Of a stretch of 64,000 nt of DNA, positions 1 to 64,000 are shown piece after piece. A program made the position numbers and the translations under genes. Source of the stretch: Obrimoposthia wandeli (taxonomy: Eukaryota); the NCBI GenBank assembly GCA_977020255.1, contig CDROCS010002834.1, positions 372,001 through 436,000 on the forward strand, given 5' to 3'. The notes below the pieces were generated by a model. The model did not search any database. It had not been told where the DNA came from and was given only the letters and a program-made list of their open reading frames with translations. How positions within the stretch are numbered: the first letter of the stretch is position 1; the number at the start of each line of letters is the position of its first letter.

Positions 1-792
1 CTCATCCACTTTATTGCGTCCACTGCCATTACGACTGATAGTTCGTCTTACTTTCACGACGGACAAATCTGCACCATGGTACAAACGACGCGTTAACTTG
101 GTATCGTGATTAGAGATAAGCACAGGAATTTCGCGTTCCGTTGCGGCTTTTTCTGCCACATCTGCCAAATCAGCTTGATCATCAAGACTGAAGCCATTCC
201 CCGTATAAGACGTAAAATTAGCCGTAGAAGATAATGGCGCATAGGGTGGATCGCAGTACACGACACAGCCTTTACGGGCGCGAGAAAACGTCTGCTGATA
301 CCCTTCACAAACAAATGTCGCTCGCTTTGCTTTCTCGGCAAAAAAGTACATTTCTTTTTCAGGGAAATAAGGCTTCTTATAAGAGCCGAATGGAACGTTA
401 AAGCCCCCTTTTTTGTTATAGCGGCATAAGCCATTAAAACCATGGCGATTCATGTACAAGAAATACAACGAACGCACATAAGGGTCTTGGGTTTTATTAA
501 ATTCTTCGCGGATTTTTAAATAAACTTCTTTCTGATTAAATTCAGGCGTAAAAAACTTTCGTACATCTTCAATATACTTTTCTGGGTCATCTTTAAGGAT
601 GTTATACAGGTTGATCAGATCTGGATTGATATCTGCCAATAGATACTGTTCAAAATCAGTATTCAGAAATACCGACCCCGCCCCAACAAAAGGCTCTACT
701 AATTTACGCGCAGGTGGCAGGTGACGTTGAATTTCCTCGACTAGAGAGTACTTACCCCCAGCCCATTTCAGAAATGCACGATGCTTCTTCAT
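1..792 (-). CDS. dam: DNA adenine methyltransferase, 3' end runs off the window
   Basis: Not in the ORF track. Manual translation from ATG at 792 gives MKKHRAFLKWAGGKYSLVEEIQRH...YMNRHGFNGLCR...VKVRRTISRNGSGRNKVDE; in frame at the three segments checked (start, 421-480, base 1). Confidence 0.97.
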   Translation of the reverse strand, partial: MKKHRAFLKWAGGKYSLVEEIQRHLPPARKLVEPFVGAGSVFLNTDFEQYLLADINPDLINLYNILKDDPEKYIEDVRKFFTPEFNQKEVYLKIREEFNKTQDPYVRSLYFLYMNRHGFNGLCRYNKKGGFNVPFGSYKKPYFPEKEMYFFAEKAKRATFVCEGYQQTFSRARKGCVVYCDPPYAPLSSTANFTSYTGNGFSLDDQADLADVAEKAATEREIPVLISNHDTKLTRRLYHGADLSVVKVRRTISRNGSGRNKVDE

Positions 793-906
793 TCAGCTAA
801 CCTACTACCAATACCACCACGAAAGGTGGCGGATTGTACCTCATTTATTACCTTGTCTGTACCCATTAACACAAATAACTACGGCCAAACAGCAAGGATA
901 TTACGA

Positions 907-2427
907 TTATTTAGCTTGATCTATTTCACGATGAATTTGTGCATACGATTTAACCCAAGGTTGTACCGCTTGAACACTATCAGGCAATAACCGCTCAGCA
1001 CGTCTTGCCGTCACAATATCTTTATAATCACCCGTAATAACGATAAACCAGGCCTCACCCTTTCGGCGGGTTTCATACAGGGTCGCTATATTTTGAATCT
1101 TATGTTCTGCAACAAATTTCTTTGCGGTGCTGAGAGATTGTAATGCTGCAAGCTGCAAGGCGTAATGACGAGAATTAACGTCTTTAAGCTCTTCACCTAA
1201 TACATTAACTATAGGTACTGATGTTTTTTTCTGGGTCGGTAATACCGGATCTGCAGTTTGAGCTTGAGGAATGACGGGAGTATTCGCATTTACATCAGCA
1301 TTGCTCTGCATTGTTTGGGATGTATCTGCTTGTTGAGCAAACGTGTCTTGCCCACTCGTCCCTAAGGCTTGCCCGCTTAACATCGCATCAACCACTTGCG
1401 AAGGCACTACAACACGCTGACTATCGTCATTACGCCCTACTGTTAGCCCTTCACTTGATATCTCTTGCGGTAACACACGGACGTCATCTATCGCCCTATC
1501 TGACGAACTCAACGCGACTTTTTCAGCCTGTTGTGCAGCAATGGTCGCTGATTGAGCGGTATCATCTTCATCATAATACTCCGTATTCAGGTTTTCTTTT
1601 ACAGTATCAGTAACAACCGGGTTATTTGCACTTGGTGCTGAATCATCATTTGCCGGAAAAAACCAAAAGACGACACCGGCAGTTAATATTGCTAACAAGA
1701 CGACAAGTAATGCCAGCGGAGAAAGAGTGCGTGATGAAGAATTAGCCATGTCGTTATTATCCGTATTGTTCAGTTGCATCAACGCACGAGGTTTGGGTTC
1801 AGCCAAGGCGGCTTTTTCCTTTAACTCACGTCTTCCATTTGCATCTAACACCGTGCTAGACAGCACTACTTCGACAAAGGTTTGTACTTCTTGTTCCGTT
1901 AAATCAGAAATTTCGAGTTCAAGTGGCATTTGTCCCTGCCCATGAGAGACCTGATCTAAGTATTTATTTAACCGTCCTGTTTGGCTAAAGAGTAATACAT
2001 TAATTTGCCATAATGGCTCACTTTTGGCCCGTGTGATCACAGCCCAAAGTTCAGCAATCAAAACAGGGCTCAATAGGTGCGCATCATCAATGATCAACAG
2101 TACATTGCATCGATGACCTTCAAGCATCCGCTCAAGGCTTTGGATTAGTGGGTCTTGATCATTGAATAGCGGCTGATTAACTAATTGTTTAAGCACAATC
2201 GAACGATGCTGGCTATCCGTTTGAGCAGGATGGCACAATAACAAAGCTTGGTTACAGTCTTGAGAATAGTGTTCTAGATAGTGCTGAGCAAGCCACGTTT
2301 TACCCGCACCTTCCGTGCCAGTAATTTGAATAAGATTGGAATTAAAGCGGGTTAAAAATTGAATGCGCGAAAGCAATTGGATCTGACTATCCAGATCCAA
2401 CTCTCGAGCATTACTGCCGTTGGTCAT
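907..2427 (-). CDS. damX: DamX-related protein: N-terminal AAA-type ATPase domain, one TM helix, C-terminal SPOR domain
   Basis: Walker A GTEGAGKT, Walker B LLIIDDAH, TM LALLVVLLAILTAGVVFWFF, SPOR-like YALQLAALQS...WFIVITGDY...PWVKS; lies between aroB and dam. ATG 2427 preferred over TTG 2439. Confidence 0.85.
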   Translation of the reverse strand: MTNGSNARELDLDSQIQLLSRIQFLTRFNSNLIQITGTEGAGKTWLAQHYLEHYSQDCNQALLLCHPAQTDSQHRSIVLKQLVNQPLFNDQDPLIQSLERMLEGHRCNVLLIIDDAHLLSPVLIAELWAVITRAKSEPLWQINVLLFSQTGRLNKYLDQVSHGQGQMPLELEISDLTEQEVQTFVEVVLSSTVLDANGRRELKEKAALAEPKPRALMQLNNTDNNDMANSSSRTLSPLALLVVLLAILTAGVVFWFFPANDDSAPSANNPVVTDTVKENLNTEYYDEDDTAQSATIAAQQAEKVALSSSDRAIDDVRVLPQEISSEGLTVGRNDDSQRVVVPSQVVDAMLSGQALGTSGQDTFAQQADTSQTMQSNADVNANTPVIPQAQTADPVLPTQKKTSVPIVNVLGEELKDVNSRHYALQLAALQSLSTAKKFVAEHKIQNIATLYETRRKGEAWFIVITGDYKDIVTARRAERLLPDSVQAVQPWVKSYAQIHREIDQAK

Positions 2428-2441
2428 GACCGCCGACAAAT

Positions 2442-3521
2442 TTATGCATTTATCACACGGCGTAAAACGTCGTGTGGTACATCTGATACAACTTCTGCAG
2501 TACCGATAGATGTTGGTAAAACAAGTCGCAATTGACCTGATAACACTTTTTTATCACGCATCATATGCTTGATAAAGCTATCATAGTCCATCGACGTCGG
2601 TTTACTTATTGGCAACTGTGCTCGCTCATGCAAACGGGTAATACGGATAACATCCTCTTCTGATAACAAACCCTGCTCGTGAGCAGTTTTTGCCGCAAAC
2701 ACAGTACCCACTGCAACAGCTTCACCGTGTAGCCAGTTTCCATACCCCATTTCAGCTTCTATCGCATGACCGAATGTATGACCTAGATTGAGCAAGGCAC
2801 GAACACCAGCCTCTTTTTCATCAGAAGCAACAACATCTGCTTTAATCTGACAACAACGACCAATTGCATAACACAAGGCCTCATTGTCTAAAGCTTGTAG
2901 CTTTTCAATATTCAGTTCTAACCAAACGAAAAACTCATAGTCAGCGATAATGCCATATTTGATCACCTCAGCCATACCCGAAGCAAACTCACGGGCTGGT
3001 AATGTATTCAAACAATAATTATCAATAACTACCGCTTTCGGTTGATAAAACGCACCAATCATATTCTTGCCCAAAGGATGATTCACAGCAGTTTTACCAC
3101 CTACTGATGAATCGACCTGAGACAACAATGTCGTTGGTACTTGAACAAAATCAACACCACGCTGGTAACTTGCAGCAGCAAAACCGACAACATCACCAAT
3201 GACGCCGCCCCCTAGTGCCACCATCACCATATCGCGACCATAATTACCTTGCAGTAAGAATGTCATGATCTGATTAAATGTTTCTAAGGTTTTATATTGC
3301 TCGCCATCCGGCAATTCTAATAATGATACTTCGCACTCTAAAGCACGAATAGTAGCCATCACTTGCGCTGCGTAAAGTGGTGCGACAGTTTCATTGCTGA
3401 CCACAACAACACGTCGACCTGCATTTATTGCAGACGCAAACAACGCCGGGTTGTTAAACAACTCGGCGCCGATAGAGATAGGGTAGCTTCTGTCACCTAA
3501 GTTGACGTTGATCCGTTCCAT
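2442..3521 (-). CDS. aroB: 3-dehydroquinate synthase
   Basis: [41 protein letters not shown] and HGEAVA motifs. Confidence 0.98.
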
Positions 3522-3545
3522 GGTCAGCTTCTCTTAATTTAGTAA

Positions 3546-4064
3546 TTAACGCTCTTCAAGCATATTGATGATTTGGTTGGCAACTACTTTGGCGCTCTGA
3601 TCATCAGTGCGAACAACATAGTCGGACACTTCTTCATACATTGGATTGCGTTCTGCAGCAAGAGCTTCAAGTACTTCACGTGGAGCATCCGTTTGAAGCA
3701 ACGGGCGCTTTTTATCTCGTTGAGTACGTGCTAACTGTTTCTCGATTGTTGTTTCAAGATAAACAACAACACCACGAGCAGATAAGCGGTTACGGTTCTC
3801 TTTACTGATAACAGAACCACCACCTGTCGCGAGAACAATACCTTGCTCTTGAGTCAGATCGTCAATAACACCTTCTTCGCGAACACGGAAGCCTTCTTCA
3901 CCTTCAACATCGAATACCCAGCTTATATCAGCTCCGGTACGATCTTCGATAACGGTATCAGAATCAAAAAACTCCATGTGCAACTGTTGTGCAAGGTGTC
4001 TACCAATAGTACTTTTGCCGGCACCCATTGGGCCGACCAGGAAAATATTTCGTTTTTCAGCCAT
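3546..4064 (-). CDS. aroK: Shikimate kinase I
   Basis: [22 protein letters not shown]-loop; ATGGG; RPLL. Confidence 0.98.
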
Positions 4065-4227
4065 TATTAGCAATTTTACGCGCGGTTAATAAAACGACAC
4101 CGCCCGCAGGCCATCAATAAATAAGCCCGAGGCGCCAAGTTCCTCACATATAATTCGTGATAAGACCGAAAATTATCTCAGGACTGACTGCCACTTGGCA
4201 ATAGCTAGAGTGAATCAATAGTAAAGA

Positions 4228-5931
4228 TTACTGTAAAACTATCTTCGGAGTGATAAAAATCAACAGCTCACGCTTACCCATTTCTTCTAAAGAATGACGG
4301 AAAAGTGCCCCTAAATACGGTAAATCCCCCAATAATGGCACTTTGCTGACACTTTTGTTGACCTGATGCTGATAGATTCCACCCAGTACAATTGTTTCAC
4401 CATTTTCGACCAAAACTTGGGTTCCAATGCGCTGAGTGTTGATTGAAACAGCTTCACCGATGCCCGTAACCACTGTTTTCCCCGGTTCATCTTGCGTTAC
4501 CACCAAGTCGAGCACCAATTTATTGTCTGGGGTAATCTGTGGCGTCACCATCAAACTTAGCACTGCTTTTTTGAACGCAACCGATACTGCACCGCTCGAA
4601 GATGCCTCCAAATACGGAATTTCGGTCCCTTGTTCAATATACGCCGTCTGCTTGTTTGTGGTCACTAATCGTGGGCTTGAAATAATTTCAGCCTTAGATT
4701 CAGATTGTAGTGCCGACAACTCCAAATCGAGCAAAATATCACCAATTTTGGCGACTTGGAAAGCAATTGATGATGCTCCCGTTTTTTGTGCTGCTAAATT
4801 TACATTCAAAAAGTCACTCACACTGACATCATCTTTGAGTAAACCAACTGAACCTAAATTGCTTTCAATTGACCCACCCAACGTAAAGTTACCATTGTGC
4901 TTAGAGACTCCCCAGCGTACCCCTAACTCATCCACATCACCTTCATTAATCGTCACTATGCGTGCTTCAATCTGCACTTGTTTAACCGGTATATCTAGAG
5001 CACTAATAATGTCTTTGATGCTCTCAATACTGCTTGGTAAATCTTTAATGATGATTGAATTCGTTCGGTCATCAACATGTAATGAACCACGTTCAGATAG
5101 CATGCTAATGCCATCTTCAGTGCCTTCTAGTAAATCAACGAGGTCAACCGCCTTCGCGTAGTTGACTTGAATAAGCTCTGAACGCAATGACGCTAATTCA
5201 TTTTCTTTACGCTTCGCTTCTAATGCTTTTTGTTCATTTTGAGCCAACTCATCTTTAGGGGCAACTAAGACCACAGAGTTATTAACTCGCTTATCCAGCC
5301 CTTTCGCTTGTAAAATTATATCCAACACTTGCGGCCATGGCACTTCATCAAGGCGCAATGTTACGTTGCCTTGCACCGTATCAGAGACCACTAGATTAAA
5401 ATCGTTATATTCGGCGATTAGCTGTAAAACATTACGCACAGGCACATCTTGGAAGTTAATCGAGATCGGTTTACCTTTATAAGCTATGCCTTCTTTTTTG
5501 GTCTTAGCTTTCTTTTCAGTCGTAATTATCACATTAAACTGCGTACCGTTCAGGGTGTAGTCATAGCGAAAAGCACTGTTCATTTTAAGAATTAACCGTG
5601 TCCCTTTCTCTATTTTGAACGTTTCGATTGAATTAACCGCTGTTGCAAAATCGGCAACATCTAAGGTATAAATCATTTCATCGCTGATAGCGGTATCTAA
5701 TATATCAACAAATAGCTGTTTACCTGATTGGCGTATATCAACTAAAAATTGCGATTTGGCTAGCTGGACATTTAACACGCCCTGCCCTTTTTTATCCCTT
5801 TTAAAGTCAATCGCTTTTACTTGATTATCAATAAGCACCGTGGCTGTTGCTGTAAATGCCAATGGCAAGATACAAACGATAAGTAAACATAACTGCTTTA
5901 AAACATTAGACATGAATAAAATCCGCTTCAT
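4228..5931 (-). CDS. pilQ: Type IV pilus secretin PilQ
   Basis: ISINFQDVPVRNVLQLIA, QVQIEARIV, C-terminal VPLLGDLPYLGALFR...ELLIFITPKI; last gene of pilMNOPQ. Start uncertain (5931 or 5913). Confidence 0.95.
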   Translation of the reverse strand: MKRILFMSNVLKQLCLLIVCILPLAFTATATVLIDNQVKAIDFKRDKKGQGVLNVQLAKSQFLVDIRQSGKQLFVDILDTAISDEMIYTLDVADFATAVNSIETFKIEKGTRLILKMNSAFRYDYTLNGTQFNVIITTEKKAKTKKEGIAYKGKPISINFQDVPVRNVLQLIAEYNDFNLVVSDTVQGNVTLRLDEVPWPQVLDIILQAKGLDKRVNNSVVLVAPKDELAQNEQKALEAKRKENELASLRSELIQVNYAKAVDLVDLLEGTEDGISMLSERGSLHVDDRTNSIIIKDLPSSIESIKDIISALDIPVKQVQIEARIVTINEGDVDELGVRWGVSKHNGNFTLGGSIESNLGSVGLLKDDVSVSDFLNVNLAAQKTGASSIAFQVAKIGDILLDLELSALQSESKAEIISSPRLVTTNKQTAYIEQGTEIPYLEASSSGAVSVAFKKAVLSLMVTPQITPDNKLVLDLVVTQDEPGKTVVTGIGEAVSINTQRIGTQVLVENGETIVLGGIYQHQVNKSVSKVPLLGDLPYLGALFRHSLEEMGKRELLIFITPKIVLQ

Positions 5932-5953
5932 TAACTTTGTGCCTCTTCCTTGA

Positions 5954-6475
5954 TCACTGCTGACTAAGAGCAAGATGGGTTGTTCGTTTTAACCAACACC
6001 CCGCTCCATCAGGTAAAATTTCGTCAATATCAATACTGCTAGAGCCAACACGCTGGACCTTGCCGTGGTTTAATCCGAGGTAATATCCTTCCTTAACTTT
6101 CATCAGTTGGCCTTCAGGTGTGTAAATCAATGCCCATAATTGCTTACGATCACCCAGTACCCCCTTCATCATGAGCATATCGAGCGGGTAACTCTCCAAT
6201 GACGTTAATTCTCGCTGTAAATCCGGCTGCCAACACGATTTGTTATTGGTTTCAGCGGTATCCATTTGTTTAGGGTACGGGCGCATAAAAGGAACACGTG
6301 AATCGGTCATCACAAACTCATCGGCTATAAATTCAAACTCGGCAGGTAACGGGTCAATTCTGGCTTGTGCCGATGAATGTGTATTAGCGATAAACATTGA
6401 AATTGAATCATCATTCGCACGACACCCCATCAGCAATAAGCAAAGCGTTATCGTCAAACAAAGAGAACTTCTCAT
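5954..6475 (-). CDS. pilP: Type IV pilus assembly lipoprotein PilP
   Basis: Lipobox LLLMGC, LESYPLD, YLGLNHGKV; operon position. Confidence 0.93.
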   Translation of the reverse strand: MRSSLCLTITLCLLLMGCRANDDSISMFIANTHSSAQARIDPLPAEFEFIADEFVMTDSRVPFMRPYPKQMDTAETNNKSCWQPDLQRELTSLESYPLDMLMMKGVLGDRKQLWALIYTPEGQLMKVKEGYYLGLNHGKVQRVGSSSIDIDEILPDGAGCWLKRTTHLALSQQ

Positions 6476-7071
6476 AACGCCACCTTTTCTGGTGTGGCTT
6501 TAAAACGGTAAGTACTTGCTGATACTGTCAACGATAAAGTGTTTTCATTTTGAACACGATCGCTCACTTTCAAGTCAACATCTTTTAGCGTCACAATACG
6601 AGGGAGGTGAGCAATAGATGCTGCAAACTTACCTATTTGCTCATAATTACCAGTAAGTTGCATATTCAATGGCAGCTCATAATATTGCGCTTTTTCGATC
6701 CGGGGTGCCCATTGAATACCTTGAAACTCCAATCCATTATTAACACCAATATCATTAATACCTGATAGTAAGCTGGCTAACTCTTTCTCGACGGGTAGCT
6801 GTACAATCACAGTTTGGTATCGCTGATTTAATTCATCAATCTGTTGCTTTACTGTTGGTAAAGCGGCGACTTGTGAAGCGCGATTAATAACACGTGAACG
6901 CAATTCCATTTCGGTATGCTTTAATTGGGTTAATTCACCTTGCAACGGAATTAGCCAATACCAATACCCCACCGCAACAACAATTAACGATAATAAAAGC
7001 GCCACCACAGATTGAGGTCCTAGTGGCCACTCGGTTATTTCATCAAAATCTAAATCTTGCCAATCATTCAT
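6472..7071 (-). CDS. pilO: Type IV pilus assembly protein PilO
   Basis: MNDWQDLDFDEITEWP start behind AAGGAGG; YYELPLNMQLTGNYEQIGKF. Confidence 0.93.
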   Translation of the reverse strand: MNDWQDLDFDEITEWPLGPQSVVALLLSLIVVAVGYWYWLIPLQGELTQLKHTEMELRSRVINRASQVAALPTVKQQIDELNQRYQTVIVQLPVEKELASLLSGINDIGVNNGLEFQGIQWAPRIEKAQYYELPLNMQLTGNYEQIGKFAASIAHLPRIVTLKDVDLKVSDRVQNENTLSLTVSASTYRFKATPEKVAL

Positions 7072-7723
7072 TGCGTACCTCCTTGCACACGGTGAGCGAG
7101 CTACCACTTACGCATGAACTCCCCTCTGGGCTTTTTACTAATTCATACCCAGCATTATAAGTAGACGCCACCATGTCAGGTGTTTTCATCGAAAACGACG
7201 CTTTAAAACTCGTGAGGTCTTCTGAATTGATCCCTTTCGTGGCTTCAATAGAGTGCATGGCAACATCTTTTAACCATTCAGAACGTTCTGCATTCGATAA
7301 CAACGAAGCAAGTCGACCATTAGAATCACCAACACCATTCAGTAATACGTTCCCCTCCTTCAACGATATGTCGTTGAGATAAACCCCTTGCGGTACTAAT
7401 GCAGGTAGCATGCTAAAGAGGTGAGTGACGCGATTGCGTTCAGATTGAATGTCTTCAATAATGCGTAATCGGCTATTTAACCCTTTACGCTGCTGTTCCA
7501 ACTCTGGCAGAAAGGACAACTGACGATCTAACGTATTAATTTCTAATTGCAGTTGATCATTACGCACTTGCTGCTGCTCTTTTTGATACCCAATAAATTC
7601 AGCCGCCAACCAGTGACCTGCGACAGCAACAACAACGGCCACTCCTAATAAGCCAGTAAAACGTCGCTTGTGTTGTGTCCGTTTTTCTTCCCGCCATGGG
7701 AGTAAATTCAGTTTAGCGATCAT
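7064..7723 (-). CDS. pilN: Type IV pilus assembly protein PilN
   Basis: NLLPWREE PilM-binding motif, TM helix, coiled coil, VPQGVYL. Confidence 0.93.
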   Translation of the reverse strand: MIAKLNLLPWREEKRTQHKRRFTGLLGVAVVVAVAGHWLAAEFIGYQKEQQQVRNDQLQLEINTLDRQLSFLPELEQQRKGLNSRLRIIEDIQSERNRVTHLFSMLPALVPQGVYLNDISLKEGNVLLNGVGDSNGRLASLLSNAERSEWLKDVAMHSIEATKGINSEDLTSFKASFSMKTPDMVASTYNAGYELVKSPEGSSCVSGSSLTVCKEVRNE

Positions 7724-8754
7724 TAATTCACCCCTCGGATAGCCAACCCAGCAGCCACGGCAAACTGGCTATTCAATGTGGTATCAGAGACAAGATCTAA
7801 CTTTTTATGACAAATAAAATGCGCAAAAGGGTTCATTAACTCGACCTCAACACCCAGTAAACGCTGTAAAAGCTCACTCGAAATAGCATGTTGTCCGCCC
7901 CCACACAGCCAGATCCCCTTTAAAGGTGACCGGGGGTGAGTGGAATTATAGAGCTGAAATTGTCGCTTCAGTTGATCCGCTAATTGCTGAGTAAAGCGCT
8001 CTATATCATCAACAGAAAGTGGTTCTTTAATAATAGGTCCAGCGTCATGGAGGCCATTACTCAAGGTGTTACGATGCAGGGATAAAGAATACTTACGTAA
8101 TCCAAACGCGATTTCTCTATGATAAGCCGCCGCATTTTGAGGCTTAATACAAAACTCCGTCAGACACTCCCCCACGTCAACCGTGCCCCACTGCTCATTG
8201 ATACCAGCCACCTCAGCATTATGCTCAACGAGCCATAACAAAGCGTGAGTTTGTAACTCCATCACCTGGGGTGATAACCCAGCCTTTTTAATGGCGGTAA
8301 TACGGGTATCTATGGTGTCTTTTCGAGTAGCAAAGATCTGATAAGGCATGGTTGTGGTGGCGTCAGGAAATGCATTAGATTCCACAGGGAAAAAATCCAC
8401 CCATAGCTCTTCAACCGGAAAAGGAGAAGAACTCCCTAAGGCTTGAGAGACGGCGAATACCGCTTCATCTTCTTTAAGGTTGGTATCTAGCTGGATAACT
8501 TTACTAATTACCGCACTGTCTGGTAGCGCCAATGTCACTTTTTTGGCTCCAAAAGGTAAACTCTTTTTTAATTTACGTATTGCTGACAACAGCGCAGTGG
8601 AGTCTACGCTATGCTGCTCATTGATGACTGGTGACGTCAGCACAACCTCAGCATAAGCGACCAATTCCAACTGCTCTTTTTTTTGAGACAAAGCAACCGC
8701 TTTTACGCTGTGATTGCCAATATCTATCCCAATACTTAATGGGTTCCGAAACAT
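7723..8754 (-). CDS. pilM: Type IV pilus assembly protein PilM
   Basis: IGIDIGNHSVKAV actin-like fold, WLCGGG, FAVAAGLAIRG; divergent from mrcA. Confidence 0.93.
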   Translation of the reverse strand: MFRNPLSIGIDIGNHSVKAVALSQKKEQLELVAYAEVVLTSPVINEQHSVDSTALLSAIRKLKKSLPFGAKKVTLALPDSAVISKVIQLDTNLKEDEAVFAVSQALGSSSPFPVEELWVDFFPVESNAFPDATTTMPYQIFATRKDTIDTRITAIKKAGLSPQVMELQTHALLWLVEHNAEVAGINEQWGTVDVGECLTEFCIKPQNAAAYHREIAFGLRKYSLSLHRNTLSNGLHDAGPIIKEPLSVDDIERFTQQLADQLKRQFQLYNSTHPRSPLKGIWLCGGGQHAISSELLQRLLGVEVELMNPFAHFICHKKLDLVSDTTLNSQFAVAAGLAIRGVN

Positions 8755-8904
8755 ACCGTGCTATGCTCCCTGATAGTGGAAAAGCAATTTCTTTCAAAAA
8801 AACACCATCCGGTGATGTTCACTTTATTTATTTATTTTTTTAACTACTTGTTGAAAGATAATGAATAATGGCCGGTTGAACGATGGCGTAACGGGAAATC
8901 TCAA

Positions 8905-11478
8905 GTGAAGTTCATAAAGCGATTACTTATTCTTGCAATAATTTGCATAACTCTTGGAGTCAGTACGATTTTTGGCTTTTACCTTTATGTAAAGCCAGAA
9001 CTCCCAGATGTGGCAACACTCAAAAATGTGGAACTACAAACCCCTATGCAGGTCTTTAGTGCCGATGGTGAATTGATTTCACAGTTTGGTGAAAAACGCC
9101 GGATACCATTAGCGTTAAAAGACATCCCACCTCAAATGATTAATGCATTCATTGCGACTGAAGACAGTCGTTTTTATCAACACCCCGGCATCGACCCGAT
9201 TGGTATTACCCGTGCAGCTTTTGTGGTGCTTACATCGGGCTCAGCCAAGCAAGGGGCAAGTACCATCACTCAGCAGCTCGCGCGAAATTTCTTCTTAACG
9301 AATGAAAAGAAGATCATGCGTAAAGTGAAAGAGATCTTTATTGCGATTCACATCGAGCAACTGCTAACGAAAGATGAAATTTTAGAGCTGTACCTCAATA
9401 AAATTTATTTGGGTTACCGCTCTTATGGTGTTGGTGCAGCAGCACAAGTGTATTTTGGCAAAGAGATTAGCCAATTAACCCTAAGTGAAATAGCGGTTAT
9501 TTCAGGCTTACCAAAAGCACCTTCAACCATGAACCCTATCTATTCATTGGATCGTTCAACCACACGTCGAAATGTGGTGCTGGGTCGTATGTTTACAGAA
9601 GGGTACATAACGCAAACCGAACTCAATCAAGCCCGTTCAGAGCCAATTATCGCTCGCTACCACGGGGCGGAAATTGAGCTAAGTGCGCCTTATTTTGCTG
9701 AACGCGCTCGTTCATGGCTTGTTGAACGCTACGGAGAAAATGCATATACCTCCGGCATGCGCGTGTATACAACGGTCGATAGCAAACTACAAAAATCCGC
9801 GCAACATGCGGCGATATCAAACTTGTTAAACTACGATCAACGCCACGGCTACCGTGGTGCAATCGCGACACTATGGCAACCTGGTCAAACGGCAATGGCG
9901 CAAGACGACATCGTCGAACACCTAAAGAAACAACCAAGCTACGGGGATCTAACCCCAGCCGTTATCACCAATGTCGACAAGAAAACGGCTAACGCCGTCA
10001 TTAAAGGCGGTGAAAATGTCACTCTTGAATGGGATGGTATGAAGTGGGCGCGTAAATTTGTCACAGATACTCGCCAAGGGGCTGCGCCCAAGAAAGCATC
10101 CGATATTTTAGCCTCTGGTCAACAAATTTGGGTTCAACCTAAAACCAAGCAAGCTGAAGACGGTACAGAAAGCACATATTGGGTACTGAGCCAAGTTCCC
10201 GATGCCAATACAGCATTCGTGGCTGCCTCTCCGCAAAACGGTGCAGTATTAGCAATGGTGGGCGGCTTTAACTTTGCGCACAGTAAATTTAACCGTGCAA
10301 CGCAGTCTGTACGCCAAGTTGGTTCAAGTATTAAACCCTTTATCTACTCAGCGGCAATTGATAACGGTATGACGCTGGCAACACTGGTTAATGATGCACC
10401 AATCAATCGCTGGGATCAGAGCCAAGGCACTGCGTGGCGTCCTAAAAATTCACCACCCACATACAATGGCCCTACCCGCTTGCGTCTTGGTTTAGCGCAA
10501 TCGAAAAACGTGATGGCGGTGCGCGTATTGCGCAGTGTAGGTTTAGATCAAACCATCAGTTTCCTAACGCGCTTTGGCTTTAAACGTGATGAGATCCCTC
10601 GCGCTGAAGCAATTGCTTTAGGAGCTGGTAGCCTAACGCCCGTTGAAATGGCGCAAGGTTTTTCCGTTTTTGCTAACGGTGGTTACTTTGTTAAACCGTA
10701 TTTCATTGAACGTGTAGAGGATGCTTACGGTAATTTAATTTATCAAGCAAACCCTAATATTGTGTGTAACGACGAATGTCAGGATGAAAAGCAATCTGCT
10801 GGAGAATCTGTTGCGACAAACCGTGCTGTTATCAACGATATCGCAATTAGCGAACAAGAGTTAGGGACTGCAGGCAGTACTCAAGAGTCGGATCAACAAC
10901 CCGTAAAATATGCCCCACAAGTTATTTCAGAATCGAATGCTTTCTTAGTTCGTGAAATGATGGCGAGTAATATTTGGGGCGGAGGCAACTGGGGTACAGG
11001 TACTGGCTGGAATGGTACGGGTTGGCGAGCTCAGGTACTTAAACGCCGAGATATTGGTGGAAAAACCGGTACAACCAATGGATCGAAAGATGCTTGGTAT
11101 TCAGGTTTCGGTCCTAATATTGTTGCGACTGCATGGGTTGGTTTTGATAAACATAGCCGTGAGCTAGGTAAAGCATCGTGGAACAATAACCTCGATAAAA
11201 ACCAAATATCTGGCGGTGAAGCGGGTGCAAAAACAGCACAACCAGCATGGATTGAATTCATGGAGGCTGCATTACAAGATGTGCCAGTGCAGACTAAACA
11301 ACTACCCGAAGATATTGTGACAGTACGTATAGACAGTGAAAGCGGCAAGCTATCGAATCGTAATGATGCTAGCTCGATGTTTGAATATTTTGAAAAAGGT
11401 ACCGAACCAACAGAAACGGTCAGTGAAAGTGGTTCTGAAAGTATTTTTGAAGCAGACAGTTCTGACGAATTGTTCTAA
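8905..11478 (+). CDS. mrcA: Penicillin-binding protein 1A
   Basis: Transglycosylase EDSRFYQHPGID and GASTITQQLARN; transpeptidase SSIK, SKN and KTGT motifs. Confidence 0.98.
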   Translation: MKFIKRLLILAIICITLGVSTIFGFYLYVKPELPDVATLKNVELQTPMQVFSADGELISQFGEKRRIPLALKDIPPQMINAFIATEDSRFYQHPGIDPIGITRAAFVVLTSGSAKQGASTITQQLARNFFLTNEKKIMRKVKEIFIAIHIEQLLTKDEILELYLNKIYLGYRSYGVGAAAQVYFGKEISQLTLSEIAVISGLPKAPSTMNPIYSLDRSTTRRNVVLGRMFTEGYITQTELNQARSEPIIARYHGAEIELSAPYFAERARSWLVERYGENAYTSGMRVYTTVDSKLQKSAQHAAISNLLNYDQRHGYRGAIATLWQPGQTAMAQDDIVEHLKKQPSYGDLTPAVITNVDKKTANAVIKGGENVTLEWDGMKWARKFVTDTRQGAAPKKASDILASGQQIWVQPKTKQAEDGTESTYWVLSQVPDANTAFVAASPQNGAVLAMVGGFNFAHSKFNRATQSVRQVGSSIKPFIYSAAIDNGMTLATLVNDAPINRWDQSQGTAWRPKNSPPTYNGPTRLRLGLAQSKNVMAVRVLRSVGLDQTISFLTRFGFKRDEIPRAEAIALGAGSLTPVEMAQGFSVFANGGYFVKPYFIERVEDAYGNLIYQANPNIVCNDECQDEKQSAGESVATNRAVINDIAISEQELGTAGSTQESDQQPVKYAPQVISESNAFLVREMMASNIWGGGNWGTGTGWNGTGWRAQVLKRRDIGGKTGTTNGSKDAWYSGFGPNIVATAWVGFDKHSRELGKASWNNNLDKNQISGGEAGAKTAQPAWIEFMEAALQDVPVQTKQLPEDIVTVRIDSESGKLSNRNDASSMFEYFEKGTEPTETVSESGSESIFEADSSDELF

Positions 11479-11502
11479 CGCGTTATTGATAATAACGTAA
11501 CG

Positions 11503-11545
11503 AAAAGAGCGTCAATACAACACCAGTATTGGCGCTCTTTTTTAT
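11503..11545. terminator. Bidirectional intrinsic terminator, mrcA/oxyR
   Basis: AAAAGAGCGTCAATAC-7 nt-GTATTGGCGCTCTTTTTT. Confidence 0.85.
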
Positions 11546-11566
11546 GCCTCAACGACACGTTAATCG

Positions 11567-12466
11567 TTATTGTTCAAAATGCGTCACCATGCGATCTTTA
11601 ATCTCTGCCGCTATTTTTTCATAGCGAGTACGTAATGGTGAGCCAGGACGATAGCATAAGGTAATTAAACGGGTCGGGATCGGATTGTGAACCTTGATAT
11701 AACAGACACCATCACGGCTACGTTCTTTCGGGATCGCAAGTTGCGGTAATAGCGTTATTCCACTTCCAGCGGCAACCATATTACGCAATGTTTCTAGGCT
11801 CGTTGCTTTAAAGCGCCCATCCTCTTTCGCCCCTGCCGCAAAGCAAAAACCCATCGCCTGATCACGTAAGCAATGTCCATCCCCTAGCATCAAGAGCGTT
11901 TCACCATGAAGGCTAGCCATATCCATCTCGTCTTTTTCAGCCCAAGGATGTGTATCAGGCACGGCCACGACCATCGGTTCATCATAGAGTGGTAATTCAA
12001 TGAAGCTTTCTGTTTCTTTTACTGCCGCCAACAGAATACAGTCTAATTTACCTTCTTCTAATAAATGCGTTAATTGACTGGTTTGGGCTTCATGAAGAAA
12101 CAGTTCGAGATCAGGAAACGATTCCCTAAACATTGGAATAATTAATGGCAATAAATAGGGTCCAACAGTAGGAATAAACCCGATATGAAGTGGTCCACTC
12201 ATACTCTCCCCTTGCTGACTCGCCAATTCCGTTAATACCTTCACTTCCAGCAGCACTTTTTGCGCTTGAGCAACTAGACTCAATCCAGCATCAGTAAAAA
12301 GTACACGACGACTGGTGCGTTCTAATAAAGACACCCCTAGCTCGTCTTCCAATTTCCGGATCTGCCCGCTTAATGTAGGTTGACTTACAAAACACGACTC
12401 TGCCGCTTTTCTGAAATGTTTGTGCTCTGATAAAGCGATAAGGTATTCAAGATCACGAATGTTCAT
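11567..12466 (-). CDS. oxyR: LysR-type peroxide sensor OxyR
   Basis: MNIRDLEYL start; both redox Cys in DGHCLRDQAMGFC; ATSLETLRNMVA. Confidence 0.98.
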   Translation of the reverse strand: MNIRDLEYLIALSEHKHFRKAAESCFVSQPTLSGQIRKLEDELGVSLLERTSRRVLFTDAGLSLVAQAQKVLLEVKVLTELASQQGESMSGPLHIGFIPTVGPYLLPLIIPMFRESFPDLELFLHEAQTSQLTHLLEEGKLDCILLAAVKETESFIELPLYDEPMVVAVPDTHPWAEKDEMDMASLHGETLLMLGDGHCLRDQAMGFCFAAGAKEDGRFKATSLETLRNMVAAGSGITLLPQLAIPKERSRDGVCYIKVHNPIPTRLITLCYRPGSPLRTRYEKIAAEIKDRMVTHFEQ

Positions 12467-12484
12467 ATTGCTCGACTTCCAACG

Positions 12485-12521
12485 ATAGGTATAAACTATC
12501 AAAACCATAGCAGCAAACGAT
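12485..12521. promoter_or_regulatory. OxyR binding site
   Basis: ATAG-N7-CTAT-N7-ATAG-N7-CGAT, matching the four-ATAG OxyR consensus with correct spacing, between divergent oxyR and prx. Confidence 0.9.
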
Positions 12522-12627
12522 TGGAGCTATCAAGCCAAAAATCACATAATCATCACATCAAAAGGGAGCACAGATTGCTACGCTCCGATTGAATCAAATA
12601 AATATTTTAAATTTAAGGAATTACATT

Positions 12628-13356
12628 ATGTTCGCATCTAAAGAAGGTCAGGCTGTACCACAAGTAACATTCCACACTCGCCAAGGCGATGCATGGGTAG
12701 ATGTTACAACTGAAGAGCTATTCGCAAATAAGACTGTGGTTTTATTTAGCCTACCAGGTGCATTTACACCGACTTGTTCTTCAAGCCACCTACCTCGTTA
12801 TAACGAGCTAGCATCTGTATTTGCAGAGCATGGCGTTGATGAGATTGTGTGTGTGTCAGTTAACGATACGTTTGTAATGAATGCATGGAAAGCAGACCAA
12901 GAAGCAGAAAATATCACATTCATTCCAGATGGTAACGGTGAATTTTCTAAAGGCATGGATATGCTAGTTGGTAAAGAAGACTTAGGTTTTGGACCTCGTT
13001 CATGGCGTTACAGCATGCTGGTTAAAAACGGCGTGGTTGAAAAAATGTTTGTTGAGCAAGAAGAACCAGGCGACCCGTTCAAAGTTTCTGATGCCGATAC
13101 TATGCTTAACTACGTAGCACCAAACCACAAGCTACAAGAATCAATCACTGTATTCTCTAAGCCTGGTTGTCCATTCTGTGCAAAAGCAAAGCAGAACCTA
13201 ATCGACAAAGGCCTTCAGTACGAAGAAGTGGTACTAGGTAAAGATGCAACAACTGTCAGCCTTCGTGCTATCACAGGTCGCAGCACAGTTCCTCAGGTAT
13301 TCATCGGTGGTAAGCACATCGGTGGCAGTGAAGAACTAGAAACATACCTAGCGTAA
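12628..13356 (+). CDS. Hybrid peroxiredoxin (Prx5 type)-glutaredoxin
   Basis: PGAFTPTCS peroxidatic motif, C-terminal Grx domain CPFC and TVPQVFIGG; start 12628 behind AAGGAA. Confidence 0.96.
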
Positions 13357-13416
13357 TTCGAGCGATAGCGCTCAAGTAACATCCGTGACTTAAACCAGAA
13401 AAGCCAACAAATAATT

Positions 13417-13452
13417 GGCGAGACAATCTGTATTTTTCGTCTCGCCTTTTTT
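13417..13452 (+). terminator. Intra-operon intrinsic terminator between prx-grx and the reductase gene
   Basis: GGCGAGAC-14 nt-GTCTCGCC-TTTTTT. Confidence 0.7.
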
Positions 13453-13474
13453 GATTTTGCTCGGAGATACCAAA

Positions 13475-14926
13475 ATGAAAACCTTGAATGTTGATGTAGC
13501 TGTTATTGGTGGTGGTACTGCTGGTCTTGGTGCTTATCGTGCAGCAAAAGCACACACAAACAGTGTTGTGATGATTGAAGGTGGCAAATACGGCACCACA
13601 TGTGCTCGCGTAGGTTGCATGCCATCGAAGCTACTTATCGCAGCCGCTGAAAGCGTTCATCAAATCGAAAAAGCACCAGGCTTCGGCATTCACCCTCAAG
13701 GTGAAATCGTGATTAACGGTCAAGAAGTCATGGCTCGCGTGAAAAGCGAACGCGACCGCTTTGTCGGATTCGTTTTGGAAGGGGTTGACGAAATTCCAGC
13801 CGAAGACAAGATTATTGGCTACGCAAAATTCGCCGATGACCATACCTTAATGATTGATGATCATACTAAGGTCATTGCTAAGCGTATTGTTGTTGCTACT
13901 GGCTCTCGTCCTGCTTACCCAGGAGTATGGAATGAGCTCGGTGATCGCCTAATCATTAATGATGATGTGTTTGAATGGAATGACTTACCTAATTCAGTCG
14001 CAGTATTTGGCCCTGGTGTTATTGGCTTGGAACTAGGTCAAGCGCTTAAGCGTCTAGGGGTTGAAGTCATTATGTTTGGTCTAGGCGGCCAAGTAGGTCC
14101 ACTGACCGATCCTGACGTCATGGCTTACGCTTATAAATCGTTCAATGAAGAATTCTACCTTGATGCTGATGTAAAAGTAGAAAGCATGAAGCGTGAAGGT
14201 GATGTGGTTGAGATTCAATATATTGGTAAAGAGGGTGAGCTAAAAAAAATCACCGTTGATTATGTATTAGCGACAACAGGTCGTCGTCCTAATGTTGATC
14301 AGTTAGATATCGGCAATACCAGCTTAGAACTTGATGCGCGTGGCGTACCAGTGGCTGATTACTACACCATGCAAACATCAGTAAGCTCGATATTTATTGC
14401 GGGCGATGCAAGCAACCAACTTCCATTACTGCATGAAGCAGCAGACCAAGCACGTATCGCGGGTGATAATGCGGGTCGCTATCCTGAGATCCGAGCCGGT
14501 CTTCGTCGCTCAAAGATTTCGGCGGTGTTCTCTGATCCACAAATCGCGATGGTGGGAGAAACCTACAAAGAACTGACGACACGTTTAGGTACTTGCGGGT
14601 GCTTTGAAACAGGTTTCGTTTCTTTCGAAGGTCAAGGGCGCTCTCGCGTTATGCTACGTAACAAAGGCATGTTACATGTCTATGGTGAACACGGTACAGG
14701 TCGCTTCCTTGGGGCTGAAATGATCGGTCCAAATGCTGAGCACTTAGCACACCTATTAGCATGGGCACACCAGAGCAAAATGACCGTTGCTGAAATGTTG
14801 GATATGCCATTTTACCATCCCGTCATTGAAGAAGGTGTGCGTACTGCACTGCGTGATTTGAACGCTAAATTGCACCTTGGTCCAGATATGATTAAACACT
14901 GCCTAGACTGTGGCCCTGGTTGTTAA
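13475..14926 (+). CDS. FAD-dependent pyridine nucleotide-disulfide oxidoreductase (dihydrolipoamide dehydrogenase-like)
   Basis: GGGTAG FAD motif, TTCARVGCMPSK dithiol, GPGVIGLE, HPVIEE His-Glu pair, tail HCLDCGPGC; start 13475 behind GGAG. Confidence 0.92.
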   Translation: MKTLNVDVAVIGGGTAGLGAYRAAKAHTNSVVMIEGGKYGTTCARVGCMPSKLLIAAAESVHQIEKAPGFGIHPQGEIVINGQEVMARVKSERDRFVGFVLEGVDEIPAEDKIIGYAKFADDHTLMIDDHTKVIAKRIVVATGSRPAYPGVWNELGDRLIINDDVFEWNDLPNSVAVFGPGVIGLELGQALKRLGVEVIMFGLGGQVGPLTDPDVMAYAYKSFNEEFYLDADVKVESMKREGDVVEIQYIGKEGELKKITVDYVLATTGRRPNVDQLDIGNTSLELDARGVPVADYYTMQTSVSSIFIAGDASNQLPLLHEAADQARIAGDNAGRYPEIRAGLRRSKISAVFSDPQIAMVGETYKELTTRLGTCGCFETGFVSFEGQGRSRVMLRNKGMLHVYGEHGTGRFLGAEMIGPNAEHLAHLLAWAHQSKMTVAEMLDMPFYHPVIEEGVRTALRDLNAKLHLGPDMIKHCLDCGPGC

Positions 14927-14983
14927 TAAGTACGACGCACAAGCACTCTTAATAACCAATAAAATAATACCGTTAAATTCTTT

Positions 14984-15010
14984 GCCCTCCCCCCTACGGA
15001 GGGCTTTTTT
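14984..15010 (+). terminator. Intrinsic terminator after the reductase gene
   Basis: GCCCTCC-7 nt-GGAGGGC-TTTTTT. Confidence 0.85.
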
Positions 15011-15072
15011 CGTTACACCGAGATCGTCGAGCGTTACAATACAGAAGAAGTTCGTTAATCAAAGTGGACCAG

Positions 15073-15321
15073 ATGGGATGTAACCTGTGTAAAAGTGACG
15101 CATTTAATCAACAAGCATTTAAAAACAAGCTCGGTCGTTGCCGTCAATGTATGTGGCAACTTGTCCTACTAAGTAGCTTGAGCTGGGGAGCTTGGGGCTA
15201 TTTTTATCAAGATACCCCCACGGTGGTTGAATCCATTACATTAATATTTGCAGCCAGTGCCTTCTCATTATTACTCAGCGCTCACCTCATCACGGCTTTG
15301 ATTCGGTACTGTCGCCAATAA
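15073..15321 (+). CDS. Small Cys-motif membrane protein, DUF3624-like
   Basis: MGCNLC...KLGRCRQC followed by two hydrophobic helices; pattern recalled for DUF3624. Confidence 0.75.
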   Translation: MGCNLCKSDAFNQQAFKNKLGRCRQCMWQLVLLSSLSWGAWGYFYQDTPTVVESITLIFAASAFSLLLSAHLITALIRYCRQ

Positions 15322-15357
15322 AAAATCCGGCACTATGTTTTTCATAGTTACCGGATT
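15319..15357 (-). terminator. Terminator of the arg operon
   Basis: Minus strand ATCCGG-TA-ACTATG-AAAAA-CATAGT-G-CCGGAT followed by a T run. Confidence 0.65.
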
Positions 15358-15404
15358 GATTCGTGCAATCTCACTCACGCATTTTAATTAGCCGTTCAAC
15401 ACGC

Positions 15405-17282
15405 TTACGCGACGTTCACGGTTGGGATTGCTTGTTCGCAACCTAAACGCACTTCTAGTGCCACTTCATCACACGCATGCTGACGTGGACAACGGTCACA
15501 ATCTTTCATCACTTTTTCTGGCAGTAATGATTTCGAGGTTGGAATAAAGCCCTGCTTCATAAAAAACTCTGGCAGTCGTGTCAGTACAAAAACCTTTTTG
15601 ATTGCCATTTGATCCGCTTTCTCAATCAAATGTTCAACAATCGCTTTCCCCTGACCTTGTTCTTGCCAACCCGCTTCGATTCCTAGCGAACGGATTTCAG
15701 CTAACCCCGAGTCATAAACATATAACGACGCACAGCCCGTTACGACACCATGGTGTTCTGCCACGGCAAATGAGCCAATATCTCGGACTAATTCATTCCG
15801 TTTTCTCGGCAAGTTTTCACCCAGCCCAGCCCAGTAAACCACCATGCTTTCAATGGCATCAAGATCGGTTAAACGCGCACCACGCACTTTAACGCCCGGT
15901 GAATAACGTTTTTCTAAACGCTTCTCAACCTGCTCAATCGCATAATCAACCTGATTGGGTGCGACACCGCCTAAGGCACAACGTTTATCAAGGCATGATT
16001 GAATCGTCAGAATGGAATAAACATCCTCTTCAATAACCGCCGAAAATTGTTTCATCTCGTCGAGAGATAATTCTTCTAACGCGCAGCCTTTCGCAATGGC
16101 AGCAACAACAGCAACCCCCACAATATGGTGAGCTTCACGGAAGGGAATGCCTTTTGATACCAAGTAATCTGCAAGCTCGGTTGCATTCGAATAACCTTGC
16201 ATTGCGGCTTCTAGGGTACGTTCTTTATTAACTTGAATACCGTCGAAACATAACGCTGCCATTTCCATACAGTCATGCCAGCTATCAAGCGCATCGAAAA
16301 GACCTTCTTTGTCTTCTTGCATGTCTTTGTTGTATGCCAGAGGTAGGGCTTTAACGGTCATCATCATGCCCGTCATTGCACCATAAACACGGCCACATTT
16401 ACCACGGATAAGTTCAAGCGCATCAGGGTTTTTCTTCTGTGGCATCAACGACGATCCTGATGTCACGGTATCGGCTAACTCGATGAAATTTGATTCACCT
16501 GAGTTGTAAAAAATTAAATCTTCAGCCATACGTGAGAGGTGAAGCATCGAGATAGAAGCAACCGAAAGTAGCTCCATCACATGATCACGATCAGACACGG
16601 AATCTAAACTGTTACGCGTCGCACGGTGGAAACCTAAACTGTGCGCAAGTACTTCACGATCAATCGGATATGCCGTGCCTGCTAACGCGCCAGATCCTAA
16701 CGGACAAGTATCTAGACGATCTAAAGCATCACTTAAACGCGAGTGGTCACGCTCAAACATCTCGACATACGCTAAGCACCAATGTGCAAAGGTAACAGGC
16801 TGAGCACGCTGCAAGTGCGTATAACCGGGTAATACCGTACCTTGATGAGCACGAGCCACAGAAACAAATTGATTCTGTAATTTGTCGAGCATAAGCAGAA
16901 GCTGCTGACCTTGTTGACGGCACCACAATTTTAAATCGGTTGCCACTTGGTCATTACGAGAACGCCCTGTGTGTAATTTTTTACCCAAATCACCCACTTT
17001 GCTGATCAGTTGCTGTTCAACCCAACTATGGATATCTTCAGCATCCGAGCGCAAAATTTGCTCTGGATCTTCCATTACCGCCAGTTTTAGCTCATTCAAT
17101 GCTAATTCTAAACGCTGCTGCTCTTCTTCTGTTAAAACATTAACCTGTCGTAATGCTTTTGACCATGCAATAGAACCAACGATGTCTTGCTCCGCCAAAC
17201 GGTAATCAAAACGTAATGAATCGTTAAACTGCTTAAACCGTGTGTCAGCTGCCTGACTAAAACGTCCGCCCCATAATGCCAT
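15405..17282 (-). CDS. argH: Bifunctional argininosuccinate lyase / N-acetylglutamate synthase ArgH(A)
   Basis: [20 protein letters not shown] lyase signature, plus a ~160-aa C-terminal GNAT domain (AEIRSLG...[26 protein letters not shown]). Confidence 0.97.
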
Positions 17283-17394
17283 GGTACTACTCCTATGCTT
17301 TACTGCTCGACTTGCTCATTGCTTCATTATTGTTATAACGGCTCACCTCACCTTCTGCAATATTCAGTCAAAAGGCAAGATGAAAGTCACTTTG

Positions 17395-18609
17395 TTATTT
17401 TTGTTTTTTCTGTGTATTCAATGCACGGATACGACTTGCTAACGAGTAAAGGCGAATGAAACCACCAGCATGGCTGTGATCGTAAACGTCATCTTCACCG
17501 AAGGTTGCAAACTCTTCAGAGTACAAGCTATTCATTGAACGTTTCTGAATCACTGTAGCTTGACCTTTATACAGCTTCACTACAACTTCACCACTCACAT
17601 CTTGAGCCAATTCATCTGCTGCTGCTAACATCGATTTACAAAGCGGGGTAAACCAACGCCCGTCATAAATAAGGTGTGACGCTTTAAGACCTACCGTCTC
17701 ACGGAATTCATACGACTCTTTATCAAGCACTAATTGCTCTACCGCACGTAACGCTTCGTTCATGATTGTGCCGCCTGGCGTTTCATAACAACCACGAGAC
17801 TTAATACCAACCAAACGGTTTTCAACGATATCGATACGGCCCACACCGTGTTCTGCCCCTTTTTCATTTAGGTAAGTAAGGGCATTAAACGGCGACATTG
17901 CTTCACCATCGACAGCAACAACTTCACCTTTTTCCACCAAGATAGACACAGTTTCAGCTTTTTCTGGTGCATTCTCAGGATCTTTCGTCCAAACCCAGCA
18001 CAGTTCGTTCGACTGATTCCAGGTATTTTCTAACACCCCACCTTCTGTTGAAATGTGCCATGCGTTTGCATCACGAGAGTAGATTTTTTCAAGTGATGCC
18101 GTACAAGGAATATCACGCTCGGCAAGGTAATCTAGCAATGCTTCACGGCTACGTAGATCCCACTCACGCCATGGTGCAATCACCGTTAGTTGAGGAGCAA
18201 GCGCGGCATACGCACCTTCAAAACGAACCTGATCGTTACCTTTACCGGTACAGCCATGACATACAGCATCAGCACCGACGGCTAATGCACATTCAACTTG
18301 TGCTTTCGCGATAATAGGGCGTGCCATTGACGTACCCAACAAGTACTTACCTTCGTAAATAGCACCTGTCTTGAGGCTTGGGTAGATGTAATCTGCTACC
18401 ATTTCTTCTTTTAGATCGGCGATGTAGCAAGATGATGCGCCAGATGCGATCGCTTTCTCTTCAATACCTTCAAGCTCAGCGGCACCTTGACCAACATCAG
18501 CCACAAAAGCGACAACTTCACAGTCATAGTTTTCTTTTAACCATGGGATGATTGCTGATGTATCTAGACCGCCGGAATAGGCTAATACGACTTTAGTTAC
18601 CTTACTCAT
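17395..18609 (-). CDS. argG: Argininosuccinate synthase
   Basis: [36 protein letters not shown]. Confidence 0.98.
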
Positions 18610-18691
18610 GATGCTCTCCTTGTGCCCGTTCGACGGTCATACCGCTCAGGCGTTTCTTATTAAAATGGCTTATTAAATACAGATTGAAATC

Positions 18692-19471
18692 TTAACTTGA
18701 GAACTTGGTCCCGATGTTTTGCCCATCAAACAAAGCCGCTAATTTATCGGGATAACGCCACGTCGCCACTTCGATAGGACGACCTAACGCTTTTGCCGCT
18801 TCAATAGCCGCACGAACTTTTACTATCATGCCGTCAGTAATAACCGCTTGTGTGATTAAGTCTTCTGCTTGCTGCTCTGTTAGTGTTGGAATTAAATAAC
18901 CTTTGCCATCTAACACACCGCTCACATCAGATAACAGAACTAATTCAGCATCTAATGCGGCAGCAACGGCCACTGCAGCTTGATCGGCATTGACGTTCAT
19001 CAATTCGCCATTAGCATCCAAACCAATTGAGCTCACTATTGGTAAATAACCTGACGACATAATCTGGCTAACCAGTGCACCATTGCCAGGTGCCGCTTTG
19101 CCTACCGACCCTAACTCTGGGTCTAGTTCAGTAACGAGACATAAGCCACCATCAGCCAAACTTAGCCCTACCGCCGCAACACCTGACTTAATCGCTTGCC
19201 CTTGCAGCATTTTATTCGCAGTTCCGGCTAACGCACCGACAATAAAAGGGATTTGCGCTTTAGGTGTCACTCTTAAGCCTTCTTTCTTAACCGTTTCCAG
19301 TTGCAGCTGCTTCATCAAATCATCAACAAGGTAGCCACCACCATGCACCAGCAGTAATGGCCGCTGTGCCGACGCTTGATATGCACTGATCGCGGTAAAT
19401 AATTTTTCAAGGGTGTCGTTACATGACAGAACAGCACCACCTAACTTAATAACTAAAGGGATCTGGCTCAT
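18692..19471 (-). CDS. argB: Acetylglutamate kinase
   Basis: [28 protein letters not shown]. Confidence 0.97.
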
Positions 19472-19481
19472 AGTGATGCTC

Positions 19482-20495
19482 CTATACCAACGCCGTTAAT
19501 TGCGGGAATTCATTTCGAATATTTATGCACTGCATCGCTTGTGATGAAGCACCTTTTAATAGGTTATCAATCGCAGATGTTAAAACAATGTGCTGACCTT
19601 GTACTTTCCAACCTATATCGCAGAAACAAGTATTAACAACATTTTGAATACTTGCTGTTTGCTCGCCCAGTAAACGTACTGCATGAGCATCGTCTGACGC
19701 TTGATATGCAGCAGCCATAGAATAAGCAACTTGCTGCGCATTAACGCCGTCTGCTAATTTCGCGGTAATCGTTGCAAGAATACCGCGCTTAAAGTTGCCA
19801 AGGTGCGGGATAAAAATAACGTCACAATCAAGATGATTGGCGATTTCAGGTTGATGTCGGTGAGTAAATACCCCGTAAGCTTGTAGGCTCACTTCGCAAT
19901 AACTATTCACCATTGAGGCTTTACGACCAGCCCCAGAAGCACCACTCACAGCATTAATGACAGGCCATTGATTTTTATCGATAAGCCCAGCTTCAAGCAA
20001 TGGCTTCAATGCCAACTGTGACGCTGTAGGGTAACAACCCGGAACCGCAATTAACTGCGCGTGTTTTACGGCTTCGCTATTCCACTCTGCAAGTCCGTAT
20101 ACTGCTTGCTCTAGCCACTGAGTATGCTGATGCTCAAAACCATAGTATTTGTTATAAAAATCATCATCTTTAACCCTGAACGCCCCAGACAAGTCAAACA
20201 CCTGACACCCTGCAGCAAGAAAAATAGGGGCTAGGTTATGGCTAACTTCATGCGCTGTCGCAAGCAGAACAATGTCAGCCTGTTTGGCAATATTTTCTGG
20301 GCTCGTTAACGGCTGTAAAGGTAGGTCAATAATGCCTTTTAATTGACCATGTAAGTCACTAATAGGTTTATTCGCATCTAGGCTATTGGCCGAAACATAT
20401 AAACCAGCAAGTTCAAGATGTGGATGTACGTGCACCATTTTTGCTAATTCGGCACCGGTGTAGCCGCTAGCGCCTACAATAAGGGTGTTCAACAT
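19482..20495 (-). CDS. argC: N-acetyl-gamma-glutamyl-phosphate reductase
   Basis: [35 protein letters not shown]. Confidence 0.98.
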
Positions 20496-20601
20496 AATAA
20501 TTTCCGTTTATTTTGCTTTGATTGTTAAAGCGTTAGGTTTGAAACAGCGCTGCTGAAGCAGCTAATGATGAGGTGCACGCGAGGCACCAAGCGATTAAGA
20601 C

Positions 20602-20649
20602 TTAGCGTCGTCGGAGGGAATCTTGATTGTTAATCATCGCTTGGTTCAT
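20602..20649 (-). CDS. Putative arginine-sensing leader peptide MNQAMINNQDSLRRR
   Basis: AGGA 9 nt before ATG; ends CGA CGA CGC TAA; 106 nt upstream of argC; flanked by a 10-bp perfect inverted repeat. Confidence 0.55.
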   Translation of the reverse strand: MNQAMINNQDSLRRR

Positions 20650-20716
20650 GTTAATTTTTCCTACGTCTTGTTCAAAAATCCGTTTGCTATCCATGCAAAT
20701 CGATACGAACGCGAAG

Positions 20717-20755
20717 AATAGATTTTTATTCACGCCTTCTGAATTAATATGTTTA
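20717..20755. promoter_or_regulatory. Tandem ARG boxes (ArgR operator)
   Basis: 14-nt cores TAGATTTTTATTCA (20719-32) and TGAATTAATATGTT (20740-53) lie 7 nt apart, i.e. two 18-bp boxes spaced 3 bp, the canonical ArgR geometry. Confidence 0.75.
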
Positions 20756-20778
20756 CCGATTAATCTATTCGCTGTCAA
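20750..20778 (-). promoter_or_regulatory. Putative sigma70 promoter of argCBGH
   Basis: TTGACA-17 nt-TAAACA; the -10 is weak and overlaps ARG box 1. Confidence 0.5.
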
Positions 20779-20860
20779 CAGCGGAAGCAGAAAAAATGCC
20801 ATTTCTCCTCAATATCCGCTTATATGAAGTATCATTTATCCTTATTCCACCAGATTCATT

Positions 20861-20950
20861 GGTAAAACTGGCGAAAGCACAAATCTACGCACCCTCATGA
20901 CCCTTCAATCTATCCCCTATTAGGTTTGATCTATTTCGCTGAGTTTTACC
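20861..20950. repeat. 90-bp imperfect inverted-repeat element
   Basis: Terminal GGTAAAACT/AGTTTTACC, inner GCGAAA/TTTCGC and CAAATCTA/TAGGTTTG arms. Confidence 0.6.
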
Positions 20951-21240
20951 TTCTTTAATAAGGTTGCTAAGGCATAATTCCTGACGGTGCTATGATGACA
21001 AAGCAAACCATCACTGCTTCATTTTTCAACCAAACAAGTAAAAGCACACAAAAAATGTGCTTAGTGACTCATTTTTACGAAATAAACTTTCAAGGTTGGA
21101 ACAAGTACATGACCAAAATCAAATCTAGCTCGATTTATCTCCGATAAATGCAATCGATGTTGACCTGAAAGTGGGATCGCGGATAGATTGTTTAGTAGAT
21201 GGATGAATTTGATGTAACTAAATTACGAGATGGATCCGAT

Positions 21241-23871
21241 ATGAATGAAAAGTACAGTGCATTAAGAAGTAACGTAAGTATGCTCGGCCACATGCTGGGA
21301 AATACTATTAAAGATGCGCATGGTGAGCCTCTATTTGATAAAGTAGAAACCATACGTAAGCTGTCTAAATCTGCTCGTGCAGGAAATGATAGCGATCGCG
21401 CTAAGTTAATCGACGAATTGCAAAATCTTCCAGACGATCAACTTCTTCCTGTCGCTCGCGCCTTTAGTCAATTTTTGAATTTGACCAACATTGCCGAACA
21501 ATACCATACTATTTCTCGCCACAGCGAAGAGCACGTTTGCAGCCCTGATTCTATCGACTCTTTATTTGGTAAACTGAATGACAAGAGTATCAGCCAGTTT
21601 GATTCCATTCAGGCGGTACGCGATTTAAATATCGAGCTGGTGCTAACAGCACACCCAACAGAAATTGCTCGTCGTACCATGATCCACAAATTGGTACAGA
21701 TTAATAAATGCTTATCAAACCTTGAATTGAGTGAATTATCTCACAGTGAACGCCAGCGCGTTGAACAACGCTTAGAGCAACTGATCGCACAAGCATGGCA
21801 TTCCGATGTTATCCGTAAGCAACGCCCGACTCCGCTTGATGAAGCCAAATGGGGATTTGCCGTTGTTGAAAATTCCCTCTGGCATGCGGTGCCTGAATTT
21901 TTACGTCAGTTTGATGAAAAACTCGTACAACACCTTGGTGAAAAACTGCCACTCGATGCATCTCCCGTAAAATTCACCTCTTGGATGGGCGGTGACCGAG
22001 ACGGTAACCCGTTTGTCACCTCTGAGGTAACACGTGAAGTTATGCTACTTTCTCGCTGGAAAGCAGCTGATTTATTCTTGGGCGATATTCAAGAATTAGT
22101 TAGTGAACTGTCAATGGTTAAATGTAATGACCAAGTTCGCGAACTCGCCGGTAAAGAGCACGAACCTTACCGCGCTATTTTAAAAGACTTACGCACCAAA
22201 CTAACCAATACCCGTGATGTATTGGCAGCCAAGATGAATCAACAAGATGCGCCAAACCTCGACATTATTGATGATGTTGATCAACTCTGGACACCGTTGC
22301 ACGCTTGTTACCAATCACTGCGTGAATGTGGCATGGGCATTATTGCAGATGGCCTATTGCTTGATGTTCTTCGCCGCATTAAATGTTTCGGTATCCATCT
22401 TGTTCGTCTTGATATTCGCCAAGAAAGTACTCGTCACTCCGATGTTATTTCTGAACTTACCCGCTACCTGGGGCTCGGTGATTACGATCAATGGAATGAA
22501 CAAGATAAAGTTGCGTTCTTAGTACGTGAGTTATCGTCTAAGCGCCCTCTATTACCGCGAGATTGGCAACCATCGGCAGAAGTACAAGAAGTACTCGATA
22601 CTTGTAAAGCCGTTGCAGAGCAATCTCGTGAAGCATTAGGCGCCTATGTTATCTCGATGGCACGCACGGCATCAGATGTGCTTGCTGTTCACCTCTTGCT
22701 GAAAGAAGCAGGCTGCCCATTCCGTATGGATGTGTGCCCACTGTTTGAAACACTCGATGATTTAAATAACGGTGCAGCCGTTATTAAACAATTAATGAGT
22801 ATTGATTGGTATCGCGGTTTCATTCAAAACTACCAAATGGTGATGATTGGCTATTCTGACTCAGCAAAAGATGCCGGTGTAATGGCAGCAGGCTGGGCAC
22901 AATACCGTGCAATGGAAGAGTTAGTCGAAGTCTGTGAAGATGCCAGTGTCGAACTAACACTGTTCCACGGTCGTGGTGGTTCTATTGGTCGTGGTGGTGC
23001 GCCAGCCCATGCTGCACTACTCTCGCAACCTCCTCGTAGCTTAAAGGGTGGCCTACGCGTAACAGAGCAAGGTGAAATGATCCGTTTCAAGCTTGGTTTA
23101 CCTGACGTAGCCGTAAATAGCTTGTGCCTATATACGAGCGCAATTCTAGAAGCGAACCTATTACCGCCACCAGCACCGAAAAAAGAATGGTGCGATTTGA
23201 TGGATGTGCTGTCAGAGGTATCGTGTGAATCATATCGTAACGTGGTTCGTGGTAGCGAAGAGTTCGTTCCTTACTTTCGCGCGGCAACACCAGAACTTGA
23301 ATTAGGTAAATTACCGCTGGGATCTCGTCCTGCAAAACGTAACCCTAACGGTGGTGTTGAAAGCTTACGTGCGATTCCATGGATTTTTGCATGGTCGCAA
23401 AACCGTCTGTTATTGCCTGCATGGTTAGGCGCCGGTGAAGCCATTCAATATTCTATCGACAAAGGGCACGCGCAGTTATTAGAAGACATGTGTCGTGAGT
23501 GGCCATTCTTCTCTACACGTTTAGGTATGCTAGAAATGGTCTACACCAAAACGAATGTGGGTATCGCTGAATATTATGACCAACGCTTAACAGATAAGTC
23601 GTTATGGCCATTAGGGCAAAAACTACGCAACCAGTTACAGCAAGATATTAAAACCGTTTTAAACGTAGAAAATAATGCACACCTCATGGAGCAAAACCCT
23701 TGGGGTGCTGAAGCTATCCGTTTACGTAATATTTATGTTGAGCCACTCAATATGCTGCAAGCAGAATTGTTGTATCGAACTCGTCAGCAAGACGAACCAT
23801 CGCCAATTTTAGAAGAAGCGCTTATGGTCAGTATTGCCGGTATCGCAACAGGTATGCGTAACACGGGTTAA
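21241..23871 (+). CDS. ppc: Phosphoenolpyruvate carboxylase
   Basis: [56 protein letters not shown]; start [12 protein letters not shown] preferred over 21199. Confidence 0.98.
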
Positions 23872-23899
23872 GTTCTATAAATACTATTTACACCCTCTT

Positions 23900-23926
23900 A
23901 AAGGTCGCTATTGCGGCCTTTATTTT
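23900..23926 (+). terminator. ppc terminator
   Basis: AAAGGTCGC-TATT-GCGGCCTTT-ATTTT. Confidence 0.75.
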
Positions 23927-24288
23927 ATGTTGCTCACTGCTTTATTCTGCCCTGCACATTCAACCCTCTCCCAGTCTCAATAATGAGACGTTCAATTCAC
24001 TACCCATTGCGCTAGAGTGAAATAATCAATATGAAATGGATTGTTTAAAACTTAAATGCAGTGCCGTAAATAAATCACGTATTAGAACCTAGGTCACAAG
24101 ATGTGTAATTTATTGCATTGATGAATAATAAATTTAGTCAGCTAGGTATCGATATTGAGTATATTAATGATACTCTGTGCGATCTCAGTCAAGCAGTGCA
24201 ACAAGACGATTATAAAACGCCAAAGAGCGAAGGGTAACGTCCGTTTGATTGTTTTTTTTATTTTGTCGTATTTTATCGGATAGAAGAG

Positions 24289-24855
24289 ATGTCACTACCT
24301 CACGTAATATTAACAGTGCTATGTAGCAGAGATGCTACTGGTTACGATATAACAAAAGAATTCTCACACAGTATTGGTTACTTTTGGAAAGCGAGCCACC
24401 AGCAGGTGTACCGTGAACTAAATAAAATGGCCGGCAACGACCAAGTAACTTGTCAACTAGAGCCCCAAAACGGTAAACCAGATCGCAAGGTCTATTCAAT
24501 TACTGAACTAGGACGTCAGGCATTACTTGAGTGGTTCCAAGAACCAGCTCGTAATCCAACGATTCGTGATGAGTTCTCAGCGAAACTGCTTGTTTGTGGT
24601 ATTCATAATTCTGAACCCATGCAACAGCAACTTGAAGCGCTAATCGAAGAGTCTCATACTTTAATGGGTCACTACGCTGAGCTTGAGAAAATCCACTTTG
24701 CTAATCACAAAGAAATGGACCGTCAAGCGCGCTTAGATCGTCTAACGCTTCGTCGTGGTGTACATAACCGCCAAGCTTGGATTTACTGGGCTGAAGAAGT
24801 ATTAGCAGAATTGAAAGACATGGATAGCGCTGACAGCAATGTTCAAATCAATTAA
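24289..24855 (+). CDS. aphA: PadR-family low-cell-density quorum-sensing regulator AphA
   Basis: MSLPHVILTVL.TRDATGYDITKEF..SIGYFWKASHQQVYRELNKM as recalled for Vibrio AphA; next to ppc as in Vibrio. Confidence 0.95.
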   Translation: MSLPHVILTVLCSRDATGYDITKEFSHSIGYFWKASHQQVYRELNKMAGNDQVTCQLEPQNGKPDRKVYSITELGRQALLEWFQEPARNPTIRDEFSAKLLVCGIHNSEPMQQQLEALIEESHTLMGHYAELEKIHFANHKEMDRQARLDRLTLRRGVHNRQAWIYWAEEVLAELKDMDSADSNVQIN

Positions 24856-24883
24856 TATTCTTTACTGAGTAGTTATTGATAAT

Positions 24884-24911
24884 AAAAAAGCCGCTATCAG
24901 CGGCTTTTTTT
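24884..24911. terminator. Bidirectional terminator, aphA/metF
   Basis: AAAAAAGCCGCT-ATC-AGCGGCTTTTTT. Confidence 0.9.
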
Positions 24912-24943
24912 AATTCTATACAATGCATTTTGGGAGGCATGGT

Positions 24944-25925
<982 letters not shown>

Positions 25926-25967
25926 ACAGGATGTAGTGTAACCAATTTAATGTCAACAAAGTGATCA

Positions 25968-26002
25968 TGAATTTTTTTCAAGTTCATATTGCATAAACTT
26001 CA
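25968..26002. promoter_or_regulatory. Two MetR sites upstream of metF
   Basis: TGAA-TTTTT-TTCA (25968-80) and TGCA-TAAAC-TTCA (25990-26002) vs consensus TGAA-N5-TTCA. Confidence 0.8.
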
Positions 26003-26028
26003 ACATAGCGAATATACGCCAGATAAGC

Positions 26029-26051
26029 AAAAACCCGCATATAGCGGGTTT
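26029..26051 (-). terminator. metBL terminator
   Basis: AAAAACCCGC-ATATA-GCGGGTTT. Confidence 0.8.
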
Positions 26052-26131
26052 CTAATATCACTCAGTGATTACGACCAATTCTATACCCTATGGTAAACAC
26101 TCATGCTGTTAAGGTAAGTATTCATCCTATT

Positions 26132-28549
26132 TTAGAGAAGAGCAGCAAGACGATTAATATCAGACAATAAGGCACCAGCAGTCACATCTCGCCCCGCACC
26201 CGGCCCACGAATAACCAGCGGGTTATCACGATACCAACGACTTTCAATTGCAAAAATATTATCGCAAGGTAATAAATTGGCTAATGCATGCTCTTGAGGC
26301 AGTGCTTCTACGCCCACATTGGCTTTACCATTTTTATCTAAGCGAGCAACATAGCGCAGTACTTTATCTTCTTGCTGTGCTTTTGTTAAACGCTCAAATA
26401 ACAGCTCATCCAGTTTTTCTGCCTGCTCAAAAAAGCCATCGAGGCTCAATGCTGCTAAATCTGCAGGTACTAAGGATTCGACTCTCACCTGCTCAGGTTC
26501 AATCTCTAAGCCCGATTCACGCGCCAATATGACTAGCTTTCGCATTACATCGCTACCATCAAGATCATGGCGAGGATCGGGCTCTGTTAAGCCTTGCTGC
26601 CAAGCTTGCTCAATTAATTGAGAAAAAGGTAATGCGCCATCATACTGCTGGAATAGCCACGATAACGTACCCGAAAAGATACCTGAAACCGCGATAATGT
26701 CATCGCCACTCTCACGCAAATCACGCACGGTATGGTTAACGGGTAAACCAGCCCCTACCGTTGCGTTATATAACCAATGACGACTGGTTTTAGCAAAAGC
26801 ATCTTGAACGGCATGATAATCTTTACTCGAGGCTGATCCTGCGACTTTATTTGCAGAAATCAAATGCAGCCCACTTTCCGCAATGCTGGGATATTTTGCT
26901 GCAAGTTGAGCACTGGCTGTCACATCTAAGACGACGACATCATCATAATCGCTCGAGGCTAATGCTGGAAATAACGCCCCATCAGCATAACTAATGGCTT
27001 CATCATCAAAGCTATTGAGAGCGCGCTTAGGATCAATACCGTTAAAGTCAATCCAATGGCGGCTGCTATCAACAACCCCAACCAAGGTGAAGCTCATACC
27101 ATGGCGTTTTTCTAGCGATTCTTTTTCTCGATCAAATAATTCGAGCCAGCGGCTACCGATATTGCCTTTACCGCATAAAACAATACCTACCCGTTTCTGG
27201 GCTTGAAATAAGCTCTGGTGAATACGGGCAATCAAACCTTCGGTATCGACTTTACGCAATACGGCGATCAAACTTAATCCTGACTCCGCTTCAGTCATGA
27301 ACTCAACCGGCAGCCCTTTTAGCTGCTGATAAAAACCATGGCAATGCACAGGATTATTGACGACACCCGCACCGACTGCCGCAACCATCGAGAAGCCTTC
27401 CCGCAGACGTAGCTCTGCCGCGACACCGCTGTTTTGTAATAACTCTAATACGCAATTCACCATTTCACTGGTATAAGCCAATAAAACACGACCTAACTCG
27501 ACTTCTGCACTCTGCGCTAATGGCAATAACTGAGCCCGTTGCAAGGTGCGTGCTATTTCAGCTTTTATTGCATCAAAATCATGGGAACGCGGTACATCTA
27601 ATTCAATCAAACAGACTTCATCTAATGACGTGACAATTTTCGCTCCACGCCCAGATGCCAACACTCGCTCGACACGCGTCGAACCTGACTCTGGTTGATG
27701 GCTGCACCGCAAAGTGAGATCAATCATACTTTGTGCAACAGGTTGAAGTGTTCGACTGTGTAACACTGGCGCAGCAAGACGGGCTAATTCGTCAGCTTCA
27801 TCTAAGCGTAATAGAGGTAATAAACATGCGTCAGTGACTTTACGAGGATCGGCACTGTAAACCCCCGCCACATCACTCCAAATCGTGACGCGAGAAACGT
27901 CAGCTAATGCGCCAATAACCGTTGCCGAATAATCCGATCCATTTCGCCCCAGAAGTACCGTTTCTGACGCTTGGTTACGCGCCATAAAACCAGTAATCAC
28001 AATACGGCACTTATTATGTTGAACCAGTTGTTGTTGTAATAACGGCCTTGAAAGTGTGCGATCCACTTCTGGCTGTACTGCGCGTTCGGCACGTAAAAAG
28101 TCGCGGGAATCAACACTGACCGCTAACATATCATTGCGATTAAGCAATGCCGCTAACAGTCGCGCCGACCATAGTTCACCGTGGCCAAGAATAGAAGAAC
28201 GCACAGCCTCTGTGATTTCTAACCCGCTTAGCTTTGCCAGTTCACTTAATTCACTATGTAACTGACTCAGTAATTGATCAGCTTGCTCACCATTTACTAA
28301 CGCTTCAATTAAGTGTTGTTGAAACTGGCGCAACTCTTGTAATGTTTCATGCGCTTGACGCCCATCTTTATTAAGACGCTCTACCCATTCAATTAAGCAA
28401 TTAGTGGTTTTACCTGCGGCAGACACCACAATGAGATCATTTGGGTGGGAATATTCTCGCAGAATACCCACAACACGGCGGTAGCACTCTGGATCTGCCA
28501 GACTACTGCCACCAAATTTATGCAATTGACGTTTCACTGTTTGAGCCAT
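26132..28549 (-). CDS. metL: Bifunctional aspartokinase II / homoserine dehydrogenase II
   Basis: LHKFGGSSLAD, LGRNGSDYSAT, GKGNIG, GPGAGRDVTAG. Confidence 0.97.
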   Translation of the reverse strand: MAQTVKRQLHKFGGSSLADPECYRRVVGILREYSHPNDLIVVSAAGKTTNCLIEWVERLNKDGRQAHETLQELRQFQQHLIEALVNGEQADQLLSQLHSELSELAKLSGLEITEAVRSSILGHGELWSARLLAALLNRNDMLAVSVDSRDFLRAERAVQPEVDRTLSRPLLQQQLVQHNKCRIVITGFMARNQASETVLLGRNGSDYSATVIGALADVSRVTIWSDVAGVYSADPRKVTDACLLPLLRLDEADELARLAAPVLHSRTLQPVAQSMIDLTLRCSHQPESGSTRVERVLASGRGAKIVTSLDEVCLIELDVPRSHDFDAIKAEIARTLQRAQLLPLAQSAEVELGRVLLAYTSEMVNCVLELLQNSGVAAELRLREGFSMVAAVGAGVVNNPVHCHGFYQQLKGLPVEFMTEAESGLSLIAVLRKVDTEGLIARIHQSLFQAQKRVGIVLCGKGNIGSRWLELFDREKESLEKRHGMSFTLVGVVDSSRHWIDFNGIDPKRALNSFDDEAISYADGALFPALASSDYDDVVVLDVTASAQLAAKYPSIAESGLHLISANKVAGSASSKDYHAVQDAFAKTSRHWLYNATVGAGLPVNHTVRDLRESGDDIIAVSGIFSGTLSWLFQQYDGALPFSQLIEQAWQQGLTEPDPRHDLDGSDVMRKLVILARESGLEIEPEQVRVESLVPADLAALSLDGFFEQAEKLDELLFERLTKAQQEDKVLRYVARLDKNGKANVGVEALPQEHALANLLPCDNIFAIESRWYRDNPLVIRGPGAGRDVTAGALLSDINRLAALL

Positions 28550-29715
28550 TACACCGCCTCCGCAGCCAGAATAAATGCTTGTTCAAGATCGGCGATTAAA
28601 TCTTGAGGATCTTCCAAACCAACAGAAAGACGTAATAGTGATGTCTTAATACCAGCTTCTGCTTGTGCTTCATCAGACATCGCACGGTGTGTCATGCTTG
28701 ATGGATGCGCTATTAAGCTTTCGGTTCCACCTAACGATTCCGCCAATGAGAATAACGTTAACGCTTCAACAAAGACTTCAAGTTGGCGGTAGGTGCCCGC
28801 GAGCTCAAAACTAAGCATAGAACCAAACCCTTTTTGCTGACGCGCTGCAATGTCATGGCCAGGGTGCTCAGGCAAACTAGGGTGATAAATTTGACCAACC
28901 AGTGCATTTGTTTGCAGGTACTTAAGGATCTCGGCACCATTTTCTTCATGCATCCGCATTCTTGCACCTAAGGTACGTAAACCACGTAACGTTAGATAAG
29001 CATCAAACGGTGCACCCGTTGCACCAATACAGTTTGCCCACCAAGCAATATTCTCTGCTTGTTCTGCATCTTTCGAAATTAAAACGCCACCCACAACATC
29101 CGAATGGCCATTGATATATTTCGTCGTCGAATGCACCACAAAATCAGCCCCTAATTTAATAGGCTGCTGTAAAAGCGGAGAAAGAAAGGTGTTATCAACG
29201 GCAACCTGTGCGCCAACCGCTTTAGCTTGTTGACACAATGCTTCCACATCAATCACCCGTAATAACGGGTTTGATGGGGTTTCGACCCAAATGATTTTAG
29301 GCTTTTTTGCCAGTGCTTGAGCAAGTGCAACAGGATCTGACTGATCGACAAATAAAACGTTAAAATCGCCTTTATTAGCACGCGAATTAAACAGGCGGTA
29401 GGTACCCCCATAACAATCATGCGGGGCAATGATTAAATCATCAGGGCTAAGTAATGCTGATACGAGTAAGTTAATCGCAGCGGTTCCACAACTCGTCACA
29501 ACGCCACTCGCACCACCTTCAAGATCAGATAAGGCTTCAGCTAACATATTACGCGTGGGATTGCCTGATCGAGAATAATCGTACTGCGGTAACTCACCGA
29601 GCTTGGGGAAACTATAAGTCGATGTCAAATAGATAGGGGGTACAACAGCATTGTGTTGACTGTCTGATTCGATACCTGTGCGCACAGCGATGGTGGCAAG
29701 TTGCTTGTCACTCAT
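28549..29715 (-). CDS. metB: Cystathionine gamma-synthase
   Basis: YSRSGNPTR, DNTF, HSTTKYINGHSD PLP lysine, AESLGG. Confidence 0.97.
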   Translation of the reverse strand: MSDKQLATIAVRTGIESDSQHNAVVPPIYLTSTYSFPKLGELPQYDYSRSGNPTRNMLAEALSDLEGGASGVVTSCGTAAINLLVSALLSPDDLIIAPHDCYGGTYRLFNSRANKGDFNVLFVDQSDPVALAQALAKKPKIIWVETPSNPLLRVIDVEALCQQAKAVGAQVAVDNTFLSPLLQQPIKLGADFVVHSTTKYINGHSDVVGGVLISKDAEQAENIAWWANCIGATGAPFDAYLTLRGLRTLGARMRMHEENGAEILKYLQTNALVGQIYHPSLPEHPGHDIAARQQKGFGSMLSFELAGTYRQLEVFVEALTLFSLAESLGGTESLIAHPSSMTHRAMSDEAQAEAGIKTSLLRLSVGLEDPQDLIADLEQAFILAAEAV

Positions 29716-29789
29716 TATTACCTTCCTTGTTTCAGGCTTAGCCCGTTCCTGAATAAAATAGCAGCAACAACATTACCGACATTAAACTG

Positions 29790-29821
29790 AGACGTCAACA
29801 CTTCTAGACGTCTATATGTCT
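29790..29821. promoter_or_regulatory. Four tandem Met boxes between metB and metJ
   Basis: AGACGTCA-ACACTTCT-AGACGTCT-ATATGTCT. Confidence 0.93.
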
Positions 29822-29895
29822 TTGCATGTGGCAGTAAATCCGGCTAAAATTCGGGTTATAATTATTTAGCCCTAATATCGCTGAGAAGGTAGAAC

Positions 29896-30213
29896 ATGGC
29901 AGAGTGGAATGGCGAGTACATCAGCCCATACGCGGAACATGGTAAGAAAAACGAACAAGTTAAGAAAATTACTGTTTCGATTCCATTAAAGGTTTTAAAA
30001 ATCTTGACTGATGAACGCACTCGTCGCCAGGTAAATAACCTGCGTCATGCAACAAACAGTGAATTACTGTGTGAAGCATTCCTACATGCTTATACAGGTC
30101 AGCCGTTACCAACTGATGACGATATTCGTAAAGATTGCCCAGATGCGCTTCCAGCCGAAGCGAAAGCAATCATGGATGAAATGGGTATCACCTACGAAGA
30201 CATCAACGAATAA
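29896..30213 (+). CDS. metJ: Methionine repressor MetJ
   Basis: [27 protein letters not shown]...[14 protein letters not shown]. Confidence 0.99.
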
Positions 30214-30238
30214 CAGCTCTTTGCCGTTAGTCCGATAC

Positions 30239-30268
30239 AAAAAAACCAGCCTATTGGCTGGTTTTTTT
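30239..30268. terminator. Bidirectional terminator, metJ/maeB
   Basis: AAAAAAACCAGCC-TATT-GGCTGGTTTTTTT. Confidence 0.9.
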
Positions 30269-30292
30269 ATGCATTACTAAAGACAAGCCTAA

Positions 30293-31543
30293 TTATTTGT
30301 CTTCCATGTAGCCAACAGGCATCTCAATTTGAGCAACGCCCGAATCGATCGCAGCTTGCGCTACCGCTTTAGCTACACGTGGAAGCAAACGTGGATCCAT
30401 TGGCTTTGGAATAATGTAGTTAACACCAAACTCAAGCTCATCTACGCCTGCCGCTTTCATGACTTCAGCTGGTACTGGCTCTTTCGTTAATTCACGAATC
30501 GCTTTTACCGCTGCTAGCTTCATTTCATCATTAATTTCGCTCGCACGTACATCTAACGCACCACGGAAAATAAACGGGAAACAAATAACGTTGTTTACCT
30601 GGTTAGGGTAATCAGAACGACCAGTACCCATTATCAGATCATCACGAACGGCATGTGCTAATTCTGGTTTAATTTCAGGATCAGGGTTTGAACATGCAAA
30701 CACAACGGGCTTATCAGCCATTAGCTTAAGCGCTTCTGGTGCCAGTAAATTTGGCCCCGATACACCAACAAAAATATCCGCACCGTCAATAACATCTTCC
30801 AGCGTACGCTTATCAGTGTTATTCGCAAACAGCTGCTTATATTCGTTGATATCATCACGACGAGTATGAATAACACCTTTACGATCAAGCATGTATATTT
30901 TTTCGCGCTGAGCACCAGATTTAATCAACAGTTCCATACACGCGACAGCAGCCGCACCAGCACCTAAACATACAATGACAGACTCGCTGATTTCTTTGCC
31001 TTGAATTTCAAGTGCATTCAACATGCCTGCAGCCGTTACGATCGCTGTACCGTGCTGATCATCGTGGAATACCGGAATAGAACAACGCTCAATCAGACGT
31101 TTTTCAATTTCAAAACAGTCTGGTGCTTTAATGTCTTCAAGGTTAATACCACCAAAGGTATCCGCAATGTTTGCCACTGTATCAACAAACTCATCAATGG
31201 TGCGGTGCTTCACTTCGATGTCGATAGAGTCTAAACCAGCAAAGCGCTTAAACAATAAAGATTTACCTTCCATTACAGGCTTCGATGCCAATGGACCAAG
31301 ATTACCTAACCCTAAGATAGCTGTACCGTTGGTAATAACCGCAACCATGTTACCTTTGCCGGTATATTTATAAACATTTTCAGCATTTTGCGCGATTTCT
31401 CGAACGGGTTCAGCAACACCAGGGCTATATGCCAAAGCAAGATCTTGAACAGTATCTGCTGGCTTTGTCAGCGCAATGGCCGTTTTTCCTGGTACAGGGT
31501 AAGCATGGTAATTAAGAGCTTGTTGGCGAAAATCTTCCGACAT
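30293..31543 (-). CDS. maeB: NADP-dependent malic enzyme, short form without PTA-like domain
   Basis: LAYSPGVA, INLEDI, FHDDQHGTA, GAGAAA, SDYPNQVNN. Confidence 0.92.
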   Translation of the reverse strand: MSEDFRQQALNYHAYPVPGKTAIALTKPADTVQDLALAYSPGVAEPVREIAQNAENVYKYTGKGNMVAVITNGTAILGLGNLGPLASKPVMEGKSLLFKRFAGLDSIDIEVKHRTIDEFVDTVANIADTFGGINLEDIKAPDCFEIEKRLIERCSIPVFHDDQHGTAIVTAAGMLNALEIQGKEISESVIVCLGAGAAAVACMELLIKSGAQREKIYMLDRKGVIHTRRDDINEYKQLFANNTDKRTLEDVIDGADIFVGVSGPNLLAPEALKLMADKPVVFACSNPDPEIKPELAHAVRDDLIMGTGRSDYPNQVNNVICFPFIFRGALDVRASEINDEMKLAAVKAIRELTKEPVPAEVMKAAGVDELEFGVNYIIPKPMDPRLLPRVAKAVAQAAIDSGVAQIEMPVGYMEDK

Positions 31544-31825
31544 AATGTTCTGGTCCTAGGTAACAGGCGGTCTCGATCCTGAATGAAAATGATGTTCAGT
31601 TCGGTTTGGGAGGTAGATCATATTATATCGTGCTACAAAATCCTAGCGCAGCGCAACGGGTCAAGCCAATTGAATTCTTATATATGATAACTCAATCAGA
31701 TAAGTGGGTATAAATTGTGCTACACAAATAAGATAGGCGAATAAAGAGGTGTGAGCCATCACGCACAGTAAGGCCTGCATCGTTTTAGCTTAATAAAGAA
31801 ATATGAGGAATACCAAATAACAGGC

Positions 31826-31849
31826 AAAAAAAAGGATGCATAAGCATCC
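31826..31849 (-). terminator. rpmE terminator
   Basis: AAAAAAAA-GGATGC-ATAA-GCATCC. Confidence 0.8.
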
Positions 31850-31874
31850 CCTTTCATCGGAATTCAATGGGCAA

Positions 31875-32087
31875 TTACTTGCTACCAAGACCACCGAAAC
31901 GTTTGTTGAACTTATCAACACGACCACCAGAGCTAACTTGACGTTGCTTACCAGTGTAGAATGGGTGACATTTGTCACACACATCAAGGTTTACATCTTT
32001 AGTCATAGTAGACTGAAAAATGAATGTGTTGCCGCAAGAACAACGAGCGTTCGTTGCACTGTAATCAGGGTGGATACCTTGTTTCAT
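31875..32087 (-). CDS. rpmE: 50S ribosomal protein L31, Zn-binding type
   Basis: [13 protein letters not shown]...[14 protein letters not shown]. Confidence 0.98.
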
Positions 32088-32150
32088 GGGAAAACCTCAA
32101 GTATAAGGCCGCGTCGCTCTCCCGATCCAAAGCCGGGCACCACACGTCGT
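32088..32150 (-). promoter_or_regulatory. Putative L31 autoregulatory leader
   Basis: GAGCGACGCGGCCTT...GAGGTTTTCCC-ATG closely resembles the recalled E. coli rpmE 5'UTR; CCCG/CGGG hairpin. Confidence 0.55.
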
Positions 32151-32409
32151 TAAAAATAGTATGCCGCATAAACGACAAATTAGGCCGCGTATAGTAATCA
32201 ATCATTACGCTCAGATCAACCGACACGCTACTATTTTCATCGTTTATCGACTAAGTATAACGAAGTACTCTATCAATGGTGGCCAAGTTGCTAATCAATT
32301 TGGGATAAACTGTCGTGCGTTGTACACTTCAAACTCAATCAGTAAACCATCTGTGACGCTTTAACAGCATAATGCTTTAAAATAGTCACAGCTTCATCTT
32401 CGGTTCGTT

Positions 32410-34611
32410 ATGACATCCAATATTGCCAGAGTGGCGCTTCCTGTCCCATTGGACAAAACATTTGATTACCTTATAAAAACAGGCGCTTTCCCTGTGGTAG
32501 GAGGTCGCGTAAAAGTGCCATTTGGACGCCAACAACTGGTCGGTATTGTTGTTGAAATCACTGATAAATCTGATTTCCCAATCGCACAGCTTAAACCCAT
32601 CTATACCGTTATCGATCAAGCGCCATTATGGACTTCAACGCTGTTTAGCTTGTTATTTTGGGCAAGCAATTATTACCAATACCCATTAGGCGATACATTA
32701 GCCAATTCAATGCCGGGGTTACTGCGTAAAGGGCGAGTCGCATCAACGGGCACGCTCAAGTACTGGGCAATAACAGAAGCTGGTCGCGATCAGCCAATCA
32801 CGGCACTTAAACGTGCGCCTCGCCAAGTACAAGTGTTGAATATATTAAGAAGCGGGAATCGCAGCCATGAAGCCCTGCTCGCTGAAGACGTCAGCTCAGC
32901 CACGTTAAAAACACTGGCAGATAAAGACTGGATAACCGAATTACAAGAAAAGCCCCGCCTTGTCGATTGGCACAAGCACTTTGCGATCACAGAAGAAAAG
33001 CCTCGCTTAAATGAAGAACAAGCCTTAACCATTGCGACAATTAATGCCAATCCTGAGTTCGGTTGTTACTTACTAGAAGGAGTAACAGGTTCGGGTAAAA
33101 CCGAAGTGTACCTGAATGCTTTAGAGCCAATATTAGCGGCAGGTAAACAAGCATTAATACTCGTACCTGAAATCGGTTTAACCCCACAAACCATTAACCG
33201 CTTTCGTCGCCGCTTCAATGTGCCACTTGAAACCGTGCATTCTGGTCTAAATGATACTGAACGCCTATCTTCATGGTTAGCTGGTCGAGATAATCAAGCA
33301 GGGATCATTATCGGCACGCGCTCTGCTTTGTTCACGCCCTTTCATAATCTGGGCATCATCATTGTCGATGAAGAGCATGATGCGTCGTATAAACAACAAG
33401 ATAGCTTACGTTACCATGCTCGTGATCTCGCCGTTATGCGGGCGAATAAAGAAAACATTCCGATTGTTTTGGGGTCAGCAACCCCTGCACTAGAAAGCTT
33501 ACACAATGCTAAAACAGGTAAATATCACCACCTTCACCTTACCCGCCGAGCTGGTAACGCCCAACCTGCTCGTCATGGCGTGCTTGATGTAAAAGGCTTA
33601 TACCTTGATGCAGGGCTATCTGCCCCATTAATTGCCCAAATGCGTAAACATTTAACGGCAGGCAACCAAGTCATTTTGTTCTTAAACCGACGTGGGTTTT
33701 CCCCTGCCATGATTTGTCATGAATGTGGCTGGCTAGCAGAATGTGACCGCTGTGATGCGTATTACACACTGCATCAACAATCTGGTGAGCTGCGGTGTCA
33801 CCATTGCGGTAATCAACGCCCTATTATGCACCAATGTAATAGTTGCGGTTCGACTCAACTCAATTCAGTCGGAGTGGGCACAGAGCAATTAGAGCAACAA
33901 TTAGCAACCTTATTTCCTGAATACAAAACGGTACGTATTGATCGTGATAGCACCCGCCGAAAAGGGTCGCTAGAAGATTACCTAGAAGCGATTAAGAACA
34001 ATGAGTATCAAATTTTAATTGGTACTCAAATGCTGGCAAAAGGTCACCACTTTCCGAATGTTACCCTCGTCTCACTCATTGATGTCGACAGTGCATTATT
34101 CAGTAATGATTTTAGGGCATCAGAACGCCTTGCTCAGTTGTTTATTCAAGTCGCAGGTCGCGCAGGTCGCGCCAGTAAACCAGGTGAAGTTTTGCTACAA
34201 ACTCATCACCCAGAGCATGCTTTATTACAAGCTCTGTTACACAAAGGTTATGATAATTTCGCCGATAATGCCTTAGTCGAACGAAAAGAAGCACTGTTAC
34301 CTCCTTTCACTCATTTGGCACTGTTTCGTTCAGAAGCCAACAATAGCGATCAGGTTTGTCAATTTTTACAACAAATACGGGGCATATTTGAATCTAGCCC
34401 CTTGTTTAATCAAGACACCTTTATTATGGGGCCCAACCCCGCCCCTCTGGCACGTCGAGCAGGGCGCTATCGCTGGCAATTGCTTCTTCAAGCACCAGAT
34501 CGTAAAACCTTACAGCGCATGTTAGCGATAGCTAAACCCGCGATTCAGCTGTTACCCTTAGCAAAAAAAGTACGGTGGTCGATCGATGTTGAACCACAAG
34601 ATTTAACTTAA
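32410..34611 (+). CDS. priA: Primosomal protein N' helicase
   Basis: GVTGSGKTEVY, DEEH, two Zn-finger Cys clusters, GTQMLAKG, QVAGRAGR. Confidence 0.98.
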   Translation: MTSNIARVALPVPLDKTFDYLIKTGAFPVVGGRVKVPFGRQQLVGIVVEITDKSDFPIAQLKPIYTVIDQAPLWTSTLFSLLFWASNYYQYPLGDTLANSMPGLLRKGRVASTGTLKYWAITEAGRDQPITALKRAPRQVQVLNILRSGNRSHEALLAEDVSSATLKTLADKDWITELQEKPRLVDWHKHFAITEEKPRLNEEQALTIATINANPEFGCYLLEGVTGSGKTEVYLNALEPILAAGKQALILVPEIGLTPQTINRFRRRFNVPLETVHSGLNDTERLSSWLAGRDNQAGIIIGTRSALFTPFHNLGIIIVDEEHDASYKQQDSLRYHARDLAVMRANKENIPIVLGSATPALESLHNAKTGKYHHLHLTRRAGNAQPARHGVLDVKGLYLDAGLSAPLIAQMRKHLTAGNQVILFLNRRGFSPAMICHECGWLAECDRCDAYYTLHQQSGELRCHHCGNQRPIMHQCNSCGSTQLNSVGVGTEQLEQQLATLFPEYKTVRIDRDSTRRKGSLEDYLEAIKNNEYQILIGTQMLAKGHHFPNVTLVSLIDVDSALFSNDFRASERLAQLFIQVAGRAGRASKPGEVLLQTHHPEHALLQALLHKGYDNFADNALVERKEALLPPFTHLALFRSEANNSDQVCQFLQQIRGIFESSPLFNQDTFIMGPNPAPLARRAGRYRWQLLLQAPDRKTLQRMLAIAKPAIQLLPLAKKVRWSIDVEPQDLT

Positions 34612-34620
34612 AATGAGCAA

Positions 34621-34636
34621 TGCGACATAAGTCACA
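34621..34636. promoter_or_regulatory. CRP site upstream of cytR
   Basis: TGCGA-CATAAG-TCACA (9/10 to TGTGA-N6-TCACA). Confidence 0.8.
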
Positions 34637-34782
34637 TGTTGAATGTAATTTATGCTAAAAAAACCATGTTTAATCAACAACAGAGCGCATACAATAAGAT
34701 GCTTGCTGGTCATGGTATCTGCTCATTTTGGCTAAGGTCCTCCAGCATATTAAGAGAGAAATAATAGAGAGGAACTGTAAAT

Positions 34783-35787
34783 ATGGCGACAATGAAGGAC
34801 GTTGCCCAGCTAGCTGGAGTCTCTACTGCTACGGTTTCCCGTGCATTAATGAACCCAGAAAAGGTCTCGGCATCGACCCGTAAAAAAGTCGAACAAGCCG
34901 TTATGGAAGCTGGTTATTCCCCCAATTCACTGGCGAGAAACCTGCGCCGCAATGAATCAAAAACTATTGTCACTATCGTACCTGACATCTGTGATCCCTA
35001 CTTCACAGAGATTATTCGTGGTATCGAAGAAGCTGCGATGGAGCATGGCTACTTAGTCTTACTCGGTGATAGTGGACAACAAAAAAACCGTGAAAACTCA
35101 TTTGTTAATTTAGTCTTCACCAAACAAGCTGATGGTATGTTGTTGTTGGGCACTGATTTACCGTTTGATGTCAGCAAACCCGAACAAAAAAACCTACCAC
35201 CATTAGTCATGGCATGTGAATACGCACCAGAACTTGAGCTGCCAACCGTTCACATCGATAACTTAACTGCCGCCTATGAAGCCGTAAACTATTTAACTCA
35301 GATGGGTCATAAGCGTATTGCGCAAGTTTCTGGGCCTGATCAAGCAGCGCTGTGCCAATTCCGCGCGCAAGGTTATCAGCAAGCACTTCGTCGTGCAGGC
35401 ATAGAGTTAAACCCTGCTTACACCGTTAAAGGTGATTTCTCGTTTGCGGCAGGTGCACGGGCTGTAACCGCCCTACTTTCATTACCTGAGCCACCAACGG
35501 CATTATTCTGTCACAGTGATGTGATGGCCATTGGTGCAATGCAACAAGCCAAACGTCTCGGTTTACACGTACCTCAAGACCTATCTATTGTGGGCTTTGA
35601 TGATATTCAATTTGCAGAATATTGCGATCCACCGTTAACCACAGTTTCACAGCCACGTTATGAAATTGGTCGCCAAGCAATGTTGATGCTACTTGAACTA
35701 TTGAAAGGCAAAGATGTTCGTGCTGGCTCGCGTTTACTTGATGCAAAACTGGTCATTCGCGAAAGTGCCGCGCCACCATCAATGTAA
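34783..35787 (+). CDS. cytR: LacI-family regulator CytR
   Basis: MATMKDVAQLAGVSTATVSRAL; priA-cytR-ftsN synteny. Confidence 0.97.
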   Translation: MATMKDVAQLAGVSTATVSRALMNPEKVSASTRKKVEQAVMEAGYSPNSLARNLRRNESKTIVTIVPDICDPYFTEIIRGIEEAAMEHGYLVLLGDSGQQKNRENSFVNLVFTKQADGMLLLGTDLPFDVSKPEQKNLPPLVMACEYAPELELPTVHIDNLTAAYEAVNYLTQMGHKRIAQVSGPDQAALCQFRAQGYQQALRRAGIELNPAYTVKGDFSFAAGARAVTALLSLPEPPTALFCHSDVMAIGAMQQAKRLGLHVPQDLSIVGFDDIQFAEYCDPPLTTVSQPRYEIGRQAMLMLLELLKGKDVRAGSRLLDAKLVIRESAAPPSM

Positions 35788-35796
35788 TCACACGCT

Positions 35797-35822
35797 GAAA
35801 TAAGTGAGCTTATTTCTTTTTT
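35797..35822 (+). terminator. AT-rich terminator after cytR
   Basis: GAAATAAG-TGAG-CTTATTTC-TTTTTT. Confidence 0.55.
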
Positions 35823-35950
35823 GGACATAAGCTCACACTTTCTCATCGTAAAAAAGCGATTATTCCTCAAGTGATTGATTCAAACACTAGTCAGGTACGG
35901 CGCAAGTTTGTACCATAGCCCAATTGTGATTCTTGTAATGTTTTATCATT

Positions 35951-36580
35951 GTGGCCACTAAAGATTATGTGAAACGCGGACGCTCGCCAAAAAAGCCAGC
36001 CCGCCAAAACCGAAAAGCCCCAGCTTCCACTGGATTCCCTATCAAATGGGGACTTATAGCACTGACATTAGTCGGTGCGCTTGGCTATGGCTTGTATTTC
36101 TTATCCAGCTCTCCAGCACCTGCCACTCAGCCAATTCCAAAAGCTGAAGCCGTGAAACCTCAGCCAATATTGACACCAGAAAAAACCACAACGAAAAAAA
36201 CAACTCAACCCGTGGTGAAAACCCCAAGTAAAGCCAAAGAAACCAGCACACTTCCACCGAAGCCTGAAGAAAAATGGCGTTACATCGAAGAGTTGAAAAA
36301 CAAAGAAATACAAATTGAAGCCAAAAAAGCCGATAACAAGCCAACCAAACCTTATCTGATGCAATGTGGGGCATACCGCAGCCAAGATCAGGCTGAACAG
36401 CGTAAAGCGATGATTGCTTTTCAGGGGTTAGATAGCCAAGTTAAAGCATCGGCCGGAGAAAAAGGCACATGGTACCGAGTCATCATTGGGCCTTACCCCA
36501 AAAAACGCCAAGCTGAAAACGACCGAAACATGTTAAAACGGGCAGGTATCGCCCCCTGCGCCATTTGGTTCTGGGAATAG
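35951..36580 (+). CDS. ftsN: Cell division protein FtsN
   Basis: KDYVKRGR N-terminus, TM helix, LPPKPEEKWRYIEEL essential region, SPOR domain. Confidence 0.95.
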   Translation: MATKDYVKRGRSPKKPARQNRKAPASTGFPIKWGLIALTLVGALGYGLYFLSSSPAPATQPIPKAEAVKPQPILTPEKTTTKKTTQPVVKTPSKAKETSTLPPKPEEKWRYIEELKNKEIQIEAKKADNKPTKPYLMQCGAYRSQDQAEQRKAMIAFQGLDSQVKASAGEKGTWYRVIIGPYPKKRQAENDRNMLKRAGIAPCAIWFWE

Positions 36581-36611
36581 TCATTCCAGTATCAACACCT
36601 AAATGAATGTG

Positions 36612-36638
36612 AAAAAGGATGCCTCGGCATCCTTTTTT
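36612..36638 (+). terminator. ftsN terminator
   Basis: AAAAAGGATGC-CTCG-GCATCCTTTTTT. Confidence 0.85.
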
Positions 36639-36653
36639 GTTACCTCTACATAC

Positions 36654-36682
36654 CTTGAAAAACAAATACACCACCCCCAGAT
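36654..36682 (+). promoter_or_regulatory. Sigma32 heat-shock promoter of hslVU
   Basis: CTTGAAA-N14-CCCCAGAT. Confidence 0.85.
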
Positions 36683-36737
36683 ATACTAATAACATCGATC
36701 TCGGCATTAAGCCGAAGAGAATCAAAGGGGTTCAACC

Positions 36738-37265
36738 GTGACAACAATCGTATCTGTACGTCGAAACGGTAAAGTCGTAATTGCTGGTGACGGTCAAGTC
36801 TCTCTTGGCAACACAGTAATGAAAGGCAACGCTCGTAAAGTACGTCGTTTGTATAACAACAAAGTACTCGCGGGTTTTGCAGGCGGCACCGCTGATGCCT
36901 TCACTCTATTCGAACGTTTTGAGCGTAAGCTTGAAATGCATCAAGGTCACTTGCTGAAATCAGCAGTCGAGCTTGCTAAAGACTGGCGCACCGATCGTGC
37001 GCTACGTAAATTGGAAGCTATTTTAGCTGTAGCGGATGAAACTGGCTCATTAATTATCACTGGTAACGGTGATGTGGTTCAGCCTGAAAATGATTTAATT
37101 GCGATTGGTTCTGGCGGTAATTTCGCTCAAGCAGCAGCAACCGCATTATTAGAAAACACCGATTTAGGTGCGCGTGAAATTGCTGAAAAATCACTGAATA
37201 TCGCTGGCGATATCTGTGTATTCACCAATCATAATCACACCATTGAAGAGCTAGAAACTAAGTAA
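36738..37265 (+). CDS. hslV: ATP-dependent protease subunit HslV
   Basis: N-terminal [14 protein letters not shown]. Confidence 0.99.
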
Positions 37266-37275
37266 GGAAGTTGCA

Positions 37276-38607
37276 ATGTCTGAGATGACCCCACGCGAAA
37301 TCGTCCATGAGCTTGATCGCCATATTATCGGTCAAGATAAAGCTAAACGTGCTGTTGCGATTGCATTACGTAACCGCTGGCGTCGCATGCAACTTCCAGA
37401 AGAGCTGCGTGTTGAAGTTACACCTAAAAACATTCTGATGATTGGTCCAACGGGTGTCGGTAAAACTGAAATCGCTCGTCGTTTGGCAAAACTAGCTAAC
37501 GCACCTTTTATCAAAGTTGAAGCCACGAAATTCACCGAAGTGGGCTACGTCGGTAAAGAAGTTGAAACGATCATTCGCGACTTAACTGATGTTGCAGTAA
37601 AGATGACGCATCAACAAGCGATGAGCAAAGTACAATTTCACGCAGAAGAATTAGCTGAAGACCGTATTCTTGATGTGCTGCTACCACCCGCTCGTGATCA
37701 GTGGGGGCAGAATGAAGAGAACGATACTGACTCTTCAACGCGTCAGTCATTCCGTAAGAAATTACGCGAAGGCAAGCTTGACGATAAAGAAATTGAAATG
37801 GATATTGCTGCACCGCAAATGGGTGTAGAGATCATGGCTCCTCCTGGAATGGAAGACATGACAAACCAGCTTCAAGGTATGTTCCAAAACCTGGCTGGTA
37901 ACACAAGTAAAAAACGCAAGATGAAAATCAAAGATGCCATTAAAGCTGCGATTGAAGAAGAAGCCGCTAAATTGGTTAATCAAGACGAATTAAAAGAACA
38001 GGCAATTTTCTCGGTAGAGAACAATGGCATCGTTTTCCTTGATGAAATCGACAAGATTTGTAAACGTGGTGACTCTTCAGGTCCTGATGTTTCACGCGAA
38101 GGTGTTCAGCGCGACCTACTGCCATTAGTAGAAGGTAGCACCGTATCAACTAAACACGGTATGGTGAAAACGGATCACATCTTGTTTGTGGCTTCTGGCG
38201 CATTCCAAATGTCGAAACCATCAGATTTAATCCCTGAACTGCAAGGTCGCCTACCTATTCGAGTAGAGCTTGAAGCACTGACGAGCCATGACTTTAAACG
38301 TATCCTAACCGAGCCTAATGCTTCTCTAACCGAACAGTACAAAGCATTGATGGCGACAGAATCTGTCAATATCGACTTCTCTGAAGACGGTATCAATAAG
38401 ATTGCGGATGCGGCATGGCAAGTTAACGAGCGTACTGAGAATATCGGTGCCCGTCGCTTACATACTGTTATGGAACGTTTGATGGAAGAACTGTCTTTCG
38501 ATGCCACTGATAGATCAGATGAATTAGTGATGATTGATGAAGCTTATGTTAATGAGCGTCTCGGTGAGTTGGTTGAAGATGAAGATTTAAGTCGCTTCAT
38601 TCTGTAA
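37276..38607 (+). CDS. hslU: ATP-dependent protease ATPase HslU
   Basis: [36 protein letters not shown]. Confidence 0.99.
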
Positions 38608-38653
38608 CGAAAAGCATTATGGCAAGCGAAAGATAACCGACTGTAAAAACATT

Positions 38654-38682
38654 AAACGGTGCCATATGGCGCCGTTTTTTTT
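38654..38682 (+). terminator. hslVU terminator
   Basis: AAACGGTGCC-ATAT-GGCGCCGTTTTTTT. Confidence 0.85.
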
Positions 38683-38772
38683 GTTTTTAAACAAACATTG
38701 ATCGGATAAATTTGCCCCTCGCTATAATTGCGCCATAATAGCCGTTCTACAGTTTTTTAAAGCACACTGATT

Positions 38773-39678
38773 ATGAAATCATCTTCACTCGCAATTTGGC
38801 TCGATGCAGCAAGACCTAAAACCTTGCCATTGGCCATCGCATCAATTGTATGCGGCAGTGCAGTGGCAGGATGGCAAGGAAGTTTCTCTGCTTCAATTGC
38901 AGGGCTCGCTCTGCTAACCGCACTTTTACTCCAAATTTTATCGAACCTCGCCAATGATTATGGCGATGCGGTAAAAGGTACCGATAATGATGACCGTATT
39001 GGCCCACAACGTGCAATCCAATCAGGATTAGTCACCAAAGGGGCAATGCAAAAAGCCATGGCATTGAATATTGTACTGACAGTTACCAGTGGTTTAACGC
39101 TCATTGTTCTCGCCTGTAATAATCTAAAAGACATGTTTGGCTTCATGCTATTAGGTGTAATGGCTATTGCTGCTTCCATCGCTTACACCGTGGGTAATAA
39201 GCCCTATGGTTACCGTGGTTTGGGTGATATCTCAGTACTCACATTCTTTGGTTGGCTTGGCGTAGCAGGAACGTATTACCTGCAAGCCGGGCAAATTGAC
39301 TCAATCATCATGTTACCTGCAACGGCCTGTGGTTTACTTGCTGTTGGGGTGTTAAATATTAACAACCTACGTGACATTGATAATGACCGTGCCTGTGGCA
39401 AGCTTACTCTTGCAGTACGCATGGGGCCTGATTGGGGACGTAAATATCACCTCTTTTTACTAACTGGCAGTATTGTTTGTCTTTCACTCTTTGCAGGGTT
39501 AGAGCTTCGCTCACCGTTTGGTTGGTTATTTATTTTAAGTGCGCCTTTGTTGTTTCAACATGGGAAGCAGGTTTTTCAATCAACAGATGGAGCCGCGCTT
39601 CGTCCTATGATGGCAACCATGGTGAAGTGCGCACTTCTGACTAATTTGTTATTTGCCGCAGGCGTTATACTGGCTTAA
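38773..39678 (+). CDS. menA: 1,4-dihydroxy-2-naphthoate octaprenyltransferase
   Basis: ARPKTL, NLANDYGD, NINNLRDIDND. Confidence 0.97.
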   Translation: MKSSSLAIWLDAARPKTLPLAIASIVCGSAVAGWQGSFSASIAGLALLTALLLQILSNLANDYGDAVKGTDNDDRIGPQRAIQSGLVTKGAMQKAMALNIVLTVTSGLTLIVLACNNLKDMFGFMLLGVMAIAASIAYTVGNKPYGYRGLGDISVLTFFGWLGVAGTYYLQAGQIDSIIMLPATACGLLAVGVLNINNLRDIDNDRACGKLTLAVRMGPDWGRKYHLFLLTGSIVCLSLFAGLELRSPFGWLFILSAPLLFQHGKQVFQSTDGAALRPMMATMVKCALLTNLLFAAGVILA

Positions 39679-39693
39679 AACGTTTAACCTCTG

Positions 39694-39721
39694 TTGCATC
39701 GGTTGACGAGCTGGTTATAAT
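39694..39721 (+). promoter_or_regulatory. Putative sigma70 promoter of rraA
   Basis: TTGCAT-16 nt-TATAAT. Confidence 0.55.
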
Positions 39722-39823
39722 TTCAACAAGCGAATTACTTTCGAGCATAGGGCTTATCGATAAGCACCTGAAAGTATTGAAATGACAGCACCTGTTTCTT
39801 TTACTACGAGAAGAAGTTAGCGT

Positions 39824-40309
39824 ATGGAATATAACACGTCCGAACTATGTGACATTTATCTTGATCAGGTTGATGTTATTGAGCCAATGTTCAATTCTTA
39901 TGGTGGTCGCAGTTCCTTCGGTGGGCAAATTACTACGGTAAAATGTTTCGAAGATAATGCATTACTTAGAACGGTATTACAGCAACCCGGTGTCGGTCGA
40001 GTATTGCTTGTTGACGGTGGCGGCTCACTACGTCGAGCGCTCATTGATGCTGACATTGCTCAGCTAGCAATGGAGAATGAGTGGGAAGGTTTAATCGTCT
40101 ACGGTAGCGTGCGCAATGTCGATGACTTAGGTGAACTCGAGATTGGTATTCAAGCGATAGCGTCAATACCGGTAGGAGCGGATCAGCAAGGTGTAGGTGA
40201 TATTGATGTTGCCGTAAACTTTGGTGGCGTGACATTTTTACCAGAAGATCATATTTACGCTGACAACACAGGGGTTATTCTGTCGCCAGAACCACTCGAT
40301 ATCGAATAA
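39824..40309 (+). CDS. rraA: Regulator of RNase E activity RraA
   Basis: [25 protein letters not shown]. Confidence 0.97.
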
Positions 40310-40340
40310 TCGAACCGGTGTAATAACCCACAGTGCTAAT

Positions 40341-40372
40341 AAAGAAACAGAGCCATCGGCTCTGTTTTTTTT
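40341..40372. terminator. Bidirectional terminator, rraA/zapB
   Basis: AAACAGAGCC-ATC-GGCTCTGTTTTTTTT. Confidence 0.85.
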
Positions 40373-40613
40373 ATTCTACGTGATCCATCTTACCTAGTAG
40401 AGTACGAACACGTTCTTGCCATGCTTGATGATCATTTTGTAATTTATCGTTATCTTGTGCAAGCGTTTCACGGTTTGAGCGTAACTCATTTGCTTCAGCT
40501 GTTAAACCTTCGTTCGTTTCTTTTAACTCTTCAATTTCCATCTGAAGCAAAGAAATTGTATCAACAGCCATTTGTACTTTGGCTTCTAGCTTTTCCAGCA
40601 TTTCTAATGACAT
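40371..40613 (-). CDS. zapB: Cell division protein ZapB
   Basis: MSLEMLEKLEAKVQMAVDTISLLQMEIEELKE coiled coil; WQERVRTLLGKM. Confidence 0.96.
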   Translation of the reverse strand: MSLEMLEKLEAKVQMAVDTISLLQMEIEELKETNEGLTAEANELRSNRETLAQDNDKLQNDHQAWQERVRTLLGKMDHVE

Positions 40614-41167
40614 ATTGTTCACCTGATATAAGCCCGCATCTCTCTTAAACCGTTAAGGGAATAACACGAGCATGGTTAAATTCGTTTATAAATCTATTCT
40701 AACGAGGCAGCCGCTCTCTGGCATCCACTATTCCACCTGTTAGTGGTAAATGGATAAATTTCACACAATATTGTTGAAATTTTTGCAAATAAAAAGGGCT
40801 GAGCTCTTATTTTAATAAGGTTTCGCACCACTTTAACCTTTGCAACCCGTACATCTTACAAGACAACGATTTCGCTCGCTACGCAATATAACTCGGTTAT
40901 GAACCCTATGCCTATTTACGATTACTCAATAAACTTGGATTAATACCTAATAAGCACACTTATCCACGGTATTGTTTGACAGTGTCATCGGTAATCTAAC
41001 TATTAAATCAACACACTAAAACATAAGTGACATACGTTCAGAATATTGAACTCATCGGACCAAAACGAAAGTAGATTGTCACACAAAACGACTAACATCT
41101 TGGTATTAAAAGAAAACAACGTTAAATGAATGTAAATGATTAAAAGTGCGATCTAACTCTATTTTCA

Positions 41168-41270
41168 TGCAGCATTCACATGCTAATTTTCATCTTGATC
41201 GTATCTCTCTTGGAGTTATCCAAGAATTCGCCACCTTGGCGCGCCCGACCTCACTTACGGTCGGGTTTTT
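41168..41270 (+). ncRNA. Candidate small RNA: three hairpins plus intrinsic terminator with no upstream gene
   Basis: AGCAT/ATGCT, TCTTGGA/TCCAAGA and CGCCA/TGGCG hairpins, then CCCGACC-8 nt-GGTCGGG-TTTTT. 5' end unknown. Confidence 0.4.
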
Positions 41271-41400
41271 CCTTTATATCAGTAACTTAAGTGATTACCC
41301 GTCATTTTCAAACTGCAACCTAAATCATATAAATCTAAAATGCCTGTTCAATCACAACAAAGCAAACGCTTGCGTTTATGAGCGTAATTATACAAATTTC

Positions 41401-41470
41401 ATGCTCGAACGCACATTATTAACTCAAAGATATGTTAATAATATTCGAGTGATGTAAGTTGATGCTCGAA
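41401..41470. promoter_or_regulatory. Putative GlpR operator half-sites upstream of glpF
   Basis: ATGCTCGAA occurs at 41401 and 41462 and fits the GlpR half-site WATKYTCGWW. Confidence 0.55.
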
Positions 41471-41523
41471 TAAAAAATATAATAATACCCCTACGACATA
41501 TCCATTATCAACAAGAGGACTGA

Positions 41524-42378
41524 ATGATGACTAACTCGAAACAATACACGCTACTTGGCGAGTGTATCGCTGAGTTTATCGGCACCGGATTACTGATTTT
41601 TTTTGGTGTGGGCTGTGTAGCTGCACTTGTACTGACTGGCGCTGAGTTTGGTCAGTGGGAAGTGAGTATTATGTGGGGCTTAGGTGTGGCGATTGCAATT
41701 TATTGTACCGCTGGTGTCTCTGGCGCACACATAAATCCAGCAGTGACGATTGCCTTAGCCTTATTCCACGGCTTTGATAAACGCAAAGTTGCCCCTTATA
41801 TTGTCGCGCAAATGCTAGGTGCATTTTGTTCAGCGGCATTAATTTACGCTCTATACGCCAACCTATTTACTGACTATGAAGCTGCTCAACAAATTGTACG
41901 AGGCTCTGAAGCCAGCCTTGCCACTGCAGGTATCTTCTCTACCTACCCTCACCCATCTCTTTCTTTTGGTGGTGCCTTTGCAGTTGAATTTGTTATTACA
42001 GCAGTACTAATGTTTGCAATTCTAGCGATTGGCGACGAAAAAAATGGTGCTCCACGTGGTGCTATGGGTCCTCTTTTAATCGGTATTTTAATTGCAGTTA
42101 TTGGTGGTTCTTTAGGTCCACTAACGGGTTTCGCAATGAATCCAGCACGTGATTTCGGTCCTAAATTCTTCGCTTTCTTAGCTGGATGGGGCGATATGGC
42201 TCTGACTGGTGGTAAAGATATTCCTTACATGATTGTGCCACTTTTAGCGCCTATCTGCGGTGCTGCATTTGGCGGATGGCTATACCCTAAAGCTATCGAA
42301 GCTTACCTACCAGGCAACAAGTGTACGATTCCAAACCAGTGCGAAGGTACTGACGAGCAAGATACAGCAAAAGCTTAA
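41524..42378 (+). CDS. glpF: Glycerol uptake facilitator
   Basis: SGAHINPAVT and AMNPARDFGP aquaglyceroporin NPA motifs. Confidence 0.98.
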   Translation: MMTNSKQYTLLGECIAEFIGTGLLIFFGVGCVAALVLTGAEFGQWEVSIMWGLGVAIAIYCTAGVSGAHINPAVTIALALFHGFDKRKVAPYIVAQMLGAFCSAALIYALYANLFTDYEAAQQIVRGSEASLATAGIFSTYPHPSLSFGGAFAVEFVITAVLMFAILAIGDEKNGAPRGAMGPLLIGILIAVIGGSLGPLTGFAMNPARDFGPKFFAFLAGWGDMALTGGKDIPYMIVPLLAPICGAAFGGWLYPKAIEAYLPGNKCTIPNQCEGTDEQDTAKA

Positions 42379-42419
42379 TTACTTCTCTACCCTATAATTA
42401 GAACTAAAGGACATTCATC

Positions 42420-43946
42420 ATGACTACTGAGCAAAAATATATTGTTGCACTTGATCAAGGTACAACCAGTTCTCGTGCCGTCATACTGGATCACGATGCG
42501 AATATCATTTGTTCGTCACAACGCGAGTTTACTCAAATTTACCCGAAAGCGGGCTGGGTAGAGCATGATCCACTAGAAATTTACGCAACTCAAAGTTCAA
42601 CCCTAGTAGAAGTATTGGCTAAAGCAGGCATCCGCTCTGATGAAATTGCGGGCATTGGTATTACCAACCAACGTGAAACCACCATTGTTTGGAATAAGAA
42701 CACTGGTAAGCCTGTTTATAATGCGATTGTTTGGCAGTGTCGTCGTACCGCTAGCATTTGTGAAGAATTAAAAGCACAAGGCTTAGAAGAATACATCCGT
42801 GAAAACACCGGTCTTGTGGTTGACCCATATTTCTCAGGTACCAAGGTTAAGTGGATTCTCGACAATGTTGAAGGTGCTCGTGAAGAAGCTGAAGCTGGCA
42901 ACCTATTATTCGGTACTGTTGATACGTGGCTAATCTGGAAAATGACTCAGGGACGTACATTCGTTACTGATTACACTAACGCATCACGTACCATGCTGTT
43001 TAATATCAACACACTTCAGTGGGACGAGAAGTTACTTAAAGCACTGGATATTCCACTATCTATGATGGCAGAAGTAAAAGCGTCATCAGAAGTTTACGGC
43101 AAAACCAACATTGGTGGTAAAGGCGGCACACGTATCCCTATTTGTGGTATTGCTGGTGATCAGCAGGCTGCACTCTTCGGCCAGATGTGTGTGGAAGCTG
43201 GTCAAGCTAAGAACACCTATGGTACAGGCTGTTTCTTACTGATGAACACAGGTAAAGAAAAAGTCACCTCTCAAAATGGGCTTTTAACAACACTTGCTTG
43301 TGGTCCTAAAGGTGAAGTTGCTTATGCACTGGAAGGGGCGGTCTTCATGGGTGGTGCATCTATTCAGTGGCTTCGTGATGAAGTGAAATTATTGGGTGAT
43401 GCAAAAGATTCAGAATACTTTGCAGAGAAAGTGGGCAGCTCAAATGGCGTCTACGTTGTGCCTGCCTTTACTGGCCTTGGTGCCCCATATTGGGACCCGT
43501 ATGCGCGTGGTGCCATCGTTGGTTTAACCCGTGGTGTTAATTCTAACCACATCATCCGTGCAACACTTGAAAGTGTGGCTTACCAAACCCGTGATGTTCT
43601 TGATGCAATGCAAGCAGATTCTGGGATCAAGCTTGCGACATTGCGCGTTGATGGTGGTGCAGTCGCCAATAACTTCTTAATGCAATTCCAATCAGATGTA
43701 TTGGATACGCAAGTATTCCGTCCTGTCGTAACAGAAGTAACAGCATTGGGTGCAGCTTACCTTGCCGGTTTAGCTATCGGGTTCTGGGACAGCATTGATG
43801 AACTTCAAGATAAAGCGAAGCTTGATCGTCAATTCATCCCTTGCGCGAATGATAAGAAGCGTGACCGTCGCTACCGCGGCTGGCAGCGTGCCGTAGAGTG
43901 TGCGAAGGGCTGGGCTATCGATGAAGAAGACGAAGACGACGAATAA
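42420..43946 (+). CDS. glpK: Glycerol kinase
   Basis: [34 protein letters not shown]. Confidence 0.99.
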
Positions 43947-43980
43947 TCACGCTGATTAATCTTTAAAAGTCTCGTTAATA

Positions 43981-44008
43981 AGGGTCCGCAAATTGCGGAC
44001 CTTTTTAT
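43981..44008 (+). terminator. glpFK terminator
   Basis: AGGGTCCGC-AAATT-GCGGACCTTTTT. Confidence 0.8.
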
Positions 44009-44195
44009 TGCCTAATTGTTAACATCCTCTTTTTGTCCTTCACATCAATATTCTTTAATCTTGCCTTTTTAGCTAAAAATACGATGGTTTTGCTGATTTT
44101 AAATAAACGCAAACGTTTCACTGCGAGCTATGATAAAATCCGCGCCAGTTAAACACCCATACATTAACTCACTGATTTCTATTTCTGGAGTAACC

Positions 44196-45203
44196 ATGAA
44201 ACGCGATTTAGCAATGGCATTTTCTCGTGTAACTGAAGGCGCAGCACTTGCTGGCTACAAATGGCTTGGCCGTGGTGACAAAATTGCAGCCGATAATGCC
44301 GCTGTAGAGGTAATGCGTACCCTTCTTAATCAAACTGAAATTGAAGGTGAAATTGTTATTGGTGAAGGCGAGATCGATGAAGCGCCTATGCTTTTCATCG
44401 GTGAAAAAGTCGGTCTAGGTGGCGATGCTGTTGATATTGCCGTTGACCCAATTGAAGGAACTCGCATGACAGCAATGGGACAAAATAATGCCCTTGCTGT
44501 TCTGGCTGCTGGTGAAAAAGGGACGTTCCTGAAAGCCCCAGATATGTACATGGAAAAATTGGTTGTTGGCCCGGAAGCGAAAGGTTGCATCAACCTAGAT
44601 CTACCACTCGCAACAAACCTTGAAAACATCGCAAAAGCACTTGGTAAAACACTGGATAGCCTAGTGGTTACAACATTGGCAAAACCGCGCCATGATGGTG
44701 TTATTGCAGAAATGCAAACTATGGGCGTACGTGTCTTTGCATTCCCTGACGGCGATGTGGCGGCATCCATCTTAACCTGTATGCCAGACAGTGAAGTCGA
44801 TGTAATGTATTGCATCGGTGGCGCACCAGAAGGTGTTGTATCTGCAGCTGCAATTCGTGCTCTTGGCGGTGACATGCACGCCCGCCTTCTACCTCGCCAT
44901 GAAGTAAAAGAAGATAACGAAGCTAACCGTCGCCTCGGTCAAATCGAAATTGATCGCTGTAAAGAAATGGGTATTGAAACTAACGTATTACTACGCATGG
45001 AAGACATGGCGAAAAGCGACAACGTTATTTTTGCTGGTACAGGTATCACGAAAGGTGACCTACTTGAAGGCATTACCCGTAAAGGTAATATCGCGACCAC
45101 TGAAACACTATTGATTCGTGGTAAGTGCCGCACCATTCGTCGTATTAAGTCAACGCACTACCTTGACCGTAAAGACGATTCAATCAAAACCCATATCATT
45201 TAA
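44196..45203 (+). CDS. glpX: Class II fructose-1,6-bisphosphatase
   Basis: MKRDLAMAFSRVTE, IGEGEIDEAPML, DPIEGT; start behind GGAG. Confidence 0.97.
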   Translation: MKRDLAMAFSRVTEGAALAGYKWLGRGDKIAADNAAVEVMRTLLNQTEIEGEIVIGEGEIDEAPMLFIGEKVGLGGDAVDIAVDPIEGTRMTAMGQNNALAVLAAGEKGTFLKAPDMYMEKLVVGPEAKGCINLDLPLATNLENIAKALGKTLDSLVVTTLAKPRHDGVIAEMQTMGVRVFAFPDGDVAASILTCMPDSEVDVMYCIGGAPEGVVSAAAIRALGGDMHARLLPRHEVKEDNEANRRLGQIEIDRCKEMGIETNVLLRMEDMAKSDNVIFAGTGITKGDLLEGITRKGNIATTETLLIRGKCRTIRRIKSTHYLDRKDDSIKTHII

Positions 45204-45231
45204 ATTCGAACTCCGCTTAATAGATTCCAAT

Positions 45232-45262
45232 AAAAAGACGTACTTCTGTACGTCTTTTTTTA
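45232..45262 (+). terminator. glpX terminator
   Basis: AAAAAGACGTAC-TTCT-GTACGTCTTTTTT. Confidence 0.88.
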
Positions 45263-45418
45263 CTCCATCGAACATGCCTACCCCTTTATTTTCCCTATAA
45301 AATATTGCTATCTATCAGCAATTAATACCGAATTGTTCTATCCTTACTATGTAAAGTCGTTGCTTTATATACTTAGCTAGTTACATAATAGTCATGACTA
45401 AGGAAGAAGCAGGCAGCT

Positions 45419-46039
45419 ATGAAAACCATCGATAAAATTCTTTACCACATAAAGCGCGGAGGCCCTGTGACAGCAAAAGTATTGTCACAAGAATTTAGCC
45501 TCACCACCATGGGGGTACGTCAACACCTGCAAGGGCTTGAAGATGAAGGGTTAGTGGATTTTCATGATGTAAAAGTCAAAGTAGGCAGACCAACACGTCA
45601 TTGGAGCTTAACGCCTCAGGGACATAGTCGCTTTACCGATCGTCATGGCGATCTCATTATTCAAATGCTTGATTCTGTCGAAGACATTTTTGGCAGCGTT
45701 GGTTTAAATCAAATCATCGAACGACGAGAGAATCAAACCTTTGAACAATACCAATATGCGATGGCAAATAGCTCAACTTTAAAAGAAAAATTGGAAATAC
45801 TGACTACACTGAGGGAACAAGAAGGCTACATGGCTGAGTTGCAGCAAGATGGTGATACATTCATATTATTAGAAAATCACTGTCCAATTTGTCACGCTGC
45901 AAAACGTTGTCCTTCCTTATGTAAGTCTGAACTTTCTGTGTTCAGGCGTCTATTAGGGAACAATTGCTCCATAGAAAGACACGAACACATTATTGCCGGA
46001 GAGAGGCGTTGCGCTTATCGAATACATAATTCTGAATAA
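45419..46039 (+). CDS. SufR-like winged-HTH transcriptional regulator with C-terminal Cys cluster
   Basis: HTH (LTTMGVRQHLQGLE, VGRP); C-terminal C-x12-C-x14-C-x14-C with Glu after the second Cys. Confidence 0.8.
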   Translation: MKTIDKILYHIKRGGPVTAKVLSQEFSLTTMGVRQHLQGLEDEGLVDFHDVKVKVGRPTRHWSLTPQGHSRFTDRHGDLIIQMLDSVEDIFGSVGLNQIIERRENQTFEQYQYAMANSSTLKEKLEILTTLREQEGYMAELQQDGDTFILLENHCPICHAAKRCPSLCKSELSVFRRLLGNNCSIERHEHIIAGERRCAYRIHNSE

Positions 46040-46056
46040 AGAATTGGGAGAAAATT

Positions 46057-46815
46057 ATGGCTGACTGGATTCCTGCGGAAGTTGTTACTAATCGTCACTG
46101 GAACAATGACCTTTTTAGTTTAACTTTGCGCGCTAATATTGAACCATTTAAAGCTGGACAATTTACCAAACTCGGTTTAGAAATTGACGGAAAAATGATC
46201 CAGCGAGCCTACTCCTTCGTTAACCCTCCCAGTGAAACCCTTGTTGAAGTATATGCCACCCGGGTGGCTGATGGCTTGCTTTCGCCTCGCCTTCACGCCC
46301 TACAAGCAGGCGATACGGTATTTGTATCTGCGCGCGCAAATGGCTATTTCACACTAAATGAAGTACCCGAAAGTGAGCACTTGTGGATGCTTGCCACAGG
46401 GACGGCAATTGGTCCTTATCTTTCTATCTTATTAAATTCAGATACCAGCGCAAATAGCGTTTGGAAACGCTACCGTAAAGTCGTGCTCATCCATGCTGTG
46501 CGCTTTGCGTCTGATCTTAGCTATCAAGCTGAAATCAACACACTAAAAGAAAGGCACCCAGATCAGTTCATCGTCCAACCTTTTGTCAGTCGAGAACCCG
46601 CAATGCTCAGTTTGCCGGGGCGCATACCTCAAGCCATTGCAGATGGGATGTTAGAGCGCCATGTCGGCCTACCTCTTAACCCGACCACCAGCCAAATCAT
46701 GTTGTGTGGCAATCCTGAAATGGTCAAAGAGACGAAAGCAGCCCTTGAAGCTAAAGGATTTGAGAAAAACCTACGTCGTAAACCAGGACAAATCACCACG
46801 GAGCATTATTGGTAA
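46057..46815 (+). CDS. fpr: Ferredoxin (flavodoxin)-NADP+ reductase
   Basis: MADW, GQFTKLG, QRAYS, ATGTAIGPY, MLCGNPEM, EHYW. Confidence 0.96.
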   Translation: MADWIPAEVVTNRHWNNDLFSLTLRANIEPFKAGQFTKLGLEIDGKMIQRAYSFVNPPSETLVEVYATRVADGLLSPRLHALQAGDTVFVSARANGYFTLNEVPESEHLWMLATGTAIGPYLSILLNSDTSANSVWKRYRKVVLIHAVRFASDLSYQAEINTLKERHPDQFIVQPFVSREPAMLSLPGRIPQAIADGMLERHVGLPLNPTTSQIMLCGNPEMVKETKAALEAKGFEKNLRRKPGQITTEHYW

Positions 46816-46950
46816 TATTGCCAGTAATAGCGACTAGATGATAAATCGTTTTTATCTCGCGACTGTCTCACCGATTATCTCAAAAAAAGTCAGCCTATAA
46901 TTTGCTAGGCTGGCTATGCTTATCTGATGACACGGATAGAGAGCATTGCA

Positions 46951-47277
46951 ATGCAAACATTACCATCTTTTGACGAGTTAAAATCCATGGCAGAGAACGC
47001 ACCGCATGAACTTGAAGCCTTGCGACAAAGCATGAGTGAAGAGATTATCGAGCACTCTAGCCAAACAATGCAGCCTCGCTTACGCGCGCAAATGAGCCAC
47101 ATTAATCAGGTTATCGCACGAGGTAAAAACCCTAACCACATCAATATTCTTTTAATGGCCGAGTTACAACAACAACTCAAGCGCTTTGCCCTCGCGTTAA
47201 ATGATCCACAAGCTTTAACTGAACATACTGCAGAAGTGAAAGCCTTTACACGTCCAGCCCATCAACCCGATAGTTAA
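46951..47277 (+). CDS. DUF3135-like protein
   Basis: LPSFDEL..MAE..P.ELE.LR pattern; Vibrionaceae neighbour of CHMI/tpiA. Confidence 0.75.
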   Translation: MQTLPSFDELKSMAENAPHELEALRQSMSEEIIEHSSQTMQPRLRAQMSHINQVIARGKNPNHINILLMAELQQQLKRFALALNDPQALTEHTAEVKAFTRPAHQPDS

Positions 47278-47621
47278 AAACTAACCTTTAGAAAACTATC
47301 GACATCCATATCACGCACATCAACGGTTAAGCTATTAATGGCATTGGCATGTGACTCTAATACACTTAATAGGCTTCGCGATAATTCGCGTTTTTTCTCA
47401 GGGGTTCGCCCTGACAGTAAACTCAGATTGAGATGAATAAACGTTTTACGATCACCGTCTTCGCCAACGAACCAATTATGGCAAGGGTAAGAACGGGATT
47501 TAACCGATTCGGACTCAAACAAACCACTATTTAATAAGGCTTGATGTAGATCTTCCAGTAAGTCTCTAATATTCACACGCTCTGCTACTGGGTCTGAATA
47601 CTCCATGACCAAATTAGGCAT
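47274..47621 (-). CDS. 5-carboxymethyl-2-hydroxymuconate isomerase family (tautomerase)
   Basis: N-terminal Pro (MPNLVMEYS), FIHLNLSLLSGRT. Confidence 0.85.
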   Translation of the reverse strand: MPNLVMEYSDPVAERVNIRDLLEDLHQALLNSGLFESESVKSRSYPCHNWFVGEDGDRKTFIHLNLSLLSGRTPEKKRELSRSLLSVLESHANAINSLTVDVRDMDVDSFLKVSF

Positions 47622-47971
47622 AACGACTCCTCCATGATATGACCTTTAATTTTCAGCTCATAATTTACCCGATCTCATAGCAAGAGGCTAAACTATTGGC
47701 TGAAAATTCAACCAAAGATCACTCTCTTTTTAAGTAGCTATCACTCCAAAACACACGAATGCTCATTTCATCCATTCATTAACAATTACGAACCGATCAC
47801 AAATCGATTTGGATTTATTCGAAAATAATTCCGTTTTAGAGTTCACTTTTCCCCCTGAAAAAGGTACAACGAGCTCATTAATGATTTTAGACAGTAAAAA
47901 TATCACCTTACACTGTTATATTTTTACTCAATTACTTTAGTTAATTTACATCAATGATTTGGAGAAAAACT

Positions 47972-48742
47972 ATGCGTCATCCTGTAGTTATGGGTAACTG
48001 GAAACTAAACGGCAGCAAAGAAATGGTTGTTAATCTACTAAACGGTCTTAACGCTGAACTTGAAGGCGTAACAGGCGTTGACGTAGCAGTTGCTCCACCA
48101 GCACTTTTCATCGATCTTGCTGAGCATACGCTTACTGAAGCGGGCAGCGCAATCATCCTAGGTGCTCAAAACTCTGACCTAAATAACAGCGGTGCATTCA
48201 CTGGCGACATGTCTCCTGCAATGCTTAAAGAGTTCGGCGCATCTCACATCATCATCGGTCACTCTGAGCGTCGTGAATACCACAACGAATCAGACGAATT
48301 TGTTGCTAAGAAATTCGCATTCCTAAAAGAGAACGGCCTAACACCTGTTCTTTGTATCGGTGAATCTGACGCTCAAAACGAAGCTGGCGAAACAATGACA
48401 GTTTGTGCTCGTCAACTTGACGCAGTTATCAACACTCAAGGTGTTGAAGCTCTTGAAGGCGCTATCATCGCTTACGAACCAATCTGGGCTATCGGTACTG
48501 GTAAAGCAGCTACAGCTGAAGATGCACAACGCATCCACGCTCAAATCCGTGCTCACATTGCAGAGAAATCTGAAGAAGTTGCTAAGAACGTTGTTATTCA
48601 ATACGGCGGTTCTGTTAAGCCAGAAAACGCAGCAGCATACTTCGCACAACCAGACATCGATGGTGCTCTAGTTGGCGGTGCAGCACTTGACGCGAAAAGC
48701 TTTGCAGCTATCGCTAAAGCAGCAGCTGAAGCAAAAGCGTAA
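47972..48742 (+). CDS. tpiA: Triosephosphate isomerase
   Basis: [31 protein letters not shown]. Confidence 0.99.
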
Positions 48743-48766
48743 TTTCTATTTTTAGAATAACGTGAG

Positions 48767-48794
48767 AAAAGGTCAACTTCGGTTGGCCTTTTTT
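48767..48794 (+). terminator. tpiA terminator
   Basis: AAAAGGTCAAC-TTCG-GTTGGCCTTTTTT. Confidence 0.9.
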
Positions 48795-48872
48795 ATTTCT
48801 ACATCGACATTAACGCCCAACTTTCCAGCCATGCCACTCAGTACTTTCACTCTATCCTCAAATAACAGATAT

Positions 48873-48900
48873 AAAAAAACCGACACGATGGTCGGCTTTT
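48873..48900 (-). terminator. pfkA terminator
   Basis: AAAAAAACCGAC-ACGATG-GTCGG. Confidence 0.75.
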
Positions 48901-48942
48901 ATTACAACAACATAATTACGGTTTAAAACAGTACATGCCTGT

Positions 48943-49905
48943 TTAGAACAATTTGTCTGCTAGATCGTAAAGATCTTTACGAACAGGACGCTTCATGTTC
49001 TCAATGGCATCGATAATATCGTGGTGAACCATCTTTTCATTCTGAACACCAACACAACGACCGCCTTCACCCTGTATAAGCAGCTCAACCGCGTAAGCAC
49101 CCATACGTGATGCAAGAATACGGTCAAATGCCGTAGGCTGACCGCCACGCTGAATATGACCCAACACAGTCGCGCGTGTTTCACGACCTGTTTCATCTTC
49201 GATGTATTTGGCTAATTCATTAGCATCTGTCATCAGCTCTGTAAGCGCCACAATCGCGTGCTTTTTGCCTTTGTAGATACCTTCTTTAATTTTAGCGATC
49301 AGCTCTTCTTTGTGAAGACCTGTTTCAGGCGTAATGATGTATTCACAGCCACCTGCAATTGCTGACATTAAAGTAAGATCACCACAATGGCGGCCCATCA
49401 CTTCAACGATAGAAATACGCTGGTGAGAAGAAGACGTATCACGAAGACGGTCAATCGCATCAATAACCGTATTTAAAGCAGTAAGGTAACCAATCGTGTA
49501 ATCAGTACCTGCTACATCGTTATCAATCGTGCCTGGAATACCGATACATGGGTAGCCCATCTCAGTTAGCTTCTTAGCACCCATGTATGAACCATCACCA
49601 CCGATAACAACAAGTGCATCGATGCCGTGCATCTTCAAGTTCTGAATCGCCTGAGCACGAACTTTTTCGTCTTTGAACTCAGGGAAACGTGCAGAACCAA
49701 GGAACGTACCGCCCCTGTTAATCACGTCTGATACACTTGTGCGACTTAGCTTTTCGATACGGTTCTGATGCAGACCTTGGTAGCCGTCATATATACCGTA
49801 CACTTCTAGACCGTCTGATAACGCAGCACGTACAACACCGCGAACCGCTGCATTCATACCAGGTGCGTCACCACCACTGGTCAAAACACCAATCTTCTTA
49901 ATCAT
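48943..49905 (-). CDS. pfkA: 6-phosphofructokinase I
   Basis: [37 protein letters not shown]. Confidence 0.99.
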
Positions 49906-50240
49906 GGTTACCCTCTGACTTTGGGAATTGAAAATTCAAATCCGGAACGAGTTACCGAGGTTCCCCCTCTCGGCACCATAAGCGGAACTGTCCGACTTAT
50001 GCTCGTATAAACTGTAACTTTCCTACTTATGTAGGAGTATTACAATTTTGATAAATTTTTTTGTTGATTCATATCACGATCACTTCTGACTCATGCGAGC
50101 AGGTGTCGTTAATTCAACATCTAATACCCCGCAGTATAGCTGTTTTGTGACGCAAATTAATAACAAAAAAGACAGGTCGTGACAATTTACTCTAACAAAA
50201 CTGCATAATTAGCCAGAATAAATCCCAAATTTCAGGTAAC

Positions 50241-50267
50241 AAAAAGCCGCAAACTAGGTTGCGGCTT
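50241..50267 (-). terminator. cpxP terminator
   Basis: AAAAAGCCGCAA-ACTAGG-TTGCGGCTT. Confidence 0.85.
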
Positions 50268-50289
50268 CGATGAATAACAGGGGGAACAT

Positions 50290-50787
50290 TTATTTTTGGC
50301 GTTCAGCCATACGTGCTTGGCATTTCTCAGCACGCTCAGCCTGAAGAGTTTGGTATTGCGTCTTCTGCTCTGGTGTTAAAATATTCAGCATTTCATGACG
50401 CTTTTCAAGCATTACCACACGTCTTTCAACTTGAGCCGTTGACATCTGCTGGGCTAAATCACGCACGGCATTTTCATCGAAATCGCTAGCAAGTACTAAT
50501 TCTTGCATTTTATCGTGGTTCGCTTTCATCTCTGTGTGCTTTTCAAAGCGCTTACTTTTCATTTCGTCACGATTCACTTCACGCATTGATTTCATTTGTT
50601 CTTTTTGCGCATCAGTCAGATCTAATTGACTAAACACTTTACGACCATCTTGCATACCACAACCACCCTTTCCACCGTAATGATTGCCACCGTGATGATT
50701 GCTGCCGCCGAATGCAAGTGCCGACGCAGAGCCAAGAGCCATAGGAAGTGCAATTGCGATTACTAATGCTTTCTTAAATGAGGTCAT
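50290..50787 (-). CDS. cpxP: Periplasmic CpxP/Spy-family protein
   Basis: Signal peptide, LDLTDAQK and LTPEQK (LTxxQ) motifs; divergent from cpxR. Confidence 0.92.
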   Translation of the reverse strand: MTSFKKALVIAIALPMALGSASALAFGGSNHHGGNHYGGKGGCGMQDGRKVFSQLDLTDAQKEQMKSMREVNRDEMKSKRFEKHTEMKANHDKMQELVLASDFDENAVRDLAQQMSTAQVERRVVMLEKRHEMLNILTPEQKTQYQTLQAERAEKCQARMAERQK

Positions 50788-50842
50788 GTTGTTTCTCCAA
50801 GTATCCGTTGTTGGTGTATGGAGTAATCTTACCCTGCACAAG

Positions 50843-50878
50843 GTAAAGCGCTGTCGATTAAACGTAAAGCTGCGTAAA
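50843..50878. promoter_or_regulatory. CpxR boxes
   Basis: GTAAA-GCTGC-GTAAA (50864-78, perfect) and GTAAA-N5-GTCGA (50843-57). Confidence 0.88.
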
Positions 50879-51003
50879 GCATACACATATAAACTTGGCT
50901 CTATGAGATAGATTAGAGATACTTATCTATATCGAATTCACCTTATGCAGCTATGATGCGCTTATCGCCGTCATTATAACGGCATCTATTTAAGGCTTTA
51001 ATT

Positions 51004-51699
51004 ATGGCAAAGATTCTTTTAGTTGATGACGACATCGAACTGACTTCTTTATTAACCGATATCTTAGAGATGGAAGGCTTTGATATTGTCGAGGCAAACA
51101 ATGGCATTGAAGGCTTAGCAAAAATAGATACCAGTATCGACTTGGTTTTACTTGATGTCATGATGCCAAAAATGAACGGCACTCAAATGTTACGAAAACT
51201 AAGAGAGAGCTTTGCCACGCCAGTATTAATGCTAACGGCAAAAGGTGAAGAAATTGACCGAGTACTCGGGTTAGAGCTGGGTGCCGATGATTACTTACCC
51301 AAACCTTTTAGTGATCGAGAACTACTCGCTCGCATACGGGCTATTTTACGCCGAACTCAACTCACAGAGAATAACCTGCGCAGTAACGAGCCGGAATGCC
51401 TGTCTTATCAAGACATCGATATTTACCCAGGCCGCCAAGAAGTATTTTGCCTTGGTGAGTCTATTGAGATGACAGGTACTGAGCTCGCATTATTAAGTTA
51501 CCTGATTCAACATCCGGGTAAAATTATTGCGAAAAATGAACTCAGTATGGAAGTGTTAGGTAAACGTCTGGCTCAATTTGATCGCGCTATTGATATGCAC
51601 GTATCTAATTTACGAAAGAAACTACCAGAACGCGTAGACGGTAAGCCACGCATCAAAACCCTACGCGGCAAAGGCTACTTATTGGTTGAGGAACTATAA
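51004..51699 (+). CDS. cpxR: Response regulator CpxR
   Basis: OmpR family, LLDVMMP, RAIDMHVSNLRKKL, IKTLRGKGY. Confidence 0.96.
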   Translation: MAKILLVDDDIELTSLLTDILEMEGFDIVEANNGIEGLAKIDTSIDLVLLDVMMPKMNGTQMLRKLRESFATPVLMLTAKGEEIDRVLGLELGADDYLPKPFSDRELLARIRAILRRTQLTENNLRSNEPECLSYQDIDIYPGRQEVFCLGESIEMTGTELALLSYLIQHPGKIIAKNELSMEVLGKRLAQFDRAIDMHVSNLRKKLPERVDGKPRIKTLRGKGYLLVEEL

Positions 51700-53066
51700 T
51701 GCGATTCCCACGGTTTTCTAGTTTATCTGGCAGAATTTTTGCGATTTTTTGGCTAACGCTACTCGTCGTGGTCGTCACTCTCGTACTGCTTCCTAACCTT
51801 GACCCGCGGGCGCAGCATACGATTCCAGCACAAAATTTAAAACGCCTGCAAGATTCTGCTCAAGATATTTCAGAACGTATCAGCAACGAACGCGGAACAT
51901 TAAAACAAAAACTTAAACGCTATACCGATCGGGATAATCATAAAGGTATTCAGCTGTACTTTACCACTGAAGACGGTGAAATCATTTCCCCTCATGGACG
52001 AAATAAGGCGTTACGCAATTTCATCACGGTTGCCGATGATCCAGAGAATCCAAGACAGAAACTTTATGGTCGCTGGATGATGGCAGGGCCATTAACAGTC
52101 ACCGATCAACAGCAAACTACGTTAATGTATATCGGGCGAATGTGGCGTGAAACGCCTCCTTTTTTCATTAAAATACTCGATAAGCCCTTCCAACTATTAC
52201 TTGTTACTATGTTAGTCAGTACCCCTTTTCTTTTATGGTTAGCTTGGGTCGTTAGCTTACCGGCTCGTCGACTTCAACGCGCAGCAGAGCGGGTCGCGAC
52301 AGGGCATTTTGAAGCCGATCCAAAACTTGAAACCGGCCCTCGTGAATTTAAACAAGCCGGTGCGAGCTTCAACCAAATGGTGTTAGCAATCAATCAAATG
52401 ATTAGTGGCCAACAACGCTTATTATCAGACATTTCACATGAGTTACGCTCCCCTCTCACTCGTTTACGCATGGCAAATGCACTGGCAAAAAGAAAGCAAG
52501 GTGAGAGTAAAGAACTAACACGAATTGATACCGAAGCTGAGCGATTAGAAAAAATGATCAGTGAGCTGTTGGAATTATCACGCATGCAAGTCAATAGTCA
52601 CGAGCAACTTGAAAACTCTGATGCACATAGCCTTTGGTATGAAATGCTCGAAGATGCCCGTTTTGAAGCAGAGCAAAACAATAAATCTTTAACTTATAAT
52701 ACGCTAAAAGAATGGTCCATTAATGGTAATCCTAATTTACTCATCAGCGCATTAGAGAACGTGATCCGCAATGCCATCAAATATGGCAACGATACAATCA
52801 CGGTGCATTTTTCAGTTAAAGAAAAACAACTCACCATTATGATTGATGATAACGGTGAAGGTGTGCCTGATGATGAACTCAAGGATATCTTTCGTCCATT
52901 TTATCGAGTATCAACCGCAAGGGATCGCAGCAGTGGCGGTACAGGTTTAGGGCTCGCAATTACAGAAAGCGCGATTCGCCAACATAGCGGGAAAATTCAT
53001 GCGAGCAAGAGCCCCATTGGCGGTCTTAGGATTACGATTCAAATACCATTAAGTCAGTCTTATTAA
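51699..53066 (+). CDS. cpxA: Sensor histidine kinase CpxA
   Basis: Two TMs, HAMP, SDISHELRSPLTRL, ENVIRNA, DDNGEG, GGTGLGL. Confidence 0.96.
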   Translation: MRFPRFSSLSGRIFAIFWLTLLVVVVTLVLLPNLDPRAQHTIPAQNLKRLQDSAQDISERISNERGTLKQKLKRYTDRDNHKGIQLYFTTEDGEIISPHGRNKALRNFITVADDPENPRQKLYGRWMMAGPLTVTDQQQTTLMYIGRMWRETPPFFIKILDKPFQLLLVTMLVSTPFLLWLAWVVSLPARRLQRAAERVATGHFEADPKLETGPREFKQAGASFNQMVLAINQMISGQQRLLSDISHELRSPLTRLRMANALAKRKQGESKELTRIDTEAERLEKMISELLELSRMQVNSHEQLENSDAHSLWYEMLEDARFEAEQNNKSLTYNTLKEWSINGNPNLLISALENVIRNAIKYGNDTITVHFSVKEKQLTIMIDDNGEGVPDDELKDIFRPFYRVSTARDRSSGGTGLGLAITESAIRQHSGKIHASKSPIGGLRITIQIPLSQSY

Positions 53067-53173
53067 GCAAAGGAATGGTTATTTTACTTACGCCTTCACA
53101 AGTTAACATTTGCTTGTTGAAGGTGTGCTTGTCACAATAACCGCTACTTTTCTGCTATGTGTTTTCTAAACTT

Positions 53174-53638
53174 ATGTTTGATATTGCCCTTTACGAACCT
53201 GAAATCGCCCCTAATACGGGCAATATAATCCGTTTGTGTGCCAACTGTGGCGCTAACTTGCACCTAATAGAACCTTTAGGGTTTGATTTAGAAGAGAAAA
53301 AACTGCGTCGAGCAGGGTTGGATTATCACGATTTAGCTCACGTATACCGCCATAAAGACTTTGCCGCCTTTAAAGAGGCAATGGCCGGACGTCGCTTATT
53401 TGCCTGTACTACTAAGACAACGAACTACCATACTAATGCACAATTTGCAGAAGGTGATGTACTCATTTTCGGTCCTGAAACCCGTGGATTACCGGCTGAC
53501 TTCATTGAAAGCTTGCCGTTAGAGCAACGCTTACGTATACCGATGCACCCAGATAGCCGCAGCCTGAACCTATCCAATGCTGCAGCCATTATTGGTTATG
53601 AAGCATGGCGTCAGCTTGGCTTTAAAGGGTCTATCTAG
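53174..53638 (+). CDS. trmL: tRNA (cytidine/uridine-2'-O)-methyltransferase
   Basis: [34 protein letters not shown]. Confidence 0.97.
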
Positions 53639-53676
53639 CCATCTTGGATCAACAAGATAATAAGAAGAATAAATAG

Positions 53677-53711
53677 AAAAACGAGAAGCCAGATAATCGC
53701 TTCTCGTTTTT
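53677..53711. terminator. Bidirectional terminator, trmL/cysE
   Basis: AAAAACGAGAAGC-9 nt-GCTTCTCGTTTTT. Confidence 0.85.
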
Positions 53712-53740
53712 ATATGCAGTAAGACTAATGACTGGACGTG

Positions 53741-54562
53741 CTAAATGCCATCACCCGCAATAAAGGTTTGTGAACTTCCGTTAAATTGCTGATCCATGTC
53801 CATGGATGGCATATCACTGCTAGGGCGACCCACCACTTTCGCTGGTACCCCAGCCACTGTGGTATGCGGGAGAACGTGATTTAATACCACCGAGCAAGAG
53901 CCAATTTTCGCTCCCACACCGACTTCGATATTACCCAGTACTTTCGCACCCGCGCCTATCATCACACCCTCTCGAATTTTAGGGTGACGATCGCCGCCCA
54001 CTTTACCGGTACCACCTAAGGTGACATCTTGTAAAATCGAAACATCATTTTCAATCACAGCCGTTTCACCGATAACGATACCTGTCGCATGGTCAAACAT
54101 AATACCTTGCCCAATAACCGCAGCAGGATGGACATCGACTTGGCATGTCACGGAAATTTGATTCTGCAGGTATACCGCTAATGCAAAGCGTTTTTGCTTC
54201 CACAGCCAATTCGCAACGCGATAGCCTTGTAAAGCATGATAACCTTTTAGGTATAACAGAGGGATAGAGTACATTTCTACCGCAGGATCGCGCTCAACAA
54301 CCGCTTTAATATCACAAGCAGCAGACTCGGTGATCATACAATCAGCGGCAAAAGCTTCTTCAACCACTTCACGTACAGCCATTGCAGGCATCGATGGTGT
54401 CGCCAATTTATTCGCCAATATATAACTTAACGCCGCGGCTAAGTTATCATGCTTAATAATCGTCGCATGATAAAAACTGGCTAACATGGGCTCTTGTTCT
54501 GACTGCGCTCTCGCTTCTAGCTTGATTGCTTGCCAGACCTCGTTCTGTTGGCACTCCCTCAC
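53741..54562 (-). CDS. cysE: Serine O-acetyltransferase
   Basis: YLKGYHALQ, DHATGIVIGET, GDRHPK, hexapeptide repeats. Confidence 0.98.
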   Translation of the reverse strand: MRECQQNEVWQAIKLEARAQSEQEPMLASFYHATIIKHDNLAAALSYILANKLATPSMPAMAVREVVEEAFAADCMITESAACDIKAVVERDPAVEMYSIPLLYLKGYHALQGYRVANWLWKQKRFALAVYLQNQISVTCQVDVHPAAVIGQGIMFDHATGIVIGETAVIENDVSILQDVTLGGTGKVGGDRHPKIREGVMIGAGAKVLGNIEVGVGAKIGSCSVVLNHVLPHTTVAGVPAKVVGRPSSDMPSMDMDQQFNGSSQTFIAGDGI

Positions 54563-54623
54563 ATCACCCTCGGTTTATCTATGTTAGTAAATGGCTATTG
54601 TCTTATAACTTTAACTTGCTCAG

Positions 54624-54662
54624 AAAAAAAAACAACGTTCGCTTTTCAGCTTACGTTGTTTT
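54624..54662 (-). terminator. secB-gpsA terminator
   Basis: AAAAAAAAACAACGT-14 nt-ACGTTGTTTT. Confidence 0.65.
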
Positions 54663-54729
54663 CGATAGAACAATATCAACTATGTTCGTCATCGCAACCA
54701 TAAAGAGAGGCTAACAACATCATAATTTA

Positions 54730-55746
54730 CTATTCATATTTTTTATCACGTGCTAATAAGTCTTTCGCGGCTTCTCTTGCATCTTTACCCTGATATAACA
54801 CCTGATAAATTTGCTCTGAAATAGGCATTTCAACACCATAGCGCTGAGCAAGAGCCCAGACTTCTTTGGTATTACGGTAACCCTCGACAACCTGACCGAT
54901 ATCTATCTGCGCCTGATCAACCGATTTACCCTGCCCTAACGCTAAACCAAAACGACGGTTACGTGATTGGTTATCAGTACATGTAAGTACTAAGTCACCT
55001 AAGCCTGCCATGCCCATGAATGTTTCTTTTTGAGCACCCAATGCCGCACCAAGACGACACATTTCAGCAAGACCACGTGTAATCAATGCAGTTCGTGCAT
55101 TGGCACCAAAACCGATACCATCAGACATACCAGCACCAATCGCAATCACGTTTTTCACCGCACCACCCAGCTGCATACCAATAAAATCACTATTACTGTA
55201 TACACGGAATGTTTTACTGCAGTGAATTTTCTCTTGAAGATCTTGAACAAACGCCTCGTCAGGAGAAGAAACAGCAATAGCTGTTGGCATACCCGCCGCG
55301 AGCTCTTTCGCAAATGTTGGACCAGATAAAACAGCCAAAGGCACCTCGGTGCCCACAGCTTCAACGGCCACTTCTTTTAATAAGCGGCCCGTTTCAGGTT
55401 CTAAACCTTTCGTAGCCCAACAGATACGTGAGTCTTCACGTAAAAATGGCTTCACATCGCTTAATACCAAACCAAAGACATGACTCGGTACTACTACCAA
55501 TAAATCACGGCTTGCCTGTACGGCCATTTCTAAATCCGCAGAAAGAATCAGCGACTCAGGAAAAGTAACGCCAGGTAAAAAGGCTTCATTGGCACGGTCG
55601 ATTTCAAGCTGAGCAATATGCTCTGCATCATGTCCCCAAAGGATGACATTTGCACCATTACGCGCTAACGAAATTGCCAGCGAGGTACCATAAGAGCCGG
55701 CACCTAACACTGTCATTGTGATCGCATTGTTTACGTTTTGATTCAT
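54730..55746 (-). CDS. gpsA: NAD(P)H-dependent glycerol-3-phosphate dehydrogenase
   Basis: [40 protein letters not shown]. Confidence 0.98.
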
Positions 55747-55762
55747 AGTAACTTATCGCTTA

Positions 55763-56236
55763 TTACGCTTCTTCAGTGCTTTCTGTGTTTGCTTCAGCTT
55801 GGTTCTGTAAGTAATTCATGAACAAAGCATCAAAGTTAACAGGAGCAAGGTTAAGCTGTGGGAAAGTACCTTTAACCACTAGGCTTGAAATAGTTTCACG
55901 CGCATATGGGAATAGGATATTCGGGCTAAATGCACCTAGGCAATGTGCAAGCTGTGGTGCTTCCATACCAGAAACAGTGAAGATACCACCTTGCTGAACT
56001 TCGCAAAGGAAAGCTGTTTCTTCTGCATTTTTCACAGTAACAGTTAGACGTAAGATAACTTCGTAAACACCTTCACCCAGCTCACGGCTTTGAGTATCAA
56101 GATCCAGTTTCACATCTGGGTTCCATTCTTTCTGGAACATATCAGGTGAGTTAGGCGCTTCAAAAGAAACATCCTTAAGAAATACACGCTGGATCTGGAA
56201 ATTTTGTTGTGCTTCGTTATTTGCTACTTCAGCCAT
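55763..56236 (-). CDS. secB: Protein-export chaperone SecB
   Basis: [34 protein letters not shown]. Confidence 0.98.
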
Positions 56237-56352
56237 CTTTTTAGTCCTTTTATTCTTTCTATCCCATCACATGAGATAATTCATACATTCGCAAGTGTGA
56301 TGATAATCATCACACTTTACATAAATTCTCGCTGCTCATGAAATGGCGACAA

Positions 56353-56793
56353 TTACTTCTTATTTTTACTGCGTACAAGAGGTAACTTTGCTTCATTCCA
56401 AGAAATCAGACCATCTTTCAAGACATTGACGTTTTCAAAACCCGCTTTCTTCAATAAGTTTGCGTTGTCTTGTGCTGTCTGACCTGTCTTACATACCACA
56501 ATGATTGGGGTAGTTTTATACTTTTCAAGTTCAGTAACGTTTTGTTCTTTAATTTGGCTTGGTAAAGTGTGAAGTGCGCCAGAAATATGCCCCTGACGGT
56601 ATTCGTCACGAGAACGAATATCAAGAAACACACCGTTTTCACGATTCACTAATATCGTCGCTTCATTGGGACTCACTGTTGTGTAGCCCGCTGTTTTTTG
56701 CTTTACAATCGACGCAATAATTGCGACAAACAAACCAACCCAAACAAGGGCTAAAATAGGATTACCCGTAACAAAATCTATATATTGCTGCAT
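56353..56793 (-). CDS. Rhodanese-like membrane protein (YibN family)
   Basis: N-terminal TM, DIRSRDEYRQGHI, VVCKTG, DGLISW. Confidence 0.92.
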   Translation of the reverse strand: MQQYIDFVTGNPILALVWVGLFVAIIASIVKQKTAGYTTVSPNEATILVNRENGVFLDIRSRDEYRQGHISGALHTLPSQIKEQNVTELEKYKTTPIIVVCKTGQTAQDNANLLKKAGFENVNVLKDGLISWNEAKLPLVRSKNKK

Positions 56794-57218
56794 GACTTCC
56801 GCTCTATTTACCGAATTGGCACAATGTACCTAATATTAAGACTAATCACGCCTTAAAAAGGAATCTGAGTATACCCCCGTCAACTGCCTTGTACAGTAAC
56901 AGTCAACAATTCCGCGCACTGGCTCACTCGTTCTTCAATGAGCGCAGCATGCACAGTATAAGAGGTAAACAAGCTCTCTCCAATCAATGAAATAGAAAAA
57001 AACTGTGACCAAGGGCTTACACTTAGAGCAATAAATGCATATATTTTGTTAGTAACATAACAATCCATTGACCGCATACTTTGATCTCAACCTACCGTTT
57101 ATCGGGTAAACTGTAGTAAAATTACAATCAATCTATACCTATTGCCTTAAACATCTATCTTCATTTCAGATGCTTAAGGCAATGTTTATAAGAATTCATC
57201 AATTATGAGGGACAGTTA

Positions 57219-58760
57219 ATGTCTGCTAAAAAGCCACTTGCTTTAGTGATCCTAGATGGTTGGGGTTACCGCGAAGATAATTCAGATAACGCAATCGCGA
57301 ATGCTAACACACCCGTAATGGACAGCTTGATTGCTAATGAAGCAAACACACTAATTTCTGCATCAGGTCTTGATGTGGGTTTACCTGATGGTCAAATGGG
57401 TAACTCTGAAGTTGGCCATACCAACATTGGTGCAGGTCGTGTTGTTTATCAAGATCTGACCCGTATTACTAAATCTATCGCAGACGGTGATTTCTTCGAA
57501 AATGAAGCACTGACAACAGCAATGGATAAAGCAATCAACGCAGGTAAAGCTGTTCACATCATGGGTTTGATGTCTCCTGGTGGCGTTCACAGCCATGAAG
57601 ATCACATCGCAGCAGCGATTGAAATGGCAGCGAAACGCGGCGCAGAGAAAATTTATCTGCACTGCTTCCTTGATGGACGTGATACTCCGCCACGTAGTGC
57701 ACAAAACTCGTTAGAGCGTTTCGATGCATTATTTGCACAATTAGGTAAAGGCCGTACAGCATCATTGGTTGGTCGTTACTACGCAATGGATCGTGATAAC
57801 AACTGGGACCGTGTAGAAGTTGCCTATAATCTACTTTCTGCTGCTAAAGCTGACTTCACTGTTGATTCTGCTGTTGCAGGCCTAACAGATGCTTACTCTC
57901 GTGATGAAAATGATGAGTTTGTAAAAGCCACTGAAATTCGCGCTGAAGGTCAAGAATCAGCAGCAATGGTTGACGGCGATACCGTTATCTTCATGAACTA
58001 CCGTGCTGACCGTGCTCGTGAAATTACGCGTGCATTTGAAGCTGACTTCACCAGTTTTGTTCGTACACAAATGCCAGCATTAGCTGAATTTGTGATGCTT
58101 ACACGATACGCTGCCAACATTAAGTTACCCGCGGCCTACCCACCAGCAACCCTAGAAAACACACTTGGCGAATGGTTGTCGAAGAAAGGTAAAAAGCAGT
58201 TACGTATTTCTGAAACTGAAAAATACGCGCACGTAACCTTCTTCTTTAACGGTGGCGTAGAAGACGAATTTGACGGCGAAACGCGTTCATTAGTCGCGTC
58301 TCCAAAAGTTGCGACTTATGACTTACAGCCTGAAATGAGTGCACCAGAACTGACTGAAAAGTTAGTTGCAGCCATTAAAAGCGGTGAGTTCGATACGATC
58401 ATCTGTAACTACCCTAACGGCGACATGGTTGGTCACACTGGTGTTTACGATGCTGCTGTACAAGCATGTGAAGCGCTAGACGGTTGTATTGGTCAAGTTG
58501 TGGAAGCAATCAAATCTGTCGATGGTCAACTATTGATCACAGCAGACCACGGTAATGCTGAAATGATGATCAACCCAGAAACAGGTGGCGTGCATACTGC
58601 GCACACAAACTTACCTGTTCCTCTTATTTATGTTGGTGATAAATCACTGACTCTAAAAGATGGCGGTAAGCTTTCTGACCTAGCACCAACCATGCTTTCA
58701 TTGTCAGATGTCGAAATCCCTGCAGAGATGACTGGTCAGGTACTGTTTGATCTGAAATAA
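57219..58760 (+). CDS. gpmM: 2,3-bisphosphoglycerate-independent phosphoglycerate mutase
   Basis: [41 protein letters not shown]. Confidence 0.99.
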
Positions 58761-58768
58761 TCAATCCC

Positions 58769-59941
58769 ATGCGGGATATGATCAAACACCTTAACCAAAC
58801 TATCCACGCCAGTGCATTATGCACTGGCGTTTTCTTATGCCTGTCATTTTCAGCATCGAGCTTGGCCGTAGGGCAAAATCAACTCGATGGGGTTAAACAG
58901 GAAATCTCACGTCAGCAAAATCAATTAGACAACCGTCAAAAGAAATTCAATTCGTTACAAAAAGAACTTAAACAGCAAGAGCTTGGAATTTCACAAACAG
59001 CAAAAAAAATTCATCAGGCTAATAATCAGCTCTCTACGTTAAAAACCTCTATCGTCCAGCTTGAACGCGAGCAAAAGAAGCTTGAACAATTGCAGCTAGG
59101 GCAGCAAGAAATGCTGAAGGAATTACTCAATGCGCAATATCGACAAGGTGAAAATAGCCAACTGTCGAATTTATTGAGCGGTGAGCAAAGCAATGAACTG
59201 GATCGTATGACGGTCTATGCCGAACGCTTAAGTCAAGCGCGCAGCCAAGCACTCAATCAATTAGCGGCGACCGATACAGAGTTACAACTGAAATACCATC
59301 AGCTAAAACAACAGCGCGAACAACAGCAAATCGTACTAGCACAGTTAAAAACAGAAAAAAGTGCACTTGAATCCAAACAATCCACACGCAAGAAAACCCT
59401 AAAAAGCATTAAAGGGCAGATCAGTTCAAGTAATCAATATCTCAATGAATTACAGAGCAATGAAAAGCGCCTTATTACCGAAATAGCAAAAGCGAAGGCA
59501 GCGGCGGAAGCGGCAGCCAAAGCCGCGGCAAACAAAGCACCGATGAATGGTTTGGCGAAACACAAAGGGAAATTACCTTGGCCAGTCAAAGGGTCTGTCT
59601 TGCATTCATACGGTACCATTCAGCAAGGTGAACTGCGCTGGAAAGGCATGGTTATCGCACAATCATCAGGCAGCCAAGTGAAGTCAATTTATTCTGGCAA
59701 GGTGGTTTTTGCTGATTGGCTACGTGGTTACGGACTTATGCTGGTAGTCGATCACGGTAAAGGTGACATGAGCTTCTATGGTTATAATCAAACACTGCTG
59801 AAAAAAGTCGGCGATAATGTGCGCGCTAATGAACCGATTGCACTTGTTGGTGACAGTGGTGGTCAGGAACGCTCTGCCTTGTACTTTGAGATCCGCCGTA
59901 AAGGGGCACCGACCAACCCTAAGTCGTGGCTAAAAAAATAA
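58769..59941 (+). CDS. envC: Murein hydrolase activator EnvC
   Basis: Long coiled coil plus degenerate M23/LytM domain (WKGMVI, LYFEIRR). Confidence 0.94.
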   Translation: MRDMIKHLNQTIHASALCTGVFLCLSFSASSLAVGQNQLDGVKQEISRQQNQLDNRQKKFNSLQKELKQQELGISQTAKKIHQANNQLSTLKTSIVQLEREQKKLEQLQLGQQEMLKELLNAQYRQGENSQLSNLLSGEQSNELDRMTVYAERLSQARSQALNQLAATDTELQLKYHQLKQQREQQQIVLAQLKTEKSALESKQSTRKKTLKSIKGQISSSNQYLNELQSNEKRLITEIAKAKAAAEAAAKAAANKAPMNGLAKHKGKLPWPVKGSVLHSYGTIQQGELRWKGMVIAQSSGSQVKSIYSGKVVFADWLRGYGLMLVVDHGKGDMSFYGYNQTLLKKVGDNVRANEPIALVGDSGGQERSALYFEIRRKGAPTNPKSWLKK

Positions 59942-60047
59942 TGTAAAACGTGCTATTTATCGGGCTAGACGCTAACAGTCAGCCCGACATGATTCGATAT
60001 TCACTTCAAGGAAGAAGGCTATCAGACAATCTACTATACCAAGGAAT

Positions 60048-60761
60048 GTATTCAAAACAGCCTATCTGATTCTCTTACTGTTAACGTCAACCAGCCTTCA
60101 CGCCGCTAAATTAGCGATCGTTATCGATGACTTAGGCTATCAGGCGATGCCTGAATTACTGTCAAGCCTTCCCCCAGAAGTCACCATCTCCATTTTACCC
60201 AATACGCCGTTTGATTTAGCTGTCGCAGCACAAGCTAAAAACCAACACAGAGAGACATTGCTTCATATGCCCATGGAGCCGGAACATTTAGCGCCACTCG
60301 AAGTTAATACTTTAACCTCGACGATGTCACAACAGACCTTACAACACATCTTACGCAAAGCACTGACTCGAGTCCCGGACGCAATCGCAATCAATAATCA
60401 TATGGGCAGTGCCCTCAGCCAAGATACACAAGCAATGGGCTGGATAATGGCAGAACTCAAACAACACAATCTGTATTATCTCGATAGCCGTACTACGGCT
60501 AAATCGATCGCACAACAACAAGCCGCTAACCATGCCGTATTGTCATTGCGTCGCCATATTTTTCTCGACCATTATCAAACCAAAGAATTTGTCACCAAGC
60601 AGTTAATGAGTGCGATAAAACGCGCCAAGCAATACGGCTATGCGATTGCTATCGGACATCCTCACCCTGTTACATTGTCCACTTTGAATGAATTACTGCC
60701 AAATTTAACAAAAGAAGATATTACCCTGGTGCGGCTGTCGACACTTTTTGCGGAGATGTGA
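60048..60761 (+). CDS. Divergent polysaccharide deacetylase (YibQ family); start codon unresolved
   Basis: In-frame FKTAYLILLLLTSTSLHA signal peptide and AKLAIVIDDLGY motif upstream of the tracked ATG 60147; HMPMEP, NNHMGS, DSRT, IAIGHP. Confidence 0.85.
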   Translation, partial: VFKTAYLILLLLTSTSLHAAKLAIVIDDLGYQAMPELLSSLPPEVTISILPNTPFDLAVAAQAKNQHRETLLHMPMEPEHLAPLEVNTLTSTMSQQTLQHILRKALTRVPDAIAINNHMGSALSQDTQAMGWIMAELKQHNLYYLDSRTTAKSIAQQQAANHAVLSLRRHIFLDHYQTKEFVTKQLMSAIKRAKQYGYAIAIGHPHPVTLSTLNELLPNLTKEDITLVRLSTLFAEM

Positions 60762-60838
60762 TCGGCTATAACGGAAAAATCAAAACGGGACACAAGCATG
60801 CATCCCGTATTTATTACTCTTATCGCCAGAATACAGTG

Positions 60839-61486
60839 CTAAGTTAGATCGTGTTGTACTTGCTCACTGTAATGTAATTCAAGTTGCTTAACCCTTTCTC
60901 TACCTTTCGCTGTCGTTAGCGGACGAACAATGCTCAAAACCTGAAGTACGCCTTGGTAAATGACAGTTTTGGTGATTTTAGCGCCGGGCACTTGGCTGGT
61001 TTGATAAAAAATCCAACTGGAAGCAACCAATTTCAAAGTATTCGCTAGACTGAGTAATTCACTGTCATCAAGATCTAGCAGTTCACTCGATTTAAAGCTA
61101 TTCATCAACGATACTATATTGGTATGAAGTTGTTCTTGCGCTTGTAAATACTTACCTTGAAGCGCTTGATCTCGGCTCAAGATATCGGGTAAGTTGGCGT
61201 AAAAGAATCGATAACGCCACATCAACATAAACACCGCATCGAGATAAACCAGTAAACTTTCAGCCGTTGCATCAAATTCAGCTTGTGGCTGAAAGCAAGT
61301 ACTTAGATCTCGGGCATACTCATCAAAAATACAATGTATAATCTCTTCCTTGTTGCGGAAGTGATAATAAAGATTGCCGGGACTAATACTCAAATGAGCA
61401 GCAATGTGGTTCGTTGTAATATTGGGCTCACCGCTCTCATTAAAGAGCTCAAGGGCGGCCTGAATAATTCTATCGCGGGTCTTCAT
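60839..61486 (-). CDS. TetR/AcrR-family regulator
   Basis: MKTRDRIIQAALELFN...ISPGNLYYHFRNKEEI HTH. Confidence 0.95.
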   Translation of the reverse strand: MKTRDRIIQAALELFNESGEPNITTNHIAAHLSISPGNLYYHFRNKEEIIHCIFDEYARDLSTCFQPQAEFDATAESLLVYLDAVFMLMWRYRFFYANLPDILSRDQALQGKYLQAQEQLHTNIVSLMNSFKSSELLDLDDSELLSLANTLKLVASSWIFYQTSQVPGAKITKTVIYQGVLQVLSIVRPLTTAKGRERVKQLELHYSEQVQHDLT

Positions 61487-61605
61487 TCGATCTCACTTCT
61501 TTCGCCCATTAGCAATCACATGATATTATCATAAGCCATAACGCATATTTACAACAGTGGCGACATGCCGCTGTTTTACCAACGCATTCACTCTCAGGAT
61601 AGACC

Positions 61606-62550
61606 ATGATTATTGTAACTGGTGGCGCCGGCATGATCGGCAGTAACATCGTCAAAACCCTCAACGAGCAAGGCCATAACGACATTTTGATCGTTGATAA
61701 CTTAAAAGATGGCACTAAATTCGCCAACCTTGTCGATTTAGATATTACTGATTATATGGACAGAGATGATTTCATCACCCAAATCATGGCGGGTGATGAC
61801 TTTGGACCTATCGACGCTATTTTCCACGAAGGCGCTTGTTCAGCGACAACTGAGTGGGATGGTAAATACATGATGCTAAATAACTACGAGTATTCGAAAG
61901 AATTACTGCATTTTTGTTTAGAACGTCAGATCCCATTCTTATATGCTTCTTCAGCAGCGACGTACGGCGGTCGTGATCATGATTTCATTGAAGAAAAGCA
62001 ATATGAAGGCGCACTCAACGTTTACGGTTACTCAAAGCAGCAATTCGACAACTATGTTCGTCGTATTTGGTTAGACGCCGAAGAGCGTGGCGAGAAGCTA
62101 TCTCAGATCACAGGTTTCCGTTACTTCAACGTATATGGCCCTCGTGAACAACACAAAGGCAGCATGGCCTCTGTGGCATTCCACCTAAACACTCAAATTA
62201 CTGAAGGCAAAAATCCCAAGCTATTTGAAGGTTCAACTATTTTCAAACGAGATTTTGTCTATGTTGGCGACGTTTGTAAAATGAACCTGTGGTTCTTAGA
62301 AAATAGCGTTTCAGGTATTTTTAACTGCGGTACGGGTAATGCTGAATCATTCCAAGCTGTTGCTGATGCTGCCATCAAGCACCACGGAAAAGGCGAAGTT
62401 GAAATCGTTCCTTTCCCAGCACACCTAGAAGGGCGCTACCAAAAATATACCCAAGCAGATCTTACGAAAGTACGTGCTGCTGGCTATGATGCGCCGTTTA
62501 AATCAGTTGCTGAAGGTGTCGCTGAGTACATGGCAATATTGAATAAATAG
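61606..62550 (+). CDS. hldD: ADP-L-glycero-D-manno-heptose 6-epimerase
   Basis: [39 protein letters not shown]. Confidence 0.98.
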
Positions 62551-62566
62551 ATCGCGAAGAAGCTCA

Positions 62567-63529
62567 ATGAAAGATCACTACGATAAAAAAGCTTATAACC
62601 CTGAATTCAAATGGGGGTTTATACACCCCAAATATTGGGGAACTTGGCTAGCAGTGCTAATCGCACTGCCTTTTGCGTTACTGCCAAACAATGTTCGCCG
62701 AGTATTCGCAACGTTTTGTACTGACATACTGTTGAAATCCAAAAGTGGTGCCAACAAGCGTGCCCGTATTAACTTAACGCTTTGTTTTCCAGAAAAGACC
62801 GATGACGAACGTGAAGTCATCCTTCGTAATATGTATATCACCGCAGCAACGTTTTTGATGGGGTTCGCCTCCGTATCACTGCGCAGTAAACAATGGCTAG
62901 CGGAAAACAGCGAAATCAAAAACGAGCATTACCTTACGTCTTTGACTGAGGCTGGAGAGAATGTCATCTTGCTCGTGCCTCATACTTGGGCAATCGACAT
63001 CCCTGCAATTTTACTCGCATCGCGCGGTCTACCAGTATCGGCAATGGCAAAGAGGCAAAAGAATGAAGTTCTTGATTGGCTCATGCACGTTCAGCGTGTT
63101 CAGTATGGTGGTCGAGTCTACGAGCGTGAGGGCGGAATAAAGCCCTTTATTAAATCAATTCGAGATGGTTACTTAGGCTATTATCTGCCAGATGAAGATC
63201 TTGGACCAGACCACAGTGTGTTCGTTGATTTTTTTGCGACCACCAAAGCCACAATGGCAGGTTTAGGCAAGCTTTCAAAAGTAAGCAGAGCGAAAATCGT
63301 TCCTCTTTTTGCCATGTATAATGCTGAAACAGGAAAATTTGAGATTGAAGTCTTACCCGCATTAGAGCCATTTCCTAATGCAGATGAAGCTCTTGATGCT
63401 CGTGCTATGAATATTGCTATCGAGACCTTTGTCAATCCACGCCCAGAGCAATATATGTGGATATTGAAGCTACTGAAAACTCGCCCTAAGGGTGAAATAG
63501 AACCATATTTGAGAAATATTAATGAATAG
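62567..63529 (+). CDS. lpxM: Lipid A myristoyltransferase LpxM (MsbB)
   Basis: HPKYWG, VPHTWAID, GIKPFI, YLPDED, EQYMWILKLLKTRP, matching the E. coli MsbB layout. Confidence 0.93.
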   Translation: MKDHYDKKAYNPEFKWGFIHPKYWGTWLAVLIALPFALLPNNVRRVFATFCTDILLKSKSGANKRARINLTLCFPEKTDDEREVILRNMYITAATFLMGFASVSLRSKQWLAENSEIKNEHYLTSLTEAGENVILLVPHTWAIDIPAILLASRGLPVSAMAKRQKNEVLDWLMHVQRVQYGGRVYEREGGIKPFIKSIRDGYLGYYLPDEDLGPDHSVFVDFFATTKATMAGLGKLSKVSRAKIVPLFAMYNAETGKFEIEVLPALEPFPNADEALDARAMNIAIETFVNPRPEQYMWILKLLKTRPKGEIEPYLRNINE

Positions 63530-64000
63530 AGCACATGTAGTAAAATGGTTAATTTATTTACCCTTTATTTGGCTTTTTACCGGAATGTTCTGGTCTGGGA
63601 ACGGTGATAAAGTGCTAGCAACGCTTATCATCATATCCTCTTTAACCTCCATTATTTATTTTAAAGGAGCGACAGTAAAAGAGAATTGGCACAACAGTAA
63701 ATGGCTTTGGTTATTAGCTACGGCATCTCTTTATGCACTGTTCTCTTACTATTATCATGATTTTAGTGGTCGAGAGATGAGAGCTACGATAGGGGCATTT
63801 TTACTGCTACTCACATTCCCAAAACTGTTTACCCTAAAAGATAAGTATATTGTCTATTTACTTGCTATCGCAGGTACTGTTGGGGTAGCTTTCACCAGTT
63901 ATTACGGTATATATGAAAAAATTGAACGATACAATTGGCCTATCAACGCACTTCCTTACGCCACCATATGCAGCGTAGTCGCAATAGTTTCATTATCATT
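63522..64000 (+). CDS. O-antigen ligase-like membrane protein, runs off the window
   Basis: Not in the ORF track. MNRAHVVKWLIYLPFIWLFTGMFWSGNGDK...WPINALPYAT is open to base 64000, has several TM helices and overlaps the lpxM stop by 8 nt; resembles Vibrio WaaL. Confidence 0.75.
   Translation, partial: MNRAHVVKWLIYLPFIWLFTGMFWSGNGDKVLATLIIISSLTSIIYFKGATVKENWHNSKWLWLLATASLYALFSYYYHDFSGREMRATIGAFLLLLTFPKLFTLKDKYIVYLLAIAGTVGVAFTSYYGIYEKIERYNWPINALPYATICSVVAIVSLS

Follow-up and report, generated by a model that had tools for sequence, protein, structure and literature searches.

Attenuation through translation of a short leader peptide is textbook knowledge for the trp, his, leu, thr, ilv and phe operons. 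Arginine synthesis is the textbook counter-example, and a conserved Arg leader in front of its genes would change that. Control of arginine in E. coli is ascribed to a transcription factor (ArgR) alone (PMC6345581), and a search of the full-text literature recovered no described leader peptide or attenuator for arginine biosynthesis. Arg-codon leaders do exist elsewhere, as the initial annotation of the DNA analyzed here had pointed out: two consecutive Arg codons in the upstream ORF (uORF) of speF sense arginine by ribosome pausing, with alternative folds that include a stop-codon hairpin (PMC6386406), and translation of that uORF counteracts Rho-dependent termination (PMC6386406, PMC12360218). 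More generally, Rho-dependent uORF attenuators permit or prevent the loading of Rho according to where the ribosome is or whether it has been released (PMC12360218).

The stretch of DNA that was analyzed (64,000 nucleotides; hereafter 'the window') is Photobacterium DNA of the profundum group. It contains an argC-argB-argG-argH(A) cluster on the minus strand, with ppc divergent. We consider it rather likely that the argC leader is a ribosome-mediated sensor of charged tRNA-Arg on top of an ArgR-controlled promoter, with a probable Rho-dependent output. The genes concerned are the following, all NCBIfam equivalogs:

15405..20495, minus strand: controlled operon argCBGH(A)
20495-19482, minus strand: argC, ATG at 20495, equivalog match above cut-off
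19471-18692, minus strand: argB, equivalog match above cut-off
18609-17395, minus strand: argG, equivalog match above cut-off
17282-15405, minus strand: argH fused to an acetyltransferase domain, equivalog match above cut-off

The argC leader is around 250 nt long and contains a uORF of 15 codons. No remnant of argE was detected in the ppc-argC spacer when Vibrio ArgE was compared with the window by tblastn. For the second argC paralogue that occurs at two loci (L012 and L018), no Arg-run leader was found in the upstream DNA examined.

Upstream of the leader the following promoter elements were recognized:

20773..20778, minus strand: TTGACA, putative -35 hexamer of the argC promoter, read in the sequence
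20750..20755, minus strand: TAAACA, putative -10, 17 nt after the -35, a weak consensus match
20740-20753 and 20719-20732, no strand assigned: two ARG-box-like 14-mers, pattern matches with 3 and 2 mismatches, respectively

The position of the TTGACA hexamer is kept in Photobacterium, Enterovibrio and Grimontia, and also at the Vibrio loci that lack the leader. TAAACA is not among the sites that the promoter scan reported; the GGTAAAC around it is conserved in relatives. Transcription would then start near 20743. The two ARG-box-like sites are 21 bp apart (centre to centre), lie over the -10 and the putative start site, and are conserved in relatives, the leaderless Vibrio loci included. Because single ARG-box matches occur at or below chance level (45 found versus 58 expected from shuffles, thus no enrichment), it is the tandem spacing and the conservation that carry the case, and the pair probably constitutes an ArgR operator at this position.

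The uORF and its surroundings comprise:

20659..20662, minus strand: AGGA, uORF Shine-Dalgarno sequence, 9 nt upstream of the ATG (20649), read in the sequence
20602..20649, minus strand: 15-codon leader ORF with its stop, MNQAMINNQDSLRRR, ATG at 20649 and TAA at 20604-20602
20605..20613, minus strand: Arg codons CGA CGA CGC, putatively regulatory, invariant in 23 aligned Photobacterium leaders

AGGA is present at the same spacing in most Photobacterium leaders, and the uORF Shine-Dalgarno sequence is poorer or more distant in the halotolerans clade, Enterovibrio and Grimontia. 18/18 distinct sequences retain the ATG and the frame and are 14-15 codons long; none of these has an in-frame stop within the uORF, and the sole change in length is an in-frame deletion of 3 nt. 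In the middle of the uORF, first, second and third codon positions all vary. This pattern is that of a unit which is probably translated but does not yield a functional peptide. A longer in-frame ORF of 66 codons (20802-20602) was discarded as the functional unit, since it is open only in the closest relatives and so is not a conserved unit.

The Arg run at the end of the uORF starts with CGA-CGA in all seven lineages in which it was found. The Photobacterium uORF ends in RRR followed directly by the stop, as does the uORF of a gammaproteobacterial argCBFG locus (L115; CGA CGA CGA UAA), and the uORFs of Enterovibrio and Grimontia end in RRRRR-stop, that of Veronia in RRCR-stop, that of Parasalinivibrio in RRRLA-stop and that of Litorilituus (L116) in RRRYR-stop. 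The residue before the run is Gln (after two Leu) in Enterovibrio and Grimontia, Ser in L115 and Met in Litorilituus. CGA accounts for 9% of the Arg codons in the long ORFs of the window, none of which contains an in-frame CGA-CGA pair, and for 0-14% in the neighbouring arg genes of the other lineages. A Salmonella his-leader assay established that CGA is decoded clearly slower than CGU/CGC by the same tRNA (PMC4046918), in agreement with the slow decoding assumed in the initial annotation. The rare and slowly decoded CGA-CGA appears to have been selected as a sensing element across lineages and would be a natural example of codon choice.

All ppc-adjacent argC loci examined have an Arg-run uORF ahead of argC; these are around 30 Photobacterium-type loci and those of Enterovibrio, Grimontia, Veronia and Parasalinivibrio. 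Such a uORF was also found before argC in two distant argCBFG clusters, those of Litorilituus and L115. In the six lineages outside Photobacterium the flanks are unrelated, yet there is again an ATG, followed by a frame that stays open for 12-22 codons and has a CGA-led Arg run at or near its stop. The uORF and its Arg codons, whose conservation had been set beforehand as the test on which the proposal could fail, are therefore kept well beyond close relatives. The element is absent from the Vibrio, Aliivibrio and enteric loci, where argE lies beside argC; of the genera that had been proposed for alignment, Photobacterium retains it and Vibrio and Aliivibrio do not. A covariance model matched once per Photobacterium-type ppc-argC locus and had no match in around 45 loci of Vibrio, Aliivibrio and enterics; the argC leader is its sole match in the window. 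Among around 75 argE-adjacent argC loci a comparable Arg-run ORF occurs in Litorilituus only, and a relaxed search of argE-adjacent loci for Arg-rich uORFs returned only ORFs that were scattered, non-conserved or antisense to argE.

The RNA elements of the leader are:

20636..20645, minus strand: 5' arm of helix P1, ACCAAGCGAU, uORF codons 2-5 (inverted repeat; covariation)
20586..20595, minus strand: 3' arm of P1, AUCGCUUGGU, starting 6 nt past the stop codon (inverted repeat; covariation)
20572..20588, minus strand: hairpin P2, GGUGC-loop-GCACC, GGTGC (20588-20584) with GCACC (20576-20572)
20563..20571, minus strand: short, C-rich linker UCAUCAUUA, single-stranded (relatives: CCCAUCA or CCCCUUCAUC)
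20549..20562, minus strand: hairpin P3, GCUGC-UUCA-GCAGC, without U tract behind it (covariation)
20496..20548, minus strand: G-poor distal leader; small hairpin at 20531-20515, GGA of the argC ribosome-binding site at 20505-20503

P1 corresponds to a perfect 10-bp inverted repeat, ACCAAGCGAT (20645-20636) with ATCGCTTGGT (20595-20586). This pairing was already part of the initial annotation and stands, whereas the GATTAA/TTAATC extension that had been added to it proved to be clade-specific. Since the 5' arm of P2 and the 3' arm of P1 share the sequence GGU, the two helices are mutually exclusive. Counted on alignments that were fitted to the structure and that consist to a large part of close relatives, 95.8% of the cells pair in P1, with changes on both sides in 4/9 pairs, 98.9% pair in P2 (24 sequences), and 98% pair in P3, with changes on both sides in 3/5 pairs. 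For P1 and P3 jointly, these same alignments give 96.7% paired cells and changes on both sides in 7/14 pairs, a level of pairing that was reached by 0/500 shuffles and compares with 20-42% in slid controls. The variants of P2 stay paired (GGUGCA/UGCGCC, GGUGCC/GGCACC, GGUAC/GUGCC and GGGCG/CGCCU), so that the competing helices proposed earlier indeed covary. That uORF, Arg run and helices recur in around 30 loci of the Photobacterium type, and with alterations in six further lineages, implies that they are not due to chance.

The segment from the uORF through P1 (20650-20584) folds at -17.3 kcal/mol, and 0/200 shuffles were as stable. The stability of the whole 251-nt leader is not unusual compared with shuffles (z -0.27) and is therefore uninformative. 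A hairpin at the position of P2 is found in Enterovibrio, Grimontia, Veronia and Parasalinivibrio as well. There, the Arg codons and the stop pair with a segment that overlaps the P2-like hairpin, so that the same competition between helices seems to have been built another way. P1 is nearly lost in one Photobacterium-like leader (L035); its place may be taken there by a short hairpin at the stop codon that was spotted by eye. P3 is present in all five Vibrionaceae genera and stands apart from P1 and P2. A comparison of the covariance models of Rfam 15 with both strands of 19500-22000, with E-values up to 10 admitted, gave only four matches at chance level (E 2-9), far below the gathering scores.

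The proposed mechanism runs as follows. Transcription would begin near the conserved promoter and the tandem ARG boxes, and a ribosome would load on the 15-codon uORF while RNA polymerase proceeds. When arginine is plentiful, the ribosome would read CGA-CGA-CGC, terminate at the UAA and depart, upon which P1, a strong helix between uORF codons 2-5 and the RNA behind the stop, could form. P1 would take up the GGU that P2 needs and thereby leave the 3' arm of P2 and the C-rich tract single-stranded; the linker and this arm, which would be exposed only when P1 forms, are a candidate part of a Rho loading site. In this state transcription would end before or early in argC, probably via Rho acting on the C-rich, G-poor leader, given the missing U tract. 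At low levels of charged tRNA-Arg, the ribosome would stall on the slow CGA codons at the end of the uORF and hold P1 apart, P2 would form, and the stalled ribosome and P2 together would cover the loading region, allowing polymerase to read into argCBGH. We infer the transcription start, the stalling, the identity of the 'on' fold and the Rho-dependent output. When a ribosome is masked on the Arg codons, P1 is still part of the predicted minimum-energy fold; that a stalled ribosome would prevent P1 in Photobacterium is a steric argument, given a loop of 41 nt of which around 30 nt would be inside the ribosome.

The output step is a guess, since the Vibrionaceae leaders have no intrinsic terminator. 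None was found in the leaders of five Vibrionaceae genera, which extends the earlier remark that a good U tract is missing, and the terminator scan of the argC leader in the window called nothing, P3 included. The leader of L115 is a classical intrinsic terminator version: 12 nt after its uORF there is a hairpin of -18.1 kcal/mol (z -4.5), followed by UAUUUUUUCC, around 30 nt before argC. The candidate antiterminator of L115, at -4 kcal/mol, is weak and does not outperform shuffled sequences. With respect to the features of an attenuator, the argC leader has the leader ORF with ribosome-binding site, the tandem cognate codons and the covarying, exclusive helices, and the intrinsic terminator as 3:4 structure is seen only in L115. 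It is base composition that hints at Rho: the C/G ratio of the leader after the uORF is 1.5 in the window and 1.24-2.0 across Photobacterium, whereas 31 leaderless Vibrio-type 5' UTRs have a median of 0.67. The ratio is 0.95-1.5 in the other genera, with no C-richness in Enterovibrio (0.95) and Parasalinivibrio (1.0), and the C-rich, G-poor tract is modest in its C excess and interrupted by P2 and P3.

Considering that the argument for Rho is one of composition, the same sensor and P1/P2 switch could have a different output, namely a non-canonical intrinsic terminator or pause at P3 or P2+P3, or an RNase E/G site that is alternately exposed and hidden and thereby sets mRNA stability. P3 is the most universally conserved hairpin and is placed where a terminator would be, a partly U-rich tail follows it in some species (chitinilyticum, AUAUUUUCAAAU; angustum, ACUUCUUGUUA), and the effect of arginine on speF runs through RNase G and alternative folds (PMC6386406). 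The U tract is missing in most species, however, such as halotolerans, aphoticum, ganghwense and swingsii, for which reason an intrinsic terminator at P3 was rejected as the general mechanism; moreover, the scan of the leader for terminators was empty and P3 competes with neither P1 nor P2 in any predicted fold, which means that it is not obviously switched. Taken together, we regard such an output as unlikely, although it is the alternative that survives best.

Translational attenuation of the ermC type, which was raised in the initial annotation, would have the stalled ribosome refold the leader and free the argC ribosome-binding site while transcription is unchanged. Several minimum-energy folds pair the UUAACAU before the uORF AUG with AUGUUGA at the argC start, and UUAACAUG is almost invariant in most Photobacterium leaders. 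The UUAACAU motif is absent from the halotolerans clade, from L065 and from other genera, and the antisense-like pairing was dismissed as it is not conserved beyond part of Photobacterium. The computed probability that the argC ribosome-binding site is unpaired was 0.31-0.66 in 16 species and did not shift consistently when the uORF was masked, no conserved segment complementary to the argC Shine-Dalgarno sequence was found by eye, and the distant relative L115 uses a transcription terminator. All this makes control at the level of argC translation very improbable.

Slightly less credit still is due to the idea that the uORF is untranslated or non-regulatory and that the conserved block is a structured RNA, a protein-binding element, a small RNA or an internal promoter, with the Arg codons being incidental. 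The nucleotide invariance of CCGACGACGCUAAGUC in Photobacterium would fit, as would the lack of a match to an Rfam family and the promoter-like site that the scan called in the uORF (TTAACA-17 nt-AACAAT, 20654-20626). The hexamers of that site are missing, though, in the leaders of halotolerans, aphoticum, angustum and L035, and incidental codons would not explain that an ORF with a CGA-led Arg run recurs before argC in six lineages with unrelated flanks, and in just the one (Litorilituus) of the argE-adjacent loci.

Least probable of all is arrest by the nascent peptide, which would recognize free arginine or ornithine in the ribosome tunnel and, at high arginine, stall at or near the stop and thereby switch the operon off: the Arg run does lie at or within two codons of the stop in every lineage, a hydrophobic residue (L, F or Y) precedes it in the Vibrionaceae genera other than Enterovibrio and Grimontia, and SpeFL and TnaC are short uORFs that sense small molecules (PMC12360218), but beyond the run the peptide is not conserved in Photobacterium and is unrelated between genera, the run is interrupted by a Cys in Veronia and followed by extra codons in Parasalinivibrio and Litorilituus, the conserved codon pair CGA-CGA is needless for a sensor at the level of amino acids, and the ribosome-occupied P2 state would have to be 'off', for which no mechanism suggests itself.

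Overall, the reading of the argC leader as a sensor of charged tRNA-Arg, which was also the interpretation of the initial annotation, is supported, and all of the elements on which the latter was based (AGGA, uORF, Arg codons, repeat, hairpins and boxes) were found in the sequence. Beyond the locus itself we see about an even chance that a new family of Arg leader peptides in marine Gammaproteobacteria (Photobacterium, Enterovibrio, Grimontia, Veronia, Parasalinivibrio, Colwelliaceae and others as proposed members) reads the charging of tRNA-Arg through CGA runs, in a form with a classical terminator and in a terminator-less Vibrionaceae form with a P1/P2 switch that gates Rho. If true, one sensor is coupled to two different termination mechanisms, and the family provides a test of attenuator evolution, in which a ribosome sensor would have been rewired from intrinsic to, probably, Rho-dependent termination.

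The promoter region resembles that of the ArgR-controlled argCBH operons of E. coli and Vibrio, with TTGACA and two ARG-box-like sites at canonical spacing over the -10 and start. There, argE is divergent at a distance of 90-210 nt and the argC leader is short and devoid of an Arg uORF, whereas the locus described here has around 150 extra nt (uORF and helices) between operator and argC and lacks argE. The speF leader ORF of Salmonella and E. coli (orf34/speFL) likewise is a uORF with consecutive Arg codons in a long leader. In contrast to argC, speF is a catabolic (polyamine) gene, its 34-residue leader peptide includes a conserved domain by which ornithine is sensed too, the ORF carries its Arg codons in the middle, the arginine effect runs via RNase G, and the use of rare or common Arg codons made no difference; no sequence similarity was found between the two leaders. 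With tnaC-tnaA, mgtL-mgtA, corL-corA and cruR the argC leader shares a short uORF followed by an untranslated stretch without intrinsic terminator that is C-rich, modestly so before argC. These systems sense tryptophan, proline/Mg2+ or copper instead, and the case for Rho-dependence of the argC leader comes from base composition. Unlike in the arrest peptides TnaC, SpeFL and the fungal AAP, only the Arg run is conserved, and not a peptide with a ligand pocket.

Parallels also exist with trpL, hisL, leuL, thrL, ilvL and pheL: a short ORF, equipped with a ribosome-binding site, is located in the leader behind the promoter and ahead of the first gene of the pathway, it repeats codons for the product of the operon in tandem, the helices overlap, exclude each other and, as we propose here, are set by the position of the ribosome, and in L115 there is also a hairpin with U tract. 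The differences are the amino acid (arginine), the location of the Arg run at the very end of the ORF, the fact that region 1 in Photobacterium is formed by the 5' end of the ORF and not by the regulatory codons, and the leaders without intrinsic terminator in Photobacterium, Enterovibrio, Grimontia, Veronia and Parasalinivibrio. As in trp, the attenuator would be combined with a repressor at the promoter, putatively ArgR. Ribosome-mediated attenuation, known for a few amino acids, would then extend to arginine, and the operon would monitor two signals, free arginine via ArgR and charged tRNA-Arg via the leader, like the trp operon does for tryptophan.

Re-reading of the minus strand recovered, at their positions, all the elements named in the initial annotation, which had proposed an arginine-sensing leader-peptide attenuator before argCBGH: the AGGA, a short leader ORF (uORF), its Arg codons, the 10-bp repeat (helix P1), the GGUGC/GCACC hairpin (P2) and the constant hairpin P3. 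The promoter elements and the uORF listed here were read in the sequence, and the four genes are NCBIfam equivalog matches above cut-off.

Features of the arginine operon and its leader in the window
20778-20773, minus strand: -35 hexamer TTGACA
20755-20750, minus strand: weak putative -10 TAAACA
20753-20740 and 20732-20719: two ARG-box-like sites at the canonical 21-bp spacing
20662-20659, minus strand: Shine-Dalgarno AGGA of the uORF, 9 nt before the ATG at 20649
20649-20602, minus strand: uORF, MNQAMINNQDSLRRR and stop
20613-20605, minus strand: Arg codons CGA CGA CGC, with the stop TAA at 20604-20602
20645-20636 with 20595-20586, minus strand: P1, perfect 10-bp inverted repeat
20588-20584 with 20576-20572, minus strand: P2, GGUGC/GCACC
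20562-20549, minus strand: P3, hairpin GCUGC-UUCA-GCAGC
20495-19482, minus strand: argC
19471-18692, minus strand: argB
18609-17395, minus strand: argG
17282-15405, minus strand: argH fused to a C-terminal N-acetyltransferase domain

The argH(A) arrangement is known in marine Gammaproteobacteria (PMC1382215). ArgC shares 93-94% identity with its counterparts in Photobacterium frigidiphilum, P. profundum and P. indicum, which places the window in a Photobacterium of this group. The ppc gene (start 21199) is divergent from argC across a spacer of 703 nt, and no argE remnant is present in the window. Matches to the single ARG-box pattern showed no excess over chance frequency within the window. 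The spacer also holds, upstream of the argC promoter, a terminator-like hairpin (21033-21062, minus strand; AAGCACA-TTTTTT-GTGTGCTT plus TTACTTGTTT), for which an exact-pattern search gave no match in seven relatives.

Scanning species-representative genomes with ArgC gave 24 Photobacterium loci, of which 22 carry the element; the other two represent a second argC paralogue, located 3' of a small acetyltransferase gene. P. swingsii and six metagenome loci were added to the set. The uORF and its terminal Arg codons are thus conserved in close relatives, as had been anticipated. The peptides (14-15 codons) follow the pattern M-[NSI]-Q-[AT], seven variable residues, [LF]-R-R-R-stop; P. angustum alone differs in length, by the in-frame loss of 3 nt. 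The frame is open in all 18 distinct Photobacterium-type sequences, with variation at all three positions of the middle codons, whereas CGA CGA CGC UAA GUC is invariant across 23 aligned leaders. Judged by this pattern of variation, the uORF is a unit that would need to be translated but whose peptide sequence would be of little consequence. The second argC paralogue (~80% identical) was seen in P. sagamiensis (L012:1-1610) and in a MAG labelled Vibrio sp. UBA2441 (L018:1-2500), with no Arg-run leader in the sequence examined; both share a conserved block, including a 5-codon ORF, 5' of the small acetyltransferase gene. The uORF also contains a promoter-like pair (TTAACA-17 nt-AACAAT; 20626-20654, minus strand), conserved in part of Photobacterium only; it may be either a secondary promoter or a chance match. 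In this clade only, 11 nt (UUAACAAUCAA in RNA sense) recur perfectly as a direct repeat: one copy (20623-20633) lies within the uORF, and the other (20518-20528) occupies the loop of a small hairpin that precedes the ribosome-binding site of argC.

Across the window's 32 long ORFs, none of which contains an in-frame CGA-CGA pair, CGA accounts for 9% of Arg codons, and in the arg genes adjoining other leaders for 0-14%; the Arg run starts with CGA-CGA in all seven lineages that carry one. CGU, CGC and CGA share one common tRNA, and in a Salmonella his-leader assay CGA was clearly slower than CGU or CGC, as the initial annotation had assumed, and de-attenuation was high for Arg-Arg pairs that included CGA (PMC4046918). 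Selection at the level of codons, rather than of amino-acid context, is what a sensor of tRNA charging predicts; a ligand-binding arrest peptide does not predict it.

Taken by itself, the window offers thin evidence: the whole leader folds no more stably than shuffles and has no match in Rfam. The segment from the uORF through P1, however, reaches -17.3 kcal/mol, with none of 200 shuffles equally stable. RNAalifold recovers P1 in the Photobacterium leaders with compensatory AU-to-GC and GC-to-AU changes. A covariance model built on 12 leaders and searched against the window and 80 loci gave one match per Photobacterium-type leader (30 matches) and zero in Vibrio, Aliivibrio or enteric loci or elsewhere in the window. 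For P1 and P3, 96.7% of cells are paired and 7 of 14 pairs changed on both sides, with 0 of 500 shuffles reaching the observed score and slid controls 20-42% paired. For P2 (4 pairs; controls counted only jointly with P3) the values are 98.9% and 1 of 4, and its variants still pair (GGUGCA/UGCGCC, GGUGCC/GGCACC, GGUAC/GUGCC, GGGCG/CGCCU). Even allowing for alignments that were fitted to the structure, and for the many closely related sequences among them, the direction of the covariation is clear. Because the GGU closing the 3' arm of P1 is the start of P2, the two helices are mutually exclusive, which bears out the proposed competition; P3 is independent of both. In several minimum-energy folds UUAACAU just 5' of the uORF AUG (20647-20654) pairs with the argC start AUGUUGA (20489-20495), a pairing kept in P. 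angustum (UUUAACAU with AUGUUAAA) and not conserved in the halotolerans clade or other genera.

Other genera carry Arg runs in different sequence. Enterovibrio norvegicus and Grimontia marina have an unrelated 15-codon uORF, MDKFS(TP/IS)LLQRRRRR-stop (CGA CGA CGC CGA CGU UAA), Veronia pacifica has MITYYQQRATSLRRCR (CGA CGA UGC CGA UAA) and Parasalinivibrio latis MDFCFTARIFTYRRRLA (CGA CGA CGC, then CUC GCC UGA). In all four genera a helix takes its 5' arm from the Arg codons and stop themselves, and its 3' arm overlaps (in Parasalinivibrio, covers) the 5' side of a P2-like hairpin, so that the same competition arises from different sequence; further downstream come C-rich RNA and a hairpin resembling P3. 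Arg-run uORFs also precede argCBFG in both loci picked from distant ArgC representatives. In L115, a gammaproteobacterial argC-argB-argF-argG locus (ArgC 54% identical; element at L115:2352-2470), a 22-codon uORF (MISLDLHNFYVPLDRPLPSRRR, ending CGA CGA CGA UAA) is followed, 12 nt past the stop, by a hairpin (-18.1 kcal/mol, z -4.5) plus UAUUUUUUCC that ends ~30 nt before argC; together they form a canonical attenuator terminator, and the whole is a classical-looking Arg attenuator. Tandem ARG-box-like sites lie upstream, by eye. In Litorilituus lipolyticus (Colwelliaceae; L116:2348-2386; ArgC 48% identical) the uORF is MVKLQIMRRRYR (CGA CGA CGA UAU AGA UGA); there argE is divergent from argCBFG, and a long AU-rich hairpin lies 3' of the uORF.

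Of the genera proposed for alignment, Photobacterium carries the element, and Vibrio and Aliivibrio lack it: the Arg-run uORF is absent from Vibrio splendidus, Vibrio sp. RE86, V. mimicus, Aliivibrio fischeri and ~70 metagenome loci of Vibrio or enteric type. These leaderless loci have argE divergent, 90-350 nt from argC, and share the promoter and ARG-box block with leader-bearing loci. Within Vibrionaceae, the leader coincides with argE missing from the locus and ppc adjoining argC. The argE-argC spacer of A. fischeri (L113:1420-1465) holds a 14-codon uORF, MGNTHVTLNGFSLQ, with a good Shine-Dalgarno and no Arg codon. In leaderless V. mimicus (L114:1455-1500; AUCCGU...ACGGAU) and V. splendidus (L025:1460-1500; CUCAA...UUGAG) the argC Shine-Dalgarno apparently lies in a small hairpin, by eye.

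The comparison shows a conserved, translatable uORF that closes, or nearly closes, with a conserved run of slow Arg codons, together with exclusive and covarying P1 and P2 and a constant P3, which supports the core of the arginine-sensing interpretation. With a ribosome at the uORF end P1 would be unable to hold, and P2 would therefore form: in the Enterovibrio type the equivalent 5' arm would be inside the ribosome, and in Photobacterium ~30 of the 41 loop nucleotides would thread through it. Minimum-energy folding with a ribosome masked over the Arg codons still draws P1, so that for the Photobacterium form much depends on the steric argument. Once the ribosome has terminated normally and left, P1, much the stronger helix, would reform and take GGU from P2; the 3' arm of P2 would then stay unpaired, as would the C-rich tract. 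As a biosynthetic operon must rise on ribosome stalling, P2 should be the 'on' and P1 the 'off' state. We hold a translated Arg-codon sensor coupled to a P1/P2 switch to be very probable; the full statement, in which the switch feeds into termination, presumably by Rho, is fairly probable.

Rho specifically as the 'off' step is possible, at slightly less than even chances. The Vibrionaceae leader forms lack a U tract, as had been noted, and the post-uORF leader of Photobacterium has no terminator and a C/G ratio of 1.24-2.0, whereas the median for 31 leaderless Vibrio-type 5' UTRs is 0.67. Attenuators in which a uORF gates Rho are well known (PMC12360218; PMC6386406). Non-canonical termination at P3 and control of RNA stability are candidate alternatives. 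Control at translation, which the initial annotation had allowed for, found no support as sequestration of the argC ribosome-binding site.

In E. coli ArgR alone governs the arginine enzymes, attenuation governs histidine, and tryptophan is under both kinds of control (PMC6345581). No arginine-biosynthesis leader appears in a 2025 review table of Rho-controlled leaders (PMC12360218), and no leader peptide of an arginine-biosynthesis operon was found described in the full-text literature, in which subscription journals are thinly covered, so that an earlier description is possible. The window element has those defining features of trp/his-type attenuators that can be read from sequence, except the intrinsic terminator, which occurs in L115 only, and it would work in their manner. 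For the signal sensed, the nearest functional relative is the speF uORF of Salmonella, an Arg-codon leader that the initial annotation had mentioned, in which a pair of adjacent Arg codons reports on arginine and uORF translation opposes Rho; speF, however, belongs to a catabolic system, has a conserved 34-residue peptide and exerts its arginine effect via RNase G (PMC6386406).
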